From: Pseudomonadota bacterium
Lineage (GTDB): Bacteria; Desulfobacterota; Desulfobacteria; Desulfobacterales; RPRI01
Direction of reading: 5' to 3'
Assembly: GCA_043825875.1 (NCBI GenBank)
Contig: JBDRRF010000103.1
Span: 64,001 to 128,000, forward strand
Length of the DNA: 64,000 nt
In this document: one piece after another, positions 1-64,000 of the stretch
Position numbering within the stretch: the stretch's first letter is position 1
Layout of the letters: each line of letters begins with the position of its first letter
The notes under the pieces: model-generated
Told to the model about the DNA's origin: nothing
The model's input: the letters and a program-made list of their open reading frames with translations, nothing else
Databases searched by the model: none
Translations under genes and position numbers: made by a program

Positions 1-547
1 ATGTCATAATCGTCGCCATGGGTTGAATGCCTTTGCCGGGGACGGACCATACATACTTTTGATTATCCAGGAGATCCCGATTCGGAAAACTTATGGAATC
101 AAGATCCTTAATCAATGGCTCCTGCGCCATTATCCCTCTGGCCGGAGATTTCAAAAATTTATTAAAAGCAACTTCGCCTTCACCTGGAATTACAGTGTCA
201 ACAAAGGGGCTGGATATGACGGATTCAGGCACTGCGGAACAATGTGGTCCACCTGCAACCGTCCAGATATATGCACTATGTTTTTTTACTATTTGGAACA
301 GATCAAAAGCCTGATTAACAAGAGGCGTCGTAAATGTCACACCGATAATGTCAGGCTTGAAGGATTTCAAGGTATCTAAGAGATTAGGGTTCAATTCAAG
401 ATCAATAATTTTCGTTTCGTGATCGCCCTCAATATTTGCAGCGAGTGAGGCAAGCCCCAAAGGAGGATATAGAACTCCGATTTTTGCCGCCGGAGAGAAA
501 TTTCCATAAACACCGGTAAAGGATGGATTAACCAACAAGATTTTCAT
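1..547 (-). CDS. Cobalamin-binding radical SAM protein, 5' part (runs off the window start)
   Basis: Not in the ORF track. Manual translation from ATG 547: MKILLVNPSF...LYPPLGLASLAA...PDIIGVT...VAGGPHCS...GEGE...LIKDLDSISFPNRDLL...MATIMT, a typical B12-binding N-terminus just before the SRGC motif. Confidence 0.85.
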   Translation of the reverse strand, partial: MKILLVNPSFTGVYGNFSPAAKIGVLYPPLGLASLAANIEGDHETKIIDLELNPNLLDTLKSFKPDIIGVTFTTPLVNQAFDLFQIVKKHSAYIWTVAGGPHCSAVPESVISSPFVDTVIPGEGEVAFNKFLKSPARGIMAQEPLIKDLDSISFPNRDLLDNQKYVWSVPGKGIQPMATIMT

Positions 548-562
548 TATATAAAATTTTCC

Positions 563-1117
563 TCATTTACTAGCAGTGGTTTTAAGGATAAAAAGTTGAT
601 TTAGGCCGATAAGAAACTTCTCGTATTTATCAATGCTAATGTCCGCTTGGGCAACGATACCATTCATACGACTAAGATTAATTAGTTTTTCATGTTGCTC
701 GTTGGCAAGAGAGCTGAATAATCCTATCTGCGTACCCAAGTAATGTATAATATCTGCCATCGGATGAGGCGTTGTGATGATAATCCAACCGTCCGGATTT
801 AACATAACACTCATACTCCTAAGCAAATCCACAGGGTTTTTTATATGCTCGATAACCGCAAGTAAAACAATACTATCAAATTGCTCGTCCTCAGGCATGA
901 TTGTCTCAAACCTGAATCGGGGATTTTTCATCCGTGCGATATTAATCGACGAAATATCGATATCCACACCTATGTAATTATTCGGCGTACAAATTTCAGC
1001 CAGAGACCCGGTACCGCAACCATAATCCAGAATTTTCCCCCGTAAATACGGCGAGACCCTTTTTATTCTCTGTGTGCGTAACCACGGAGATAACAAACCA
1101 ATCATCTGATCAGCCAT
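563..1117 (-). CDS. Class I SAM-dependent methyltransferase
   Basis: ILDYGCGTG motif I, GVDID, AVIEH, IIITTP. Confidence 0.9.
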   Translation of the reverse strand: MADQMIGLLSPWLRTQRIKRVSPYLRGKILDYGCGTGSLAEICTPNNYIGVDIDISSINIARMKNPRFRFETIMPEDEQFDSIVLLAVIEHIKNPVDLLRSMSVMLNPDGWIIITTPHPMADIIHYLGTQIGLFSSLANEQHEKLINLSRMNGIVAQADISIDKYEKFLIGLNQLFILKTTASK

Positions 1118-1140
1118 TGTTTAACATTTTTCTCCAATTG

Positions 1141-2130
1141 TTATTTTCGGACTTCATCTTTCTTAATACTTAGAAATAAATACCCAAGAAGGCCCACTAT
1201 AGAGGCACTGATAATAAGCATTGAATGCATGACAATGGCGCTCAGCACTGCACTGTTTTTATCGAGCCCGACAAACAGAAAACCAAGTACCCAGCCGGCA
1301 TCAAGAAGCCCGGTATTTCCCGGGGCATTTAAAGGAAGCATGGAGGCAAACAGAGCGAAAGATGAGCCCACAATAGTTGCTGTAATTGAACAGCGTATAT
1401 TTAAGCTGATCATGACTATCTGAAATATTAAAATGGATGATATACTGCAAAACAGTGTTGATACAATTAAATATGAATGAGTTCTGATATTCCCCATCTG
1501 AGTGGTACTATGCAGAAAATGACCGAGGAGGTGAAGAATTTTTTCTTTCACCGATATTAATAAATTTATTTTCCTTATTAGAAGAATCAAGATACGGATA
1601 AGCCTTGGCAAATTCCACAATAATAAAATTATTATTATAAAAATCAGCAGGGCAGCAGATATCAGCAAGGGTGAGCGCTTTAATACATGCCCGAAAAAGG
1701 AAGCCGCAAAAACGAAAATCATGGAAATCATGAGAAAATCGTAAATACGAATTGTGATCAATATTCCTGTAGCATGGCCAATTTCCATGTGAAAATGTTT
1801 TTTCGTCAAATACAGAAAAGACAACTCCCCTGATCGTGCAGGCAAAATATTGTTCCAGAAGCTATGAATTGCCACTATGCTTAATAATTTTAGGGGATTT
1901 ACATTTGAAAGCTCAGGGGTATTATGCAGACGAAATGACCGGAAACAGCAAAGCAGAATATAACCGATAGGTATACAGAGCAACTTTGGGAGATCTGCTT
2001 TTTTCATTATTTCATATGTTTTTGATAAATCGACACCCCTACACATCCACCAGATCAAAAAGAGAATAATCAGGGATGAGACTGCATATCTAATCCCGCG
2101 GCGGTATTCAACATATGTCTTTCCTGACAA
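1141..2130 (-). CDS. Lysylphosphatidylglycerol-synthase-like transmembrane (flippase-like, UPF0104) protein
   Basis: Multi-TM protein with NNILPARSGE, RIYD and LPLNAPGNTG motifs. Confidence 0.8.
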   Translation of the reverse strand: MSGKTYVEYRRGIRYAVSSLIILFLIWWMCRGVDLSKTYEIMKKADLPKLLCIPIGYILLCCFRSFRLHNTPELSNVNPLKLLSIVAIHSFWNNILPARSGELSFLYLTKKHFHMEIGHATGILITIRIYDFLMISMIFVFAASFFGHVLKRSPLLISAALLIFIIIILLLWNLPRLIRILILLIRKINLLISVKEKILHLLGHFLHSTTQMGNIRTHSYLIVSTLFCSISSILIFQIVMISLNIRCSITATIVGSSFALFASMLPLNAPGNTGLLDAGWVLGFLFVGLDKNSAVLSAIVMHSMLIISASIVGLLGYLFLSIKKDEVRK

Positions 2131-2297
2131 GTAAGAGATAAATTATTCCTTTTAACTTCCTGAGATAAATTAATACTTTTCTGAAAAAAAGAAGTATGAA
2201 TTCAATTCCTGTAATCGTTCACAGGAATAACCATTACGAATGAAATCGAAAGTATTGCCATGGAAAAATGATCCGAAGATCTTGAGGTATTTTCTAA

Positions 2298-3290
2298 TCA
2301 TCTGTCTTTCCTTGCGGAACTCCCTTTACGATATCCAATTTTTCTTAACCGATACTGGATATCTTCCATCAACTTTCTGTTTACGGAGAGAAGATCGGCC
2401 AGAAATGCTACCAGTATAGTCTGAAAACCAATCCCGATCAGTATAGAGGCCAAAATAAGAGATTGGACATGTGCCGCAATATCAGAACCTGTAATAAAGT
2501 GATAGATTAAATAGTATGCGTATCTAAGGCCTATTAACAGACCAATTGATAATGATACTAAACCAATGGTCATGAAAAAGCGAAAGGATTGATAAACCAC
2601 AAATATTCTAATGATAGTGAGAATTGAGCGTTTCAAATATACAGGAATGCTTTTTATCAGCCTTGAAGGCCGCAAATATTTATTGGTTCTGATAGGTACC
2701 GATGCCACGGTCATATTTTTCTGACCTGCTTGAATGATGGTTTCCAATGTATATGTGTATTCGTTAAAAACATTAAGATGCATCGCGGCATCTCTACTTA
2801 TGGCTCTAAATCCACTTGGGGCATCAGCGACATTCGTCTTGCTTACCAGCCTGACCACATAACTTCCAAACTTTTGAAGAATTCTTTTCAGCGCGGAAAA
2901 ATGCTCAACCTCATTTATAGGTCTAGCACCGATAACTATATCGGCTTCGCCGTCCAATATTGGTTTTACAAGTTTAGGAATATCTCCAGCATCATATTGA
3001 TTATCTGCATCTGTATTCACAATGACATCAGCACCGAGCTTTAGACATGTTTCCAAACCGGCCATGAAAGCGGTTGCTAATCCTTTGTTTCTTGACAGAT
3101 TAACGATATGATCCGCACCGGAATTTTTAGCTACTACTGCCGTATTATCTGTGCTACCATCATCAATAATCAGCCACTCAACCGATTCAAACCCTTCTAC
3201 CTCCCGGGGAAGCTCGCCGAGGGTTAGACCGATAGTTTCAGCCTCATTGTAACAAGGTATTTGAATAATTAACTTCAATGGCCCCTCCAC
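2298..3290 (-). CDS. Glycosyltransferase family 2 (DPM-synthase-like) with C-terminal TM helices
   Basis: IPCYNE, IDDGSTD, NKGLA, TDADNQY, DAPSGFR motifs. Confidence 0.92.
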   Translation of the reverse strand: MEGPLKLIIQIPCYNEAETIGLTLGELPREVEGFESVEWLIIDDGSTDNTAVVAKNSGADHIVNLSRNKGLATAFMAGLETCLKLGADVIVNTDADNQYDAGDIPKLVKPILDGEADIVIGARPINEVEHFSALKRILQKFGSYVVRLVSKTNVADAPSGFRAISRDAAMHLNVFNEYTYTLETIIQAGQKNMTVASVPIRTNKYLRPSRLIKSIPVYLKRSILTIIRIFVVYQSFRFFMTIGLVSLSIGLLIGLRYAYYLIYHFITGSDIAAHVQSLILASILIGIGFQTILVAFLADLLSVNRKLMEDIQYRLRKIGYRKGSSARKDR

Positions 3291-3310
3291 TTAACAGATA
3301 ATTGGCACAC

Positions 3311-4918
3311 TTAGCACTTATCCTGAGTTACATCGGTAAACCGATTTCGAATCAGCTGCACCAGGAACTTAACATCTTTGCTTTTCAAGTCCAATATCTC
3401 CGGTTTAAAGTACACTGACACAATAACTATCATCGTATATATGATGCCAGATAAAATAAAATCATATAATCCTCCATCTGCAAATAAATAATTGGCAACA
3501 AGCGCTGACATTGCAGCAAGCCCCGTAAAAAAAAACAGACAACCAATCTGGTGCACCAGATAATGCAAGTAGCTAAGATGGAGCAATTTGGTGTTAAAGT
3601 ATAATTGGACATTGACAGCTATGATATTTATTATTACCATTTTTATTGCCAATCCAGTGGCCCCTGCATTTAAACCAAACTTATCAAAAGGTGCAATCAT
3701 GAAATAAGTAAGAGGAAGGCTCACCAGAGAAAAGATTACAGTAATGTTCCTATATAGTTTTGTTCTCCCGGTGGCGTAAAACAGCGAACCTGTCAACTGT
3801 CCATATGTCTGGTGAACAGGATATAGCGACATGATAGCAACAGCCATGATACTTCCCTGAAAAGCGCTTCCCCCAATAATTCTCACAACATTTTGCGCTT
3901 GCACCATTAAAAAGCATGAAAAATAGGCGGCTATGGCATACAATATAGGGACATAACGTTTAAAAAGCCGCCCCATTTCATTCAGGTTGTTAGTACCATG
4001 AAGGATTGAATATTCTCTCATCAACAGTGGTGTCATGGCACCGGTAAAAAGAAAACAGATGGTTCCTATCTGATATGATAGACTGTAAAAACCCTGCTGT
4101 ATACTTCCGCCGAAGTATTGCAACAACCATCTGTCAAATATCCCCCCTACCAATCCAAATAGGGCAATAATAAAGAGTGGATGGCTATAATTAAAAAATA
4201 CCTTTAGGTATTTTTTTGCACTATCCCACGATAACCTCAGATTCTTTTTGGCTAAATGAACATTACTGCCGATTACTCCTATCAAAACAATTATTAGAAA
4301 AAGAAGTATAAAATAATTGTAGAAGAAAATTTGGGGCAGATAAATCTGGTTGTATAAATAAAGTAAAACAATAAACACAAGACCTGAAATCCGCTGAAGC
4401 ATTCGTACTTTTTCTGCAGGTACGGTTAATCCATAGGCATCAGCCATCGTCCCCAATATCTGCGCAAACCAACTGAGAAGTCCCCAACCCGCAGCCAGAT
4501 AAATATAAACCAAATTCTGCCCTATCCAGATTGTTTCATGTATACCCGAGAAATGAACTAACAGTACAAACCCAATAACGAAAAAAGAAACAAAAGCGAT
4601 AAAGTACAAATAAAACAAGATTAACGAGTGTTCTTCAGGATTGCGCGAAATATTCGTATAGAAACATGTTGATGTTCCCATATCAAGAAAACCGACAACC
4701 TGGGTAAAAAAATTAGTAAGAAAATTAAAATCTCCATACGCCTTGGGACCCAATCCCCGCGGAATGATCAGCTGGGTGATAACACTGATTATTAGGCCAA
4801 GAAAATTGGAGGAGAGTTTAAAAAAATATCTCTTATTAAGTGAATCTTTATTTCCGAGGTTCGGATGAATATCGGGATTATCGAAATTTCTGTTTTCGCC
4901 TTTACCGATAATTGTCAT
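3311..4918 (-). CDS. wzx: Oligosaccharide flippase (Wzx, MOP family)
   Basis: Many TM helices, IIPRGLGPKAYG, DRWLLQ..G....GFYS; polysaccharide operon context. Confidence 0.85.
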   Translation of the reverse strand: MTIIGKGENRNFDNPDIHPNLGNKDSLNKRYFFKLSSNFLGLIISVITQLIIPRGLGPKAYGDFNFLTNFFTQVVGFLDMGTSTCFYTNISRNPEEHSLILFYLYFIAFVSFFVIGFVLLVHFSGIHETIWIGQNLVYIYLAAGWGLLSWFAQILGTMADAYGLTVPAEKVRMLQRISGLVFIVLLYLYNQIYLPQIFFYNYFILLFLIIVLIGVIGSNVHLAKKNLRLSWDSAKKYLKVFFNYSHPLFIIALFGLVGGIFDRWLLQYFGGSIQQGFYSLSYQIGTICFLFTGAMTPLLMREYSILHGTNNLNEMGRLFKRYVPILYAIAAYFSCFLMVQAQNVVRIIGGSAFQGSIMAVAIMSLYPVHQTYGQLTGSLFYATGRTKLYRNITVIFSLVSLPLTYFMIAPFDKFGLNAGATGLAIKMVIINIIAVNVQLYFNTKLLHLSYLHYLVHQIGCLFFFTGLAAMSALVANYLFADGGLYDFILSGIIYTMIVIVSVYFKPEILDLKSKDVKFLVQLIRNRFTDVTQDKC

Positions 4919-6117
4919 TAAACCTTTTTTATTCTGTTGGCTAATATTTGCCAGGAATATAAATCTTCAGTGCCTTCTTTTTTAATGTAGTGGTTTTTAT
5001 AGGCACAATATTTGTTTTCGTCCACATATAATTCGTTTTGCAGATCAAACTTGATGGGATAATCCAGATTATGCACCTTTTTACCAAAGAATTCAGCCAT
5101 CCACTCTGGCGTTGGATCTTCTACCCAGTATTCGCTATATTTATCCGTTGTCACAATAATCACGGGTTTTTTATACAGAATGGCAAAATTGATAGCCGTA
5201 CTCGTATGCATGATTACAAAACCGGATGTTCTCACCAACTCCGATGTCTTGCCACGTATCACAGGCCTACCGCCAAAATAGTCGGGAAGATCTTCATAGC
5301 GAGAACGGGGATGCGCGGCAATGGTTATTTTGAACCCGTTCTTACTTTCAAGATAATCGAAGAATTTGCAAAGCTTCGGATAATATTCATCCGGACTTAC
5401 CGGTGAACTGTGCCCGGTGTAAGCATAATCGGGATGAAAAGGCTTAAATTCGTCAATAAAAATCCCTCTCTTTGCATCAACTGGTTCCGGCATATCTGCT
5501 TCCTTTAAATAAATATCATAATCGAGATAATGCGCCCATACAATCTCTGACTGAGCCGTTACAACCAACCCCGATGTCCCATTATATTTGTCACCCCCGA
5601 TGACCAACAAAAAATCGGCAGGCTTTACATTTAACAAACCATAAGGAAGAGAATATAATATTTTAGTCAGTACACCATTCCAGGTCACTAGTTTAAACTT
5701 CAAAGAGAACCTCTTGGAAAGCTTTAAGCCCGAACGATCAACTGTCGGCAGTGCCATTGTAACAACACAGCGTTTAATTTTTTTTTTCAAAATCATTCTA
5801 AAAATGCGAAGCGTCTTTGGAGTATATCGAATTAACGATATGATAAAGCAGGTATAGTCCAATCCCTTAATTGCGGTGATCGCTTCTTTTTTGGTGTGGA
5901 ATAAGCGCCAGTTGTCACAATTAAAGGCCGGTGGCTTAACTAAAATTTTAAATTCATCTGTAGCAATGAAAGGGGTAAAGTCCCATATTTCAACATCAAA
6001 CCCATTATCTTCAAATATATTAATGCCGAATCGTTTATAATCCCGCATATTAAAATAAGATTCAATAAAAAAGATTATTCTCTTAATGCCTGAAGATTTA
6101 CTAGTCAACAACGCCAT
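4918..6117 (-). CDS. Hypothetical protein, possible nonulosonic-acid transferase (GT-B-like)
   Basis: AAHPR and HTSTAINFAILYKKP motifs resemble sialyltransferase/CDP-glycerol-transferase C-terminal domains; follows CMP-Leg synthesis genes. Confidence 0.45.
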   Translation of the reverse strand: MALLTSKSSGIKRIIFFIESYFNMRDYKRFGINIFEDNGFDVEIWDFTPFIATDEFKILVKPPAFNCDNWRLFHTKKEAITAIKGLDYTCFIISLIRYTPKTLRIFRMILKKKIKRCVVTMALPTVDRSGLKLSKRFSLKFKLVTWNGVLTKILYSLPYGLLNVKPADFLLVIGGDKYNGTSGLVVTAQSEIVWAHYLDYDIYLKEADMPEPVDAKRGIFIDEFKPFHPDYAYTGHSSPVSPDEYYPKLCKFFDYLESKNGFKITIAAHPRSRYEDLPDYFGGRPVIRGKTSELVRTSGFVIMHTSTAINFAILYKKPVIIVTTDKYSEYWVEDPTPEWMAEFFGKKVHNLDYPIKFDLQNELYVDENKYCAYKNHYIKKEGTEDLYSWQILANRIKKV

Positions 6118-6309
6118 CCTTGTTTATGGTATGTCTGTTTTTCCACTGACCATCGACTTTTGCCAGGGAATAGGGAAAATTATTCTGATCACAGAGGATA
6201 AGCAAAAGTCTCATTTTAATTCCTAATAAAATCTATCCAGGGTCACTATCAAAGATGATTTCAAAATAAGATAAAGCATCTATCTGAATGACCTTTTGCA
6301 TGGATAAAA

Positions 6310-7698
6310 CTAACTATGCCGGAAACCCCGAAATGAAGCATCATTCTCCAAATAGAGTTTACGGGAAGCATCTTCGGTTTTCTTTATTTGCTCCGAGTAA
6401 TAATTATTAATTAATATAGAATTGGCTTCATATAAATTTTTATGAAACTCCGTATCGCTCAAGTTTGTAAAGTTGACTGATAGCAAATCGGAGTTCAAGT
6501 GTTTGTTTTCATAAAAATCTTCGCAATTTCTTAATAATCCAGTTTTAATAGCATGATAGTATAACGGGCACCCAGGATATGGAGTTACTGGCCGAATAGT
6601 TCTTAGCTGTGAATGATCACTATATTTTAGTAAAAAATCCACTCCAAGCTTTAAAGTTTTTTCATCATCGCCTATGTGACCAAAAATAATATTTAATCCG
6701 GGACTAATACCTGTGGCAATCGTATTTTCTATTCCAACTGTTATTTGCCGTGTAGTCAGATTTTTTTTCATTTTTCTCAACACATCCTGGTCCATTGACT
6801 CAATCCCGTAATTAATAAAAACGCATCCTGCAGCTTTCATTACTTTTAATACTTCGGGAACAGCATAGTTGAGTCTTCCATTGCAGTCCCAATTAATATC
6901 CAGATTTGCTTTTATAAAAGCTTCACAAAGTTCAACCGTTCTTTTTTTTGAACTCATAAGCAATTCATCAGAAAATGCAATATAAGATATTGCATTTTCT
7001 TTCTTTAGGATTTGAATTTCCTCAATTATGCTTTCCGCCGAACGAGGTCTGAATCCCTTATCCATTCTGTAACAGAAATTGCAGTGGAATGTACAACCTC
7101 TTCCAGATAATACCGGTATACATCGTTGACTATTTTTAATATTCGGCATCCGGAGCAAAGCATAATGATCCATCGGGAATAAATCCCAAGCAGGAAAAGG
7201 TATCCCGTTAATATCATCAATCAAAGCTCTGCGGTCAGTTTGAACAAATTTGCCGTCATCCAAATAAGCAATGCCGTTTATCGAAGCTAATGATTTTTTA
7301 CCATCTAATTGTTTTAAGAGTTCTAAAATTGTAACTTCACCTTCACCTATAACGACTGCATCGGCTTTTGTTTTTTTTAAAAAATATTCCGGCTCAGGAG
7401 CAACCAGATGACCTCCTAAAACATAAAAAGGACGATTCTTCGCAAGATTTATTGCATCGGATATTTTCAATATTTTTCTATATTGGTAATAGCCGCCACA
7501 GGCACTCACGCCAATCACATCAAATTTATTTTGATTAATGTAAGCAAGAAGATGCGATTCCGGCCAATGGTATACATCCTGATTGTAAATTGTAACATTA
7601 TGCCCTGCCTTTCTGCATACAGAAGCGAGATAGGCAATACCTTGAGGAAACCACGAGATAAAAGAATCGTTATCGTAAACAACAAAAAGAATTTTCAT
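6310..7698 (-). CDS. Cobalamin-binding radical SAM enzyme (class B methyltransferase-like)
   Basis: B12-binding N-terminus (GGH, GEGE), SGRGCTFHCNFC (CxxxCxxC), GIES. Confidence 0.92.
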   Translation of the reverse strand: MKILFVVYDNDSFISWFPQGIAYLASVCRKAGHNVTIYNQDVYHWPESHLLAYINQNKFDVIGVSACGGYYQYRKILKISDAINLAKNRPFYVLGGHLVAPEPEYFLKKTKADAVVIGEGEVTILELLKQLDGKKSLASINGIAYLDDGKFVQTDRRALIDDINGIPFPAWDLFPMDHYALLRMPNIKNSQRCIPVLSGRGCTFHCNFCYRMDKGFRPRSAESIIEEIQILKKENAISYIAFSDELLMSSKKRTVELCEAFIKANLDINWDCNGRLNYAVPEVLKVMKAAGCVFINYGIESMDQDVLRKMKKNLTTRQITVGIENTIATGISPGLNIIFGHIGDDEKTLKLGVDFLLKYSDHSQLRTIRPVTPYPGCPLYYHAIKTGLLRNCEDFYENKHLNSDLLSVNFTNLSDTEFHKNLYEANSILINNYYSEQIKKTEDASRKLYLENDASFRGFRHS

Positions 7699-7850
7699 AG
7701 ATCACTCATCGATTAATAATTTTTTGATAGGCAGCTTATTGCTATTTCAAAGCGATATCGGCTACCGTTTATAATGTTTGTTGTTTTCTGCTCAAGCTTT
7801 TCTGTTTATTAGGATAGTAAATCTGTATTGACATCTAATATGGAAATGAA

Positions 7851-9077
7851 TCATAGTTGCTCTTCGCGCCACACAACATGACGCAATTTCCATTCTCCGT
7901 TTTCTTCTTTCCATAGATGAGGCGACCGAAACTGATCACAGAGTTCCATAAAGTGATCCGGTTTCATCTCAATATATTCCATGACTTCTTGAAAATACTT
8001 TTCGGGAAATTCACCATCAAACCGCTTTACTAAAGAAACTCCTTCTTCACGGGTCAGGTGCCTGTTTCTGATTTCCTGTGATGCGTCATAGGATGATCGA
8101 CCCAGCCCAAATTTAATAAATGCCGTATAGTAATGAAGATCATCAATCTTATCATCGATACTGTTGTATTTACTATATGTCCCTTGAGTCCTAAACGGTC
8201 TGGCTTCAAACCCCGTGTTTTCCACCGCATAATAATAAACTTCCTGAGGAGTCCATTTTAAGTAGTAACCAAGATAATGTACCTCAATATTGGATTTTTC
8301 TACTTCTTCGTATGGTGCCGGCAAGTAAGCCATCAAGTCAACCAAATCAACTCCATACTTTTCTATTAATTCTTTTATAGTAACACCACCAAGATATATG
8401 CCATCTATTTTTTTCATGCTATAATATGATTTATCACGAAGCGAAGTCGTGTTGTCTGCAATCGGATTCCCATACTCTGCTTCATTTTCACCATAGAAAA
8501 TCAGCGGAATCTTATATTTTAATGCGATTTTTGGCCCAAAATTTTTCTGCCCCAATATGAAAGTCTGAAATGGATGTAAAAGATTTTCAATAGACAATCT
8601 GGTTAACAGTTTCATAACCCGACCGTTTTGATTAAAACTAATATTATCAAACCCACCAATTTCCAACCATCTTCTGAAATTTTTATATCCGTAATCTGTA
8701 TAAATAATTGGCGCCCAGGTTATAGTTAATGGATGCATACCATATTTATATTTTAAAATGTGTGATTGAAAAGCGCTATCCTTGCCACCGCTTCCGGGGA
8801 CAATGCAATCATAGTAACCGTCGTTGCTACGGTGTTTATCTAATAATCGCAGAAGTTCTTCTTCTCTTTTTTTCCAATCAATCTTTTCTTTTTCCTCGGC
8901 ATGCTTGCAGGCATCGCAAATACCATCTTCCCCTATATTTAAAGTTGCTTTTTTACTATCAATAGTATGTTTAAATTCAACTGCCGAACCTGGTCTTTGA
9001 TTGGACATCACGCAACGTTTACAAAAAACAACTTTATCAGGAAGTCCATATTTCGTTTCTAATATTTTTCCTGTCAT
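7851..9077 (-). CDS. N-acetyl sugar amidotransferase (WbuX/PseA/PtmG family)
   Basis: CKRCVMSNQRP, PP-loop SGGKDS, KYNSIDDKIDD, KFGLGR. Confidence 0.9.
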   Translation of the reverse strand: MTGKILETKYGLPDKVVFCKRCVMSNQRPGSAVEFKHTIDSKKATLNIGEDGICDACKHAEEKEKIDWKKREEELLRLLDKHRSNDGYYDCIVPGSGGKDSAFQSHILKYKYGMHPLTITWAPIIYTDYGYKNFRRWLEIGGFDNISFNQNGRVMKLLTRLSIENLLHPFQTFILGQKNFGPKIALKYKIPLIFYGENEAEYGNPIADNTTSLRDKSYYSMKKIDGIYLGGVTIKELIEKYGVDLVDLMAYLPAPYEEVEKSNIEVHYLGYYLKWTPQEVYYYAVENTGFEARPFRTQGTYSKYNSIDDKIDDLHYYTAFIKFGLGRSSYDASQEIRNRHLTREEGVSLVKRFDGEFPEKYFQEVMEYIEMKPDHFMELCDQFRSPHLWKEENGEWKLRHVVWREEQL

Positions 9078-9743
9078 CTAATTCTCCACAAAATTATTAA
9101 TTTGATTCGCCCAATATCGATATATTTTTATGCCTTCTTCAGCACTTTTTTCGGGATGAAACTGTACAGCAAATATATTTCCTTTAATTACAGATGAACA
9201 ATATCGAATTCCCCCATAATCAGTTGTTGAAAGAATATTGTCGGATATGGAAGGATTTGCATAATAAGAATGCACAAAATACATGAACTCTCCATTAGCA
9301 ATTTTTTCTAATGGAGTACCTGACCACTTATATACATCTGATAAAGGATAAAATATTCGATTCCATCCAATTTGCGGAATTTTCATTCTTTCCCCATTTC
9401 TATTTGCTTCCGGAAATTTTACAACTTCTCCTTCAATAAGATTCAGCCCTTTATGTTCTCCAAATTCGTTACTACCAGAAAAAAGAATTTGCATTCCAAG
9501 GCAGACACCAAGAAATGGCCGGCCTGTTGCCGTAAAGTCCAATATTGGCTGAACTAAATCCAATCTATGCAGGTTTTTCATGGCGGCACCAAAAGCACCG
9601 ACCCCTGGCAAAATTAAAGCATCGGCATTTATAATATCGGCTGCTTTGTTTACTATCGCTGGTTTTAATCCAACGGTTTTGCAAGCATGCTCAACACTGA
9701 ACAAATTACCTGCTTCGTAATCTACTATAACAACTCTTGGCAT
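9078..9743 (-). CDS. HisH-like glutamine amidotransferase (WbuY-like paralogue)
   Basis: LPGVGAF, GVCLGMQ, QFHPEKS. ATG 9743 preferred; TTG 9758 possible. Confidence 0.9.
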   Translation of the reverse strand: MPRVVIVDYEAGNLFSVEHACKTVGLKPAIVNKAADIINADALILPGVGAFGAAMKNLHRLDLVQPILDFTATGRPFLGVCLGMQILFSGSNEFGEHKGLNLIEGEVVKFPEANRNGERMKIPQIGWNRIFYPLSDVYKWSGTPLEKIANGEFMYFVHSYYANPSISDNILSTTDYGGIRYCSSVIKGNIFAVQFHPEKSAEEGIKIYRYWANQINNFVEN

Positions 9744-9750
9744 TTCTTTT

Positions 9751-10626
9751 TCAGGCAATATCCTGACCTTTCTTCAAATTATACCGGCAGGGAATACTTT
9801 TACTGTACAAATATTCTTTAATTTCCGGTATAGTCTTCATGTCAATTTTGGAAAAACCTCGTCTGCTTTTCAAAAACTCAACATTACCTTCTTTTTTATA
9901 GTCATCGATCATCTCTGTATTATCAATGACCTGATAATGAAGCATGGATGCAATGGCAACGGCATCTGCCTTCCCTTTTTCAAGAACCATACTAATATCT
10001 TCCAATCGTCCGCCTCCACCATGAGCAATAACAGGAATAGAAACAGCTTCAGCAACCATCTTCGTTAATCCTATATCATATCCTTGTCCCGTACCTTCCT
10101 GATTGACAGAAGTAATTACAATTTCACCAGCTCCTAGCTCCTCTACTTGTCTTGCCCAACTCAATACCTCAATACCGGTAAATTCTCTTCCATTATCGGT
10201 ATAGGCAAAATAACGCCCATTTTGTTGCTTTATAGCTTCAATCGTTACAACTATAGTGGAAGATCCAAATTCTCTGGATGCTTCTTTTATGATCCCAGGC
10301 CTTTTGATTGCTGCCGTATTTAACGAAACCTTATCAGCGCCCGCCCTAAGTATTTCACGGATATCAGCGATTGTCCGAATCCCCCCAGCTACACTAAGGG
10401 GAATAAAAATTTCTCTTGCCGTTTTCGAGATAATATCCTGTAAGCTATTGCGATTATAAAGACTGGCAACAATATCCACAAACTGCATTTCATCCGCGCC
10501 ATTCTCATAATAATACCGGGCAAATTTTTCAGGCTTACCAAGCACTCTCAAACCCTCCAGGTGGATACCTTTAACCAGATTCGGTCCTTTTATATCAAGA
10601 CGTGCAATAATTCGCTTGTTTAGCAT
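9751..10626 (-). CDS. HisF-like cyclase subunit (WbuZ-like paralogue)
   Basis: RIIARLDIKGPNLVKG, GGIR, GADKV.LNTAA. Confidence 0.9.
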   Translation of the reverse strand: MLNKRIIARLDIKGPNLVKGIHLEGLRVLGKPEKFARYYYENGADEMQFVDIVASLYNRNSLQDIISKTAREIFIPLSVAGGIRTIADIREILRAGADKVSLNTAAIKRPGIIKEASREFGSSTIVVTIEAIKQQNGRYFAYTDNGREFTGIEVLSWARQVEELGAGEIVITSVNQEGTGQGYDIGLTKMVAEAVSIPVIAHGGGGRLEDISMVLEKGKADAVAIASMLHYQVIDNTEMIDDYKKEGNVEFLKSRRGFSKIDMKTIPEIKEYLYSKSIPCRYNLKKGQDIA

Positions 10627-10726
10627 ACTCAGCTTTCTTATATAAAATTATCTGCGATATTTTAATCCGATTTTTACCTTGTCCTGAATTGCACCTATAG
10701 AGGAGCAAACCTGACAGCTTTTATAA

Positions 10727-11431
10727 TCAACCAGAATCATTAGCCATCATCATTTCGGCAATTTTGAAATCTATGTTATCATCAATATCAATTGAACGTG
10801 ATTTGGGCATTATATATATATGGCTATTTTCCAAAATTATTTTTCCCTCTTTTTTTAAAAGCTCTTTCCACCAAACATATATAGATGCGTTTATATCATA
10901 AACTTTTGGCGCACTTTGCCTTGATGAAAAAGTCCCCTTTTTAGAGAGGTGTACTTTTCCATTCGGACTGATTTCTACCATGTTGAAATAGGGATTCCTA
11001 TGGGCTTCGGTTACAGAAAAAACATTATCTGCTTTTGTTCCTAGCAGCATTTCAATACTTGAATCAATGTCTTTTACCGCACGGAGAGGTGTTGTCGTAT
11101 GGAGAAGAACAAGGATGTCAAAATTATATTTTTCTTCCTCTTCCAGCCAATTGATCGCATGTAAAAGGACATCGACAGTTGCAGCTTCATCACCTGCCAG
11201 AGACTCCGGTCTTAGAAATGGAACTTCCGCACCATACTGTTTTGAGATATCAGCTATTTCCTTATCTTCTGTGGAGACAATGGTTCTATCGATGTATCGA
11301 GATTGTAAAGCATGTTCGATTGTGTAGGCAATTAGGGGCTTATCAGCCAGTTTTTTTATATTTTTTCGCGGCACACCTTTTGAGCCCCCACGGGCTGGGA
11401 TAACGCAGACGACCCTATGCTTGCTTATCAT
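10727..11431 (-). CDS. neuA: CMP-nonulosonate (acylneuraminate) cytidylyltransferase, NeuA/LegF-like
   Basis: IPARGGSKGVPRKN, T.PLR, SIDIDD..DF. Confidence 0.92.
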   Translation of the reverse strand: MISKHRVVCVIPARGGSKGVPRKNIKKLADKPLIAYTIEHALQSRYIDRTIVSTEDKEIADISKQYGAEVPFLRPESLAGDEAATVDVLLHAINWLEEEEKYNFDILVLLHTTTPLRAVKDIDSSIEMLLGTKADNVFSVTEAHRNPYFNMVEISPNGKVHLSKKGTFSSRQSAPKVYDINASIYVWWKELLKKEGKIILENSHIYIMPKSRSIDIDDNIDFKIAEMMMANDSG

Positions 11432-12392
11432 GACTGTCTTCCAATAGTTCTAAGACTTTAATTCCATCATCTATGGATATTGCCGTCGTCATGTTTGATT
11501 TGAGTGTTTCAATAAAATGCTGCAATTCAACTTTATAGGTATCTTCCATCTTGAACATATTTTCTTCTGTTAATCGGATTTCACGATCAGGAATGTGAAT
11601 ATCTATCAATTTCTCAATGAAATCACAAAGAATCTCTCCTTTACTGCCAACAATTCTTATTTTTCGCTTTGCTTTACTTTGTAGGTAATCCATGTGAACG
11701 TGGCACACAAATCCATGTTCGTATTGGTAAATACCTTCAAAAATGTCTTCTGAATTTATGTCCAACTCGCTTGCTTTTGATTTTAAGGTTTTCCAAAGGA
11801 AAGGTTCCCCAAAGAGAAACCGCATATAATCGACTTCGTGCGAGAGATCAAGGGCAACACCACCACCAAATTCGGCATTTGCACTATAGGAATTTGTGTA
11901 GTTAACATTGGATCTCCAATAAGGCAGATATTGCCCTACTTCGATTTGGACAAAATATAAATTACCAAGGACTTTTTGTGTTATTTGGTCTTTGAGATAT
12001 TGAATAGCCGGAAGAAATCGTAAATTATAGGCAACAAATACCTTAGTCTGATTTTTCTGCACAATCTCTTTTAAGAAATCAACTTTTTCAAGATTAAGTG
12101 AGAGAGGTTTTTCAATAAATAAAGGGATCTTTCTTTTCGCAAGGATAATGGCGGCATCAATATGTTTATAAGTTTCATTGGCTATAATCGCAAAATCAAC
12201 TTTGTTTCGGTCAATGACAGTACCTAAATCCATGATTGAAGCATCGATAAAAGAAATTTTCTTTTCACATGTATTCTCAAAGCCACCCTTGATTTTTGTA
12301 TAAACAATGATTTCTTCAATAGTATCTATGTTTGACAGATTGAGGATATGCCTTCTTCCTATCGAACCATATCCGACAACTAAGACTTTCAT
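11415..12392 (-). CDS. Gfo/Idh/MocA oxidoreductase (PtmF-like)
   Basis: MKVLVVGYGSIGRRH, FIEKP, GGGVALDLSHEVD; start placed at ATG 12392. Confidence 0.88.
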   Translation of the reverse strand: MKVLVVGYGSIGRRHILNLSNIDTIEEIIVYTKIKGGFENTCEKKISFIDASIMDLGTVIDRNKVDFAIIANETYKHIDAAIILAKRKIPLFIEKPLSLNLEKVDFLKEIVQKNQTKVFVAYNLRFLPAIQYLKDQITQKVLGNLYFVQIEVGQYLPYWRSNVNYTNSYSANAEFGGGVALDLSHEVDYMRFLFGEPFLWKTLKSKASELDINSEDIFEGIYQYEHGFVCHVHMDYLQSKAKRKIRIVGSKGEILCDFIEKLIDIHIPDREIRLTEENMFKMEDTYKVELQHFIETLKSNMTTAISIDDGIKVLELLEDSHDKQA

Positions 12393-12414
12393 CTTGGTAA
12401 TGCCATCCTTGTAA

Positions 12415-13185
12415 TCACCAGGCCGTCCAGCCTCCATCAACTAATATGTTTTGCCCTGTTACAAAAGAAGATGCATCCGATGCAAGATAAATAACGGTTC
12501 CCACAATTTCACTTGGCTTACCCATCCGGCCCATAGGGGTCTTTTTAGAATAATTGTCAACGAAAGAGATGGTTTGATTATCATATATGCCACCGGGCGA
12601 TATCGTGTTTGCCCGTATATTATCAGCGCCGAAATAGGTGGCTATGTATTTTGTTATGGCAATGATCCCGGCCTTTATAGACGCATAGGCAACGGGCATG
12701 GTCATTTCCGATCCTTCATAGATCGAGAAATCTGGCGCCACAACTCCATAAATAGAAGCCAAGTTGATAATACTGCCCCCGCCTTGTTCTTTCATAATCA
12801 TGGCTGTTTCCTGGCACATGAGAAAATAACCGCCAAGATGATTATCAACGTTCAGTTTCCATGAGTCGAATTTTACATCTTCAAACTTTGCGCCCCAGTC
12901 CTTCGTGCGCGGATACGCACAATTGATCAAGGTGTCAATTTTTCCGCTCTCTAGGACGACCTGTTTCAAAACATCTCGTACAGAATTTTCCGAGGTAATA
13001 TCAAGATTGATGTATTTAATGTTTTGTTTAATGAGCTTTTTAGCTTCAGTTTCATTTTGATCTGCAATATAAACATTTGCTCCATATTGGGATAAACCCT
13101 GGACAATCTCTCTGCCAATGAGACCACAGCCACCCGTCACAACGGCGGTTCGGTTCTGACATGAAAACAATTTGTTGTATATCAA
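12415..13185 (-). CDS. Short-chain dehydrogenase/reductase (PtmA-like)
   Basis: TGGCGLIG, NCAYPR, SIYG, YASIK. Confidence 0.9.
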   Translation of the reverse strand: MIYNKLFSCQNRTAVVTGGCGLIGREIVQGLSQYGANVYIADQNETEAKKLIKQNIKYINLDITSENSVRDVLKQVVLESGKIDTLINCAYPRTKDWGAKFEDVKFDSWKLNVDNHLGGYFLMCQETAMIMKEQGGGSIINLASIYGVVAPDFSIYEGSEMTMPVAYASIKAGIIAITKYIATYFGADNIRANTISPGGIYDNQTISFVDNYSKKTPMGRMGKPSEIVGTVIYLASDASSFVTGQNILVDGGWTAW

Positions 13186-14261
13186 CTGTTAATTCCCAAA
13201 TATTTCAATGTTTTCTTATATTCATCCCATTGTCCGACATCGAGCCATCGACCCCAGCAAGGGAATACGCCAACTTTGTCTGTATTGGATAATTTAATTT
13301 TTGTTATCAATTTGTCGATGTCCATTTTTTCAATATCACCCAAATAATTGAATATTTCTGGCTCCATTACATACGAACCGGTATTTACGAACAAATCATA
13401 TTTCGGCTTTTCTAACATTTCAGCAAGGGAACCGTTGGTCATATTAAGGACACCGTAGGGTACATCAATTTCTTTGTGCGAACCGATAATGGTTAATGTG
13501 TTTTTATTTTCTTTATGCCAGGACATGAATTCACCATAATCGCCTTCAAGTAATGTGTCACAATTTGTAAAAATAAAGGTATCCTTGATTTTCCCTTTCA
13601 ATAGACAAAGTCCGCCCACTGTCCCGCAATATTCATTTTCTTCTATCAGCTCGAGTTCATAGGGTTGTTTATTCTCGCTGAAATAGAGTTTAATCATTTC
13701 TTTCTTATGGTTGATCACCAGTTTAAATTTATAAAATCCCCTTTCGTAAAAGCGATCCATAATTACTTCAACGATTGGTTTCTCACCAAGGGGAATCAGA
13801 GGTTTGGGAAGAATTTTAGTAAAAGGATCTAATCTGGTACCTCTACCTCCTGCCATGATAACCACATAGTTATCAAACAATGGGCGTTCAATCTCAGTTG
13901 GTTCAGAAGCAAGGCTCTCATACCAGGACCTAATATCTACTACCTTTCCTGAATCATCTATAACAGGTATGAATTCTATCAGGTATTCTTTCATCAGTTC
14001 ATGAGCTTTTTGTTTAGCATTTTTATCATCCAGATTAAGACTGTAAAAGTTCTTTTTCATTACCTCCGTAATATTCTCTGTTAATTCTATGCCTCGTGTT
14101 ATTCCCCGACGTATATCTCCGTCGGTCAGTGTTCCAATAAGCTTTTGGTTCTCGTCTGTTATAAAGAGAATTTTGATGCCTTTTTCAGTTAACCGCAGCA
14201 TCGCTTGCTTTATGGAGATATCTTTACCTACGAGAAATGATTTGACAGTTTCTGAATCCAT
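13182..14261 (-). CDS. CBS-domain nucleotidyltransferase (PtmE-like)
   Basis: N-terminal CBS pair (TDGDIRR) plus MAGGRGTRL..TKILPKPL. Confidence 0.9.
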   Translation of the reverse strand: MDSETVKSFLVGKDISIKQAMLRLTEKGIKILFITDENQKLIGTLTDGDIRRGITRGIELTENITEVMKKNFYSLNLDDKNAKQKAHELMKEYLIEFIPVIDDSGKVVDIRSWYESLASEPTEIERPLFDNYVVIMAGGRGTRLDPFTKILPKPLIPLGEKPIVEVIMDRFYERGFYKFKLVINHKKEMIKLYFSENKQPYELELIEENEYCGTVGGLCLLKGKIKDTFIFTNCDTLLEGDYGEFMSWHKENKNTLTIIGSHKEIDVPYGVLNMTNGSLAEMLEKPKYDLFVNTGSYVMEPEIFNYLGDIEKMDIDKLITKIKLSNTDKVGVFPCWGRWLDVGQWDEYKKTLKYLGINS

Positions 14262-14266
14262 TGAGA

Positions 14267-14914
14267 TTACCTTTTTTCAACAATCCTTGCGGGCACACCG
14301 ACTACCATTACGTTTGCTGGAATATCTTTTATAACGACAGCACCAGCCCCGATGATTACACCGTCACCAACTTTGATTCCCTGAATAATTGTTGCTGCGG
14401 TTCCTATATGGGTCATATCACCAATCTGAACACCTCCTGACAGGACAGCGCCGGGGGCAATATGTACGTGCGCACCGATAATACAATCGTGATCAACGAC
14501 CGAACCAGTGTTGATAATGGTATTATTGCTTATTATACAACCTATTTGGACGATTGCACCTGCCATGATTTGGACTCCTTCGCCTAATTGCACGCCGCTT
14601 ATGATCGTCGCTGTGGGATGAATTACAGTTGCAAATGAATACCCATCTTTTTTAAATTGAAGGTAGATGTTTTTTCGCTTTTCCGTTAATGATACTGAAC
14701 CGAGTCCATTGACAAGTTCAACAGAATCAGAAGCATAGTTTTTTACCATATTATCGTTTCCAAGGATGAAAGCCCCGGCAATAGACTGACCGGTCAACGA
14801 CACATCCGAGTGAAGTATTCCGACAATTTCTCGTCGCAAGACGTTGAGCGAAGAGATCAAGACTTTGGCATGCCCACCAGCACCTATAATAATGACCGGC
14901 CGGTTTAAAATCAA
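14267..14914 (-). CDS. NeuD/PglD-family sugar acetyltransferase
   Basis: IIGAGGHAKV, IHP, hexapeptide repeats, DHDC, VGVPA. Confidence 0.9.
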   Translation of the reverse strand: MILNRPVIIIGAGGHAKVLISSLNVLRREIVGILHSDVSLTGQSIAGAFILGNDNMVKNYASDSVELVNGLGSVSLTEKRKNIYLQFKKDGYSFATVIHPTATIISGVQLGEGVQIMAGAIVQIGCIISNNTIINTGSVVDHDCIIGAHVHIAPGAVLSGGVQIGDMTHIGTAATIIQGIKVGDGVIIGAGAVVIKDIPANVMVVGVPARIVEKR

Positions 14915-16005
14915 ATTAGTGTATCCCTTTCGTAATCTTTTTCCGATTTATTACCGATTAATTCCCAGTATCGCATCGGTGACAATCCTTTTCCTGGTCT
15001 TTTCATAGTGAGATTTGATGTCGAAAATATTTCACCTGAGCGAATCAGTTTCGCAGAGACTAAGCTTTTCCGGGATATATCTCTGTTTTTCAACTCTAAA
15101 GGCATGGGCACTTTATGCCCATTCCCAAGAGCTGCTTCCACATTACGTATTGCTGTAACCATAGCTTTCAATTCGTCAGGCTCCAAAGACGCCTTATGAT
15201 CCGGTCCGGGAAGATTTCGATCCAAGGTAAAATGTTTCTCGATGACAGTAGCCCCCATGGCAACCGCAGCAATAGGTATGGCAATGCCCGGCGTGTGATC
15301 GGATAGACCTACCTGAAGACCGAAGGCACTACGCATGGTACTCATTGACCGCAGATTGACTTCATCAAAAGACGCTGGGTATTCTGTCGTACAATGCAGA
15401 AGTATAACCTTTTCTTTTAAGATTTTACGTCCTGCTTCCGAACAATAGACATCCCGGAATTTTTCTAAAGAAGGCTTGTCACTGCTAAGTAAATAGCCAA
15501 ACGCTAAAACACCCAGAGCGGTTTCAACCTCTCCGAGGGAGCTCATTCCTGTCGAAAGTATAACAGGTTTTTTTGTTTTTGCTATGTACAGAAGGTAAGG
15601 CCCATTTGTAATTTCCCCGGAAGGTATTTTAAGGTGTAGAAGATCTAATTTATGAGCAAGTAAATCGATGCTATCAAAATCGAATGGTGTGGATAAAAAT
15701 TCGATGTTTTTTGATCGGCAATGTTCAATAAGTATTCGATGGGCAGGCTCATCTAGTTCCAGCTTTTTGACCATATCCAATTGGGTATCATTTTCGGTGG
15801 TCGTCTTTTTCTGGTATTCGGCTTTCGGGGCATGCTTGCTGATGACCTTATCCGCTTTGAAGGTCTGAAATTTTACGGCATCGGCATCGGCCTGTGCTGC
15901 CACATCTATAAGCTGTTTTGCCATTTCAATGTCGCCATTATGGTTCACCCCGGCTTCAGCGATAATGTAGGTGGTTTTTTTCTGATATCTTCGATCAGTT
16001 ATCAT
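14911..16005 (-). CDS. neuB: N-acetylneuraminate/legionaminate synthase (NeuB/LegI)
   Basis: IIAEAGVNHNGD, VKFQTF, LHCTTEYP, SDHT, IEKHFTLD, C-terminal AFP-like domain. Confidence 0.95.
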   Translation of the reverse strand: MITDRRYQKKTTYIIAEAGVNHNGDIEMAKQLIDVAAQADADAVKFQTFKADKVISKHAPKAEYQKKTTTENDTQLDMVKKLELDEPAHRILIEHCRSKNIEFLSTPFDFDSIDLLAHKLDLLHLKIPSGEITNGPYLLYIAKTKKPVILSTGMSSLGEVETALGVLAFGYLLSSDKPSLEKFRDVYCSEAGRKILKEKVILLHCTTEYPASFDEVNLRSMSTMRSAFGLQVGLSDHTPGIAIPIAAVAMGATVIEKHFTLDRNLPGPDHKASLEPDELKAMVTAIRNVEAALGNGHKVPMPLELKNRDISRKSLVSAKLIRSGEIFSTSNLTMKRPGKGLSPMRYWELIGNKSEKDYERDTLI

Positions 16006-17167
16006 AATTCACATCATAAAATTTCTTCATCAGTATGTTCTTTAGCGAGACCTTCTTTAAATATTCTTTGATCTTTAGCGACGCATTTCCCTGCCCATAA
16101 GGATTCTTTGTGTTTCTCAATATTTTTTTAAACTCTGTAGACAATCCTTTAGTGATGGCATCAACAATCGCCTGCTCCTTTTCTTTACAGTCTATTACAG
16201 AATCAGCCTTTAATCGGCCTTGCTGGCGTTGCCCAATGTTAACGGTGGGTTTATGGAAAGCAGGTGCTTCTATAATCCCGCTTGACGAGTTTCCAATGAT
16301 GACATCTGCATTTTTTACAGCATTGAGATAAAGTAGTTGCCCCATGGATGTGAATACTTTTGCCCGTACAGGATTCTTTTCTACATACTTCTCAATATAA
16401 TGATTAATAATTCGCCCAGCAGCGTCTGCGTTTGCCTTAGTAAAAACAATACTTGCTTCCGGAAATTTATCGATAGCATTTAATAATTCGTTAAATACCT
16501 TTTCAGGCCTTGTATTGCTGAGTGTCTCGGGATGATAGGTAACCAGGAAAGATAGCTTGCCAAGTTGAAAATCGATAGCTTTTTCAAAAGAGGTTTTGCT
16601 GAGAAGCTTCATCTTTTTAATATTATCAAGGCCGGGCGCTCCATAATTCATAACCCGTTCCGGCACTTCGCCTAATTGGACAACTCTCTTGCGATATGGT
16701 TCAGCCGCGGTAAAATGAAAATGGGACATCTTCGTAATGGCATGGCGTATTGCTTCATCGATGGCCCCCTCCGTGGCTTCGCCGCCATGAATGTGCGCTA
16801 TGGGAATTCTTGCAATCATGGCAGCCTGGGAGGCGGCAAGAATTTCAAACCGGTCGCCGAGAACAACCATAATATCTGGTTTTTGACGAGCAATGGCATC
16901 GGCAAATCCTATAATTCCCAAGCCAAGAGACTTGGTAATCCCGACAGAAGTGTCACTTGAAAGAAGCATCTCTACTTTTTCATCTATTTGGAAGCCATCT
17001 GCCTCGATTATTTGGTATGTCAACCCGAATTCGGGCGAAAGGTGCATGCCCGTGGCTATAATTTGAAGTTTCAGTTCAGGGTCATCCTGGATTTCCTTCA
17101 TAAGCCAATACAGCAAACCATATTCGGCCCGTGTTCCAGTGACGACACAAATCTTTCGTTTATGCAT
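15995..17167 (-). CDS. neuC: Hydrolysing NDP-sugar 2-epimerase (NeuC/LegG)
   Basis: VTGTRAEYG, TGMHLSPEFG, LGDRFE, HGGE, GNSSSG; start at ATG 17167. Confidence 0.95.
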   Translation of the reverse strand: MHKRKICVVTGTRAEYGLLYWLMKEIQDDPELKLQIIATGMHLSPEFGLTYQIIEADGFQIDEKVEMLLSSDTSVGITKSLGLGIIGFADAIARQKPDIMVVLGDRFEILAASQAAMIARIPIAHIHGGEATEGAIDEAIRHAITKMSHFHFTAAEPYRKRVVQLGEVPERVMNYGAPGLDNIKKMKLLSKTSFEKAIDFQLGKLSFLVTYHPETLSNTRPEKVFNELLNAIDKFPEASIVFTKANADAAGRIINHYIEKYVEKNPVRAKVFTSMGQLLYLNAVKNADVIIGNSSSGIIEAPAFHKPTVNIGQRQQGRLKADSVIDCKEKEQAIVDAITKGLSTEFKKILRNTKNPYGQGNASLKIKEYLKKVSLKNILMKKFYDVNYDN

Positions 17168-18338
17168 CTTGCTCTCCAAGGAAAGCGCTGCTAGGAATAT
17201 TAATCAGCCTTGCTTCCAGACTTTCAGCACAAGAAAGATCCATGCGTGGGCAATCGCGAAACATAACCAGCTTATTCAGAAGGGTCCAGACTGGCCGGGT
17301 CATGATCCCTGCGTCGTTTGTCTTTTCCAATAGTTCATTCCGTTGTTTCTGATTGACTTCGTCAAGCAATAAGACATTCAGCCAATAATTGCTTTTCGAA
17401 TGGGACGGTTCCGTGAAGAATTGAATGCCGTCAGTATTCTCAAAAGCACGGTTGTAACGGGCGGCAAGATCTCTTTTCTTTTCCAAGAATCCGGGAAGTT
17501 GTTCCATTTGGGCGCAACCAAGAGCGGCATTGATATTGGGCAGACGATAGTTATAACCAATGTGATCGTGGCAATATTCCCAGCGGTGAGGTATTTTTGC
17601 TGTGGATGTCAGATGTTTCGCCAATTTTGCCAAGGCTTCGTCATTTGTAATGATCGCACCGCCGCCGCCTGTGGTGATGGTTTTGTTCCCATTGAAACTC
17701 ATAATTGATAGTTTCCCCCAATTTCCTGTATGCTTGCCTTTGTATAATGAACCCAGGGATTCTGCTGCGTCTTCAATCATTTCGATCTTGTACTCTCTGC
17801 AAATCTCGGCAAGGGGATCGAGATCAATTGGATGACCAAATATATGCACCGGAATGACAGCTTTAATTCGTCTTCCGGAAAATTTGTTTATACAGGTATC
17901 AGATTTCAACTTAGCAATATTTTTGAGATAGTCCTTAAGTTTATGGGGGTCAAGTCCCAACGTTCTTTCTTCACTGTCAACAAAATGGGGAATAGCACCG
18001 CAATGGGCTACTGCGTTGGCTGTCGCTACAAAGGTTAGGGCCGGAACAAGAACTTCATCACCCAATTTTATGCCTGCTAATTCCAGTGCGATTTGGAGTG
18101 ATGCAGTACCATTGACAACCGCTACGGCTTTTTTTACACCTGTAAAGTCAGCAAGCATATCTTCAAAACGATCAACATATTTACCAACATATGAGACCCA
18201 AGTTGAATCGATGCAGTCTTTGACATAGGCCCATTCGTTGCCGTTGAAGCGCGGCTCATGGAGTGATACCGGACATTCGCGGTCGGGGATGACGGTTTTG
18301 ATAGCGTTGATGATGCCTTCAACATCCAGCTGTGCCAC
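17160..18338 (-). CDS. legC: LegC-family PLP aminotransferase (DegT/DnrJ)
   Basis: LHEPRF.GNE, EDAAESLG, SFNGNKTITTGGGG, GYNYRLPNINAALG. Confidence 0.9.
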   Translation of the reverse strand: MAQLDVEGIINAIKTVIPDRECPVSLHEPRFNGNEWAYVKDCIDSTWVSYVGKYVDRFEDMLADFTGVKKAVAVVNGTASLQIALELAGIKLGDEVLVPALTFVATANAVAHCGAIPHFVDSEERTLGLDPHKLKDYLKNIAKLKSDTCINKFSGRRIKAVIPVHIFGHPIDLDPLAEICREYKIEMIEDAAESLGSLYKGKHTGNWGKLSIMSFNGNKTITTGGGGAIITNDEALAKLAKHLTSTAKIPHRWEYCHDHIGYNYRLPNINAALGCAQMEQLPGFLEKKRDLAARYNRAFENTDGIQFFTEPSHSKSNYWLNVLLLDEVNQKQRNELLEKTNDAGIMTRPVWTLLNKLVMFRDCPRMDLSCAESLEARLINIPSSAFLGEQDA

Positions 18339-19348
18339 TATATGTTATATTCTCCCGGCTTGTATTGCCTTAAATATTCTGTATTGGTAAACCACTCTAC
18401 TGTTTCCTGTAACCCTCTTTTCAGTCCTTCGATACCTCCGTAGGCAGGAGTCCAACCTGTTAATTTTTCAGCTTTGCTGTTATCAGCCCAAAGCCTTTCA
18501 ACTTCGCTATTCTCCGGTCTGATCCGTTGCAAATCGCTTTCGATATCTATGTTCATATTCATGATATCGGCAATAATATTTACGGTTTCACCGATAGAAA
18601 CTTCAAAATTACTGCCTATATTGATTACTTCCCCTATGGCCTGATCTGCCTCCGCTACAGCTATAAAACCGTTTACTGTATCTTTAACATAGTTAAAATC
18701 TCGTGTCGGATGCAATGATCCCAATTTAATTTTCCTGGTACCAATAGCAATCTGGGTAATAACTGTTGGAATAACTGCCCGTGCCGACTGTCTTGGCCCA
18801 TAGGTGTTAAAAGGGCGAACAATGCTTATGGGTGTATCGAATGCATGATAAAAAGACATGGCAATCTGATCTGCACCAATTTTGCTTGCAGAATAAGGCG
18901 ACTGGCCCTGTAGTGGATGGTCTTCGGTTATGGGCACGAATCGGGCAGTACCGTAAACTTCGCTCGTGGATGTATGAATGATCTTCGATATCCCAAGTTC
19001 CCGTGCTGCCTGCACAACATTAAGAGACCCTTTTACGTTGGTATCAATATAAGTATTTGGTGAATGGTACGAGTAAGGAATGGAAATCAAAGCAGCCAGA
19101 TGGAAAACCACATCACATCCCTTCATGGCCTGCCGGACACCATGCGGATCTCTGATATCACCTGCAAATATTTCCATATTCTTTTTAATCTCCGGTTCCA
19201 AATGATCAAGCCAACCCCAGGAATTAAAGGAATTATACAGGACGAACGCCCGGACATTATAACCGTGCCTGATCAGTTCTTCTGTCAGGTGGGATCCGAT
19301 AAAACCGTCAGCACCAGTTATGAGAATTTTTTTGTTTTGAAGATTCAT
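18338..19348 (-). CDS. legB: NAD-dependent 4,6-dehydratase LegB
   Basis: TGADGFIGSHL, YNSFNSWGWLD, HLAALISIPYSY, YSASK. Confidence 0.9.
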   Translation of the reverse strand: MNLQNKKILITGADGFIGSHLTEELIRHGYNVRAFVLYNSFNSWGWLDHLEPEIKKNMEIFAGDIRDPHGVRQAMKGCDVVFHLAALISIPYSYHSPNTYIDTNVKGSLNVVQAARELGISKIIHTSTSEVYGTARFVPITEDHPLQGQSPYSASKIGADQIAMSFYHAFDTPISIVRPFNTYGPRQSARAVIPTVITQIAIGTRKIKLGSLHPTRDFNYVKDTVNGFIAVAEADQAIGEVINIGSNFEVSIGETVNIIADIMNMNIDIESDLQRIRPENSEVERLWADNSKAEKLTGWTPAYGGIEGLKRGLQETVEWFTNTEYLRQYKPGEYNI

Positions 19349-19539
19349 TTTTGTTTATTCCGCCACACCATGCCAGCTTATATATAATGTTTGAGAGCTT
19401 AACATAACTACCCCCAAAATGCTTTTCGGTAGCTTCTTTTTTACTTCTTAAATTCACATCATAAAAGAAGCCGTTATTTGAATTTAACATACTAAATTAA
19501 CTTAATATTAATCTATGATATGCCATGTTGTAACTAAAT

Positions 19540-19835
19540 TCAAACACTGTGGTGCTTGGCATTTTTTATGTGTTCAATGAACAAGGCGATGAAAGTCGCT
19601 ATGAATAAAGATATTACACCGAAAATCAATGCAATTTTTCTAATATTTACTGCTCTTATTTTATTTATTCCAGGATACCTTACAATTTTGACGGCATTAC
19701 TTAAGAAAGCACTAAGATATTCCATGTTCAAATCATTTGCCGTTTTTGATAAAACAAAAATTCTGTCGTTTATATTCTTTAGATTCTCCTGTAGGTAGGT
19801 AAAATTTTCCTTTTCCCTCTTTTTTCTTTCAACTT
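19540..19835 (-). pseudogene. C-terminal remnant of a second Wzz-like chain-length regulator
   Basis: Open frame from about 19835 (KVERKKREKENFTYLQENLKNINDR...) into a Pro-containing stretch and one C-terminal TM helix; no N-terminal half. Confidence 0.5.
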
Positions 19836-20530
19836 TTAAAATCTTTGAGATCTGTATTTGTCAATAATTACAGCCAAAATCATGCTTAAGATCAACGAAA
19901 AGAAGAAAACCATAGTAGTTGAAACAAGTATTTTTGGTCTAACCGGTTTATCCTCTATTGTCGGAGAAGAGTGTATTATAATTTTGTGTGTAGCAGCAGC
20001 TTCTTTCTGCAGTTTTGCAATTATAATCTCTAAATCCTGTCTTTCCAGTTCTAAATCTTTAACCTTTCCCTGAAGTGAATTAAGATATATCTGCTTATCA
20101 AGAACTTCTTTGGAACAAAGGAATTTTAATATATTACTATACGCCTGATTATTTACAGCCTGTTTGCATTCGGCTTCAATTCTATTTATATCTTTTTGTA
20201 GCTTTGCTTCCTGCTCTTTCGCAAGATTCATCTTAATTACTTTATTCTGGTATTCATTCTCATAAGCTTTTTTTGCTTTTCTGTCACTACATCAGATTCG
20301 AACCTTGCCTGAGTATAATTTGAGATTTTTGGCATAAATTCATTTAATATAGCAATTCCTTTTTGAGTATCCCTGCTTTCAATTGAAATTTCCAGTAAAT
20401 TGTTACTGCCAATAATTTTAGTTTTAATTTGTGGGATATCTGAAATATCTAGTGATAATTTTTCTGCAATCTCTTTATTGAAAATTCCTCCAAGAAGCAC
20501 ATCGCTGATTTCAGCCGGAGAAACTATGAT
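19836..20530 (-). pseudogene. wzz: Wzz chain-length regulator, N-terminally deleted and frameshifted
   Basis: Frame SPAEISDVLLGGIFNKEIAEKL... shifts near the A7 tract (20268-20274) into KKAYENEYQNKVIKMNLAKEQ...SSPTIEDKPVRPK plus TM; first TM segment absent. Confidence 0.65.
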
Positions 20531-21107
20531 CTTTTGAAGTGAATACTATTTTGTCTTTTGAAATATTATTTATTTCTTGCAAAAATTCTTCAACAGGTTT
20601 TTCATCGGAATAAAGAAGCTTGTCATATGTAAAATCGTTTAAGCGATCCACTGATTCAATAGTAAAACCAAAGAAATTATCTCCTTTTTTATCTTCATCA
20701 AATATTGCTATCAACTTAATTGATGTTTCCTGCAAAGATAAATAGGCAATTTCTGCAAGATCTGTTGCTCCGTAGAAAGCTATTCGCTTAACATTTTGTT
20801 CGGAAAGAGCGGCAAACAGATTTTTAAGTTTCTTTCGGGCATCTTTATAAAAACGATAGGAATATTCAATATACTGATAAGTCAGGCGGGTTTTTTCAGC
20901 AGCACCTTTGGGGGTTAAAATATATGTAACTCTGTTTTTAGGAATGTTGACTATCTTGAAATATCCTTTGCGGGCAAGCCTTTTTATAAAAGAATTTACA
21001 AGCCCGAGCGAAATATTGAGATTTTTAGCAATATCTCTTTGGCTTAAAAGTTCTTCTTTATTGAGTTCTTCAAGAATTTTTAGAGTATGTATATCCGGAG
21101 TTCTCAT
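20511..21107 (-). CDS. MarR-type winged-helix regulator (EPS-locus associated) with Rossmann-like C-terminal domain
   Basis: SQRDIAKNLNISLGLVN...YILTPKGAAEKTRLT, then IAFYGATDLAE; first gene of the polysaccharide operon. Confidence 0.88.
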   Translation of the reverse strand: MRTPDIHTLKILEELNKEELLSQRDIAKNLNISLGLVNSFIKRLARKGYFKIVNIPKNRVTYILTPKGAAEKTRLTYQYIEYSYRFYKDARKKLKNLFAALSEQNVKRIAFYGATDLAEIAYLSLQETSIKLIAIFDEDKKGDNFFGFTIESVDRLNDFTYDKLLYSDEKPVEEFLQEINNISKDKIVFTSKDHSFSG

Positions 21108-21124
21108 AAAATTTTATGATTATT

Positions 21125-21266
21125 GAGCCACTTTCAAAACGTTTCAGTTTGGTCAAGCTCAAGGCGGGAGAAAATTTCAACCACAGGAATACATCGAGTA
21201 TTTCGAGGATTGAAATTTGAGCCCAACGCCGAGATCGGCCAAAATGGGGCGTTTTGAAACTGGCTC
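21125..21266 (+). mobile_element. MITE-like fold-back repeat family A, copy 1 (short form, 142 bp)
   Basis: Terminal inverted repeats GAGCCACTTTCAAAACG / CGTTTTGAAACTGGCTC; near-identical to five other copies. Confidence 0.85.
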
Positions 21267-21683
21267 TTTTCTTTTATAGAATTCTTAGGATTTCAAACCA
21301 GATTCAAGGGAAAAACTAACAAACAGCCCAATAGTTTGGTATGATTCCTGTGTTTTGGTTTGGGAGATTTATTGCAGACAGCTCCGCCCGGTAAATTACA
21401 AAACGATGCCTCTAAACAATATCTCTTTTAGCTGCTTTGCGGCAGATTCTGACTAATCTGTCTGTATTACTCAACGGCTACTCGAAATCATGAAATAATG
21501 ATAATATAAAATGCTATCAAATTTATACTTACTGTAGTCTGGCAACTAATTTTTTCATCTTAACTAATTTTTTGGCAAAACTGGATATTTTTTAAGGATA
21601 TTATGTAATTAATTGATATTGCCAACTCACCTGTCTAATACCAACATGATTATTGAAGTGCTTTAAAAAACTGGATTTATTTT

Positions 21684-21718
21684 TGTTCATATATTGAACA
21701 TATCAGAGCATTTGTCAA
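21684..21718 (-). promoter_or_regulatory. Candidate operator TGTTCA-N5-TGAACA overlapping the expected -10 region of a TTGACA promoter
   Basis: Perfect inverted repeat at 21684-21700; TTGACA on the minus strand at 21713-21718, pointing towards the MarR gene. Confidence 0.55.
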
Positions 21719-21944
21719 GTATAAATTAGTCCTCTCTTACTGAACTATATGATATTAATATCTATCAATATAATAGCAGAATCTGAAATATATTTAACGA
21801 ATCTCTAAAAAAAGATCCAAAAAGTTAGTAATTCACAATTACTATTATAAATTAACAGTCTGACAATATTAGATATAATATTTATATGGCTTTCAATAAA
21901 TTACTTATTTTACAGACTTGACGATTTAGAATATAGGCAGGAAG

Positions 21945-21991
21945 ATAAAACGCAAATCCGGTCACAGATAATTTTCTGCGGCCGGATTTGT
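21945..21991 (-). terminator. Rho-independent terminator after comEA-like gene
   Basis: Stem CAAATCCGGCCGCAGA/TCTGTGACCGGATTTG followed by T-rich tail on the minus strand. Confidence 0.7.
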
Positions 21992-22007
21992 GGAAAATAC
22001 TATAAAT

Positions 22008-22298
22008 TTATTTATGCATTTCAACACTTATAATATCTTTATTACGATCAAAAATTTTCTGACCGATACCGGGCACTTTCATTAGATCTTCCGGTTTGAC
22101 AAATGGACCGTTTTTTTCTCTGTAATCAACTATTTTTTGGGCAACTTTAGCGCCGACTTTCTTGAGCTTTACAAGCTCCTTCACGGTTGCCGTATTAATG
22201 TTGATCTTGGCTTCATCTTTTGCAAAGGCAGTAGCCCCTGAAGCTAAAACAAACGCAACCACAACACACAAACCAATAAATCGCTTTAATTTTCGCAT
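22008..22298 (-). CDS. comEA: ComEA-like secreted helix-hairpin-helix DNA-binding protein
   Basis: Signal peptide (AFA), KININTAT, L..VPGIG; RBS AGGAG before ATG 22298. Confidence 0.85.
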   Translation of the reverse strand: MRKLKRFIGLCVVVAFVLASGATAFAKDEAKININTATVKELVKLKKVGAKVAQKIVDYREKNGPFVKPEDLMKVPGIGQKIFDRNKDIISVEMHK

Positions 22299-22589
22299 TT
22301 CAAATCTCCTTTGTTTGTTTGTTCTCGGTAATAACCAAATACCCACAATAGCAGATATATCAGACCTGCTAGCTTAAAGGCGTATACCCACAAGATCAGG
22401 GTAGACACATTTGGATTTTACTAAAATATAGTTTAATTAAACTATTATAATTTTTTATAACATACGGCACCCCACAGATAGCATACAGATTAGCATGCAA
22501 AAAGAGTTCTTGATTTTTATAAGAATAATTGACAGTATATTGACTATATTAGATTAATTATACTTGTATTGATATTGGAAAAAAATATA

Positions 22590-23564
22590 ATGATAATAGA
22601 TGAAGCCATTGAAGTCTTAAAAATTGAAGCACAAGGAATTTTAAATTTAATAGACCGTATAGATAACAATTTTGCCAAAATGGTGGAGCTGATTTATAAA
22701 TCAAAAGGCCGGGTAATAGTCAGCGGAATAGGGAAGTCGGGAATCATCGGGAGAAAAATAGTTGCAACCTTAAATAGTACTGGTACACGATCTTTTTTTC
22801 TGCATCCTGTTGAAGCAATGCACGGAGACCTTGGCCTTGTTTGCAAAGATGATATTTTTCTTGCGCTTTCAAACAGCGGTGAAACAGACGAGTTGAACGT
22901 ACTGATTCCAACTATCCGGAAAATGAAATGTATGGTAATAGCATTTACCGGAAAAACAAATTCCACACTGGCAAAATACAGCGATATTGTCATTGACATC
23001 GGAGTCGAGAAAGAAGCATGCCCTTTGGGGTTGGCACCTACTGCCAGTACTACTGCCCTGCTTGCTATGGGCGATGCTCTTGCTGTTACTCTTATTAAAA
23101 AGAAGAAATTTAAATCAAGCGATTTTAAAAAGGTTCATCCCGGTGGGGTGCTTGGCCAGCAACTTTCCAGCATGGTTAAAGATATAATGCTTACAGGGGA
23201 ATCATTACCGGTAGTATTTAAAGGGGCAGGCATCACAGAGGCCATACAGAAAGCCGATTCAGGCGGCCTGGGCGCAACCCTTGTTCTGGAAAAAGACGGT
23301 ACGCTTGCCGGTATAATAACCGATGGAGATATAAGGCGTATGATAGCCAAAAATCAAAATGCCCAAGAACTTAAAGCCGAAGATATTATGACCCAAAATC
23401 CCAGAACCGCAAAACCCGATTCTCCGGCTTATGACGCATTATATCTTATGGAAAAATTTCTTATCACAGTACTTCCCATAACGGATTCTGACAACAAAAT
23501 TCTTGGGGTATTGCATCTTCATGACATACTAGGCAAAGGCAGTTTCAGATTTAACGGGAATTAA
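22590..23564 (+). CDS. kdsD: Arabinose-5-phosphate isomerase (KpsF/GutQ)
   Basis: GIGKSG, HGDLG, SNSGET, EACPLGLAPTAST, HPGG, CBS pair. Confidence 0.93.
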   Translation: MIIDEAIEVLKIEAQGILNLIDRIDNNFAKMVELIYKSKGRVIVSGIGKSGIIGRKIVATLNSTGTRSFFLHPVEAMHGDLGLVCKDDIFLALSNSGETDELNVLIPTIRKMKCMVIAFTGKTNSTLAKYSDIVIDIGVEKEACPLGLAPTASTTALLAMGDALAVTLIKKKKFKSSDFKKVHPGGVLGQQLSSMVKDIMLTGESLPVVFKGAGITEAIQKADSGGLGATLVLEKDGTLAGIITDGDIRRMIAKNQNAQELKAEDIMTQNPRTAKPDSPAYDALYLMEKFLITVLPITDSDNKILGVLHLHDILGKGSFRFNGN

Positions 23565-23578
23565 AAAAAATGAATCAG

Positions 23579-23743
23579 GAGCCACTTTCAAAACGTTTCA
23601 GTTTGGTCAAGCTCAAGGCGGGAGAAAATTTCAACCGCAGGAATACATTAAGTATTTCGAGGATAGCGCTAAAGCTTCACTTCGTGCGAAATTTGAGCCC
23701 AACGCTTAAGATCGGCTAAAATGGGGCGTTTTGAAACTGGCTC
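23579..23743 (+). mobile_element. MITE-like repeat family A, copy 2 (long form, 165 bp)
   Basis: Same TIRs; internal insert AGCGCTAAAGCTTCACTTCGTGC. Confidence 0.85.
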
Positions 23744-23768
23744 CCGGTTTTGATGGAATTAAGCAACT

Positions 23769-25100
23769 ATGGATAATAACAGCTATTATGAAATTGACAC
23801 AACAATTCCTGTACTGGGAGAAGCAAAGATACCGGCGCCTGTTCATTATAATGAAAATGGGGATGTTAAGCAGACTTTCATTTCGGATAAGGACAAAGTA
23901 CTAATAGATGTAAATCCTTATAGAATTACCAAAATGGTAAAAGAAGGTAAAAAACTTCCTTCATTTGAAATGGCTGGCCCTAGAGAAATGATCTATTTTG
24001 ATCCCAGTAAGCTAAGATGTGCACTTGTAACATGCGGCGGGCTTTGTCCGGGATTAAATGATATTATTCGCTCAATAGTCTTAGAGCTTTACCACAGATA
24101 CGGAGTGCGTAATATCTATGGTATCAGATATGGCCTCCAGGGCTTTATCCCTAAGTACGGTCATGATATTATGGAGCTTAAGCCAGATAATATTTTGCAT
24201 ATACTTGAAATAGGCGGATCTATTCTTGGCTCATCCAGAGGGCCGCAGTCAATTGATGAAATTGTGGACAGTCTCGAAAGAATGGGAATCGGCGCTCTTT
24301 TCATGATTGGAGGTGATGGAACTCTTAGGGCAGCGATAAAGATTGCAGATGAAATCTTTAAAAGAGGTCTTAAAATAAGTGTCGTTGGTATTCCAAAGAC
24401 TATTGATAACGATATTTATATGGTTTCCCGGTCATTCGGATTTGATACTGCCGTTGATGTAGCAACTCTTGCGATAAAAAGCGCGCATAACGAATCGAGC
24501 AGTTTTTTAAACGGCATAGGGCTTATTAAACTCATGGGAAGATATTCAGGTTTCATAGCTGCAACTTCGGTTCTTGCCCAGCAGGATGTAAACTTTGTTC
24601 TTATTCCCGAAATAGATTTTGATATCGATGGCCCAAAAGGACTTTTATCATCTTTAGAAAAGCGGCTGATAGAAAGAAAACATGCAGTAATAATTGTTGC
24701 AGAAGGAGCCGGGCAAAGATTTGTTAAAAGTGAAGATAAAGAAGTTGACGCATCAGGCAATATAAAGTTAAACGATTTCACTTCGTTTTTAAAAGATGCC
24801 ATACTGGACTATTTCAAATCCAAGAAAATTGAAATATCATTGAAACATATAGATCCAAGCTACATTATCAGAAGCCTTCCTGCAAACGCCAATGACCATG
24901 TTTTTTGCAGTTTTCTCGGAAGAGACGCTGTGCATGCTGCAATGGCAGGTAAAACCAAGCTTCTTGTCGGAAGCTGGAGCAATAATTTTGTTCATATCCC
25001 TATGATTGAGTCAGCAAAAAAGAGAAAACAGGTAAATCCGCACGGAAAGCTGTGGCAAAGCGTACTTGAAGCAACAGGGCAGGGACCTTTGAAAAACTAG
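23769..25100 (+). CDS. pfkA: ATP-dependent 6-phosphofructokinase
   Basis: TCGGLCPGLN, GGDGT, PKTIDND, MGRYSG, IDPSY. Confidence 0.93.
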   Translation: MDNNSYYEIDTTIPVLGEAKIPAPVHYNENGDVKQTFISDKDKVLIDVNPYRITKMVKEGKKLPSFEMAGPREMIYFDPSKLRCALVTCGGLCPGLNDIIRSIVLELYHRYGVRNIYGIRYGLQGFIPKYGHDIMELKPDNILHILEIGGSILGSSRGPQSIDEIVDSLERMGIGALFMIGGDGTLRAAIKIADEIFKRGLKISVVGIPKTIDNDIYMVSRSFGFDTAVDVATLAIKSAHNESSSFLNGIGLIKLMGRYSGFIAATSVLAQQDVNFVLIPEIDFDIDGPKGLLSSLEKRLIERKHAVIIVAEGAGQRFVKSEDKEVDASGNIKLNDFTSFLKDAILDYFKSKKIEISLKHIDPSYIIRSLPANANDHVFCSFLGRDAVHAAMAGKTKLLVGSWSNNFVHIPMIESAKKRKQVNPHGKLWQSVLEATGQGPLKN

Positions 25101-25119
25101 CAGACAGGAGCGCCTGGGT

Positions 25120-27078
25120 TTAATCTTTGCCAAGCTCAATAAATCTTTTCCATTTTACAGTAAGAAGGCATAATTCTTTTTGTGCATCCTGATTACCATC
25201 AAAAGAAGTAAGACCGGTAAGTCCATTATAATTTTTTATTTTAATAAGTTCATTTCTTACTGATTCAGGAAAACGGAGGCCGGATTTGCTTATTGTCTGA
25301 AACAGCATCATAGCAGTATCATAAGAAACAGCTTCAACAAAACCGGGATCTTCACCAAAATATGTTATAAAATCATTAACAAATTCTCGTATATCAACAG
25401 AATCTTTTTCGCTAAAAAAACCATCCGGTATTATTGCTTTATCTTGCATAAACTCACCGGCCATATTTATCATTTTTTGTGAGTTCCAGAGATTCGTACC
25501 CAGCAGATACACCTTATTTATATCTTCAAATATTAACTGTGGAATAATAAGACCGGCTTTTGTTGGTGAATCAGGAATAAAAATCGCATCAAAATCAAGC
25601 AGCAATTTGTCTTGTTCTTTGTTTTGATTGTCAATATTTTCATCCGATTCTTCATCTGAAGATGATGAATCGGATGGCTTCCATTTTTCAATATTTTCGT
25701 GAGAAAAAGCCTGTCTTCCAATAATTTTTTTAATTGTATCAGTAAAATCTGTATGGTCTGGGTTATATGATTCAGCACTTACGATTGTACCGCCATTTGC
25801 CAAAACTTCATCATAAAACAGGCTCGTATATTTTATGCCATAATTTTCCAATGGATACAAAATTGCAAATCTTCTTATTCCTCTATTTTCCATTGCATAT
25901 TTCACAATGGAGGCTACCTGCATTTCCGGCATTAAAAAGTTCCTGAAAACAAAATCTCCAGTATCTGTAATATCCTCTTTCTGGGTTAATAATACTATCG
26001 GAATTTTAGCTGCCTGAGCTTCTTTAGCCGCGATAACGGATTCATCTGATCCCATAGGCCCGATAATTACAGAAACATCTTCCAGCACAAGATCATTCAC
26101 AGCTTTTGCCGCACTTTCAGGATTTGATTCGGTATCTTTTACCACAAGGTTTACCAAAACCAGCCCTCTTTCATCAGAAAATTTGCTTAAAGCAAGCTTG
26201 ACTCCTTTTAATGCTTTATTCCCGAAAACATTAAGTGTTCCTGTTAGAGGAAGCAAACAACCTACTGTAAATGGTTTGCCAGCTGAAGTTTCATATATTT
26301 TCTGCAATACATTCTCTGCTTCTTTAACATTTTCATGATCAGGCATTTTTTGTATAAAATCGGTAAAAATGCTTGCCGCCTCTTTATATTGCTGATTTTC
26401 ATAGTAGCGCAGCCCGATCTGATACTTAAGGTATCCTTTTAAATTATCGTCTTTTATGCTTTCTATGAGAAAATTTATGTCATTTTCTTCAAGTTGTGAT
26501 ACGGCATTTTTTAGTTTTGTATTAATAATATCATTTTCATATTCTGTGCTTTTTAAGCGGGCATTGAAATAAGAAACCACGGCATCTGAAGGATTACTCA
26601 AAGCAAGCTGGGCATCTCCAACTAAAACATATGTTTTGGAAACATCTTTTTCTGAAAGCTTGTCTGAAAAAATACTTGCGGAGTATTTTATTACATCTTC
26701 AAACATTTTTTGCTTAAAATATCCTTCAAGAACTTTTATTTTTACATCAGGAATATAATTACTTTCCGGATAGTCATTGATAAGACTCAAGTAGCTGATA
26801 CGCGACTTATTGTGTTCACCAAGTTTATCATAGATATCGCCTATCCGAAACAACGCTGCAGGAATGAGGTGAGTTCCGGGATACTGTGTAAGATATTCAT
26901 TATAAGCTTCAAGGGCTTTGCTATATTTTTGTGTGGAAAAGAAATTTTCAGCTCTTGAAAACAAAACTATTCTTTCTGCATCATCATCTGTAGCTGTAAC
27001 ATTAACAATTTCTGCTTTGGGCATACAGGCGAGTAAAACAAATAATACCGGAACAAATAATAATCTGAAATGTCTCAT
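25120..27078 (-). CDS. Outer-membrane lipoprotein, LpoA/penicillin-binding-protein-activator-like (TPR plus periplasmic binding fold)
   Basis: Lipobox LLAC, TPR repeats, GCLLPLTG, FDAIFIPD, LLGTNLW, GLTGLTSFD. Confidence 0.8.
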   Translation of the reverse strand: MRHFRLLFVPVLFVLLACMPKAEIVNVTATDDDAERIVLFSRAENFFSTQKYSKALEAYNEYLTQYPGTHLIPAALFRIGDIYDKLGEHNKSRISYLSLINDYPESNYIPDVKIKVLEGYFKQKMFEDVIKYSASIFSDKLSEKDVSKTYVLVGDAQLALSNPSDAVVSYFNARLKSTEYENDIINTKLKNAVSQLEENDINFLIESIKDDNLKGYLKYQIGLRYYENQQYKEAASIFTDFIQKMPDHENVKEAENVLQKIYETSAGKPFTVGCLLPLTGTLNVFGNKALKGVKLALSKFSDERGLVLVNLVVKDTESNPESAAKAVNDLVLEDVSVIIGPMGSDESVIAAKEAQAAKIPIVLLTQKEDITDTGDFVFRNFLMPEMQVASIVKYAMENRGIRRFAILYPLENYGIKYTSLFYDEVLANGGTIVSAESYNPDHTDFTDTIKKIIGRQAFSHENIEKWKPSDSSSSDEESDENIDNQNKEQDKLLLDFDAIFIPDSPTKAGLIIPQLIFEDINKVYLLGTNLWNSQKMINMAGEFMQDKAIIPDGFFSEKDSVDIREFVNDFITYFGEDPGFVEAVSYDTAMMLFQTISKSGLRFPESVRNELIKIKNYNGLTGLTSFDGNQDAQKELCLLTVKWKRFIELGKD

Positions 27079-27372
27079 TTTTTCATCACTCTTTTTATAT
27101 TATATTTATAAAAAGGTTACATAACTTTTAATGGTTGTCAATTAAATCTTGATATTGTTTGAAGAAAATACGATGTCTCTGTAAATGATTCGCCCGATAA
27201 GAAATAAAAGTAATTATTGCGGCAGCAAATCTATCAAAAACATACCATATAAACACATAATTACAAAAAATCCTTGAACTTAAAGTATTTTAGGTTTAGC
27301 ATAAAACCTTAAAAGAATTAAGGTAGTCTTTAATCCGCTTTATCTGGAGAAATATTAGAGGGAGAATTGTAT

Positions 27373-28041
27373 ATGAAAAAAATAAAATTCTTGTTATTTC
27401 TTATGGTATTGATATTTGCAATTCCTGCATCGGCCGAATTTTTCCGCTATGTTGATAAGGATGGTATGGTCAAATATACCGACGATTACAGCAAAATTCC
27501 AAAAAATCAGAGATCTTCTAGCAGCGAATATACAGGTTATGAAAACGGTTATACTGGCGAAGCAACAGAATCTGACATAGAAACCGAATATGATGCTGAA
27601 GCCGACACAGAAACAGACACCGAAATTGGAACCGAAACAGATACTGATACTGACACTGAAATTGATACCGAGTACCCACCTGAAATAACGCAGGAAACGG
27701 AAGCAGACAAAGAAACTGCTCCAATAAATAATACGGAAGATTTGGATGCAACAAAAAAACGCCTGGATCAAAAACAACAGGAAATCGATAAAGAGCTTGA
27801 TGACCTGAAAAAAGAAAAAAGCGCCCTTGATGACCTGAAAAAAGATGCAAAAACAAAAGCGCAGGTCAATGAATACAATTCAAAAATTCAGGCTTTGAAT
27901 GAAAAAATAAAAATTTCCCAGGAAAAGCTAAAGGTATTTGAAGCTGAAGTTGAGATATATAACATTGATCTGGAAAACAGTATGAAGAATTCATTGAAAC
28001 AATATAAGAAAGAAAAACAAGAGAAACAAAAAGCTAAATAG
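27373..28041 (+). CDS. Secreted DUF4124-like protein with acidic D/T/E repeat and coiled coil
   Basis: Signal (ASA), FRYVDKDGMVKYTDD...IP, ETDTDTDTEIDTE repeat. Confidence 0.7.
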   Translation: MKKIKFLLFLMVLIFAIPASAEFFRYVDKDGMVKYTDDYSKIPKNQRSSSSEYTGYENGYTGEATESDIETEYDAEADTETDTEIGTETDTDTDTEIDTEYPPEITQETEADKETAPINNTEDLDATKKRLDQKQQEIDKELDDLKKEKSALDDLKKDAKTKAQVNEYNSKIQALNEKIKISQEKLKVFEAEVEIYNIDLENSMKNSLKQYKKEKQEKQKAK

Positions 28042-28087
28042 CAAAAAATATAACTCAGCACTATGAATAAATTATAGGAGGATTACT

Positions 28088-29380
28088 ATGCCAGATATGA
28101 CAGGCGATATTTCTGATTTCGATAAGGCGGTAGAAATAGGCCGGCCACCAAACATCAAAAAACTCTTTCCAAACTCAAAGGCACTTATAGTCAGCGGGAA
28201 ATTTATCGACAGAGCCATGACAGCCAAAGGCAAGGCAATTTCGATGGCTGCAAACGGCAGAAGCAATATAGTAATCCGTGGCGCATTGATGGCTGCCCAA
28301 AGAGCTAATTCCGCTATAATTATTGAAATCGCAAAATCCGAAGGTGGTGCAAGCGCATATTGTGCTGTCAATTACTGGAATATAGCAAGGCAGGTAGATG
28401 CTCTTTGCAATGAGCTGTCAATTACTATACCTGTTGCAATTCATGCGGATCACTACGGAATAAAAAACGAAAAGGACATTGCTGCGGCAAAAATCGAGAT
28501 ACCTACTCTTTTTGAAGCTGGCATGACTTCAATTGCAATAGATGCGTCACATATGCCGGATGATAAAAATCTTTTGGCAAATATAGAACTGAATCCCTTT
28601 ATTCCTAAATGGGCAGGCCTTGAAACCGAAGTCGGAGAAATAAAGGGCAAATCCGGGCTTTCAACAGTTGATGAGGCTTTATTTCTTATACAGGGTCTTA
28701 ATGCACATGATATTTTTCCGGATTGGATTGCTTTAAATAACGGGACAACGCATGGTATAGAAGCAAGCGATCAGGGAATTCAGGTGGATCTGACAGTAAG
28801 TATACACGACTCTTTGGCCAAATATAAAATTTCCGGTGCACAGCACGGAACATCAGGAAACAGCTCCGACAGATTAAGAGAAATAGCATCAAAAACACGC
28901 ACAACAAAGGCTAATGTTGCTACAGCGCTTCAGATGGTTTCATGGGGTCTTGAAGTAAATGATTACGGGAATGCAATACTTGACAGTAATGGAAACTTCA
29001 TAAAAGTAAAAGGGGAAGGTGTTACTGAAGATTTATGGAAACAGATGGTGGAGTATGCGAATTCAAAAGAAATAAAAGGTGGAAACTATAAAAAACTTAA
29101 CATAGTTTTTGAAAACAAAATACTGAGTCAGCCCGAAAATATCAGAAACAGAATGGCAAAAAGAGTGGAAGAATTTGTATACAAAATTCTTGTGAATGTT
29201 TTCAATGGCAAGGATTCCGCTCCTTTAACCATACAAAATATCATAGAAGCCGGAACATATGATCCGGGAGCAAAAACAAAAAGAATTGAAGATCCGTCAC
29301 AGTGGACACCTGAAAAAATATCCGAAAAAGCTGCCTTGATAACATCGGACAAAGGAGCAGAAGGGACTTTCGACGATTAA
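28088..29380 (+). CDS. fba: Class II fructose-bisphosphate aldolase
   Basis: HADH, IDASH, ETEVGEI, NGTTHG, QHGTSG, KANVAT. Confidence 0.9.
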   Translation: MPDMTGDISDFDKAVEIGRPPNIKKLFPNSKALIVSGKFIDRAMTAKGKAISMAANGRSNIVIRGALMAAQRANSAIIIEIAKSEGGASAYCAVNYWNIARQVDALCNELSITIPVAIHADHYGIKNEKDIAAAKIEIPTLFEAGMTSIAIDASHMPDDKNLLANIELNPFIPKWAGLETEVGEIKGKSGLSTVDEALFLIQGLNAHDIFPDWIALNNGTTHGIEASDQGIQVDLTVSIHDSLAKYKISGAQHGTSGNSSDRLREIASKTRTTKANVATALQMVSWGLEVNDYGNAILDSNGNFIKVKGEGVTEDLWKQMVEYANSKEIKGGNYKKLNIVFENKILSQPENIRNRMAKRVEEFVYKILVNVFNGKDSAPLTIQNIIEAGTYDPGAKTKRIEDPSQWTPEKISEKAALITSDKGAEGTFDD

Positions 29381-29883
29381 TGCGGGAAAAAACGAATTGC
29401 TATTACTGTGGAGCGAAGCTCACTAAAAAATTGTTTGAAGACAGGCTACGTCTTTTTTGTGAAGAATGCAATGAACCCATTTACGAAAATCCTGTTCCTG
29501 CAACATGCCTTGTGACGATTGATGAGAAGAAAAGAGTTCTTCTTGTTAAAAGAAATGTGGAACCAAAAGCAGGATTCTGGTGCCTGCCGGGTGGTTTTAT
29601 TGAGCTTGGTGAAAATCCTGAAGAAGGTGCTTTGCGTGAACTTGAAGAAGAAACCGGCTTAAAAGGTAAAATCAAGATGCTTCTCGGTGTTAGTTCAAAC
29701 CGGAACCAGCAGTATAATACAGTTCTTATTGTTGGATATCTTGTAAAAAATTACAGCGGGATTCTTTGTACCGGCTATGATGCATCTGATGCCGCATGGT
29801 TTCATTACAAAGAGATCCCCGAAATTGCATTCCAGAGTCACTTAAATTTTATCAGAATGTATTATGCTGCATATGGAGACTGA
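29380..29883 (+). CDS. NUDIX hydrolase with N-terminal zinc ribbon
   Basis: CYYC/CEEC, YENP, Nudix box GGFIELGENPEEGALRELEEETG. Confidence 0.92.
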   Translation: MREKTNCYYCGAKLTKKLFEDRLRLFCEECNEPIYENPVPATCLVTIDEKKRVLLVKRNVEPKAGFWCLPGGFIELGENPEEGALRELEEETGLKGKIKMLLGVSSNRNQQYNTVLIVGYLVKNYSGILCTGYDASDAAWFHYKEIPEIAFQSHLNFIRMYYAAYGD

Positions 29884-30010
29884 TATAGACTTACAGATAA
29901 AGCTTTTGGACTGCGTTATCAGTCGCCCCCCTTCGACAACGTACCATCTGTACGTCTTACTCAGGGGTGCTCCTTCTGGCCTTGCCAAAAACATTATCTG
30001 TAAGTCTATA
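29884..30010. mobile_element. MITE-like element family B (127 bp)
   Basis: Perfect 17-bp TIRs TATAGACTTACAGATAA / TTATCTGTAAGTCTATA, non-coding, starts directly after the NUDIX stop. Confidence 0.65.
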
Positions 30011-30060
30011 GTCGCATAAATTTATTAAAATAAACATAAAGAATAAAAACTCCAGGACTC

Positions 30061-30128
30061 GTCATACCGGCGAAAGCCGGTATCCATAACCTGTTAAGTT
30101 ATTCAATTCCAGATTAAGCCGGAATGAC
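30061..30128. repeat. REP-like palindromic element
   Basis: GTCATACCGGCGAAAGCCGGTATCC...CCGGAATGAC: GAAA-loop hairpin with GTCAT/ATGAC ends. Confidence 0.6.
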
Positions 30129-30190
30129 AATAAAAATACTTTTCAACTTTATCAATAGAACAACAAAATATAATTAGGTTAAAATAGTCT

Positions 30191-31012
30191 ATGAAAATTA
30201 TTGATTTCCATTTTCATCCATTAAGTGCGGTTGTTGATTTTCTGCCCCAGCCTATGGGGCTGTTGAAAAAAAGAAACCCTGCGTGGGTCAAAAGGTTTGC
30301 AAATATTCCCACGGCCCGTGATATATTATCTTTTCTTGATGAAGAAGAAATAGATTACGCAGTAATGCTTGCGGAAAGAATTCCAACAGTAACAGGAATT
30401 ATATCAAATGAATTTGTTGCCTCACTATGCAAAGGCGAGCCCAGACTGATTCCTTTTTGCAGCATAAATCCTGCTTTAGATATTCATATGGATGTTATGC
30501 TGGAAAAACTTGTTAAAGACGGTTTTAAAGGATTAAAACTGTGGCCCAGCTATCAGCACTTCTACCCGAATCAGCAAAACATCTACCCACTTTATGCAGC
30601 TGCCCAGAAATTGGGTATTCCAATACTTTATCATATAGGAACTTCCGTATTTGAGGGAACAAAGCTTAAATATTGTGACCCCATTTACCTTGATGAAGTA
30701 GCAGTAGATTTCCCAAAGCTCAATATTATTATGGCCCATGCCGGAAGGGGGTTTTGGTATGATAAGGCATTTACCCTGGCTTCTTTGCATAAAAACATAT
30801 ATCTTGAAATATCAGGCTTACCTCCGGCCAAACTTCTTGAATACTTTCCCCGGCTTGGAAAAATCGGCTCCAAAATAATTTTCGGATCGGATTATCCTGA
30901 TGTAACATCCATAAAAAAGAATGTGGACTACATAAAGACTCTGCCCCTCGAACCTTCAGTTATTGAAGGAATACTAGGGTTGCACGCCAATAAATTGCTA
31001 AACGTGTTTTGA
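30191..31012 (+). CDS. Amidohydrolase_2 family metallo-dependent hydrolase/decarboxylase
   Basis: IIDFHFH, KGLKL.P, LYHIG, MAHAG, FGSDYP. Confidence 0.88.
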   Translation: MKIIDFHFHPLSAVVDFLPQPMGLLKKRNPAWVKRFANIPTARDILSFLDEEEIDYAVMLAERIPTVTGIISNEFVASLCKGEPRLIPFCSINPALDIHMDVMLEKLVKDGFKGLKLWPSYQHFYPNQQNIYPLYAAAQKLGIPILYHIGTSVFEGTKLKYCDPIYLDEVAVDFPKLNIIMAHAGRGFWYDKAFTLASLHKNIYLEISGLPPAKLLEYFPRLGKIGSKIIFGSDYPDVTSIKKNVDYIKTLPLEPSVIEGILGLHANKLLNVF

Positions 31013-31064
31013 CAATTTATTAAGCTTGAGCCACTTTCAATTTGTAATTGTTTGGTTATTCTTC

Positions 31065-33191
31065 TTAAACATTTTCAAGATCGAATCCAATTGACAACCG
31101 GATCTTTTGCCACTCGGAATCCATAAGCAGAAAATATCCGAACAGGCCGTATCGATAGATTTCAGGATCTTTGGCCGGATCATAGGGCTCCGTTATATTT
31201 GTGGCATACATCAATCGGCCAAGAAAAAGCCCATCGGCTATCTGAACCAGCTCATCTATGCAGTAACAATCCGGAATTATCGTTTTTAACATTGGCCAGC
31301 GGTAGTTGAGCTGAAACGTTTCTTTGCCAATGCTTAAAGGATTAAATGAAATGTTTTTTCTTGCAATAAAGAAGAAATTCTTAACATCATAGCCAAATTC
31401 CTGGGCTTCTTCTGTTGTTGCCTTTTCAGTCCATATATCGGCCACATCCATCAGTCGTCCTACAAAACGCTCTTTAAGGGTGCGCAAAGCCTGACCGTTT
31501 GAACCCCATACAGTATTAACCTTTCCGGTTTCATACCCATCGGTGAATTCAATAAGTTTTTCTTTGGATACAGGATCAAATCGTTTACCTGTCCATGTGG
31601 AAAAAGGAGATGCTACGCTTGTGTAAAGCAGATTAATGATGTTTTTCCCGAAGAGGTCGAAAATGCCTGCCGAATGCCAGCTTATAAGCGCACCATAGTA
31701 GAAGCCATCCATAGTATCGGGGGCAATCCCACGGTTAAACAGTTCTGAAAGCTGATCAAAATATGGCGATTTATTTAGCAAATTATCCTTAAGCTCCCTG
31801 GAGTGTGTTTTCAGATAATGAAGCAAAGTGGGATACTTTCCTGCTTTAATAAGTATTTCAGATTTTAATTTATCATTGCATATTGGCAGTGCCGGTTCCT
31901 GAAACGTAAAGTCATTAAATTTATTCTGCTTGAAATTAGCCTCTATTCCGGTTTGTTTCATGCCTGGGGCATCGGGTGGAATATCCAGATATGGAAAAAG
32001 ACGACGTGCCTCGGCATGCCAATTGCTGTCTAAAAGAAGAAAATATCCGAAGTTCTGATAGTTGTAATCTTCGGGGGGCCGCTTTGGATCATAATCTTGT
32101 AACAGTTTACGTGTTGCATAACAGAGTTGTCCTAAAAACAGACCGGGAGAAACCTCTACAAGTTCATCAATAAGCCAACCATTAGGAACCGGATTATTTA
32201 AAGCCTTATAGCGATAGTTTAACTGAAATACGGGACGTACTGACTTGTCAGATACGGAAAAAGCCGGGGTACCGATAAAATAGCCTCCGTTTTTTTCCCA
32301 TCCATATGCCCGTTGTTCACTTTCAGGAGCCGGATGCAGGTTCATCCATGAATTTAACATCTGAAAGGCTATGGGATTTATAATGCGGGTGGAAATTTTA
32401 TTGAAATGATTTATCCCCAAAAGTATAGGTTCATCTGCTTTTGCTTGTTTTCCAATAATTGACTGCATCCTTGATTCTTCAACACGTTCGAGGCTTTTGC
32501 CCACCCAGGGGCTTTCGTTAGACGCTGTGGTGCCCCATATATATCCTAAAACATTTCCAAAATCAGCAACGCTCTCCGGCATTTCACCACAACGTATCCC
32601 AAGCGTGATTCCATAAAAATGCCCCTGCACGATTTCCGGAGTCCGGCCTGCATCAAATAAAGTTGCAAGGCTAGTATAAACAGGATCATTATTGTCTGCG
32701 CTGCGATCAAGAACTCTTTTATATTCGTAAAACAGCTCAAGTATCGAACCATGTTTTTCAAGTTTTTTATTGAATTCATTTAGAATGAAATCTTTAACAT
32801 TACTGTCTGAACGAAAAGTCCATGTTTTTATATCCGGCGTGCCCTTGCATAATGGATCTTCAATCTGATGTTCTATATCGGCTTTAGCCAAAAGCCGACT
32901 TGGTATGTTTACATCAATTAAAAGATCTTTTGTGACATCATAGATAATATGATTACGGGTGCTATTTAAGACATCGCCATTTGCACTCTTAACCTTCAAA
33001 TAGATATCAGGCTTGTCGATTATTTCATTTTTGGCTTCACATTTTATTGCAAATGCACCACCGGCATCAGTTTGGGTAGTACCAAGAAGATCGTCAATAA
33101 ATAAATCGGCATCATATGCTTCTACGGTAAGACCGGCTACGCCTTGTCCGTTTTCTTTACATTTAGCGGTTCCACTGATAGTAAATCCCAT
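31065..33191 (-). CDS. Uncharacterised 708-aa protein: transthyretin-like N-terminal domain plus two tandem homologous domains
   Basis: GLTVEAYDAD..DDLLGT..TD..G.F..KPDIY at the N-terminus; duplicated W.GK / FQLNYR / IDELV...GLFLG / FGYFLL.DS.W motifs. Confidence 0.8.
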   Translation of the reverse strand: MGFTISGTAKCKENGQGVAGLTVEAYDADLFIDDLLGTTQTDAGGAFAIKCEAKNEIIDKPDIYLKVKSANGDVLNSTRNHIIYDVTKDLLIDVNIPSRLLAKADIEHQIEDPLCKGTPDIKTWTFRSDSNVKDFILNEFNKKLEKHGSILELFYEYKRVLDRSADNNDPVYTSLATLFDAGRTPEIVQGHFYGITLGIRCGEMPESVADFGNVLGYIWGTTASNESPWVGKSLERVEESRMQSIIGKQAKADEPILLGINHFNKISTRIINPIAFQMLNSWMNLHPAPESEQRAYGWEKNGGYFIGTPAFSVSDKSVRPVFQLNYRYKALNNPVPNGWLIDELVEVSPGLFLGQLCYATRKLLQDYDPKRPPEDYNYQNFGYFLLLDSNWHAEARRLFPYLDIPPDAPGMKQTGIEANFKQNKFNDFTFQEPALPICNDKLKSEILIKAGKYPTLLHYLKTHSRELKDNLLNKSPYFDQLSELFNRGIAPDTMDGFYYGALISWHSAGIFDLFGKNIINLLYTSVASPFSTWTGKRFDPVSKEKLIEFTDGYETGKVNTVWGSNGQALRTLKERFVGRLMDVADIWTEKATTEEAQEFGYDVKNFFFIARKNISFNPLSIGKETFQLNYRWPMLKTIIPDCYCIDELVQIADGLFLGRLMYATNITEPYDPAKDPEIYRYGLFGYFLLMDSEWQKIRLSIGFDLENV

Positions 33192-33194
33192 TAT

Positions 33195-34115
33195 CTACCT
33201 CCTTGTGCGATGTTGGTTCACGATAGTACTAAACATTTGTTCAATATCCCGGTATTCATCTAAAGGCATGGATTGTGCGCAAAGATCATCCGAAGCATCT
33301 TTTCCCAGAGCAGCGGCTTTAAAAAGTGTTCCGGGGTGATATGGGCGAAGGATATAAGATAAATTATCTATAGCACCAATGTATTCGGCTATCGCCTTAA
33401 TATTTTTTGAATCTGCTGTAAATCCGCCTATAACAGGAATTGAACATATAAGTTTGTCGCGTGCCACATCTTTAAGTTTTGAAAAATTTGTAAGAATAAT
33501 ATTATTGTTTTGCCCGGTAAGTCTCTGGTGAATATCCGGAGCAAGTAATTTTATGTCAAAATATATCAGATCGATCATGTCAAGCAATGTACTTTCAAAA
33601 AGATCCCAGTTAAAAAAACCGCAGGTTTGAATTGCTGTATGAATTTTCTCTTTTTTCAGTTTTTGTAAAACCTGGCCAAGGTAACGACAGTCCTGTGTAG
33701 GTTCACCCCCCGAAAAAGTAACGCCTCCTTTTGAATGTTCAAAGAATCGTTTATCTTTAAGCAGTATTTGTACAAGTTCTTCCGGTTCATAATATTGCCC
33801 TTTGATAGTTAGAGCTTTGCCAGGGCAAACGGATGCACACAATCCGCAATTATTGCATGTATCACGGTCAATTTTAACAAAGCCATTTATCATAATAGCA
33901 TTTTCAGGACATACTGATGAGCAGTCACCGCAAAGTATGCAATTTTGCGGCTGATGGTACAGTTCGGGTTCAGAGCTTATGCCTTCAGGATTATGACACC
34001 AGAGACAGCTTAATGGGCAGCCTTTGAAAAATACTGTACTTCTTATTCCTGGCCCGTCATCTAAAGCATACCGATGAATGTCGAATATAAGCGGCCGTTG
34101 TTTATCAAAGCTCAT
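33195..34115 (-). CDS. Glycyl-radical enzyme activating enzyme (radical SAM with ferredoxin insert)
   Basis: DGPGIRSTVFFKGCPLSCLWCHNPE, two CxxCxxCxxxC motifs, GGVTFSGGEP. Confidence 0.95.
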   Translation of the reverse strand: MSFDKQRPLIFDIHRYALDDGPGIRSTVFFKGCPLSCLWCHNPEGISSEPELYHQPQNCILCGDCSSVCPENAIMINGFVKIDRDTCNNCGLCASVCPGKALTIKGQYYEPEELVQILLKDKRFFEHSKGGVTFSGGEPTQDCRYLGQVLQKLKKEKIHTAIQTCGFFNWDLFESTLLDMIDLIYFDIKLLAPDIHQRLTGQNNNIILTNFSKLKDVARDKLICSIPVIGGFTADSKNIKAIAEYIGAIDNLSYILRPYHPGTLFKAAALGKDASDDLCAQSMPLDEYRDIEQMFSTIVNQHRTRR

Positions 34116-34119
34116 TGCA

Positions 34120-34581
34120 TTATAAGCTCGGCATATATTTTAACTGCAAATTTTTGGACATATATCCAAATTTATGAATATAATTCAGGTTACCGTCTAT
34201 AGTAATATCTTGTTTCAATATTGAACCAAGAATGTCAGGTTTGGGGCTTAGCAGAAAATCCATAAGCGCTTTACCATCGCGAAAAGTCACAGTAATATTA
34301 GTATCGCCTATTTCTTTTTTGGCAACCTTCATTTTATTATCTTTAAATATTGCAGCTACAGTGATTGTTTTATCCTTGCTGCAAAACAGATAACGTGCGT
34401 CAAAATTTTTGATGTTTCTTCTAAAATCCTTATCCAGACAAAGCACAAGACTCATTAGATTTAAAAGTACATCCAAAAAACCTTCAGCCTTTTCGGATTG
34501 TAAGGTTTGCAAAAACTTGTCAGCAGCGGTTTTAGCACGTTGTGCTCTCATCAAAACAATATTTAACAATTTATCCCACAT
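34120..34581 (-). CDS. Stand-alone SCP2-like (sterol carrier/lipid-binding) domain protein
   Basis: ITVTFRDGKALMDFL...DI...ILKQDITIDGNLNYIHKF resembles the SCP2 C-terminal signature; RBS GGGAG before ATG 34581. Confidence 0.65.
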   Translation of the reverse strand: MWDKLLNIVLMRAQRAKTAADKFLQTLQSEKAEGFLDVLLNLMSLVLCLDKDFRRNIKNFDARYLFCSKDKTITVAAIFKDNKMKVAKKEIGDTNITVTFRDGKALMDFLLSPKPDILGSILKQDITIDGNLNYIHKFGYMSKNLQLKYMPSL

Positions 34582-34603
34582 AATATCGGTCTCCCTGTAA
34601 TAG

Positions 34604-37084
34604 TTATTTTGTTCCCAGCATATCGCTGTGAGCATCCGGAAATATTACGGACTTACCATTTTTAAGATCATATGCAGTACGAGTGATGATCTCTTCTTTC
34701 ATGGCATCGTTAAGATCTTTGAAATAGGCGGAATATCCCGAAACTCTTACCAGTAGTTCGGGATAATCATCCGGGTGCTCTTTAGCATCAAGCAGCATTT
34801 CATAATCCATGATATTGCACTGAATATGCAAGCCTCCGCATTCAAAATAAGTTTCAATTCCTGCACCAAATCTGTCTATATCTTCGGCTCCGTTTATCGC
34901 CGGATATTTTAAGTTGAATGCTTCTCCGCCGGGAATACAAAGGGGATCCAATCCTCCTACCGATTGCAGGCAGGAGGCCAAATCGGTAGCAGCCTGGGAA
35001 ACCGGAGTAATGCCGCTTGCAAAAACTTTATTCGCTTTACGGCCATTGGGCAATGCACCGCAAAGCTTGCCCTGGCCGGCATGGTTTGTCATTGTCCAGA
35101 AGGCCGGCCTGTATTTGCCGCCACGGTAGTTGGTATGTTTTTGGTAAAAATCAAACAACAATTTTACTACCCGCTGGGCATTGGCCTGAGACTCAGGTTC
35201 CATACTGCCGTATTTGGGAGTTTGGTTTACAAGATAAGCATGCAACTTATCATAACCGTTAAAATCTGCTTTCATAGCAGTAATAAGTTCCGAAAAAGTG
35301 CATTTGCGGTCAGTAAAAATAGCCTTTTCAATTGCGCTTATTGAATCAACAGTATCTGCAAACCCTATATGGGTAGCACCGGAAGAATTATAAATTGCGC
35401 CACCGAAAATTAAATCCTTGCCTTTTTCCAGGGGCCCTTCAAAAAAAGCCGAAAGCAAAGGCGATGGCAAAATATCCTGATAAACCTTGCCAAACATTTC
35501 ATTAAGCTCAATAGCTTTTCCGGCAAGCCACTCAAACTGCTTTGAAAAGGCGTTCCAGAAATCTTCGAAATCGTTAAAGGCCGACAGTTCGCCGGTAGCA
35601 GGGCCTATCTGCTCATCACCGGTAACCGGCCTTTTACCATTATATAAGACAAGTTCCAAAACGGAAGCAAGGTTTAGCATGATGGAGCTGGAAGCATCAT
35701 AACTGCGCCCTGCGGAAGCCAGCTCCACACAACCTATAACAGCGTAATCCCTGGCGTGTTCGGTTTTTATTCCCTGGTTTTCAAGAGTTTTAATATCTGC
35801 AATATCGTTATGTACAGCAGGTACAGAGCGGGTATTTGCTATAACTTCTGCTACCCGGTTGCGGTAGTCCTTGCTGTTTATATTCTGGTGATAGCGGGCG
35901 TTTAAACTTGGATCACGGGTTTTAAGCAATTCGGTTACACGCAGCATTAAATAGGTAAGATCGTTTACTGCATCTTTCCCTTCGGTATCAACACCTCCTA
36001 CAGTTACGGCCGGAACCGTTCCGGCACCACCGAATAACTCCTCGGCAGTTTCCGGCACAAGATTTGTGTTGTCATTCAGCTTAAGCCACAAACAGCCTAT
36101 TAGTTCCAAGGCTTCTTCAATATTTAGTTTACCGGCTTTAATATCACGCTCAAAATATGGATAGAGTATCTGATCCAGCCGACCCGGGCTCATAGCCATA
36201 TTTATATTTTCAGCATGAATTGCTACCTGAATTATCCACAAAGAATTAATTGCTTCGCGAAAACTCCTGGCTGGCTTTGCAGGAACCTGGGCGCAAACTT
36301 CTGCCATCTTCTGATAATTTGCTTTGCGCTCTAAATTACTTTCATTTTTAGCAAGCTTTGCTGCTTCCGCACTCAAGTTTGCAGCATATGCAATAATACC
36401 CTGCAAGGCTATTTGAACCGCCCGGTAGAAAAGCATACTTCGCTGTTCTTCTTCATTAAGGTTTCCCTTGGCCTTGATTTCCTGCTCCTTTTTGGCCGCC
36501 TGCTTTATAATATATTCTATTCCATGTTCAAGCGCTGTCACATAATAAGGCACAGTGTGGGAAATAGTTCCCGCCTTGCTTGCTATAAAAAACACTATGC
36601 GCTCGAAAAGCCTCATGCATTCCGGATTATTATAACGCTTCCGCGTAACTTCCAAAGGACTTCTATCCATCCAGTAAGGGTAGATATCAAAGTTAAGTTT
36701 TTCTATTTCCTCAGGGGTCAGTGTTTGAGGATTTTTATCACGTTTGCTGATCACATCAAGTTCCGACCAGATATGAAGACCTGTCCACTCAGGATAAACC
36801 GGTGCACCAAAAGGTTTAGAGCAGGTAGTACCGGCAAGCAGATTGTCGTCAAAAAAAAGCGGCTTTTTTTCCTTTAAAAAATATGCCACCGCTCCGGCAT
36901 AACGTGTTAGCATGGGATCATTGTCTGAGGACATGTCTTTTAAAAAACGGGTAACAAAATCAGCCCGCTCGATGCATACCGCCGGTTTTATCTTAAGCAG
37001 GTTACTGCGCAAACTGTTGAGAAGCGGCATATTGTCTAAAGTATGTTCTTTGAGCCTTATGTCTTGTAATGTTATTTCACTCAT
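34604..37084 (-). CDS. Glycyl radical enzyme (PFL2-like, unknown substrate)
   Basis: GRLDQ.LYPY, Cys loop IGCVEL, PNGR, Gly loop LLVRVSGYSAYF. Confidence 0.93.
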   Translation of the reverse strand: MSEITLQDIRLKEHTLDNMPLLNSLRSNLLKIKPAVCIERADFVTRFLKDMSSDNDPMLTRYAGAVAYFLKEKKPLFFDDNLLAGTTCSKPFGAPVYPEWTGLHIWSELDVISKRDKNPQTLTPEEIEKLNFDIYPYWMDRSPLEVTRKRYNNPECMRLFERIVFFIASKAGTISHTVPYYVTALEHGIEYIIKQAAKKEQEIKAKGNLNEEEQRSMLFYRAVQIALQGIIAYAANLSAEAAKLAKNESNLERKANYQKMAEVCAQVPAKPARSFREAINSLWIIQVAIHAENINMAMSPGRLDQILYPYFERDIKAGKLNIEEALELIGCLWLKLNDNTNLVPETAEELFGGAGTVPAVTVGGVDTEGKDAVNDLTYLMLRVTELLKTRDPSLNARYHQNINSKDYRNRVAEVIANTRSVPAVHNDIADIKTLENQGIKTEHARDYAVIGCVELASAGRSYDASSSIMLNLASVLELVLYNGKRPVTGDEQIGPATGELSAFNDFEDFWNAFSKQFEWLAGKAIELNEMFGKVYQDILPSPLLSAFFEGPLEKGKDLIFGGAIYNSSGATHIGFADTVDSISAIEKAIFTDRKCTFSELITAMKADFNGYDKLHAYLVNQTPKYGSMEPESQANAQRVVKLLFDFYQKHTNYRGGKYRPAFWTMTNHAGQGKLCGALPNGRKANKVFASGITPVSQAATDLASCLQSVGGLDPLCIPGGEAFNLKYPAINGAEDIDRFGAGIETYFECGGLHIQCNIMDYEMLLDAKEHPDDYPELLVRVSGYSAYFKDLNDAMKEEIITRTAYDLKNGKSVIFPDAHSDMLGTK

Positions 37085-37267
37085 GGATAGTCTCCTTTAT
37101 TTATGACATATGTCCTGACTTGAATGGGTACCAATAGCAGAATAAATTTGTCTTTAAGAATATATCATTAAATTATGGTTTCCTACGGGGTCGAATTTAG
37201 AGAGTTTTGAATAAATTACATTTATATTATCGGGGTATGTGATCAGAACTTTTTTTTCCGATGGCAA

Positions 37268-37296
37268 ATCTTAGGGGAATCAGCCTTTTATGTCAA
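37268..37296 (-). promoter_or_regulatory. Sigma70-type promoter for the GRE operon
   Basis: Minus strand TTGACA-17 bp-TAAGAT, about 180 bp upstream of the GRE ATG. Confidence 0.6.
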
Positions 37297-37394
37297 TATA
37301 AAAATAATCGCTTTTGTTGAGTTTTGTTAATAATTACTATAGCAAAGGCCTTATTCCGATAACATAAACTCTCTTTCACAGAACTTTGTTATAA

Positions 37395-39023
37395 TTATGA
37401 TTTATCATGACATTTGGAACAAGATGTGGGCCCGGTTTTTTCTCCTGTCTTTTTCATTTCCCGGTGGCATTTTATACAATAATCCATTGCCTGTTTGGTT
37501 TGAAGTTTTCCATTTGACTTCATCTCAAAGATAGCGCCAATTTTTTTTGGAAACATATCGTGACAAGTCATACAATCTTTCACCGCTTTCTCATGTTTTT
37601 CATGGGGAAAGTCAATACTTCCCCTATCACCTCCTGAAAGCTCAAAAACTTCTTTGACAGCCTTCCCGTTTTCCGGAAATATTGTTTCAATTTGCTCCAT
37701 TGTAATTACAGGTAAAACATTCTTCCCTTTTCCCAGAACCATATCTATTAATTTCTGTGGAGCACTCCTGTAAAGCAATTTTACCGAAACAGATAACTGT
37801 TCGAAGTTTTTCTTTTGAAATACAATCTCTTCCCTGGCAGATTCTTTGGGCGGAATACGTTTATCTTTTAAAATTTCACGGGCTTTTGAGATATTTAAAA
37901 CCGGATTACCTTTTCCGTCTCCAAAAATTGTGTTATAAATTATTGTGCCTTCGGTTATATAGCCATCTTTATCAAGCTTTCCGCTTGAATAAACGATATT
38001 ATTATTTTCATCTTTAATAACAATTTCAAGCCACATCTGCCGCACATCCGTAAGGCCGGTTGGAAGGTAGTGACCGGCTCCTGAATTTGTTATAATTATA
38101 CCAAGCTTTCCTTTTTTTAACTCAAGTGTATCCAGAAGTATATCGGCGCTATTAGTCAACCTTTCTATTGCCATATCCCTTTTTTCCATACTATTAAAAT
38201 TTGCAGGAACAACCGTATTTGCGCCTGTAAAATAATGTGTGAATATATGATCCCTTATTGGTCCATCATCGGCAGCCCTGCCTTTATTAAAAGGTCTTGG
38301 TGTGGATGCTGTTGCCGGAATACCTGGACGTTGATACATATGGCAGCCCTGACAGGTAATTTTTTGTGTTTCATCTTTGTTATTGTATGGTCCGTTTTTC
38401 CATTCGTCATATGTAGTCTCAAGTTTGGTAGCAAATGATACATGAGATACATTATGGCAGGTGCCACATATTTTTGCATCGGTGTGAAATTCGGAAAAAG
38501 CACTTTCATGATAATCGGAATTGGAATCCTTAAATGGTCCGCGTTTTATGCCCGGATCATCTTCGCCATGCCCCGGACTAAGAATTAGCCCGTTGTTATA
38601 AATTTTATCCGCGCCAGTTGCCGAATGGCAATAATCACACTGGATTCCTTTTTTTGCTATTTCAGGAACCTTAGCTCTGTTATCTGAAGTTTTTTCAGGA
38701 TATCCTGTAATATTGCCAACAGGGGTATGACATTTAATACATGATTCGCTTTCGGCAATTTCACCATTATCATTCAAACCTGAAAGCATATACTTTGAAA
38801 CCGCAACATATAAAGGATCTTCATGGGAAAGATGATGCATGGAATTTTGCCACTGGCTATATATTGTGCTATGACAGTCACCACAAACCTCAGGTGAAAC
38901 AAAGCGATCAATTGTAAGCTTTTCGGCATATGAAAAAACCGCAATGAAAAAAATTGCGGCTATCATAATTCCAGCTAAAAGTACCTTCTTGTTTAAAGAA
39001 AATATAGGTTGTTTTGATTTCAT
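37395..39023 (-). CDS. Periplasmic octaheme cytochrome c (five-heme c554-like domain plus three-heme c3/c7-like C-terminal domain)
   Basis: Signal peptide; 8 CxxCH motifs (CGDCH, CIKCH, CDYCH, CGTCH, CQGCH, CMTCH, CIKCH, CSKCH); GAGHYLPTG; FPHEKH; ATG 39023 with AGGAG. Confidence 0.9.
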   Translation of the reverse strand: MKSKQPIFSLNKKVLLAGIMIAAIFFIAVFSYAEKLTIDRFVSPEVCGDCHSTIYSQWQNSMHHLSHEDPLYVAVSKYMLSGLNDNGEIAESESCIKCHTPVGNITGYPEKTSDNRAKVPEIAKKGIQCDYCHSATGADKIYNNGLILSPGHGEDDPGIKRGPFKDSNSDYHESAFSEFHTDAKICGTCHNVSHVSFATKLETTYDEWKNGPYNNKDETQKITCQGCHMYQRPGIPATASTPRPFNKGRAADDGPIRDHIFTHYFTGANTVVPANFNSMEKRDMAIERLTNSADILLDTLELKKGKLGIIITNSGAGHYLPTGLTDVRQMWLEIVIKDENNNIVYSSGKLDKDGYITEGTIIYNTIFGDGKGNPVLNISKAREILKDKRIPPKESAREEIVFQKKNFEQLSVSVKLLYRSAPQKLIDMVLGKGKNVLPVITMEQIETIFPENGKAVKEVFELSGGDRGSIDFPHEKHEKAVKDCMTCHDMFPKKIGAIFEMKSNGKLQTKQAMDYCIKCHREMKKTGEKTGPTSCSKCHDKS

Positions 39024-39043
39024 CTCTGCTCCTGTTAACTGTT

Positions 39044-39204
39044 GAGCCACTTTCAAAACGTTTCAGTTTGGTCAAGCTCAAGGCGGGAGAAAATTTCAAC
39101 CACAGGAATACATTTAGTATTTTGAGGATAGCGCCAAAGCTTCATTTCGTGCGAAAGAGCCCAACACAGAAATCGGCCAAAATGGGGTGTTTTGAAACTG
39201 GCTC
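39044..39204 (+). mobile_element. MITE-like repeat family A, copy 3 (long form)
   Basis: Same TIRs; insert AGCGCCAAAGCTTCATTTCGTGC. Confidence 0.85.
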
Positions 39205-39403
39205 AAGATTTTATTTTATTATACCGATATACTAAAATATGAATATTGACACTTGCTATAAAATGATCTCCTTCTTTTCATATAATTTTTTGTAATATCT
39301 ATAAAAATTTATTTGCATCAATTTTGTAATATAAACCCATTATAGGGAAATGTTAACTTGGTTAACACTATAACATAAAAATTAAATACAAGGAGATACG
39401 ATT

Positions 39404-39697
39404 ATGCAAGAAGAGATTAATAACCTAATTAGCAATAATATTCAACAAAAGAAAGAACATTCAGTTGATGTTCATTTTACACTCCCACTATTATTTAAGC
39501 GTTTGTATTTTGTTTTTTCTGCCGGACCGGATGTTCGGGCAAAGAAAATAAATACTTCTGTTTTGGATATGGAAAAACGTTCCAAAACTAAGGCAAAGGA
39601 TACATTGATTGTAATTATGGGCTTTCTCTTTTTTTCCGCATTTTTTGGTGCGCTTCTTATTAAAATTATGCATATTATGGCTAACCGGACGATTTAA
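39404..39697 (+). CDS. Small hypothetical membrane protein
   Basis: AAGGAG RBS, C-terminal TM helix. Confidence 0.6.
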   Translation: MQEEINNLISNNIQQKKEHSVDVHFTLPLLFKRLYFVFSAGPDVRAKKINTSVLDMEKRSKTKAKDTLIVIMGFLFFSAFFGALLIKIMHIMANRTI

Positions 39698-40333
39698 TAA
39701 TAACCAAATATTGGATTATAAAGAACCTTTCTTGCCGTAAAAGTTAAGAGACTTGCATTGTTGCTTCTAACAATAAGTAGTTTATGAAGCGTTTATATCC
39801 TCTTTTTGATGATAACGGTAAGTATCTTTCAACAGGTTTTTGTAAAATTTCAGATCTTCGATTACGGTGCCAAATTCGCTAACGGGAATCCAAACAGCCC
39901 CTAAGCTATTAATCTCCATGGAACCCTATTTTTTGGCTTCTGTATAATATTTTTTGTACCCAAGGGGGCATTCTCGATGTTTTTAGTCAATTTTCTACGA
40001 TTCGCATACGCATTCAAAACCATAATAGGTTGAATCGTAACATTATTTTGATAACTACAATATGCAAAAAATATGCGTTGAAATTTGCTTGCTGTTGCGA
40101 TTTAACAGGCTATACGCTCATCCCAAACCAGGGCATTTTCGCCCTTTATATTTTGAAGGCCATTTTTATTGTTTAATAATATTTATTATTGACTCTGGCG
40201 CTATAACTCAATATTTACATTGTACAAAAATAAAACGAAGCAGTCAGAAAATATTCTGTTTTGCCTGAAACATAAAAATCAAGACTTGCATGCAAAAGAG
40301 GGTATTTTTTAAATATCTTAAACGGAGGAAACG

Positions 40334-40975
40334 ATGGGCTGGTTTATAAAAACCTTTACAAGTTCCATAGGTAAAAAATGGCTTATGGCTATAACAGGGC
40401 TTAGTTTTTGCGGATTTCTTACGTCACATCTATTAGGCAACCTGACTCTTTATGCAGGAAAAGATGCTTTTAATGCATATGCCGAGCATCTTCATTCTCT
40501 TGGGATACTATTATCTGTAAGTGAAAAAGGGCTTTTGTTTTTTGCGACAATTCACATTTTAACCGGCCTTGTTCTTTTTATTCAAAACATGAAATCAAGG
40601 CCTGTAAGATACTCCGTCAACAAGAATGCCGGGGGCCGCACAATAGGATCTGCTACTATGCCTTACACAGGCTTGATACTAATTGCCTTTATAATACTAC
40701 ATCTGATCAATTTTCATTTTATTGATAAAACCGGCACAACAATATTTGAAATAGTTAAGAATGCGTTTTTAAATCCGGTATATATAGCAGTTTATATATT
40801 TGCCATGATCGTGGTTGCAGTACATGTAAGTCACGGGTTCTGGAGTGCTTTTCAAACACTTGGAGCAAACCATCCCAAGTATATGCCTTTTATCAGAAAG
40901 GCGGGTATTGCCTTCAGTATATTAGTTGGACTTGGTTTCGGCTTCATACCGGTTTTTATTTCGCTTACAACATAA
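40334..40975 (+). CDS. sdhC: Succinate dehydrogenase/fumarate reductase cytochrome b subunit
   Basis: [31 protein letters not shown]. Confidence 0.92.
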
Positions 40976-40988
40976 GGAAGGATATAAT

Positions 40989-42902
40989 ATGCAGCTTGAT
41001 GCAAAAACACCGGCAGGCCCACTTGCACAAAAATGGGACAAACACCGTTTTGAGCTAAAGCTTGTCAACCCTGCAAATAAAAGAAAATACAACATAATCG
41101 TTGTTGGAACCGGCCTTGCCGGAGGTTCGGCGTCAGCATCTCTTGCCGAACTTGGATATAATGTAAAGACATTCTGCATACAGGATAGTCCGAGACGCGC
41201 CCACAGTATTGCCGCTCAGGGCGGAATCAATGCTTCAAAAAACTATCAGAATGACAGTGACAGCGATTGGCGCCTTTTTTACGATACTATAAAAGGCGGC
41301 GATTTCAGGGCAAGAGAAGCAAATGTTTACAGACTTGCCCAGCTTAGCGGAAACATTATCGATCAATGTGTTGCTCAGGGAGTTCCGTTTGCGCGCGAAT
41401 ACGGAGGCCAGCTTGCAAACAGAAGTTTCGGCGGTGCTCAGGTTTCAAGAACTTTTTATGCAAGAGGCCAGACTGGTCAGCAGCTTCTTTTAGGAGCATA
41501 CAGCGCACTTTCAAGACAGATTGCGGCGAAAAAAGTAGAAATGTATGCCCGAAGGGAAATGCTGGATGTTGTCGTAATAGACGGTCACGCAAAAGGAATC
41601 GTTGTCCGCAATCTTGTTTCAGGTGAAATCGAAAAATATGCCGCAGATGCGGTTGTTCTTGCCACAGGCGGATATGGCAATGTGTTTTATCTTTCAACAA
41701 ATGCCATGGGCTCAAATGTTACTGCAACTTACAGAGCATATAAAAAAGGGGCTTTTTTCGCCAATCCTTGTTTTACACAGATTCACCCAACATGCATACC
41801 CGTTCACGGAACATATCAGTCAAAACTCACATTAATGAGTGAAAGCCTGAGAAATGATGGCCGGGTTTGGGTTCCCAAAAAACCTGGAGATAAAAGAAAG
41901 CCTTCCGAGATACCCGAAGCTGAACGTGATTATTATCTTGAAAACAAATATCCGAGTTTCGGAAACCTTGTTCCACGCGATGTTGCATCACGAAATGCCA
42001 AAGAACAGTGTGATAAGGGAAAAGGTGTCGGCGAAACAGGGCTTGCTGTTTATCTTGATTTTGCAGATGCAATCAAAAGAGACGGAAAAGACACTATAGC
42101 AAAAAAATACGGTAATCTTTTCCAGATGTACGATAAGATTACAGCCGATAATCCCTATGAAACACCCATGATGATTTATCCCGCCGTCCACTACGCTATG
42201 GGCGGCCTATGGGTTGATTACAATCTCATGAGTACCATCGACGGTCTTTTTGTTCTGGGTGAAGCCAATTTTTCCGACCATGGTGCAAACCGCCTTGGTG
42301 CAAGTGCTCTCATGCAGGGCCTTGCAGACGGATATTTCGTAATTCCATATACTATAGGTGGATATCTTGCTACCACACCTAAAAAAGAGATAAAAACCGA
42401 TCATCCGGCATTTAAGGAATCTGAAAAAAAGATTAATGATTTTACCAATAAACTCCTTTCCATAAAAGGAAAGCGGACGGCCGATGATTTTCACAGGCAG
42501 CTTGGAAATATTTTGTGGGAATATTGCGGTATGTCAAGAAATGACGCCGGACTTGAAAAAGCACGAAAGTTTATACAGGACTTAAGAGGAGAATTCTGGA
42601 AAAATGTTGTTGTGCCTGGCTCCGGCATGGAGTTTAACCAAAGCCTTGAAAAGGCCGGCCGTGTTGCGGATTTTCTTGAATTCGGTGAATTGTTGGTAAT
42701 AGATGCTCTTTCCCGCAAGGAATCCTGTGGTGGCCATTTTAATGAGGCTCATCAAACTGAAGAAAATGAGGCAATGCGTGATGATGAGAATTTCTGCCAT
42801 GTTTCGGCATGGGAGTATAAGGGAGATGGAAATGATCCCGTTCTTAATAAAGAACCTCTTACTTTTGAAAATGTCAAACTGACACAAAGGAGTTACAAGT
42901 GA
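40989..42902 (+). CDS. sdhA: Succinate dehydrogenase/fumarate reductase flavoprotein
   Basis: [48 protein letters not shown] 40989. Confidence 0.96.
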
Positions 42903-43663
42903 CAAAGACTCTTAATTTGACACTCAAGGTCTGGCGCCAGAAAGGACCGGACGCTGTCGGTAAACTTGAAACATATAATGCCAAAAACATTTCCACTGAC
43001 ATGTCATTTCTGGAAATGATTGATGTCATAAACGAACAGCTTACCCTTGAAGGCAAGGAACCTATAGCTTTTGATCATGACTGCCGTGAAGGAATTTGTG
43101 GTATGTGCGGCGCTGTTGTAAACGGTCGTCCGCATGGCCCTGAAAAAGAAACTACATTGTGCCAGCTTCATATGCGCCATTTTTCGGACGGCGATACTAT
43201 TTTTGTTGAACCCTGGCGTTCGAGAGCTTTTAAAATAATAAAAGACCTTGCTGTTGACCGGAGTGCGCTGGATAAAATAATCCAGGCCGGAGGTTATGTT
43301 TCTGTTAATACGGGCGGAGCTCCCGATGCCAATGCCATCCCTATATCACAGGAAATTTCCGAAAAAGCAATGGATGCCGCTGCATGCATAGGGTGCGGAG
43401 CATGTGTGGCAGCCTGTCCAAATGCTTCTGCAATGCTTTTTATAAGTGCTAAAATTTCACAACTGGCGCTTCTTCCCCAGGGAAAACCGGAAGCAGCAAA
43501 ACGTGCTATAGAAATGGTTCGAACAATGGATAATCTTGGATTTGGAAACTGCACTAATGAGAGAGAGTGCGAAGCCGAATGTCCGAAAGAAATATCTATT
43601 GTAAACATTGCCCGAATGAACAGGGAATTTTTTAAGGCATCGTTCTTTTCAGATGTAAAGTAG
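42899..43663 (+). CDS. sdhB: Succinate dehydrogenase/fumarate reductase Fe-S subunit
   Basis: [34 protein letters not shown]. Confidence 0.95.
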
Positions 43664-43672
43664 TATCTGCTG

Positions 43673-44986
43673 ATGACTAACCATACCATTTATATATCAG
43701 ATTCCCGCAAAATGCCTGAAGTTTCGGATGAATCCGTTCATCTTGTTATTACTTCCCCGCCATACTGGCAGCTAAAAGATTATGATGATATCAGACAGAT
43801 TGGTTTTTATGATACATATGAAGAGTATATCAACAACCTTAATCTGGTATGGAAAGAATGCCATCGTGTCTTAAAAGAAGGTTGCCGGTTGTGCATTAAT
43901 ATCGGAGATCAGTTTGCAAGAGCTGCGTATTATGGCCGCTATAAAGTCATACCCATCAGAACGGAAATAATAAAATTCTGTGAATCTGCCGGTTTTGATT
44001 ATATGGGAGCTATTATCTGGCAAAAAGTTACGACCTGTAATACAACAGGCGGGGCTTCAATCATGGGGTCATTCCCTTACCCGCGAAATGGCATTTTAAA
44101 GATTGATTATGAATTTATTCTGCTTTTCAAAAAACCCGGTGATCCTCCTTTTGTTGAAAAAGAAAATAAAGAAAAAGCAAAATTATCCACACAAGAATGG
44201 AACGAATACTTTGCCGGGCACTGGATTTTTCCGGGAGAAAAACAGAATAAACACCTTGCGATGTTTCCGGAAGAACTTCCTAAACGCTTAATAAAGATGT
44301 TTTGTTTTGCACAAGAAACGGTTCTTGATCCGTTTTTAGGAAGCGGTACAACATCACTTGCTGCCAAAAACCTTGACAGGCATTCAATAGGCTATGAAAT
44401 AAATGAATTATATTTGCCTGTTATAAAAAAGAAATTGGGAGCTGAGCAAGTTGATATTTTCACTGATTTTTCTATTAAAGTCAAAAAACCCAAACGTGAT
44501 ATTTCAGACTACGGGGAAAAAATAAATCAATTGCCATATATATTTTGTGACAAGATTAAATTTGAAAAGAAAAGCGATCCGAGAAAAAAGACATATGGTT
44601 CAAAAATTGACGCAAAGAAAAAAGAAAAAATTAAGTATTTAAGATTAAGGCGTGTTGTTTCCCCAAATGTGATTGAGCTTAGCAATGATAACACAGTAAA
44701 GCTTATCGGTATAAAACCAAAAGCAGGGTCGGAGGCAAAAGCCATTAAGTGGCTTGAGGATAAATTGAAAGGACAAAGCTTTTATTTAAAATCCGATCAA
44801 ACCGAATATGATGAAAACAATTATCTTCTTTCCTATTTGTATCTTAAAAACAAAACATTTATCAATCTTCATCTTCTTCGCACAAACCTGGTGGAGATAG
44901 ACGAATCTGCCCCATTTAAATATCTTAAAAAGTTTAAAGCCGTTTCGGAAGAAATCAATAAAATTGATGCCACAGAAAAAACTTAA
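43673..44986 (+). CDS. Beta-class DNA amino-methyltransferase (probably N4-cytosine) fused to a C-terminal SNase-like domain
   Basis: ITSPPY, HLAMFP, VLDPFLGSGTT, GYEIN; C-terminal VKLIGIK...LLSYLYLKNKTFINLHLL. Confidence 0.85.
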   Translation: MTNHTIYISDSRKMPEVSDESVHLVITSPPYWQLKDYDDIRQIGFYDTYEEYINNLNLVWKECHRVLKEGCRLCINIGDQFARAAYYGRYKVIPIRTEIIKFCESAGFDYMGAIIWQKVTTCNTTGGASIMGSFPYPRNGILKIDYEFILLFKKPGDPPFVEKENKEKAKLSTQEWNEYFAGHWIFPGEKQNKHLAMFPEELPKRLIKMFCFAQETVLDPFLGSGTTSLAAKNLDRHSIGYEINELYLPVIKKKLGAEQVDIFTDFSIKVKKPKRDISDYGEKINQLPYIFCDKIKFEKKSDPRKKTYGSKIDAKKKEKIKYLRLRRVVSPNVIELSNDNTVKLIGIKPKAGSEAKAIKWLEDKLKGQSFYLKSDQTEYDENNYLLSYLYLKNKTFINLHLLRTNLVEIDESAPFKYLKKFKAVSEEINKIDATEKT

Positions 44987-46220
44987 AATCCTTCATCTGC
45001 TAAGCCAGCGTCCGGATTCAACAGGAAGCGGTTTCTATTTGCAGGCCATGCTGCGCGAATCATTTTTATGCAATCATCAAAATTTTTTGTTAGCAGGCAT
45101 ACAGTACGATCAGCCTGTCGATCTTGACTGTATTAAAGAAGACCGGTGTGAATATGTAAAATTTTCTGATGCGGATGTGTCTTGCCAAATACCAGGCATG
45201 AGCGATGTTATGCCTTATGAAAGCGCAAGGTTTTCCTGTCTTTCACCAAAAGAGATCAACCAGTATTTAAAATCGTTTACAGAAAAACTTAAAAAAACCG
45301 TAGCTTCTTTTAAACCGGATATCATACACAGCCATCATTTATGGATTGTCAGCTCTTTAGCCAGACAGCTTTTCCCGAACATTGCCATAGTTACTACCTG
45401 CCATGGAACAGATCTTCGCCAATTTAAGAACTGTCCTCACTTGCAGGAAATGGTTTTGGAGGGCTGCCACAAACTGGATGCTGTTATGGCTTTATACGAG
45501 GCACAAAAAAAAGATATTATCAATTTGTATAATATTGCCAAAGATAAAATTATTGTTGTCGGAGCCGGATACAATGAACAGCTTTTTACACCAGCATCTA
45601 AGCCTGATCCGAATCCCGTGCAACTGGTATACGCCGGAAAGCTAAGCAAGGCCAAAGGAGTACCCTGGCTTTTGAGGGCGCTATCTACCATAGATTTTCC
45701 TTTATGGCGCTTGCACCTTGTTGGAAGCGGAAGCGGTGAAGAACGCGATTATTGTCTTAAACTTGCAAAAGAACTAGGCGAACGGGTTGTTGTCCACGGC
45801 GCTGTTTCACAAAAAGATTTAGCAGATATTATGAAACAGTCTCATGTTTTTGTACTACCCTCTTTTTATGAAGGTCTGCCTCTGGTCTTACTGGAAGGCC
45901 TTGCCTGCGGCTGCAGGATAGTTGCAACCGATCTTCCGGGTGTAAGTGAACTATTAGGAAACATTAATGCCGATTTTATAAGCATGGTAAAAACCCCTCG
46001 TCTTAATATTGATATTCCGTATAAAGAAGATGAAAATTTATTTGAAAAAAATCTGGCAAATGCACTTAATACCCAAATTTTAGCCTCATCAAAAAATCCC
46101 GGAATAGACATCTCCGTTATTCGTGATAAAATAGCTTCTTATTCATGGGCAGGTGTGTTTAATAAGGTTCAGAATATATATTTTAATGTTTTAAAGAGTT
46201 ATAATAATTGTTCGAAGTGA
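44967..46220 (+). CDS. Glycosyltransferase family 4
   Basis: PDIIHSHH, HGTD, YAGKL...KG, PSFYEGLPLVLLE. Confidence 0.9.
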   Translation: MPQKKLKILHLLSQRPDSTGSGFYLQAMLRESFLCNHQNFLLAGIQYDQPVDLDCIKEDRCEYVKFSDADVSCQIPGMSDVMPYESARFSCLSPKEINQYLKSFTEKLKKTVASFKPDIIHSHHLWIVSSLARQLFPNIAIVTTCHGTDLRQFKNCPHLQEMVLEGCHKLDAVMALYEAQKKDIINLYNIAKDKIIVVGAGYNEQLFTPASKPDPNPVQLVYAGKLSKAKGVPWLLRALSTIDFPLWRLHLVGSGSGEERDYCLKLAKELGERVVVHGAVSQKDLADIMKQSHVFVLPSFYEGLPLVLLEGLACGCRIVATDLPGVSELLGNINADFISMVKTPRLNIDIPYKEDENLFEKNLANALNTQILASSKNPGIDISVIRDKIASYSWAGVFNKVQNIYFNVLKSYNNCSK

Positions 46221-46227
46221 ATAAAAT

Positions 46228-46563
46228 ATGAAAATAGATATAAGCGGAATTAAAGGGTTAGTATTTACATTGCCAGCATCTGGCGAGGAGTATGGAACGA
46301 TCCGAGAATATGATCTCGATTTCTACCCAGATGGATTTCCTGTCGATACTTGGATGCCTTTTGCGGACGATGATTGTGGAAATATATTTGCAGTCTCAGC
46401 TGACGGGAAAATAGCATGGTGGGATCACGAAACTGACGAAATAACTGTGTTGTCAGATTCGTTCGAGGAGTTTTGCATGAACTGCGGTTCGGGAGAGGAC
46501 GTGGAGGACGGCCAAGTTATTTCTACTTGGGTAAATCCAGACTTCAAGCCAGAGTTTGATTAA
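46228..46563 (+). CDS. SMI1/KNR4-like immunity protein (cassette gene)
   Basis: PFADDDCGNIF...I.WWDHET...LSDSFEEF. Confidence 0.75.
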   Translation: MKIDISGIKGLVFTLPASGEEYGTIREYDLDFYPDGFPVDTWMPFADDDCGNIFAVSADGKIAWWDHETDEITVLSDSFEEFCMNCGSGEDVEDGQVISTWVNPDFKPEFD

Positions 46564-46574
46564 TCAATGAGCAT

Positions 46575-46677
46575 TTCGAACAAACCAGTGGAGCAGACGG
46601 CGTGAAGATAGCGGTTTTCGCAAAGGCCGTGCAAAGTTGATATTTGTTTAGCCCGCTGCTCACCGGGGGCGATATGC
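46575..46677 (+). other. Degenerate attC site
   Basis: R'' TTCGAAC, L boxes GGAGCAG / CTGCTCAC, R' GATATGC (GTT mutated to GAT). Confidence 0.65.
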
Positions 46678-46711
46678 ATCCACTTTGCATACCTTAATTG
46701 AATATAGTTGA

Positions 46712-47089
46712 ATGGCGGGTATGAAAGAAGATTTCCAGCTAAATAGTGGGAAAACGTGCCAACTCATAAGAATTAGAAATGATATAATTCCAAATTATTA
46801 TATACTGGCTTTTCCTCGTGTTCAAGGGGAACCAAGTTCAGAAGAAGTCACCGAGATGCTTGTTATTGGAACAGAAAAAGCCCAGCAGTTAGCGTTTGAT
46901 TATATTCAAGACCGTGAGGCATTTACTTTGCTCTATAGCGGCTACAGTGCACGTAGAGAAAAAGGTTGGCACATTCATATTGTTCTGCTTGGTAACAGAT
47001 GGCGTAAAGCTTGGTTGTACTTTGTACTTGCGGGCAAGAATCTCCTTCAGGCATTGAATATACGTAAAGATGATGCGCCAAGGATTTGA
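46712..47089 (+). CDS. Hypothetical protein with HIT-like HIH motif (cassette gene)
   Basis: GWHIHIV; lies directly after attC. Confidence 0.6.
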   Translation: MAGMKEDFQLNSGKTCQLIRIRNDIIPNYYILAFPRVQGEPSSEEVTEMLVIGTEKAQQLAFDYIQDREAFTLLYSGYSARREKGWHIHIVLLGNRWRKAWLYFVLAGKNLLQALNIRKDDAPRI

Positions 47090-47091
47090 AT

Positions 47092-47700
47092 ATGAATCAA
47101 TCACGATGGCTCGGTCTAATGGAGTTGCTTGGAGTAGCTCCATCATTAGAAACATATAATAAACTTAAATTGGCTTATTCAGAGCCACATCGTCATTATC
47201 ATACCATAATGCATATAAACGATTGCTTGACGAAACTTGATTCAGTCATCAAACTCGTTGAAAATGCTGTTGAAGTTGAAGCTGCTATTTGGTTTCACGA
47301 TGCGATTTACAAACCCTATGCATCTGATAATGAGCTGAAAAGCGCCAATTGGGCTAAAAGCTTTTTTGAATCTATGGGCGTAAATAAAACCATGGCTGAT
47401 AAAATTTATGGGCACATTATGGCTACATTACACAATGAACCGTCTGATAGCAGTGATTCACGACTGATAGCAGATATCGACCTTTCAATACTCGGCTCAG
47501 AACCTGATGATTATCAAGTTTACGAAAAGGCCGTAAGGAAAGAATATAAGTGGGTACCGTATTTCATCTATCGAAAGAAACGTCGGTCGGTGCTATCGTC
47601 GTTTTTGGAAAGAGATTTTATCTATTCAAATAACTATTTTCAAATCGAATACGAAGAAAAAGCAAGGGAAAATATGGCAATTGCAATTGCAAAATTATGA
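47092..47700 (+). CDS. HD-superfamily metal-dependent phosphohydrolase (COG4339-like)
   Basis: YSEPHRHYHT..H, AIWFHDAIY, NE..SA, DIDLSILG, VRKEY. Confidence 0.88.
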   Translation: MNQSRWLGLMELLGVAPSLETYNKLKLAYSEPHRHYHTIMHINDCLTKLDSVIKLVENAVEVEAAIWFHDAIYKPYASDNELKSANWAKSFFESMGVNKTMADKIYGHIMATLHNEPSDSSDSRLIADIDLSILGSEPDDYQVYEKAVRKEYKWVPYFIYRKKRRSVLSSFLERDFIYSNNYFQIEYEEKARENMAIAIAKL

Positions 47701-47763
47701 AACCATATAACAGACTTCTTGTGAGTCAATCAAATATAATATTTCATAACAAAAGGAGAAAAC

Positions 47764-48360
47764 ATGGATTCTATCAAACATACCGATATAGCAATATCTG
47801 ATATTTCACCCAAGACAACAGCTTTATTGATAATAGATATGCAAAATGATGTTATGAATATTGTTCCTCCCGGCATGCAGGTCATACCAATTATAAAGCG
47901 GGTTCTTGATACCTGTAGAAGTAAAAGCATTCCGGTAATTCATAAAATAAGAATTCAGCGTTCTGACGGGATTGATGTTGAAAAGTTCAGAGTAGAAATG
48001 TTTAAGCAAAAACCCTATCTTGTTGACGGAACACCAGGCGCTGAAATAGTCTCTGAATTAAAACCTGCCACAGGCGAATTTCAGGTAAAAGGTGCGCGCT
48101 TCAGCGGATTTTTTCAAACCGACATGCAGTTGGTTTTGACAAGACTTGGAGTAAAAAAACTTGTTATTTGCGGAGTACAGACACCAAACTGTATTCGTTC
48201 AACAGTGACTGACGCCATTGGTTATGATTATGATGTTATTTTGTTAAAAGACGCTACTGCCGCACAAACCGAGCAAGTACACGAAGCAAATCTGTTTGAC
48301 ATGAACAATATGGGTATTACTATAATATCAACTGATGAGTTTTTGAGTTTGATCGCATAA
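47764..48360 (+). CDS. Cysteine hydrolase (isochorismatase family)
   Basis: ALLIIDMQND, RFSGF, GVQTPNCIRST..DA. Confidence 0.9.
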   Translation: MDSIKHTDIAISDISPKTTALLIIDMQNDVMNIVPPGMQVIPIIKRVLDTCRSKSIPVIHKIRIQRSDGIDVEKFRVEMFKQKPYLVDGTPGAEIVSELKPATGEFQVKGARFSGFFQTDMQLVLTRLGVKKLVICGVQTPNCIRSTVTDAIGYDYDVILLKDATAAQTEQVHEANLFDMNNMGITIISTDEFLSLIA

Positions 48361-48381
48361 TCCGAATTAAAGGAGTAAATA

Positions 48382-48636
48382 ATGTTAAAAGTATATGCAG
48401 CAAATTGGTGCCCTCATTGCAAAAAAACAGTTAAATTTCTTGAAGACAACAATATAAAGTTTGACTATATTGAATTAGAGGAACAACCGCAAGAAACCAT
48501 TCAACTCATTATCGATGCAAATGGCGGAGATGACTGGGTTGTGCCAACCCTTGAATTTAAAGGATGCTGGCGTCCCGGCAAAGTATATGTGGAAAATATG
48601 CTTAGAAATGATCTTAAGGATATGGGTGTAATATAA
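48382..48636 (+). CDS. Glutaredoxin-like (NrdH/mycoredoxin-like) protein
   Basis: WCPHC, VPTL. Confidence 0.88.
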   Translation: MLKVYAANWCPHCKKTVKFLEDNNIKFDYIELEEQPQETIQLIIDANGGDDWVVPTLEFKGCWRPGKVYVENMLRNDLKDMGVI

Positions 48637-48658
48637 AATTTTAATAGAATGGCAAGTA

Positions 48659-49891
48659 TTAGTGTTTTCTGATTGACCGGATACGTTGTAATAATGTCGG
48701 ATGTGAGTAGTGGAAGAATACATACACCGGATGCGGAGTCAGGTTTGACAGGTTATTGCGGCTGAGTTTTTTTAGCGATTCTATAAGCTCTTCGCCCAGA
48801 TTAAAACTTTTCGCATAATTATCTGCTTCATATTCGTTTCTTCTTGAAAATGCATTCATAAGCAAACCGATGACAGCTGAAATAGGGCTATACAGTAAAC
48901 CAAATCCTATAAGCCCCATGTGAAAACTTACTTTTGGAGAACCCAATGCCTGTGACAGTGCCGGGCTGCCTATAAAAAGCGATAGAATAAAAAGCGTAAG
49001 ACCTGTCTGGATGACAGAAATAACCATGGCGATCAATGTATGTTTCTTTTTGTAATGGCCGATTTCATGAGCAAGTACTGCAACTATTTCTTCAGTAGTC
49101 AAATCATTGATCAAAGTATCAAACAATACTATTCTTTTTTTTGCCCCAAGTCCGCTAAAATATGCATTTGCTTTAGATGATCGCTTGGAGCCGTCAATTA
49201 CAAAAACATTATCAAGTTTAAAACCTGCTTTTTTCGCAAATTCTTCAATAGCGTTTTTTAATTCACCATCTTGAAGAGGTGTCTGTTTATTAAATAATGG
49301 CACGATAAGTGTTGAATAAAACATAGCCATAAAAATCATAAAAGCGCTTGAGACAATCCATGCGTAAATCCAGAAATTTTTTCCGGCCGCCTGATAAAAT
49401 ACTACAAACAGGGCAAGAAGTCCTCCCCCTATGATTGCCGAAAGTAGCCAGCCTTTAAGCTTATCTAAAATAAATATTTTAGGAGTGGTTTTATTAAACC
49501 CGAATTTTTCTTCGATAACAAAGGTATCATATACTGCAAAAGGTGTGTTGATAATATCAGAGCAAAACATGAGTATTGCAAAAAAAACCAAAGTAATTGC
49601 AACAGAACTTTGAACAAGGCTTTGCGACACTGAATCAACAAAGGCAAAACCGCCCAAAAATAACATCAGAAGTATCAAGACCAGATTGAAGCTGCTTGTA
49701 AGAATAGAAAATTTGTCATTTACTTTTTTATATTCCTGAGATTTTTTATATTTTTCCGAATCATAAACATCACGAACCTCTTCAGGAAGTTTATCTGACC
49801 ATGTTTTTGAATTCAGATAATCAATTGTTCTTTCCAGAACAAAATCAAACAGGATAAGTGCGATAAAAATATAAAAAACAGTATTGTGCAT
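48659..49891 (-). CDS. M48 (Ste24-like) membrane zinc protease
   Basis: DGSKRS.KANAYF.G, HEIGH, SRRNEYEAD, YSHP; start ATG 49891 (the upstream extension overlaps the rubredoxin). Confidence 0.92.
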   Translation of the reverse strand: MHNTVFYIFIALILFDFVLERTIDYLNSKTWSDKLPEEVRDVYDSEKYKKSQEYKKVNDKFSILTSSFNLVLILLMLFLGGFAFVDSVSQSLVQSSVAITLVFFAILMFCSDIINTPFAVYDTFVIEEKFGFNKTTPKIFILDKLKGWLLSAIIGGGLLALFVVFYQAAGKNFWIYAWIVSSAFMIFMAMFYSTLIVPLFNKQTPLQDGELKNAIEEFAKKAGFKLDNVFVIDGSKRSSKANAYFSGLGAKKRIVLFDTLINDLTTEEIVAVLAHEIGHYKKKHTLIAMVISVIQTGLTLFILSLFIGSPALSQALGSPKVSFHMGLIGFGLLYSPISAVIGLLMNAFSRRNEYEADNYAKSFNLGEELIESLKKLSRNNLSNLTPHPVYVFFHYSHPTLLQRIRSIRKH

Positions 49892-50070
49892 TAGCCATCC
49901 ACTTCTTCGAAAAATTCTTTTTCTGCACCGCATTTGGGACAACACCAATCATCGGGCAAGTCTTCAAAGGGTGTTCCTGGTGGGATATTGCGCTCGTAGT
50001 CTCCGGCTTCAGGATCGTAAATATATTTGGCACAAGGGCTTTGATACCGGGTCATTTTCTCGGTTGCCAT
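49891..50070 (-). CDS. Rubredoxin with atypical first Cys knuckle (59 aa, below the ORF-track cutoff)
   Basis: [68 protein letters not shown]. Confidence 0.88.
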
Positions 50071-50093
50071 AACTATCTCCTTTAATGTTTATT

Positions 50094-50966
50094 CTAAGAA
50101 AGCCGTTTCAGTGTTTTGTCATATTCGGGAAACCCAACTATGGACTGGAGTTCTGTAAACTCCAGTATCTCCTCCGGGATCGTACCTTTTTTAAGACAAT
50201 CAAGAGCCTTTTTCATAGCATAAGTTGCAGCAGAAAGCAGCGTTAAGGGATAAGCTGCAATGCGGTAGCCCATTGATGCAAGTTCTTTCGGCGGCAAAAC
50301 CGGAGAAACTCCGTGTTCAACTATATTTGCCATCTGACAGCCACCCAGTTTAGCGATTATTTTCATTTCTTTTTTATTACGGGGAGCTTCAACAAAGATG
50401 ATATCTGCACCCAGATTTATAAAAGTTTCGGCACGGAAAAGAGCTTCGTCGAGTCCTAAAGTAGCCAGGGCATCTGTTCGCGCCATAAGAATAATATCTT
50501 CGTTGTTCTGTCTTGCTTCATTTCTGGCCTCTATGGCGGCTTTGATCCTTTTAAATGCCGTATCGCGATCAACCACATCTTTTCCCTTGGTGTGGCCGCA
50601 TCGTTTGGGACTGACCTGATCTTCAATCATGATTCCCGCAGCACCGGCACGGATATATCCGTGTACTGTTCGTTTGATATTAACAGGATTGCCATATCCT
50701 GTATCTCCATCGCAGATAACAGGAATATCTGTGGCATTGCAGACATTTTGTGCCTGATCCGCCATTTCTCCGTAGGAAATCAAACCGGTATCGGGCAATC
50801 CCAGCCGAGCCGCGGAAACACCGAATCCGCTCATGAAAGTAATTTCAAATCCGCTTTGGCCTATCAGCTTTGCACTCAAGCCATCATAGCAGCACGGCAT
50901 AACAATAAATTTGTCAGAGTTTAAAATCTCTCTTAGTTGCTTAACCGCTTGCGCCTGCCTTGACAT
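50094..50966 (-). CDS. Isocitrate lyase/PEP mutase family enzyme
   Basis: GLPDTG, DGDTGYG, IEDQ..PKRCGH, ARTDA. Confidence 0.9.
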   Translation of the reverse strand: MSRQAQAVKQLREILNSDKFIVMPCCYDGLSAKLIGQSGFEITFMSGFGVSAARLGLPDTGLISYGEMADQAQNVCNATDIPVICDGDTGYGNPVNIKRTVHGYIRAGAAGIMIEDQVSPKRCGHTKGKDVVDRDTAFKRIKAAIEARNEARQNNEDIILMARTDALATLGLDEALFRAETFINLGADIIFVEAPRNKKEMKIIAKLGGCQMANIVEHGVSPVLPPKELASMGYRIAAYPLTLLSAATYAMKKALDCLKKGTIPEEILEFTELQSIVGFPEYDKTLKRLS

Positions 50967-51000
50967 GAGCTGCTCAAATCTCCCTCATTATTTTTTTAAG

Positions 51001-51142
51001 GAGCCAGTTTCCAAAAGCCCCATTTTGGCCGATATCTGCGTTGGGCTCAAATTTTAATCCTCGAAATACTCAATGTATTCCTGCGGTTGAAATTTTCGCC
51101 CGCCTTGAGCTTGACCAAACTGAAACGTTTTCAAAGTGGCTC
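51001..51142 (-). mobile_element. MITE-like repeat family A, copy 4 (short form, inverted)
   Basis: Reverse complement of copy 1 with a few substitutions. Confidence 0.85.
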
Positions 51143-51160
51143 TAAGGCAAAAACTTTTGC

Positions 51161-51817
51161 TTACACCAGCGCGTCTTTTACCGCTTCAAAACCTATCCGT
51201 TCAATCATTTTTCCAAGCCGTTCGCCTTTTTTGGCATTTTCCGAATAATACTTGATTACTTTCTCAATGGCCAAAAGGGCTTCATCATCACTTAAGTCAG
51301 TCAACAATTCCTGAGCAATTCGAGGTTTTGCGCCAACATTTCCACCTATAACAAGAGTCCAGCCTTTAGCTTTTCCAAACAAACCGATATCGCGAACCCA
51401 GGATTCGGCACAATTTATATTACATCCGGATACAGCCATTTTGAATTTTCCGGGAAGTTGCATCCCGTGATAAATTTCATCAAGCTTCATACCCATTCCT
51501 AATGAGTCCTGCTGGCCGACTTTGCAAAAAGTTGTACCGGGACAAGTACGAACACTTCGCACGCAAAGCCCAACAGCTGCACCTGGTTTCAAGCCAAGAT
51601 CTTTCCATACATTGTCAATATCTTCTTCCCGGATTCCTACCAGAGCAATTCGTGTTGCACCGGTAATTTTCATGGCCTGCACTTTGTATTTTTCAGCCAC
51701 ATCAGCAAGTTTTCGCAATATTTCCGGTGTTACTATCCCGCAGGGTGTATGTGCCGCAATAGCATAAGTTTCATTATCTCTTTGTATAATTGCACCTTTT
51801 TCGCCGAGTTTAAGCAT
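51161..51817 (-). CDS. Small nitrite/sulfite-reductase-like [4Fe-4S] protein
   Basis: GAIIQRD, TCPGTTFC, GKFKMAVSGC..NCAE, GERLG; ATG 51817 with AGGAGG. Confidence 0.85.
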   Translation of the reverse strand: MLKLGEKGAIIQRDNETYAIAAHTPCGIVTPEILRKLADVAEKYKVQAMKITGATRIALVGIREEDIDNVWKDLGLKPGAAVGLCVRSVRTCPGTTFCKVGQQDSLGMGMKLDEIYHGMQLPGKFKMAVSGCNINCAESWVRDIGLFGKAKGWTLVIGGNVGAKPRIAQELLTDLSDDEALLAIEKVIKYYSENAKKGERLGKMIERIGFEAVKDALV

Positions 51818-52038
51818 GAATCTCCTCCTGAAATCTATATGATGAAGTTGGCATAATCTTAATGAATACTGAAAAACGGGTACCTTCAAAAGCTGTATAT
51901 GTCAATATAAACTTCCTTTCGTGGTTGTTTGAATCGGGTTAGTTTTCAGGCAAACCGAAGCTGTGATAGGTCATAGTATGACTTGCGGTTTAATACCGAA
52001 TCATTTTAAAAATGAACGATCCGTATTCAGCAAAAAAC

Positions 52039-52803
52039 TTAAATAGTTTTATCCTCATCGACAAAATCAGGATATAGCAATTTGGCACAATCTTGGCAAA
52101 TGCCGTGAGTGAATTCGGCCTCAGAGTGATTCTTAATGTATGTTTCAATTTGGTTCCAGGAGCCCTTATCATCACGTATTTTTTTACAGTTAGCACAAAT
52201 CGGCAGGAGGCCTCGCAGGATTTTCAGTTTTTCTTCGGCTTTATTACGATCTTCTATCTCCTTAGATAACCGTGCATTTGCTTGCATTAACTCAAGTGTA
52301 CGTTCCTCAACTCTATTCTCCAATTCAGCATGTGCTTTTTTCAGTTTTTCCTCAGCTTGCTTGAGGATAGTTATATCTATACCCATACCTATCAGAAAAT
52401 TTTTATCATTGATTGTCATACGTAAAGCGGTAAAATAATATGGTACTTTTGAGCCGTTTTTGATTATAAGATCAGCTTGTGCATCAGATTTGCCTTTAGC
52501 AAAGCACTCTTTTGCTCTATCTGCAATTAGATCCTTATCCGAGCCATCAACCCAATCTAAAACATGTTTTTGTTTCATTTCTTCAGCGGAATACCCGGTC
52601 AATTCTTCGTGGTTCTTGTTCCAGCGAATGATGTTTCCATCCTCATCATAGAGATAAAAAATCCCGGGAAGACAATCAAGTACACTATTAGAGAAGTTTC
52701 TCTCAATTATTATATCTATCTCCATTTGCTTTAGGCAGGCAAGTTGTTTCTCCAACTCCTGAACCCTGTGCTCCAATTCCTCTTTGTTTAGCTTGCTGAC
52801 CAT
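52039..52803 (-). CDS. PAS-domain protein with coiled coil and C-terminal zinc ribbon
   Basis: WNKNHEELTGYS..E, DIT; ICANCKKIRDD.G.W...HGICQDC. Confidence 0.85.
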   Translation of the reverse strand: MVSKLNKEELEHRVQELEKQLACLKQMEIDIIIERNFSNSVLDCLPGIFYLYDEDGNIIRWNKNHEELTGYSAEEMKQKHVLDWVDGSDKDLIADRAKECFAKGKSDAQADLIIKNGSKVPYYFTALRMTINDKNFLIGMGIDITILKQAEEKLKKAHAELENRVEERTLELMQANARLSKEIEDRNKAEEKLKILRGLLPICANCKKIRDDKGSWNQIETYIKNHSEAEFTHGICQDCAKLLYPDFVDEDKTI

Positions 52804-53665
52804 TGCAGCACCCTCCGATTATGTGAAGTGTTTTGAAAACACATCATAGTAATCCCAGACACCGAAATGCTTTTAGAAATAGCCTCACCGTATCTGAAAA
52901 ATATCATTCTCGCTGTTAATCGAGTTTTCTGCTGGTAATCAATCTCTGTGTTCTGTAACAAATACAAAATCTCTTTGATTCTCATATAAAGCATTATACA
53001 TGAAAGCTATCAACGGTGGCAAAACAAAAAAAGATAAGATAGATTCTTATAAGATTGCCATGCTGATTAAAGGCGGCAATTTTTCGATAGCTTATCCGTA
53101 TCCGGCTAAAATACCCGCAGCCGATAAGGAAATGAGAACTTTATCGCATTAAACAGAGACAATAGGTTAGTGCCTAATGAATTACGTTTTTTAACATTGA
53201 CTTAGCTCTGTTTATAGATTATTTATAACCTTAGTTTTTCACAGACGCTTGCATTTATCATGTTAGAAAAGAGAACCCTCCTATTTGTGAACTTTGTTTT
53301 AAATTATTGAACCTAAATAACCTGGTGCAGGCTTAGCTCTTTATTATACAGAATGTATAAATGTCAGGGCTTTCAAGAATGATGAGACTTTCTATTGCAG
53401 ATGTATGTTTGTCGGTTAAGCATGATAAAAAACAACAGATTAGGCAGGCTTTTGTCTAATTGATGGGCAATATCTTTATGTATAAAGGGCGAGCCTAATC
53501 TACCCACGTCGGGACTAATATTCATATTGACATATTAGCCCACAGCAAAGTCATAATTATATTATACATAAACAGTAAGTTTTGTTGTTATCGATTACGG
53601 GTAGGTCTTCTTATAGCGTTCACAATATTCGTTCATATAATAACTGGTTATGTTTTCGAAAAGAA

Positions 53666-54016
53666 ATGATTAGAAAAGAAACGGCATTATTAAGCCTTTT
53701 TATAGCATCATTTGTAACAATCATTCATATTGGTTGGCGCAAATTTGGTGGTTTGATTTCTGGTGGTAGATATTCAGATTCCCACTCTTGGAATGAACTG
53801 ATCAACTATATACCGGAGTTTTTATTTTTTTTTGGTATCACATTCATAGGAATATTCATTTGGGAGAGTCGGAAAAAGAATAAGACGTATTTTAAATGTC
53901 CTGAATGCGGAAATGTAATAGCATCGCATGAAAACAATAGGCGTATTTGTCAAGTGTGTGGTGCAAGTTATGAATATCTTGAAGGCTATTTTAATAGGCA
54001 TCCTGAAAATAAGTAG
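53666..54016 (+). CDS. Cassette 1: two-TM protein with C-terminal zinc ribbon
   Basis: ATG 53666 just after GTTATGT; CPEC/CQVC. Confidence 0.7.
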   Translation: MIRKETALLSLFIASFVTIIHIGWRKFGGLISGGRYSDSHSWNELINYIPEFLFFFGITFIGIFIWESRKKNKTYFKCPECGNVIASHENNRRICQVCGASYEYLEGYFNRHPENK

Positions 54017-54040
54017 ACTCTTATTAGCATTAATATTTCA

Positions 54041-54097
54041 ACATAACCTCTGCGTTCTGTCGGACTCGCTTTGTTCGCCGCAGACGCAGGGTTAGTT
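54041..54097 (+). other. attC site 1 (intact, 57 bp)
   Basis: R'' ACATAAC, CTGCGT(T)CTG / CAGACGCAG with one extra base, R' GTTAGTT. Confidence 0.85.
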
Positions 54098-54126
54098 CTC
54101 ATCGCAATTTCACCATAGGGGTAGAG

Positions 54127-55104
54127 ATGATTGTTCCACGATACTGGTCGGAATCAAAGACAAAAAAAATTGTTGAGGGTCGGCAATTTACTATAAAAAG
54201 GTTTGGCTGGTCTGATCTTAGTGAGCAAGACGCAAAAGCTCATGCTGATGATAGACTAAAGGAAGCAGTAAAAACTCTTGAAACCGAAGGTGATGTCCGT
54301 CGAATTGATCACAAAACCTCATACAATGGTGCTGAAGGAATTCCAATTCGAGAAGAAGTAATATCAAAGCATCAGGATGTCATCATTTCAAGAAATTCGT
54401 ATGGTTCACTTTGCTTGAACACTCCTGATGTAATGTTTGCCGATATTGATTTTGAATATGAAGCCTCATTTAAGACACATGTTGTTGCTTTTATTTTTCT
54501 GTCTTTTTGTGCTGCTATAATAAGCTTATTTTTTAAATCGTGGTTAGCACTTTTCCTTAGCGCCATTGCCGTTCTCGTTTTTATTCCAACTATGGCTAAA
54601 CTAATACATAGAATGATACTTAGTTTAAATGGTGGATTCGAACGAAAAGCCATAGAAACAATCAAGAAGGTATCAATAGAGAGTCCCGAATTACATTTTC
54701 GACTATACAGAACTCCATTAGGGTTTAGGGTTCTTCTCATGAATGATACATATAGTCCTACCAGTGATACAGCCATTAACCTACTAAAGGATCTGCAATC
54801 AGACAGTATTTACGTCCAAATGTGTAAAAATCAAAATTGTTTTAGGGCTAGGGTAAGCCCAAAGCCTTGGAGAATTGGCATTGAGCGAATAAAACCACAG
54901 CCAGGTGTTTGGCCAATCAAAGAAGAACGGATGAAGGATCGTCGAGAGTGGGTAGACATGTATGAGAAAAAAGCTAAGAATTACTCTTCATGTCATTTTT
55001 TGATGCAACTGGGAAGTGTTAAAGTTTCCCCCAAAGCTGAATTCGTTAGGAAAATTCATGACGATTTATGCAAGGTGAGTAGTAGTGAACTTAGTACTGC
55101 TTGA
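54127..55104 (+). CDS. Cassette 2: conserved-looking hypothetical membrane protein
   Basis: 325 aa, two central TM helices, RNSYG.LCLNT.DV.FADID and FRARVSPKPWR motifs. Confidence 0.75.
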   Translation: MIVPRYWSESKTKKIVEGRQFTIKRFGWSDLSEQDAKAHADDRLKEAVKTLETEGDVRRIDHKTSYNGAEGIPIREEVISKHQDVIISRNSYGSLCLNTPDVMFADIDFEYEASFKTHVVAFIFLSFCAAIISLFFKSWLALFLSAIAVLVFIPTMAKLIHRMILSLNGGFERKAIETIKKVSIESPELHFRLYRTPLGFRVLLMNDTYSPTSDTAINLLKDLQSDSIYVQMCKNQNCFRARVSPKPWRIGIERIKPQPGVWPIKEERMKDRREWVDMYEKKAKNYSSCHFLMQLGSVKVSPKAEFVRKIHDDLCKVSSSELSTA

Positions 55105-55107
55105 AAG

Positions 55108-55231
55108 AACTAACGATTTGCTGGTGAGGGACCGAGAAAAACTGTGGGCTTTTCAAAAGCCGTGCTTGGCTTTAGTTTTGTGCGTTTTACCATTACCGAA
55201 AGGCAACAGCCCCCGGCTTTCCCGGTGTGTC
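55108..55231 (+). other. attC site 2 (right end decayed)
   Basis: R'' AACTAAC; ACCGAGAAAAACTGTGGGCT pairs imperfectly with AGCCCCCGGCTTTCCCGGT; no intact R'. Confidence 0.55.
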
Positions 55232-55267
55232 ATATTGTAACCGAAAAAAGTATAGGCAAGGATTAAA

Positions 55268-55753
55268 ATGGCAACCAAAAAAATAAAAGAATATGGCTTG
55301 AAGGTCATTTCTGGATTTTTTAGCGGCATTGGTTTTGCGATTGCTATCGTATTGATTTTGTCAATTCAAGGCTACATTACCGAGAAATTTGTTAAAGAGG
55401 CCAAAGAGGAAATAGAGGTTGAACGCTTTGTACCACCAGAACGTATAGAGTTTGATGAGAACTCTGGCTTGATCATTACAAATCATGAATCTCAAAAGTA
55501 TGAAAAGAAATTTGTCATTATCGGTCAAGTAAAGAACGGCGGTGAAAATTCTTGGCGACATGTCAGCTTAGATGCTGAATTATTCAATTCAGAAAAGAAG
55601 TTTGTGGACCGATGTTCAACCTATATTTCAGGCACAATGAAGCCCAATGAATTAAGAAATTTTATAATTACATGCGGTGGCTGTGATGATGCACCATTAA
55701 TCGATTTTAACACTTATGAGGTCAATGTTGTAGACGCTTTTTATACTAAATAG
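55268..55753 (+). CDS. Cassette 3: membrane-anchored FxLYD-like domain protein
   Basis: N-terminal TM; IIGQVKN...V.LDAELFNSEKKFVD...MKPNE.RNF. Confidence 0.65.
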   Translation: MATKKIKEYGLKVISGFFSGIGFAIAIVLILSIQGYITEKFVKEAKEEIEVERFVPPERIEFDENSGLIITNHESQKYEKKFVIIGQVKNGGENSWRHVSLDAELFNSEKKFVDRCSTYISGTMKPNELRNFIITCGGCDDAPLIDFNTYEVNVVDAFYTK

Positions 55754-55756
55754 GCC

Positions 55757-55830
55757 ACATAACAATTGGCTTTACTTTACTTAGGACTCGGACAAAGAGC
55801 AGCTCTCGCCGGTAAGCCACAGCATTAAAT
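55757..55830 (+). other. attC site 3 (degenerate)
   Basis: R'' ACATAAC, TGGCTTTAC / GTAAGCCA, R' ATTAAAT (G to A). Confidence 0.7.
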
Positions 55831-55833
55831 TAC

Positions 55834-56279
55834 ATGGATAATGTCGTTGAAAAATATAAATCTTTAAATCCTGATGCCATGAAAAAGCTCAAGTATATTT
55901 ATGTGAATATGCGCTACTTGTATGGAAAGATTTTTGCTCTAAAGGTAAAAAGCTCAAATATCGAGATTCTGTCGTAGGTATGAAACATATTGTAGATACT
56001 GTTCTACCTGAAACAGCACTAAATGCAGTAAAAAGTGGGATTGCAGACGAAGATATAAATATTCAGTACCAAGAGCCAATTGTAGCTTTACAAGATTTAG
56101 ATTGGGAGCCGCCAGAAAACATTGAGTACGCATATTATGCAATATATAACTTGTATCGTAAGTATATCAATAATGAATATATTGATGATTGGATTATTGC
56201 AAATCAAGCTTTATCCTCAATAGAAGAAAAGAAAAATATAAAACAGATTTTAATTGAAGCCGTTGAAAATGTAATTTAA
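55834..56279 (+). pseudogene. Cassette 4: frameshifted hypothetical gene
   Basis: ATG 55834 (MDNVVEKYKSLNPD) is out of frame with the open frame EKAQVYLCEYALLVW...YRDSVVGMKHIVD that ends at 56279; shift near 55875. Confidence 0.55.
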
Positions 56280-56359
56280 AAATTTATTGAGCAGAAGGGA
56301 ATTACTTTGGTTCTTGCTTTTTAAAACCTTTTGGCCTGCTGCTCATAAAGCCGTTAAGT
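56274..56359 (+). other. attC site 4 (degenerate)
   Basis: R'' ATTTAAA (AAC to AAA), TTTATTGAGCAG / CTGCTCATAAA, R' GTTAAGT. Confidence 0.7.
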
Positions 56360-56375
56360 TTCATTAAGTAAAAAT

Positions 56376-56777
56376 ATGTCTGATAAAAGCATCTTGAAAT
56401 GCCCAAGCTGTCATAAGGAATTAAAATGGTTACCAAAAGGTAAGCATATATGCAGTTGTGGAGAAATTATAAGCACGACTGGAGAAGATCTAAAAGAATT
56501 CGCATTATCTGAATTTAAAATGTCATTTAAGGATAGGTTGCCAAGTTTCATTGAAGTGCAATTAATTTTCGCAATTATATTAATTGTTGCAGTCTTTGTT
56601 ATAAGGGTTCTGTATCAAAAACAATGGCTCCAATTTGAAGCTGACTTTTTGTTTAAAACTTTTGGGGTTGACCCTACAGATTATAAAGAATTTATTGCTC
56701 CTTTTACCGTAGCGGCATTTATAGTGGTTTGGATCTCTTATAAAATTATAAAGAGACTAAAAAAGAGAAAAACATAA
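56376..56777 (+). CDS. Cassette 5: zinc-ribbon plus two-TM protein
   Basis: CPSC...CSC, two hydrophobic helices; stop codon lies inside the R'' box. Confidence 0.7.
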   Translation: MSDKSILKCPSCHKELKWLPKGKHICSCGEIISTTGEDLKEFALSEFKMSFKDRLPSFIEVQLIFAIILIVAVFVIRVLYQKQWLQFEADFLFKTFGVDPTDYKEFIAPFTVAAFIVVWISYKIIKRLKKRKT

Positions 56778-56836
56778 CATGCGGTTTCACAAAGGACCGC
56801 TCGTACCTCGCGGCCTATGAACTAAGAGAGTTAAAT
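56772..56836 (+). other. attC site 5
   Basis: R'' ACATAAC, GTTTCA / TGAAC, AGGACCGC / GCGGCCT, R' GTTAAAT. Confidence 0.78.
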
Positions 56837-56854
56837 ATATACTTCTAAAGGATA

Positions 56855-57079
56855 ATGATGGCAAATATCAAAAAACAATACAAAAGGATTTATTGCCCGG
56901 TAATCAAGAGTGATGTCAAAATAGAATATCATTTTGTATTAGTGGATGATGCAATAATTGGAAAGCCTCACATGAGAGGTTGCGATTCAAAGAATAAATG
57001 TGACGTTGAAGATAAACAAGCAATCGGTATTGAAAGCTACAAATGGGACGAATGCCCACTATATCGCGAGTCTCCTTAA
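56855..57079 (+). CDS. Cassette 6: small four-Cys protein
   Basis: RBS AAGGA; YCP, GC....C, ECP. Confidence 0.6.
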   Translation: MMANIKKQYKRIYCPVIKSDVKIEYHFVLVDDAIIGKPHMRGCDSKNKCDVEDKQAIGIESYKWDECPLYRESP

Positions 57080-57155
57080 AATACTTAAACTATGCTCTTT
57101 TAAAAGAAAGTTGTTCAGGACGAATCCTCAACCAATAGGATACAATATTTGCACC

Positions 57156-57533
57156 ATGAACGACGATGTAATTATACAAATAATGCGGGAACACTTTGAG
57201 GGTCTTTTTCCAAAAGTTTGCACTCTATGCGGCCGTCGTTTTGCAACGCTTAAGGAATACATACTTAATACCAAACGCATCGGAGCAACTATCTTCTACG
57301 ATGCAGAATTAGAAAATTGGGAAACAACTCAGCCGATCGGTGCTGTGGCACTTGCAAACTGTGCTTGTGGCACCACGCTGGCACTTACCACCGGAGGTAT
57401 GCCGATTTCACAAATCCATTTGATGTTGAAATGGATAAAAGAGGAAACTCAACGTCGAGGCATGAGCTCAGTGGAAATAGCAGATTATGTTCGCGATGAA
57501 ATTCACAAAAGAGTACTGGCAGAGATAGTATAA
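57156..57533 (+). CDS. Hypothetical Cys-containing protein
   Basis: FPKVCTLCG, ANCACGTTL; start ATG 57156. Confidence 0.65.
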   Translation: MNDDVIIQIMREHFEGLFPKVCTLCGRRFATLKEYILNTKRIGATIFYDAELENWETTQPIGAVALANCACGTTLALTTGGMPISQIHLMLKWIKEETQRRGMSSVEIADYVRDEIHKRVLAEIV

Positions 57534-57555
57534 AAAAGATATTAGGAGGATAACA

Positions 57556-57792
57556 ATGCGTTTGTTTTGTATTTTGCTAACCTTATTATGGTTAATTGTT
57601 TCGCCTTCAATGCTTTGCGCCAATGAGGCGCAGACCGCAAAGGAAGGCTTTAAAGATATTCACCGGGGTTTGAAGAAGATTACGAATTCAGTGGACAAAA
57701 AGGCCACAAAAGGTGTTAAGGCCATTGACAAGAAAGCCAAAACGCTCTTGAAAAAGGCCGATAGAGATGTAAAGAAAACCACCAGGAATTAA
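57556..57792 (+). CDS. Small secreted basic protein
   Basis: AGGAGG RBS, signal peptide, Lys-rich amphipathic repeats. Confidence 0.6.
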   Translation: MRLFCILLTLLWLIVSPSMLCANEAQTAKEGFKDIHRGLKKITNSVDKKATKGVKAIDKKAKTLLKKADRDVKKTTRN

Positions 57793-57798
57793 TTGAGA

Positions 57799-57962
57799 GC
57801 GCCAGTTTCAAAACGCCCCATTTTGGCCGATCTCTGCGTTGGGCTCAAATTTCGCACGAAGTGAAGCATTAGCGCTATCCTCGAAATACTCTATGTATTC
57901 CTGTGGTTGAAATTTTCTCCCGCCTTGAGCTTGACCAAACTGAAACGTTTTGAAAGTGGCTC
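57799..57962 (-). mobile_element. MITE-like repeat family A, copy 5 (long form, inverted)
   Basis: Reverse complement of copy 2 with a few substitutions. Confidence 0.85.
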
Positions 57963-58023
57963 GAGAGAGTAAAGAGGGTTGAATTTCAATTTTATATAAC
58001 AATTTAGAGATATAACTATAATA

Positions 58024-58713
58024 ATGATACTATCAATGAAAACTAATTGGCTTTTTTATCTCATAATCTTATCCCTTCTATTTGGTTGCGCCCCGAAAGA
58101 AAATGAATTTTTTGGAGAAGTCTTTTTTGTCACGAAAAAAGGGCAAAAGATACAACTCAGTCTTGTTGAGATTTCTATTATTGATTATGACAAAATGAAT
58201 ATTTTTGCTCAAGATAGAATGCAATCTGCCAAACAAGAAATTGAACGGCTGAAGCCCATAATATTCAGGACACAGCAAGAATACAAAAAAATGCGCCAAT
58301 CTAAAGAAAAATTCTATCGTGTTTATTTGGACAATATTTACAGCCATAGATATAGTAAAAAGTATCAAGATCTGTTAGCTTCTATTTCTAAAAAAAGGAG
58401 CGAACTTAATCGATTGCTAACCAGTTATAACAGTTATTCTAAGGGAACATACTTTTTTGCCGGACTCCCAAAGCCAACTCTATCCACCAAAACAGATGCT
58501 GGTGGAAAATTTATTTTAAAATTAAAACCAGGTAAATATGCTATTGTGGCAAATACTTCTCAAAAGGATGGAAAATCCGATAAAGATTATTATTGGTTCA
58601 TTTCGTTTGATACAGAAAAAGGTTCTCAACAAAAAATCATTTTAAGCAATGATAATTTGTTTGGATCTGAATGTGAATCTTGTATCTTTAATCTTTCTAA
58701 ACTTCCATATTAA
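58024..58713 (+). CDS. Hypothetical lipoprotein
   Basis: Lipobox LFGC; TKTDAGGKF...PGKY motif. Confidence 0.7.
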   Translation: MILSMKTNWLFYLIILSLLFGCAPKENEFFGEVFFVTKKGQKIQLSLVEISIIDYDKMNIFAQDRMQSAKQEIERLKPIIFRTQQEYKKMRQSKEKFYRVYLDNIYSHRYSKKYQDLLASISKKRSELNRLLTSYNSYSKGTYFFAGLPKPTLSTKTDAGGKFILKLKPGKYAIVANTSQKDGKSDKDYYWFISFDTEKGSQQKIILSNDNLFGSECESCIFNLSKLPY

Positions 58714-58875
58714 ATATACCATAAACAGACGCTCAAGCTTATGCTCATTGTATATTTATTTCATATGTAACTATTTCCGATTGGGTACTTTGTACACATA
58801 TCCTCTATGTTTTTTCCAAAGATTGAAGCTCATATCATCTTGATTTTCCATAAGTTTTTATGAAAACCGTCCTGA

Positions 58876-58891
58876 TGGCATGACAGTTGCT
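58876..58891 (+). promoter_or_regulatory. Sigma54 (-24/-12) promoter
   Basis: TGGCAT-GACAG-TTGCT, about 60 bp upstream of ATG 58953. Confidence 0.65.
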
Positions 58892-58952
58892 CATAACTTA
58901 TACTAAAGGCGCGAATAAACTTTAAACCATAAGGAAACAAGGAGGTGAATTT

Positions 58953-59297
58953 ATGAGAATAGCCAAAGCAATGATAATCACAGTAATGTTTGGAATAGCA
59001 ATTGGTTTATTCCCGAAAACCAGTTCGGCTCGCGATGTATCGGTGGGAATTTCTTTGGGCATACCTGTTCCTTTCTTAAAAGTCTACCACGCATTGCCCT
59101 CTCCGCCACCCCCACCGTGGGCATTTTATAAAAATCGCTCATATTATCGAAAAGCAGATACTAATAGAACGTGCTTTCAAAACGACAGAGATTATAAATA
59201 CCGTGGTGAAGTGCACGGATATAACAAGCAAGAAGAGAGGCAAAATAGATATGACCATAACAATGGTTATCGTGAACAAAGACCCCGTAAAAGGTAA
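58953..59297 (+). CDS. Small secreted Pro-rich protein
   Basis: AAGGAGGT RBS, signal peptide (SSA), VSVGISLG.P, poly-Pro. Confidence 0.7.
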   Translation: MRIAKAMIITVMFGIAIGLFPKTSSARDVSVGISLGIPVPFLKVYHALPSPPPPPWAFYKNRSYYRKADTNRTCFQNDRDYKYRGEVHGYNKQEERQNRYDHNNGYREQRPRKR

Positions 59298-59393
59298 TTA
59301 TGTACTAGTGGAAAGTTTATAAAAAGGGACAAGCCGGGGGTATCCAAAAAATAACTTCGGCAAATAGCGAAGGCTCCCTCTTAAGCCGACATT

Positions 59394-59426
59394 GGCCGCC
59401 TGTCTAATAAAAGCAGGCGGCTTTTT
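59394..59426 (+). terminator. Rho-independent terminator
   Basis: GCCGCCTG...CAGGCGGC-TTTTT between convergent genes. Confidence 0.7.
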
Positions 59427-59460
59427 ACTTCCTAATCTATGTTAAACACTATATGTCATC

Positions 59461-60273
59461 TTATTTATTATAAATCCTCATAACAGCTTCTATCACGGAA
59501 CCGGCGATAGCCATAGCTTTATCTGAAATCGTATCGCAGTAACCAATGTCCGCTCTTGGGTCTATATCTCCTACTTTCATGTTTTTGGTTACTTTCGTGC
59601 CCGGACGGATTAGCCCGCGAATTACACCATCGATACCTGCCACAAGCCCAGCACCAACAACATTTGCAATTACTTCTCCGCTTTTTACTATATCTCCGAT
59701 ATCGTGTCTTGCTTCAAATACGCCATCAGCAGGCGCTCTTAACAATCTTTCTTTGGTGTATCCACCGATATTACCGGGTATTCCCGTATCCGGTGTGGGT
59801 TTACCGGAAGTAATAATTCTTCCAAGATAATGGCCTCTTTTGGTTTCTATAACCATGTGAACATCATCCCCACCGCAAAAACCCGGACCAAGCCCTATAA
59901 CAAGGTCGGCTTCAGATTTCTTTGTGCCTAAATTCTTCTTTGCTAAAATGGCATCTACTAAAACATTCGGCCTCAATGCTTCTATTGTTTTCCATTCAGG
60001 ATCAACTACAACGGCGATTTTTCCATTATCCCAGATTTGTTGAACATCTTCAAAACCACTGGCTTTTAACGCTTCGACACCTTCTATGGTTTTGTGCCCT
60101 TCGTGGACAGCTTCGCAAAAACACACACCTCTTCTTACTGCAAGAGGGTAGGGGATTTCCATCATGAATATCTTTTTGAAATTAGCCATGTAAAGCCGCC
60201 ATGCAACAGCACTGGCCATATCTCCTGCACCTTTGATACCTATTGTCAGTTGATTCAATATAGTCTGAGACAT
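59461..60273 (-). CDS. yqeB: Selenium-dependent molybdenum hydroxylase system protein YqeB
   Basis: KGAGDMAS, P.AVRR, DAILAKKNLGT, GLGPGF, ETKRGH.LG, KVGDIDPR, ISDKA. Confidence 0.9.
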   Translation of the reverse strand: MSQTILNQLTIGIKGAGDMASAVAWRLYMANFKKIFMMEIPYPLAVRRGVCFCEAVHEGHKTIEGVEALKASGFEDVQQIWDNGKIAVVVDPEWKTIEALRPNVLVDAILAKKNLGTKKSEADLVIGLGPGFCGGDDVHMVIETKRGHYLGRIITSGKPTPDTGIPGNIGGYTKERLLRAPADGVFEARHDIGDIVKSGEVIANVVGAGLVAGIDGVIRGLIRPGTKVTKNMKVGDIDPRADIGYCDTISDKAMAIAGSVIEAVMRIYNK

Positions 60274-60290
60274 ATAAAATCTTCCTTGTA

Positions 60291-61322
60291 TTATTTACCA
60301 AACGGGCAAACCGGATACTGGCATTTTTTGCAATTCATGCAAAAGCCGCCGTGGCCCATCTGCGCAATTTCTGCTTTTGTTATTTTGTCTCCAGCCAACA
60401 CCCTGGGAAAAACCAAATCGAAAATTGTTGTCGCATTATAATAAACACAGGCGGGAAGACCAAGGATAGGAACATCTTTAACAGTCGCATGCAGGAACAT
60501 GGCACCTGGAAGAATGGGTGAACCGTAAACGATAATTTTGCCTCCGGCTTTTTTTACTCCCTGTTTTGTTACATCATCAGGATCAACGGACAGGCCTCCT
60601 GTTGTAAGAATAAGTTCACATCCAAAATCAACAAGTTCGTTAATAGCGTCTGCAATCATTTTTAGATCGTCGGGAACCAGTATCTTTTTTACTACTTCCG
60701 AACCGAAATCACTGACTTTACTGCCAACAAATTTATCGAACTCATCTTTTATCAATCCTTCGTAAAGTTCGCTTCCTGTAACTACTGCTCCAACTTTAAG
60801 CTTTCTGTATGGCATCAAACTTATAACGGGTTCATGTTTTTTTGCGATAGCCTCAACCCGTTCAATCTGCTTCCGGGATACTATCAGAGGTATTATCCGT
60901 GTTCCACCAACAATCTGATCTTTTTTGCATGGGAAATTGGTTCTAATGGTTGAAATTATAATGTTATCTAATTTATTAATTTTAAGAAGCCCGGTAACAT
61001 TAATTTTAAGAAGTCCGTCTGTTTCACAGATTATAGCTGATTTACCCTCGCTGGGATTGGTATACCGGATTCCATCACCGCAGATTGAAGAAGCAATACG
61101 CAGGGCACCATCATCTTCATGAACATAATTATTCGAAAGATTAAGGACATAGAGCGTTTGCTTTCCCAGTTTGAGTAATTCCGGAATATCTTCTTCCCGC
61201 AACACATGGCCTTTTTTAAAAGCAACTCCTTTAAATTTTCCGGGAATAATGCGTGTCATATCATGAGGTAAAACCATTCCCACAGCATCTTCCACCCTGA
61301 CCTTTTTCATAATCTTTCTCAT
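60291..61322 (-). CDS. Molybdopterin-binding (MoeA/CinA-like) protein with Cys-rich tail
   Basis: HDMTRIIPG, TGSE, TGGLSVDPDD, PILPGAM, GLPAC, GGFCMNC..C.YPVCPFGK. Confidence 0.85.
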   Translation of the reverse strand: MRKIMKKVRVEDAVGMVLPHDMTRIIPGKFKGVAFKKGHVLREEDIPELLKLGKQTLYVLNLSNNYVHEDDGALRIASSICGDGIRYTNPSEGKSAIICETDGLLKINVTGLLKINKLDNIIISTIRTNFPCKKDQIVGGTRIIPLIVSRKQIERVEAIAKKHEPVISLMPYRKLKVGAVVTGSELYEGLIKDEFDKFVGSKVSDFGSEVVKKILVPDDLKMIADAINELVDFGCELILTTGGLSVDPDDVTKQGVKKAGGKIIVYGSPILPGAMFLHATVKDVPILGLPACVYYNATTIFDLVFPRVLAGDKITKAEIAQMGHGGFCMNCKKCQYPVCPFGK

Positions 61323-61657
61323 AAATTAAAATCCTTAATATAATAATTATTCTTAAAAAAAATGTTTTGAATGCTTAAAAAGCCAGATTGCTTTGAATAT
61401 GCAGATATATTTATGGAAATTATACAATATCAGATTCGTTACTTAAGGCATAAATATTTGTCAAGATAATACTATTATGATCTAATTATATTGGTTGCAT
61501 GGTTTTGTTGAAATGCTGTATGTAACTTTAGTTATATTATTCAAACATTATCGTTTATTCTTAATATACACTCAATGATGTTAAGGGCAAATAATTATAG
61601 CTTATGAGCTTATTGATTTTGAGTTTGGAAAATAACTTTTTATTCCAAGCAGGTGAT

Positions 61658-62599
61658 ATGAATTATAAAGTTTCTTTGTCTCAGAATAAAAAAAGACATG
61701 CACATATAATTGAAAATCTTAAATTGCGTTCAAAGATAATACAGGAAATCCGCCTGTTTTTTAATAAACGAGAGTATCTTGAAGTTGAAACTCCGTGTAG
61801 AATTCCGGCACCCGCCCCTGAATCATTTATCGAGGCAATTGAATCTGAAGAATATTTTTTGCAGACATCTCCCGAATTGTATATGAAAAGACTTCTTGCT
61901 TCAGGCTATCCTAAAATATTTCAGATATGCAGATGTTTCAGGCAAAATGAAAGAGGGGCCAGGCATCTTCCTGAGTTTACAATGCTTGAATGGTATTGTA
62001 CGGACTCGAATTATTTTGACATGATGAATGAATGCGAAGCTCTTATTAAGCATGTTGCCTGTAAATTGGGATTTGAAAAGGCATTAATTTATCAAGGAAA
62101 AAGCATTAACATAGATAAACCCTGGGAAAAAATAACAGTTTCAAAAGCCTTTCAAAAGTACACCTCCATATCCATGGAAAAAGCTTTGTCGAATGATCTG
62201 TTTGATGAAACAATAGCCCAAATCGAGCACAAATTAGGAACAGATGTACCGGTATTTATTTATGACTACCCGGATTCCTGCGGTGCTCTTGCCAAGCTGA
62301 AATCTTCAAACAGCCTGCTTGCCGAACGATTTGAACTCTATATTTGCGGAATGGAATTGTGTAATGCTTTTACGGAACTTACTGACCCGGTTGAACAAAG
62401 AAAGAGGTTTGAAAAAGAACTTGAATCTCGTAAAAAGGCCGGCCTTAAAGCATATCCCATTCCCGAAAAATTTCTTGAGTCACTTTCACATATGCCCGAA
62501 GCATCGGGGAATGCTTTAGGATTGGACAGACTTGTAATGCTCTTTGCAAATGCCAAATCTATTGATGATGTAATTGCTTTTACCCCTGAAGAGCTTTAG
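61658..62599 (+). CDS. epmA: EF-P lysine aminoacylase (EpmA/GenX/PoxA)
   Basis: EVETP, LQTSPELYMKRL, HLPEFTMLEWY, ERFELY, ELCNAF.EL, ALGLDRL; no anticodon domain. Confidence 0.92.
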   Translation: MNYKVSLSQNKKRHAHIIENLKLRSKIIQEIRLFFNKREYLEVETPCRIPAPAPESFIEAIESEEYFLQTSPELYMKRLLASGYPKIFQICRCFRQNERGARHLPEFTMLEWYCTDSNYFDMMNECEALIKHVACKLGFEKALIYQGKSINIDKPWEKITVSKAFQKYTSISMEKALSNDLFDETIAQIEHKLGTDVPVFIYDYPDSCGALAKLKSSNSLLAERFELYICGMELCNAFTELTDPVEQRKRFEKELESRKKAGLKAYPIPEKFLESLSHMPEASGNALGLDRLVMLFANAKSIDDVIAFTPEEL

Positions 62600-62681
62600 G
62601 TTTTATATTAAAACAGGCCGCTCACACATACAATTAATATTGCAATAGTTTGATGGCTTTATACTATTCGCTTCAATAATA

Positions 62682-63347
62682 TTATCTGTGTCGCTTGAAA
62701 AGCCTTGGATTGATTTTAATGAAAGCGTTAATCAAATGTTCGAAAAAAGATTCGTTTTTCCCAGATTTGAGGTAGCCATAACCAAGCACAGAAATTAAAA
62801 AAGCACCTAAAGTATCAACAATCAAATCCCACATAGTATCGGTCAAACCGGAAGGGTCACCAAGCATTTCCTTTTGCATATTCATGGCAAAAATACTGTC
62901 CAAAATATATTCCACAATCTCCCAAAGAGCACCAATCCCAATTGCAAAAAGGAACGCAAAAAAAGCAACGAAACCAATTTTCATATGAAGGCCGATTCTC
63001 TGAGTTTCATTTAGTACATACACCAATAGAAATCCAATAATTCCAAGCAAGAGTCCGGAGCTGGTATGGAGAACTATGTCCCACCACCAGAAACGGGTAT
63101 AATATCCACGTACTTCACCAAGGAATAAAGATGCGAAAACAAAGGCAATCGCAAAAAGTTCAAATTCTGGGGGTATATATACATGGAAGCTTTTTGCCAT
63201 AATAAGAGGAACAAGAGTGATTGCAATGATAACAATTATGATCGCAACCGTAAGCCATTGCTTTTCCCAGGCAGCAACAGCGGCTTGAATAAGCAAAATT
63301 GCCTTGAGAGCAAGGCTTAAACTACTGTGAAATGTTTCTATTTTCAT
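62682..63347 (-). CDS. Conserved inner-membrane protein (DUF2238/YjdF-like)
   Basis: Multi-TM; WWWDIVLH, ALWEIVEY, DTMWDL. Confidence 0.75.
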   Translation of the reverse strand: MKIETFHSSLSLALKAILLIQAAVAAWEKQWLTVAIIIVIIAITLVPLIMAKSFHVYIPPEFELFAIAFVFASLFLGEVRGYYTRFWWWDIVLHTSSGLLLGIIGFLLVYVLNETQRIGLHMKIGFVAFFAFLFAIGIGALWEIVEYILDSIFAMNMQKEMLGDPSGLTDTMWDLIVDTLGAFLISVLGYGYLKSGKNESFFEHLINAFIKINPRLFKRHR

Positions 63348-63559
63348 TAATTATTTATAAATTGATACTACATTTAAATGTGTTTTTTTCGCTTTATTGC
63401 GATAAAGAACTCTAAAATAATGCTCACCATTAATTAGGTGAAAAGCCATATCTCGAGGGTTGTTTAGTTTACTGGCTAAAATATATATGTTTCTTTAATT
63501 CAATTTTATTATAATAATGTTAAAAAATCAAACTCTTATTATAAAATGCTTATACAAGC

Positions 63560-63747
63560 GAGCCAATTTCAAAATATTTCTGTTTGGTCAAGCTCAGGGC
63601 GGGAGAAACATATCAACCGCAAGAATATATTGAGTATTTCGAGGATAGCGCTAAAGGTTAGCGCTTATGCTTCACTACGTGTCACTTCGTTCGAAATTTG
63701 AGCCAAACGCAGAGATCGGCCAAAATGGGGCGTTTTGAAACTGGCTT
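63560..63747 (+). mobile_element. MITE-like repeat family A, copy 6 (diverged, expanded insert, 188 bp)
   Basis: Same termini; insert with partly duplicated AGCGCT and TCACT units. Confidence 0.8.
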
Positions 63748-63879
63748 AAGATATTTGAATATTTACAGATGATAGTGAAGTTTAAGGTAAGATGCTTTAG
63801 ATTTAAGACCGGGCTTTAAAATATTCTGAAAATAATTAGCGTTCTTTATGCCATGGATAAAAATATACGTCATAATACA

Positions 63880-63918
63880 TACCAACCAGAGCGTTTTTAA
63901 AAACACTCTGGTTGGTAC
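63880..63918. terminator. Hairpin, probable terminator for the final minus-strand gene
   Basis: TACCAACCAGAG...CTCTGGTTGGTA inverted repeat just past the stop at 63938. Confidence 0.55.
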
Positions 63919-63937
63919 AATCTAATCTTTGGCTTTA

Positions 63938-64000
63938 TTAGGAGTTAGTTACGTTAAACTTTCTCCGAATTCCAACAAGACTCAGAAGGCCGGCACCTAA
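63938..64000 (-). CDS. 3' end of a probable PEP-CTERM/VPLPA-CTERM sorted protein (partial)
   Basis: ...LGAGLLSLVGIRRKFNVTNS*: hydrophobic tail followed by RRK. Confidence 0.55.
   Translation of the reverse strand, partial: LGAGLLSLVGIRRKFNVTNS

What the first reader, a model, noticed from the sequence alone, without database searches (positions are those of the whole stretch)
31065..37296. Uncharacterised glycyl-radical operon: GRE + SCP2-like carrier + activase + duplicated-domain protein
Seen: four tightly packed minus-strand genes (gaps of 22, 4 and 3 bp) behind a TTGACA-17-TAAGAT promoter. The 826-aa GRE has an IGCVEL Cys loop (single Cys, unlike the Cys-Cys of PFL) and an RVSGY Gly loop. 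A small SCP2-like gene sits between it and a ferredoxin-insert activase, followed by a 708-aa protein of unknown function. No microcompartment shell genes and no small Fe-S subunits like those of Bss/Ass or Hpd are present. Known: GCVE motifs characterise eliminase-type GREs (CutC, HypD, diol dehydratases, IslA), and SCP2 domains bind sterols, fatty acyl chains or isoprenoids. Inference: an anaerobic radical elimination/cleavage acting on a hydrophobic substrate delivered by the SCP2-like protein. I know of no characterised GRE with this partner set.
Basis: partly seen in the sequence, partly recalled or inferred. Interest (0 to 1): 0.85.

Follow-up and report, generated by a model that had tools for sequence, protein, structure and literature searches.

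The report
Radical enzyme with lipid-carrier partner
An oxygen-sensitive radical enzyme of unknown substrate always travels with, or is fused to, a small lipid-carrier-shaped protein, and here also with an unknown double-barrel protein found only beside it, which points to an undescribed way for anaerobes to cut a greasy alcohol or ether.

Summary
The four-gene operon is real, with the stated gaps, motifs and a promoter conserved in two congeners. The glycyl radical enzyme (GRE) scores below every curated family cut-off and lies in an uncharacterised clade near Archaeoglobus PFL2-like proteins. It keeps the eliminase core (Cys452, Glu454, His176, Gly783), has small residues where dehydratases have aromatic ones, and has a clade-invariant Lys170. 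The 153-aa protein has the SCP2 fold (model; Z 8.6-12). It is present in all 69 of 77 related loci that extend past the GRE, and is fused to the GRE's N- or C-terminus in many relatives, so it is a dedicated subunit of a kind absent from a 2026 GRE review. The 708-aa protein is a transthyretin-like domain plus two Tcur_1030-like repeats; among 401 genomes all 15 with the repeat also carry the SCP2 partner, but it is optional. Best reading: radical 1,2-elimination on a lipid-tailed diol or glycerol ether (0.55). The substrate and the complex are not shown. This scan found the GRE-SCP2 pairing before on other DNA; the 708-aa partner had no earlier match.

The parts
37268..37296 (-). sigma-70-type promoter-like site TTGACA-17-TAAGAT
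   Evidence: conserved with its AT-rich upstream tract in L001 and L002, not in L003, L005, L077; no transcript data
34604..37084 (-). Glycyl radical enzyme, 826 aa, uncharacterised eliminase-type clade; K170, H176, C452, E454, W663, H668, G783
   Evidence: PF02901 + PF01228; below all NCBIfam cut-offs; residue conservation; tree
34120..34581 (-). SCP2-fold protein, 153 aa, with a long extra N-terminal helix; dedicated GRE partner
   Evidence: model pLDDT 84; top 10 structural matches are all SCP2-fold, Z 8.6-12.0; synteny and fusions
33195..34115 (-). GRE-activating radical SAM enzyme with ferredoxin insert, 306 aa
31065..33191 (-). 708-aa soluble protein: transthyretin-like N-domain (residues 1-100) plus two homologous Tcur_1030-like alpha/beta repeats (about 120-400 and 420-708)
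   Evidence: duplication; model pLDDT 88.9; 5ek8 Z 11.0 and 4mve Z 10.0; co-occurrence

Best explanation
The operon encodes an anaerobic glycyl-radical 1,2-eliminase for a substrate with a small polar, hydroxyl-bearing head and a long hydrophobic tail (a lipid-tailed vicinal diol, glycerol ether or amino alcohol). The activase installs the radical on Gly783 and it passes to Cys452 (established GRE chemistry). The thiyl radical takes H from a carbinol carbon, Glu454 deprotonates that hydroxyl, and His176 helps the neighbouring group (water, an alkoxide or an amine) to leave, giving an aldehyde or ketone (inferred from conserved residues). The SCP2 protein is a bound subunit that holds the tail at the substrate channel (partnership shown genomically; lipid binding and docking inferred). 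Lys170 may bind an anionic group such as a phosphate (speculative). The 708-aa protein is an optional helper, most likely binding or shuttling the lipid substrate or product (weakly inferred). The role is accessory and probably degradative.
For: CXE motif and His at the position of glycerol dehydratase His164 (query residue 174 pairs with chain residue 162 in 1r8w; roles from PMC13450708 sections 5.6-5.7). K170, H176, C452, E454, W663, H668 invariant in 73 of 73 and 70 of 70 aligned sequences of the two subgroups. The strand FAGYQPFVN of CutC and AGYPMFQN of HpyG aligns with FGGAGTVPA, i.e. Tyr/Phe/Gln replaced by small residues. SCP2 fold. Partner in 69 of 77 loci, all 8 misses cut by a contig end in or within 170 nt of the GRE. 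C-terminal fusions in 4 of 77 loci, N-terminal fusions in 13 of 20 fetched regions and 68 of 80 metagenome loci, profile hits in 18 of 150 representatives. Aldehyde:ferredoxin oxidoreductase near the GRE in 13 of 80 sister-group loci; acyl-CoA dehydrogenase (4), AMP-binding ligase (3), MMPL transporter (3) also recur. Metallophosphoesterase, PLD-like and GMC oxidase genes beside some loci. Only 3 of 16 congeners carry the GRE.
Against: No substrate, ligand or activity is shown. A fold shows no function, and the SCP2 cavity could not be measured; its invariant residues include several large aromatics that could fill it. The window operon has no dehydrogenase, transporter or beta-oxidation gene, and neighbours beyond the five recurring families are mostly unrelated. 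The aldehyde-oxidoreductase link comes from the N-fused sister group, whose pocket residues differ and whose 13 GREs are 67-100% identical, so not independent. Four sister-group loci (L114-L116, L120) lie with zinc dehydrogenases and a transketolase, a polyol-type context, with no activase found in the locus. CXE also occurs in GRE decarboxylases. No GRE structure was predicted, so pocket size rests on alignments.
Confidence: 0.55

Rival explanations
1. The SCP2 protein is a structural or regulatory subunit (covering a hydrophobic patch, gating the channel or controlling activation, as the small subunits of Bss, Mas and Hpd do), and the GRE eliminates water or another group from a small polar, possibly phosphorylated, substrate.
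For: Known small subunits have such roles (PMC13450708 section 4.2). Invariant K170 and H176 suit a charged substrate. Polyol-type neighbours in L114-L116 and L120. The partner's divergence tracks the GRE (Spearman 0.77 over 2278 non-independent pairs, activase 0.82).
Against: SCP2 domains are attached to GREs in more than one lineage, including P0273 and P0303 with Pfam SCP2 above cut-off. Small residues replace aromatic ones in the pocket strand. Lipid-metabolism genes recur near the sister group.
Confidence: 0.25
2. The system modifies the cell's own membrane lipids (deoxygenation or head-group remodelling) rather than degrading external ones; the 708-aa protein and DUF6765 handle the lipid at the membrane.
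For: No catabolic genes in the window operon. At least 4 of the 39 loci have a 708-aa homologue with a lipoprotein-like signal by a simple pattern. The N-domain resembles that of a cyanobacterial lipoxygenase. DUF6765 lies in 43 of 77 loci.
Against: Patchy presence (3 of 16 congeners, 37 of 401 genomes of the phylum) in both bacteria and Asgard archaea, which have different membrane chemistry (established knowledge); aldehyde oxidoreductase next to sister-group genes.
Confidence: 0.12
3. It is a fumarate-adding hydrocarbon-activating enzyme, as suggested for Archaeoglobus PflD and for Hermodarchaeota GREs, with SCP2 carrying the alkane.
For: 2f3o is among the two best solved matches. PMC8163825 (passages) states that PflD was suggested to have Ass activity. 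Related loci come from Desulfobacterium N47 and Smithella genomes.
Against: Scores against Bss and Mas are about half those against eliminases (208 and 230 vs 420 bits). It has the CXE glutamate. No Arg 15 residues after the catalytic Cys (S467; Ser or Ala in 73 of 73), where Bss has its fumarate-binding Arg508 (number recalled). No Fe-S small subunits.
Confidence: 0.04

Closest known systems
PFL2/PflD (AF1449) of Archaeoglobus fulgidus, PDB 2F3O
   Same: Joint best solved match (419.5 bits); shares GISH, EN, GCVE and a small-residue pocket strand; a look-alike (P0258, 34.9% identical to the window GRE) falls in the same 78-sequence clade.
   Different: Function unknown (PMC13450708). It has Glu where this clade has K170, Gln/Ala/Asp where this has Met296/Ala297/Ser, and no SCP2 domain in the solved chain; its gene neighbourhood was not examined.
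B12-independent glycerol and 1,2-propanediol dehydratases (1R8W, 5I2A)
   Same: CXE loop, His176 at the His164 position, W663 at the Tyr640 position; ferredoxin-insert activase.
   Different: About 360-396 bits only; small polar substrates; no SCP2 partner reported; other glycerol-binding residues (His281, Ser282, Tyr339, Asp447; numbers recalled) appear replaced by Met, Ala, Ala and Ser.
YbiW and PflD anhydrohexitol-phosphate isomerases of E. coli
   Same: GREs that break an ether C-O bond next to a carbinol using the CXE glutamate: the chemical precedent for ether cleavage. His at the H176 position.
   Different: 28.8% and 28.5% identity, outside the clade; sugar-phosphate substrates, PTS and aldolase neighbours; no SCP2.
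Multi-subunit GREs (Bss, Mas, Hpd)
   Same: A small dedicated partner encoded beside the catalytic subunit.
   Different: Their small subunits are HiPIP-like or rubredoxin-like iron proteins; this one is an SCP2 fold without conserved Cys.
SCP2 domains on enzymes of hydrophobic substrates (alkylsulfatase YjcS 4PDX, UbiJ 6H6N)
   Same: Same fold, Z 12.0 and 11.3; partner of a catalytic unit.
   Different: 10-16% identity; extra N-terminal helix; attached to a radical enzyme; ligand binding untested.
Tcur_1030 of Thermomonospora curvata (4MVE)
   Same: Fold of the 708-aa repeat: Z 10.0, rmsd 3.3, 140 of 148 residues aligned.
   Different: 14% identity; repeats are twice as long and duplicated; Tcur_1030 has no function found in print here.

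Membership tests
Glycyl radical enzyme superfamily | PFL-like barrel, Cys loop, C-terminal Gly loop | tested here: met
   PF02901 561 bits and PF01228 65 bits, C452 and G783 invariant
Glycyl radical enzyme superfamily | Cognate radical SAM activase | tested here: met
   TIGR02494 above cut-off; in 61 of 77 loci
Glycyl radical enzyme superfamily | Glycyl radical seen by EPR | not testable with these tools
   needs anaerobic reconstitution
GRE 1,2-eliminases/isomerases | [quoted passage not shown] | tested here: met
   C452-V-E454 in 73 of 73 and C/E in 70 of 70; also present in decarboxylases, so not exclusive
GRE 1,2-eliminases/isomerases | C-O, C-N or C-S cleavage next to a carbinol | not testable with these tools
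   substrate unknown
CutC, HypD, HpsG, HpfG, PflD, IAD, HPAD, PFL (named families) | Score above the curated cut-off | tested here: not met
   451/1050, 449/1100, 445/1000, 412/1000, 351/1109, 318/1100, 245/1150, 136/994 bits; also 557/678 for the PFL2-3 subfamily
CutC, HpsG, YbiW, PflD | Grouping with members in a tree | tested here: not met
   All four references lie outside the 78-sequence clade (support 0.999). Glycerol dehydratase, HypD and 2F3O sequences themselves were not in the tree.
C-S lyases (IslA, IseG, HpsG) | Two Arg and one Gln that anchor sulfite | tested here: not met
   His176 sits at the HpsG Gln187 position by alignment offset and no Arg is conserved in either segment; feature
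Fumarate-adding enzymes (Bss/Ass/Mas) | Fe-S small subunits and fumarate-binding Arg | tested here: not met
   no such genes in the operon; S/A at Cys+15 (Arg508 recalled)
SCP2 sterol-carrier fold | SCP2 topology | tested here: met
   top 10 of 48161 chains all SCP2-fold, Z 8.6-12.0, then 7.8 and below; Atlas 0.95 to a cluster with 25% PF02036
SCP2 sterol-carrier fold | Pfam PF02036 above cut-off | tested here: not met
   no hit on the window protein; 13 of 70 relatives weak, best E 0.0049
SCP2 sterol-carrier fold | Open hydrophobic cavity that binds lipid | not testable with these tools
   coordinates not available for cavity analysis; needs ligand assay
Tcur_1030-like fold (708-aa repeats) | Structural match over the whole domain | tested here: inconclusive
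   Z 10.0-10.1 for residues 122-390 from the whole-protein model; single repeat not folded alone
GXWXG/DUF4334 (considered for the repeats; resemblance recalled) | Pfam match | tested here: not met
   0 of 44 members match at E 0.1; PF14232 does not hit the gene
Phospholipase C/P1 nuclease zinc hydrolases (considered for neighbour DUF6765) | Profile similarity and His/Asp zinc ligands | tested here: inconclusive
   invariant H6, D35, D36, H58, H135, D139, H143, H191, but hhalign probability 7%, E 0.005, over 71 columns; no PDB hit

The most novel reading that the evidence does not exclude
The system is an anaerobic ether-lipid cleavage machine: a phosphoesterase (DUF6765 or a metallophosphoesterase) frees the glycerol hydroxyl, the 708-aa double-repeat protein shuttles the lipid, the SCP2 subunit holds the alkyl or isoprenyl chain, and the GRE expels the long-chain alcohol by YbiW-like radical C-O scission. 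This would give a first enzyme for oxygen-free breakdown of alkylglycerol or archaeal ether lipids in sediments, shared by sulfate reducers and Asgard archaea.
Probability: 0.15. Interest if true: 0.92.

Novelty: new variant of a known kind. Interest (0 to 1): 0.7.

Why it matters
Characterised GRE eliminases act on small polar molecules, and the only small subunits listed in a 2026 review (PMC13450708, section 4.2) are iron proteins. A widespread clade with an obligate SCP2 module would add a new subunit type and extend this radical chemistry to lipids. It gives a defined, expressible target (natural single-chain fusions plus activase) for the open question of how anaerobes break down recalcitrant lipids, and it warns against annotating PFL2-like genes in sediment genomes as alkane-activating enzymes. 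The 708-aa protein is a family without Pfam match whose distribution depends on this system.

Tried and rejected
Sequence searches of PDB with the SCP2, 708-aa, DUF6765 and repeat profiles gave nothing useful beyond the lipoxygenase/TTR-52 N-domain; the haemoglobin hit (E 0.004-0.01) covers a short helical stretch and is not supported by the model. ESM Atlas had no usable hit for the 708-aa protein; Foldseek found only its N-domain; plasmids had no match to the repeat. GXWXG/DUF4334 membership was rejected. Phospholipase C-like nature of DUF6765 stayed inconclusive. L037 looked like a fusion by ORF length but has a stop after the GRE and is counted as separate genes. The activase-708-aa fusion P0010 is one cluster with one member and is treated as weak. 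Literature: 'glycyl radical enzyme'+'SCP2' and 'glycyl radical'+'sterol carrier protein' each returned one unrelated fungal genomics paper; searches with ether lipid, Asgard/lipid and uncharacterised/SSN terms showed no paper on this clade by title or abstract start; Tcur_1030 and DUF6765 returned 0. The library lacks most subscription journals. The Archaeoglobus alkane paper was not held.
Full report
Observation. The four minus-strand genes are there with gaps of 22, 4 and 3 bp: GRE 37084-34604, a 153-aa gene 34581-34120, activase 34115-33195 and a 708-aa gene 33191-31065. The promoter-like site at 37296-37268 is one of 27 such sites against 28.1 expected by chance, but it is conserved in the two closest of five aligned relatives. 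No terminator-like site follows the last gene; a convergent amidohydrolase gene ends 52 bp away. GC content matches the flanks. The genome holds one other GRE, 27% identical, on another contig.

The GRE. It has both GRE domains but scores below every NCBIfam cut-off, at about 450 bits or less against 1000-1150 for CutC, HypD, HpsG, HpfG, PflD, IAD and HPAD. The best solved matches are a CutC and Archaeoglobus PFL2 at about 420 bits; Bss and Mas score 208 and 230. In a FastTree tree of 146 GRE cores (full-length members of the 150 representatives, selected loci, E. coli YbiW and PflD), the window enzyme lies in a 50-sequence clade (support 0.996) inside a 78-sequence clade (0.999) that holds a PFL2 look-alike and two GREs with a Pfam SCP2 domain, and excludes YbiW, PflD, a CutC and an HpsG. 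Glycerol dehydratase, HypD and 2F3O were compared by pairwise alignment only. Several members of the 50-clade have no genomic context, so SCP2 linkage is not shown for all of them.

Active site. C452, E454, H176, K170, W663 and H668 are invariant in 73 of 73 aligned close sequences (window included) and in 70 of 70 sequences of the N-fused sister group. H176 aligns with His164 of glycerol dehydratase and W663 with its Tyr640. The 2026 review PMC13450708 (abstract, passages and sections 4.2, 4.3, 5.4, 5.5, 5.6, 5.7 read) gives the CXE glutamate as the base and His164 as the acid for 1,2-elimination, and describes YbiW and PflD breaking an ether C-O bond by the same route. CXE is also found in decarboxylases, so it is not proof. 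The strand that reads FAGYQPFVN in CutC reads FGGAGTVPA here, which suggests a more open pocket; no GRE model was made, so this rests on alignment. K170 is Glu in PFL2 and its look-alikes; it may bind an anionic group or be structural.

The small protein. Pfam does not name it (13 of 70 relatives weakly), but its model (pLDDT 84) matches only SCP2-fold chains in the top ten of 48161 (Z 8.6-12.0). Of 77 related loci 69 carry it by profile search; all 8 misses end inside the GRE or within 170 nt of it, and in 68 of the 69 it is the next of the five marker genes after the GRE. It is fused to the GRE's C-terminus in 4 of 77 loci, to the N-terminus in 13 of 20 regions fetched around profile hits, and is detected in 18 of 150 representatives. 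In 80 metagenome loci of the sister group 68 are fusions. Cluster names place relatives in Freyarchaeota/Jordarchaeia, Lokiarchaeia and Odinarchaeota. The profile hits 37 of 401 genomes of the phylum and 10 of 301 in the phylum of G401; 3 of 16 congeners have the GRE. Fusion at either end is strong genomic evidence for a dedicated subunit. The review has no occurrence of SCP2 or sterol and lists only iron-containing small subunits.

The 708-aa protein. It has no transmembrane stretch, an internal duplication (E 3e-34) and 284 homologues, none of the 120 listed with a functional name beyond a carboxypeptidase-like regulatory domain. The model (pLDDT 88.9) shows an N-terminal transthyretin-like domain closest to that of a cyanobacterial lipoxygenase (Z 11.0) and a repeat that matches Tcur_1030 (Z 10.0, 140 of 148 residues). 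Both repeats keep W-x-G-K, Asn, Tyr-Arg and Asp-Glu, so a binding or catalytic site is possible. It lies in 39 of 77 loci, up- or downstream, in the window's exact order in 5, and in 0 of 80 sister-group loci. In 401 genomes, 21 match its profile; 6 match only the N-domain, and all 15 that match the repeat are among the 37 with the SCP2 partner (9 families; 7 of the 15 are one genus). In the second phylum only the seed genome has the repeat (1 of 301). Homologues named from other phyla could not be checked for context. It occurs as split single repeats (L122), as a longer form, and with a lipoprotein-like signal in at least 4 loci. It is therefore dependent on the GRE system but not required by it.

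Neighbours. DUF6765 lies in 43 of 77 loci; the window's genome has a copy on another contig, and the family is wider than the GRE (65 of 401). Its invariant His/Asp pattern recalls zinc phosphoesterases, but the profile test was weak. Of 80 neighbour proteins scanned (chosen from 243 candidates and nearby ORFs) most were unrelated or unnamed; metallophosphoesterases (L060, L122, L126, L127), a PLD-like protein (L053) and a GMC oxidase (L126) stand out. In the sister group an aldehyde:ferredoxin oxidoreductase recurs in 13 of 80 loci, directly downstream on the same strand in L195, L206, L221 and L226, and TetR regulators (11), acyl-CoA dehydrogenase (4), AMP-binding ligase (3) and MMPL transporters (3) also recur; these loci are related to each other. 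Against the lipid reading, L114-L116 and L120 lie with zinc dehydrogenases and a transketolase, lack an activase in the locus, and three of the four GREs are split.

Mechanism and verdict. Shown: gene content, fold of the partner, its obligate linkage, clade position and conserved catalytic residues. Inferred: radical 1,2-elimination giving a carbonyl product, lipid binding by the SCP2 subunit, and a helper role for the 708-aa protein. I put this at 0.55; a purely structural SCP2 with a small polar substrate at 0.25; remodelling of own lipids at 0.12; fumarate addition, suggested for Archaeoglobus PflD in PMC8163825 (passages), at 0.04. It works like a GRE eliminase but is not a member of any named family. 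The boldest reading left open, cleavage of glycerol ether lipids without oxygen, has a chemical precedent in YbiW but no direct evidence (0.15). Searches found no paper on this partner set, in a library that lacks most subscription journals; no supplements were read. Earlier notes of this scan describe the GRE-SCP2 pairing on other genomes; they agree with a reading I had already recorded and are not independent support. None matched the 708-aa protein by sequence.

Noticed in passing
window 37395-39056 (-): 553-aa exported multiheme cytochrome c (c554-like plus C-terminal c7-like domain) directly upstream on the same strand; not found in any of the 77 related loci.
   Followed up: partly
window 30191-31012 (+): Amidohydrolase_2 gene convergent with the operon; not found in the 77 related loci.
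   Followed up: partly
G000:C83:134294-137550: Second GRE with its activase in the same genome, with an atypical GCSQS Cys loop (no CXE); 27% identical to the window GRE.
   Followed up: no
L047:6899-7972 and 42 other loci; G000:C65:51486-52451: DUF6765, a family with invariant His/Asp residues like a zinc phosphoesterase, is as frequent beside this GRE as the 708-aa protein; no paper found.
   Followed up: partly
L010, L018, L019, L049, L074 (e.g. L049:5751-6308): A 185-200-aa hydrophobic protein without Pfam match, often in two copies, lies near the GRE in 5 loci and between GRE and SCP2 genes in L010.
   Followed up: no
L114-L116, L120: SCP2-GRE fusions in an IclR, zinc dehydrogenase, transketolase cluster with no activase in the locus; 3 of 4 GRE frames are split, which may mean decay or assembly error.
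   Followed up: partly
L126:7114-10834 (-): Metallophosphoesterase and a GMC oxidoreductase directly upstream of the GRE, with the 708-aa homologue and an amidase downstream.
   Followed up: partly
L230:8007-15582: SCP2-GRE fusion with activase followed at once by a second GRE (843 aa) with its own activase.
   Followed up: no
P0010; P0296: An activase fused to the 708-aa protein (1023 aa) and an activase fused to a GRE (1095 aa).
   Followed up: no
P0263, P0272, P0280, P0358: SCP2-clade GREs with degenerate Cys loops (GAAAP, GAMQP, GDGGP, ATHTP): possibly inactive paralogues.
   Followed up: no
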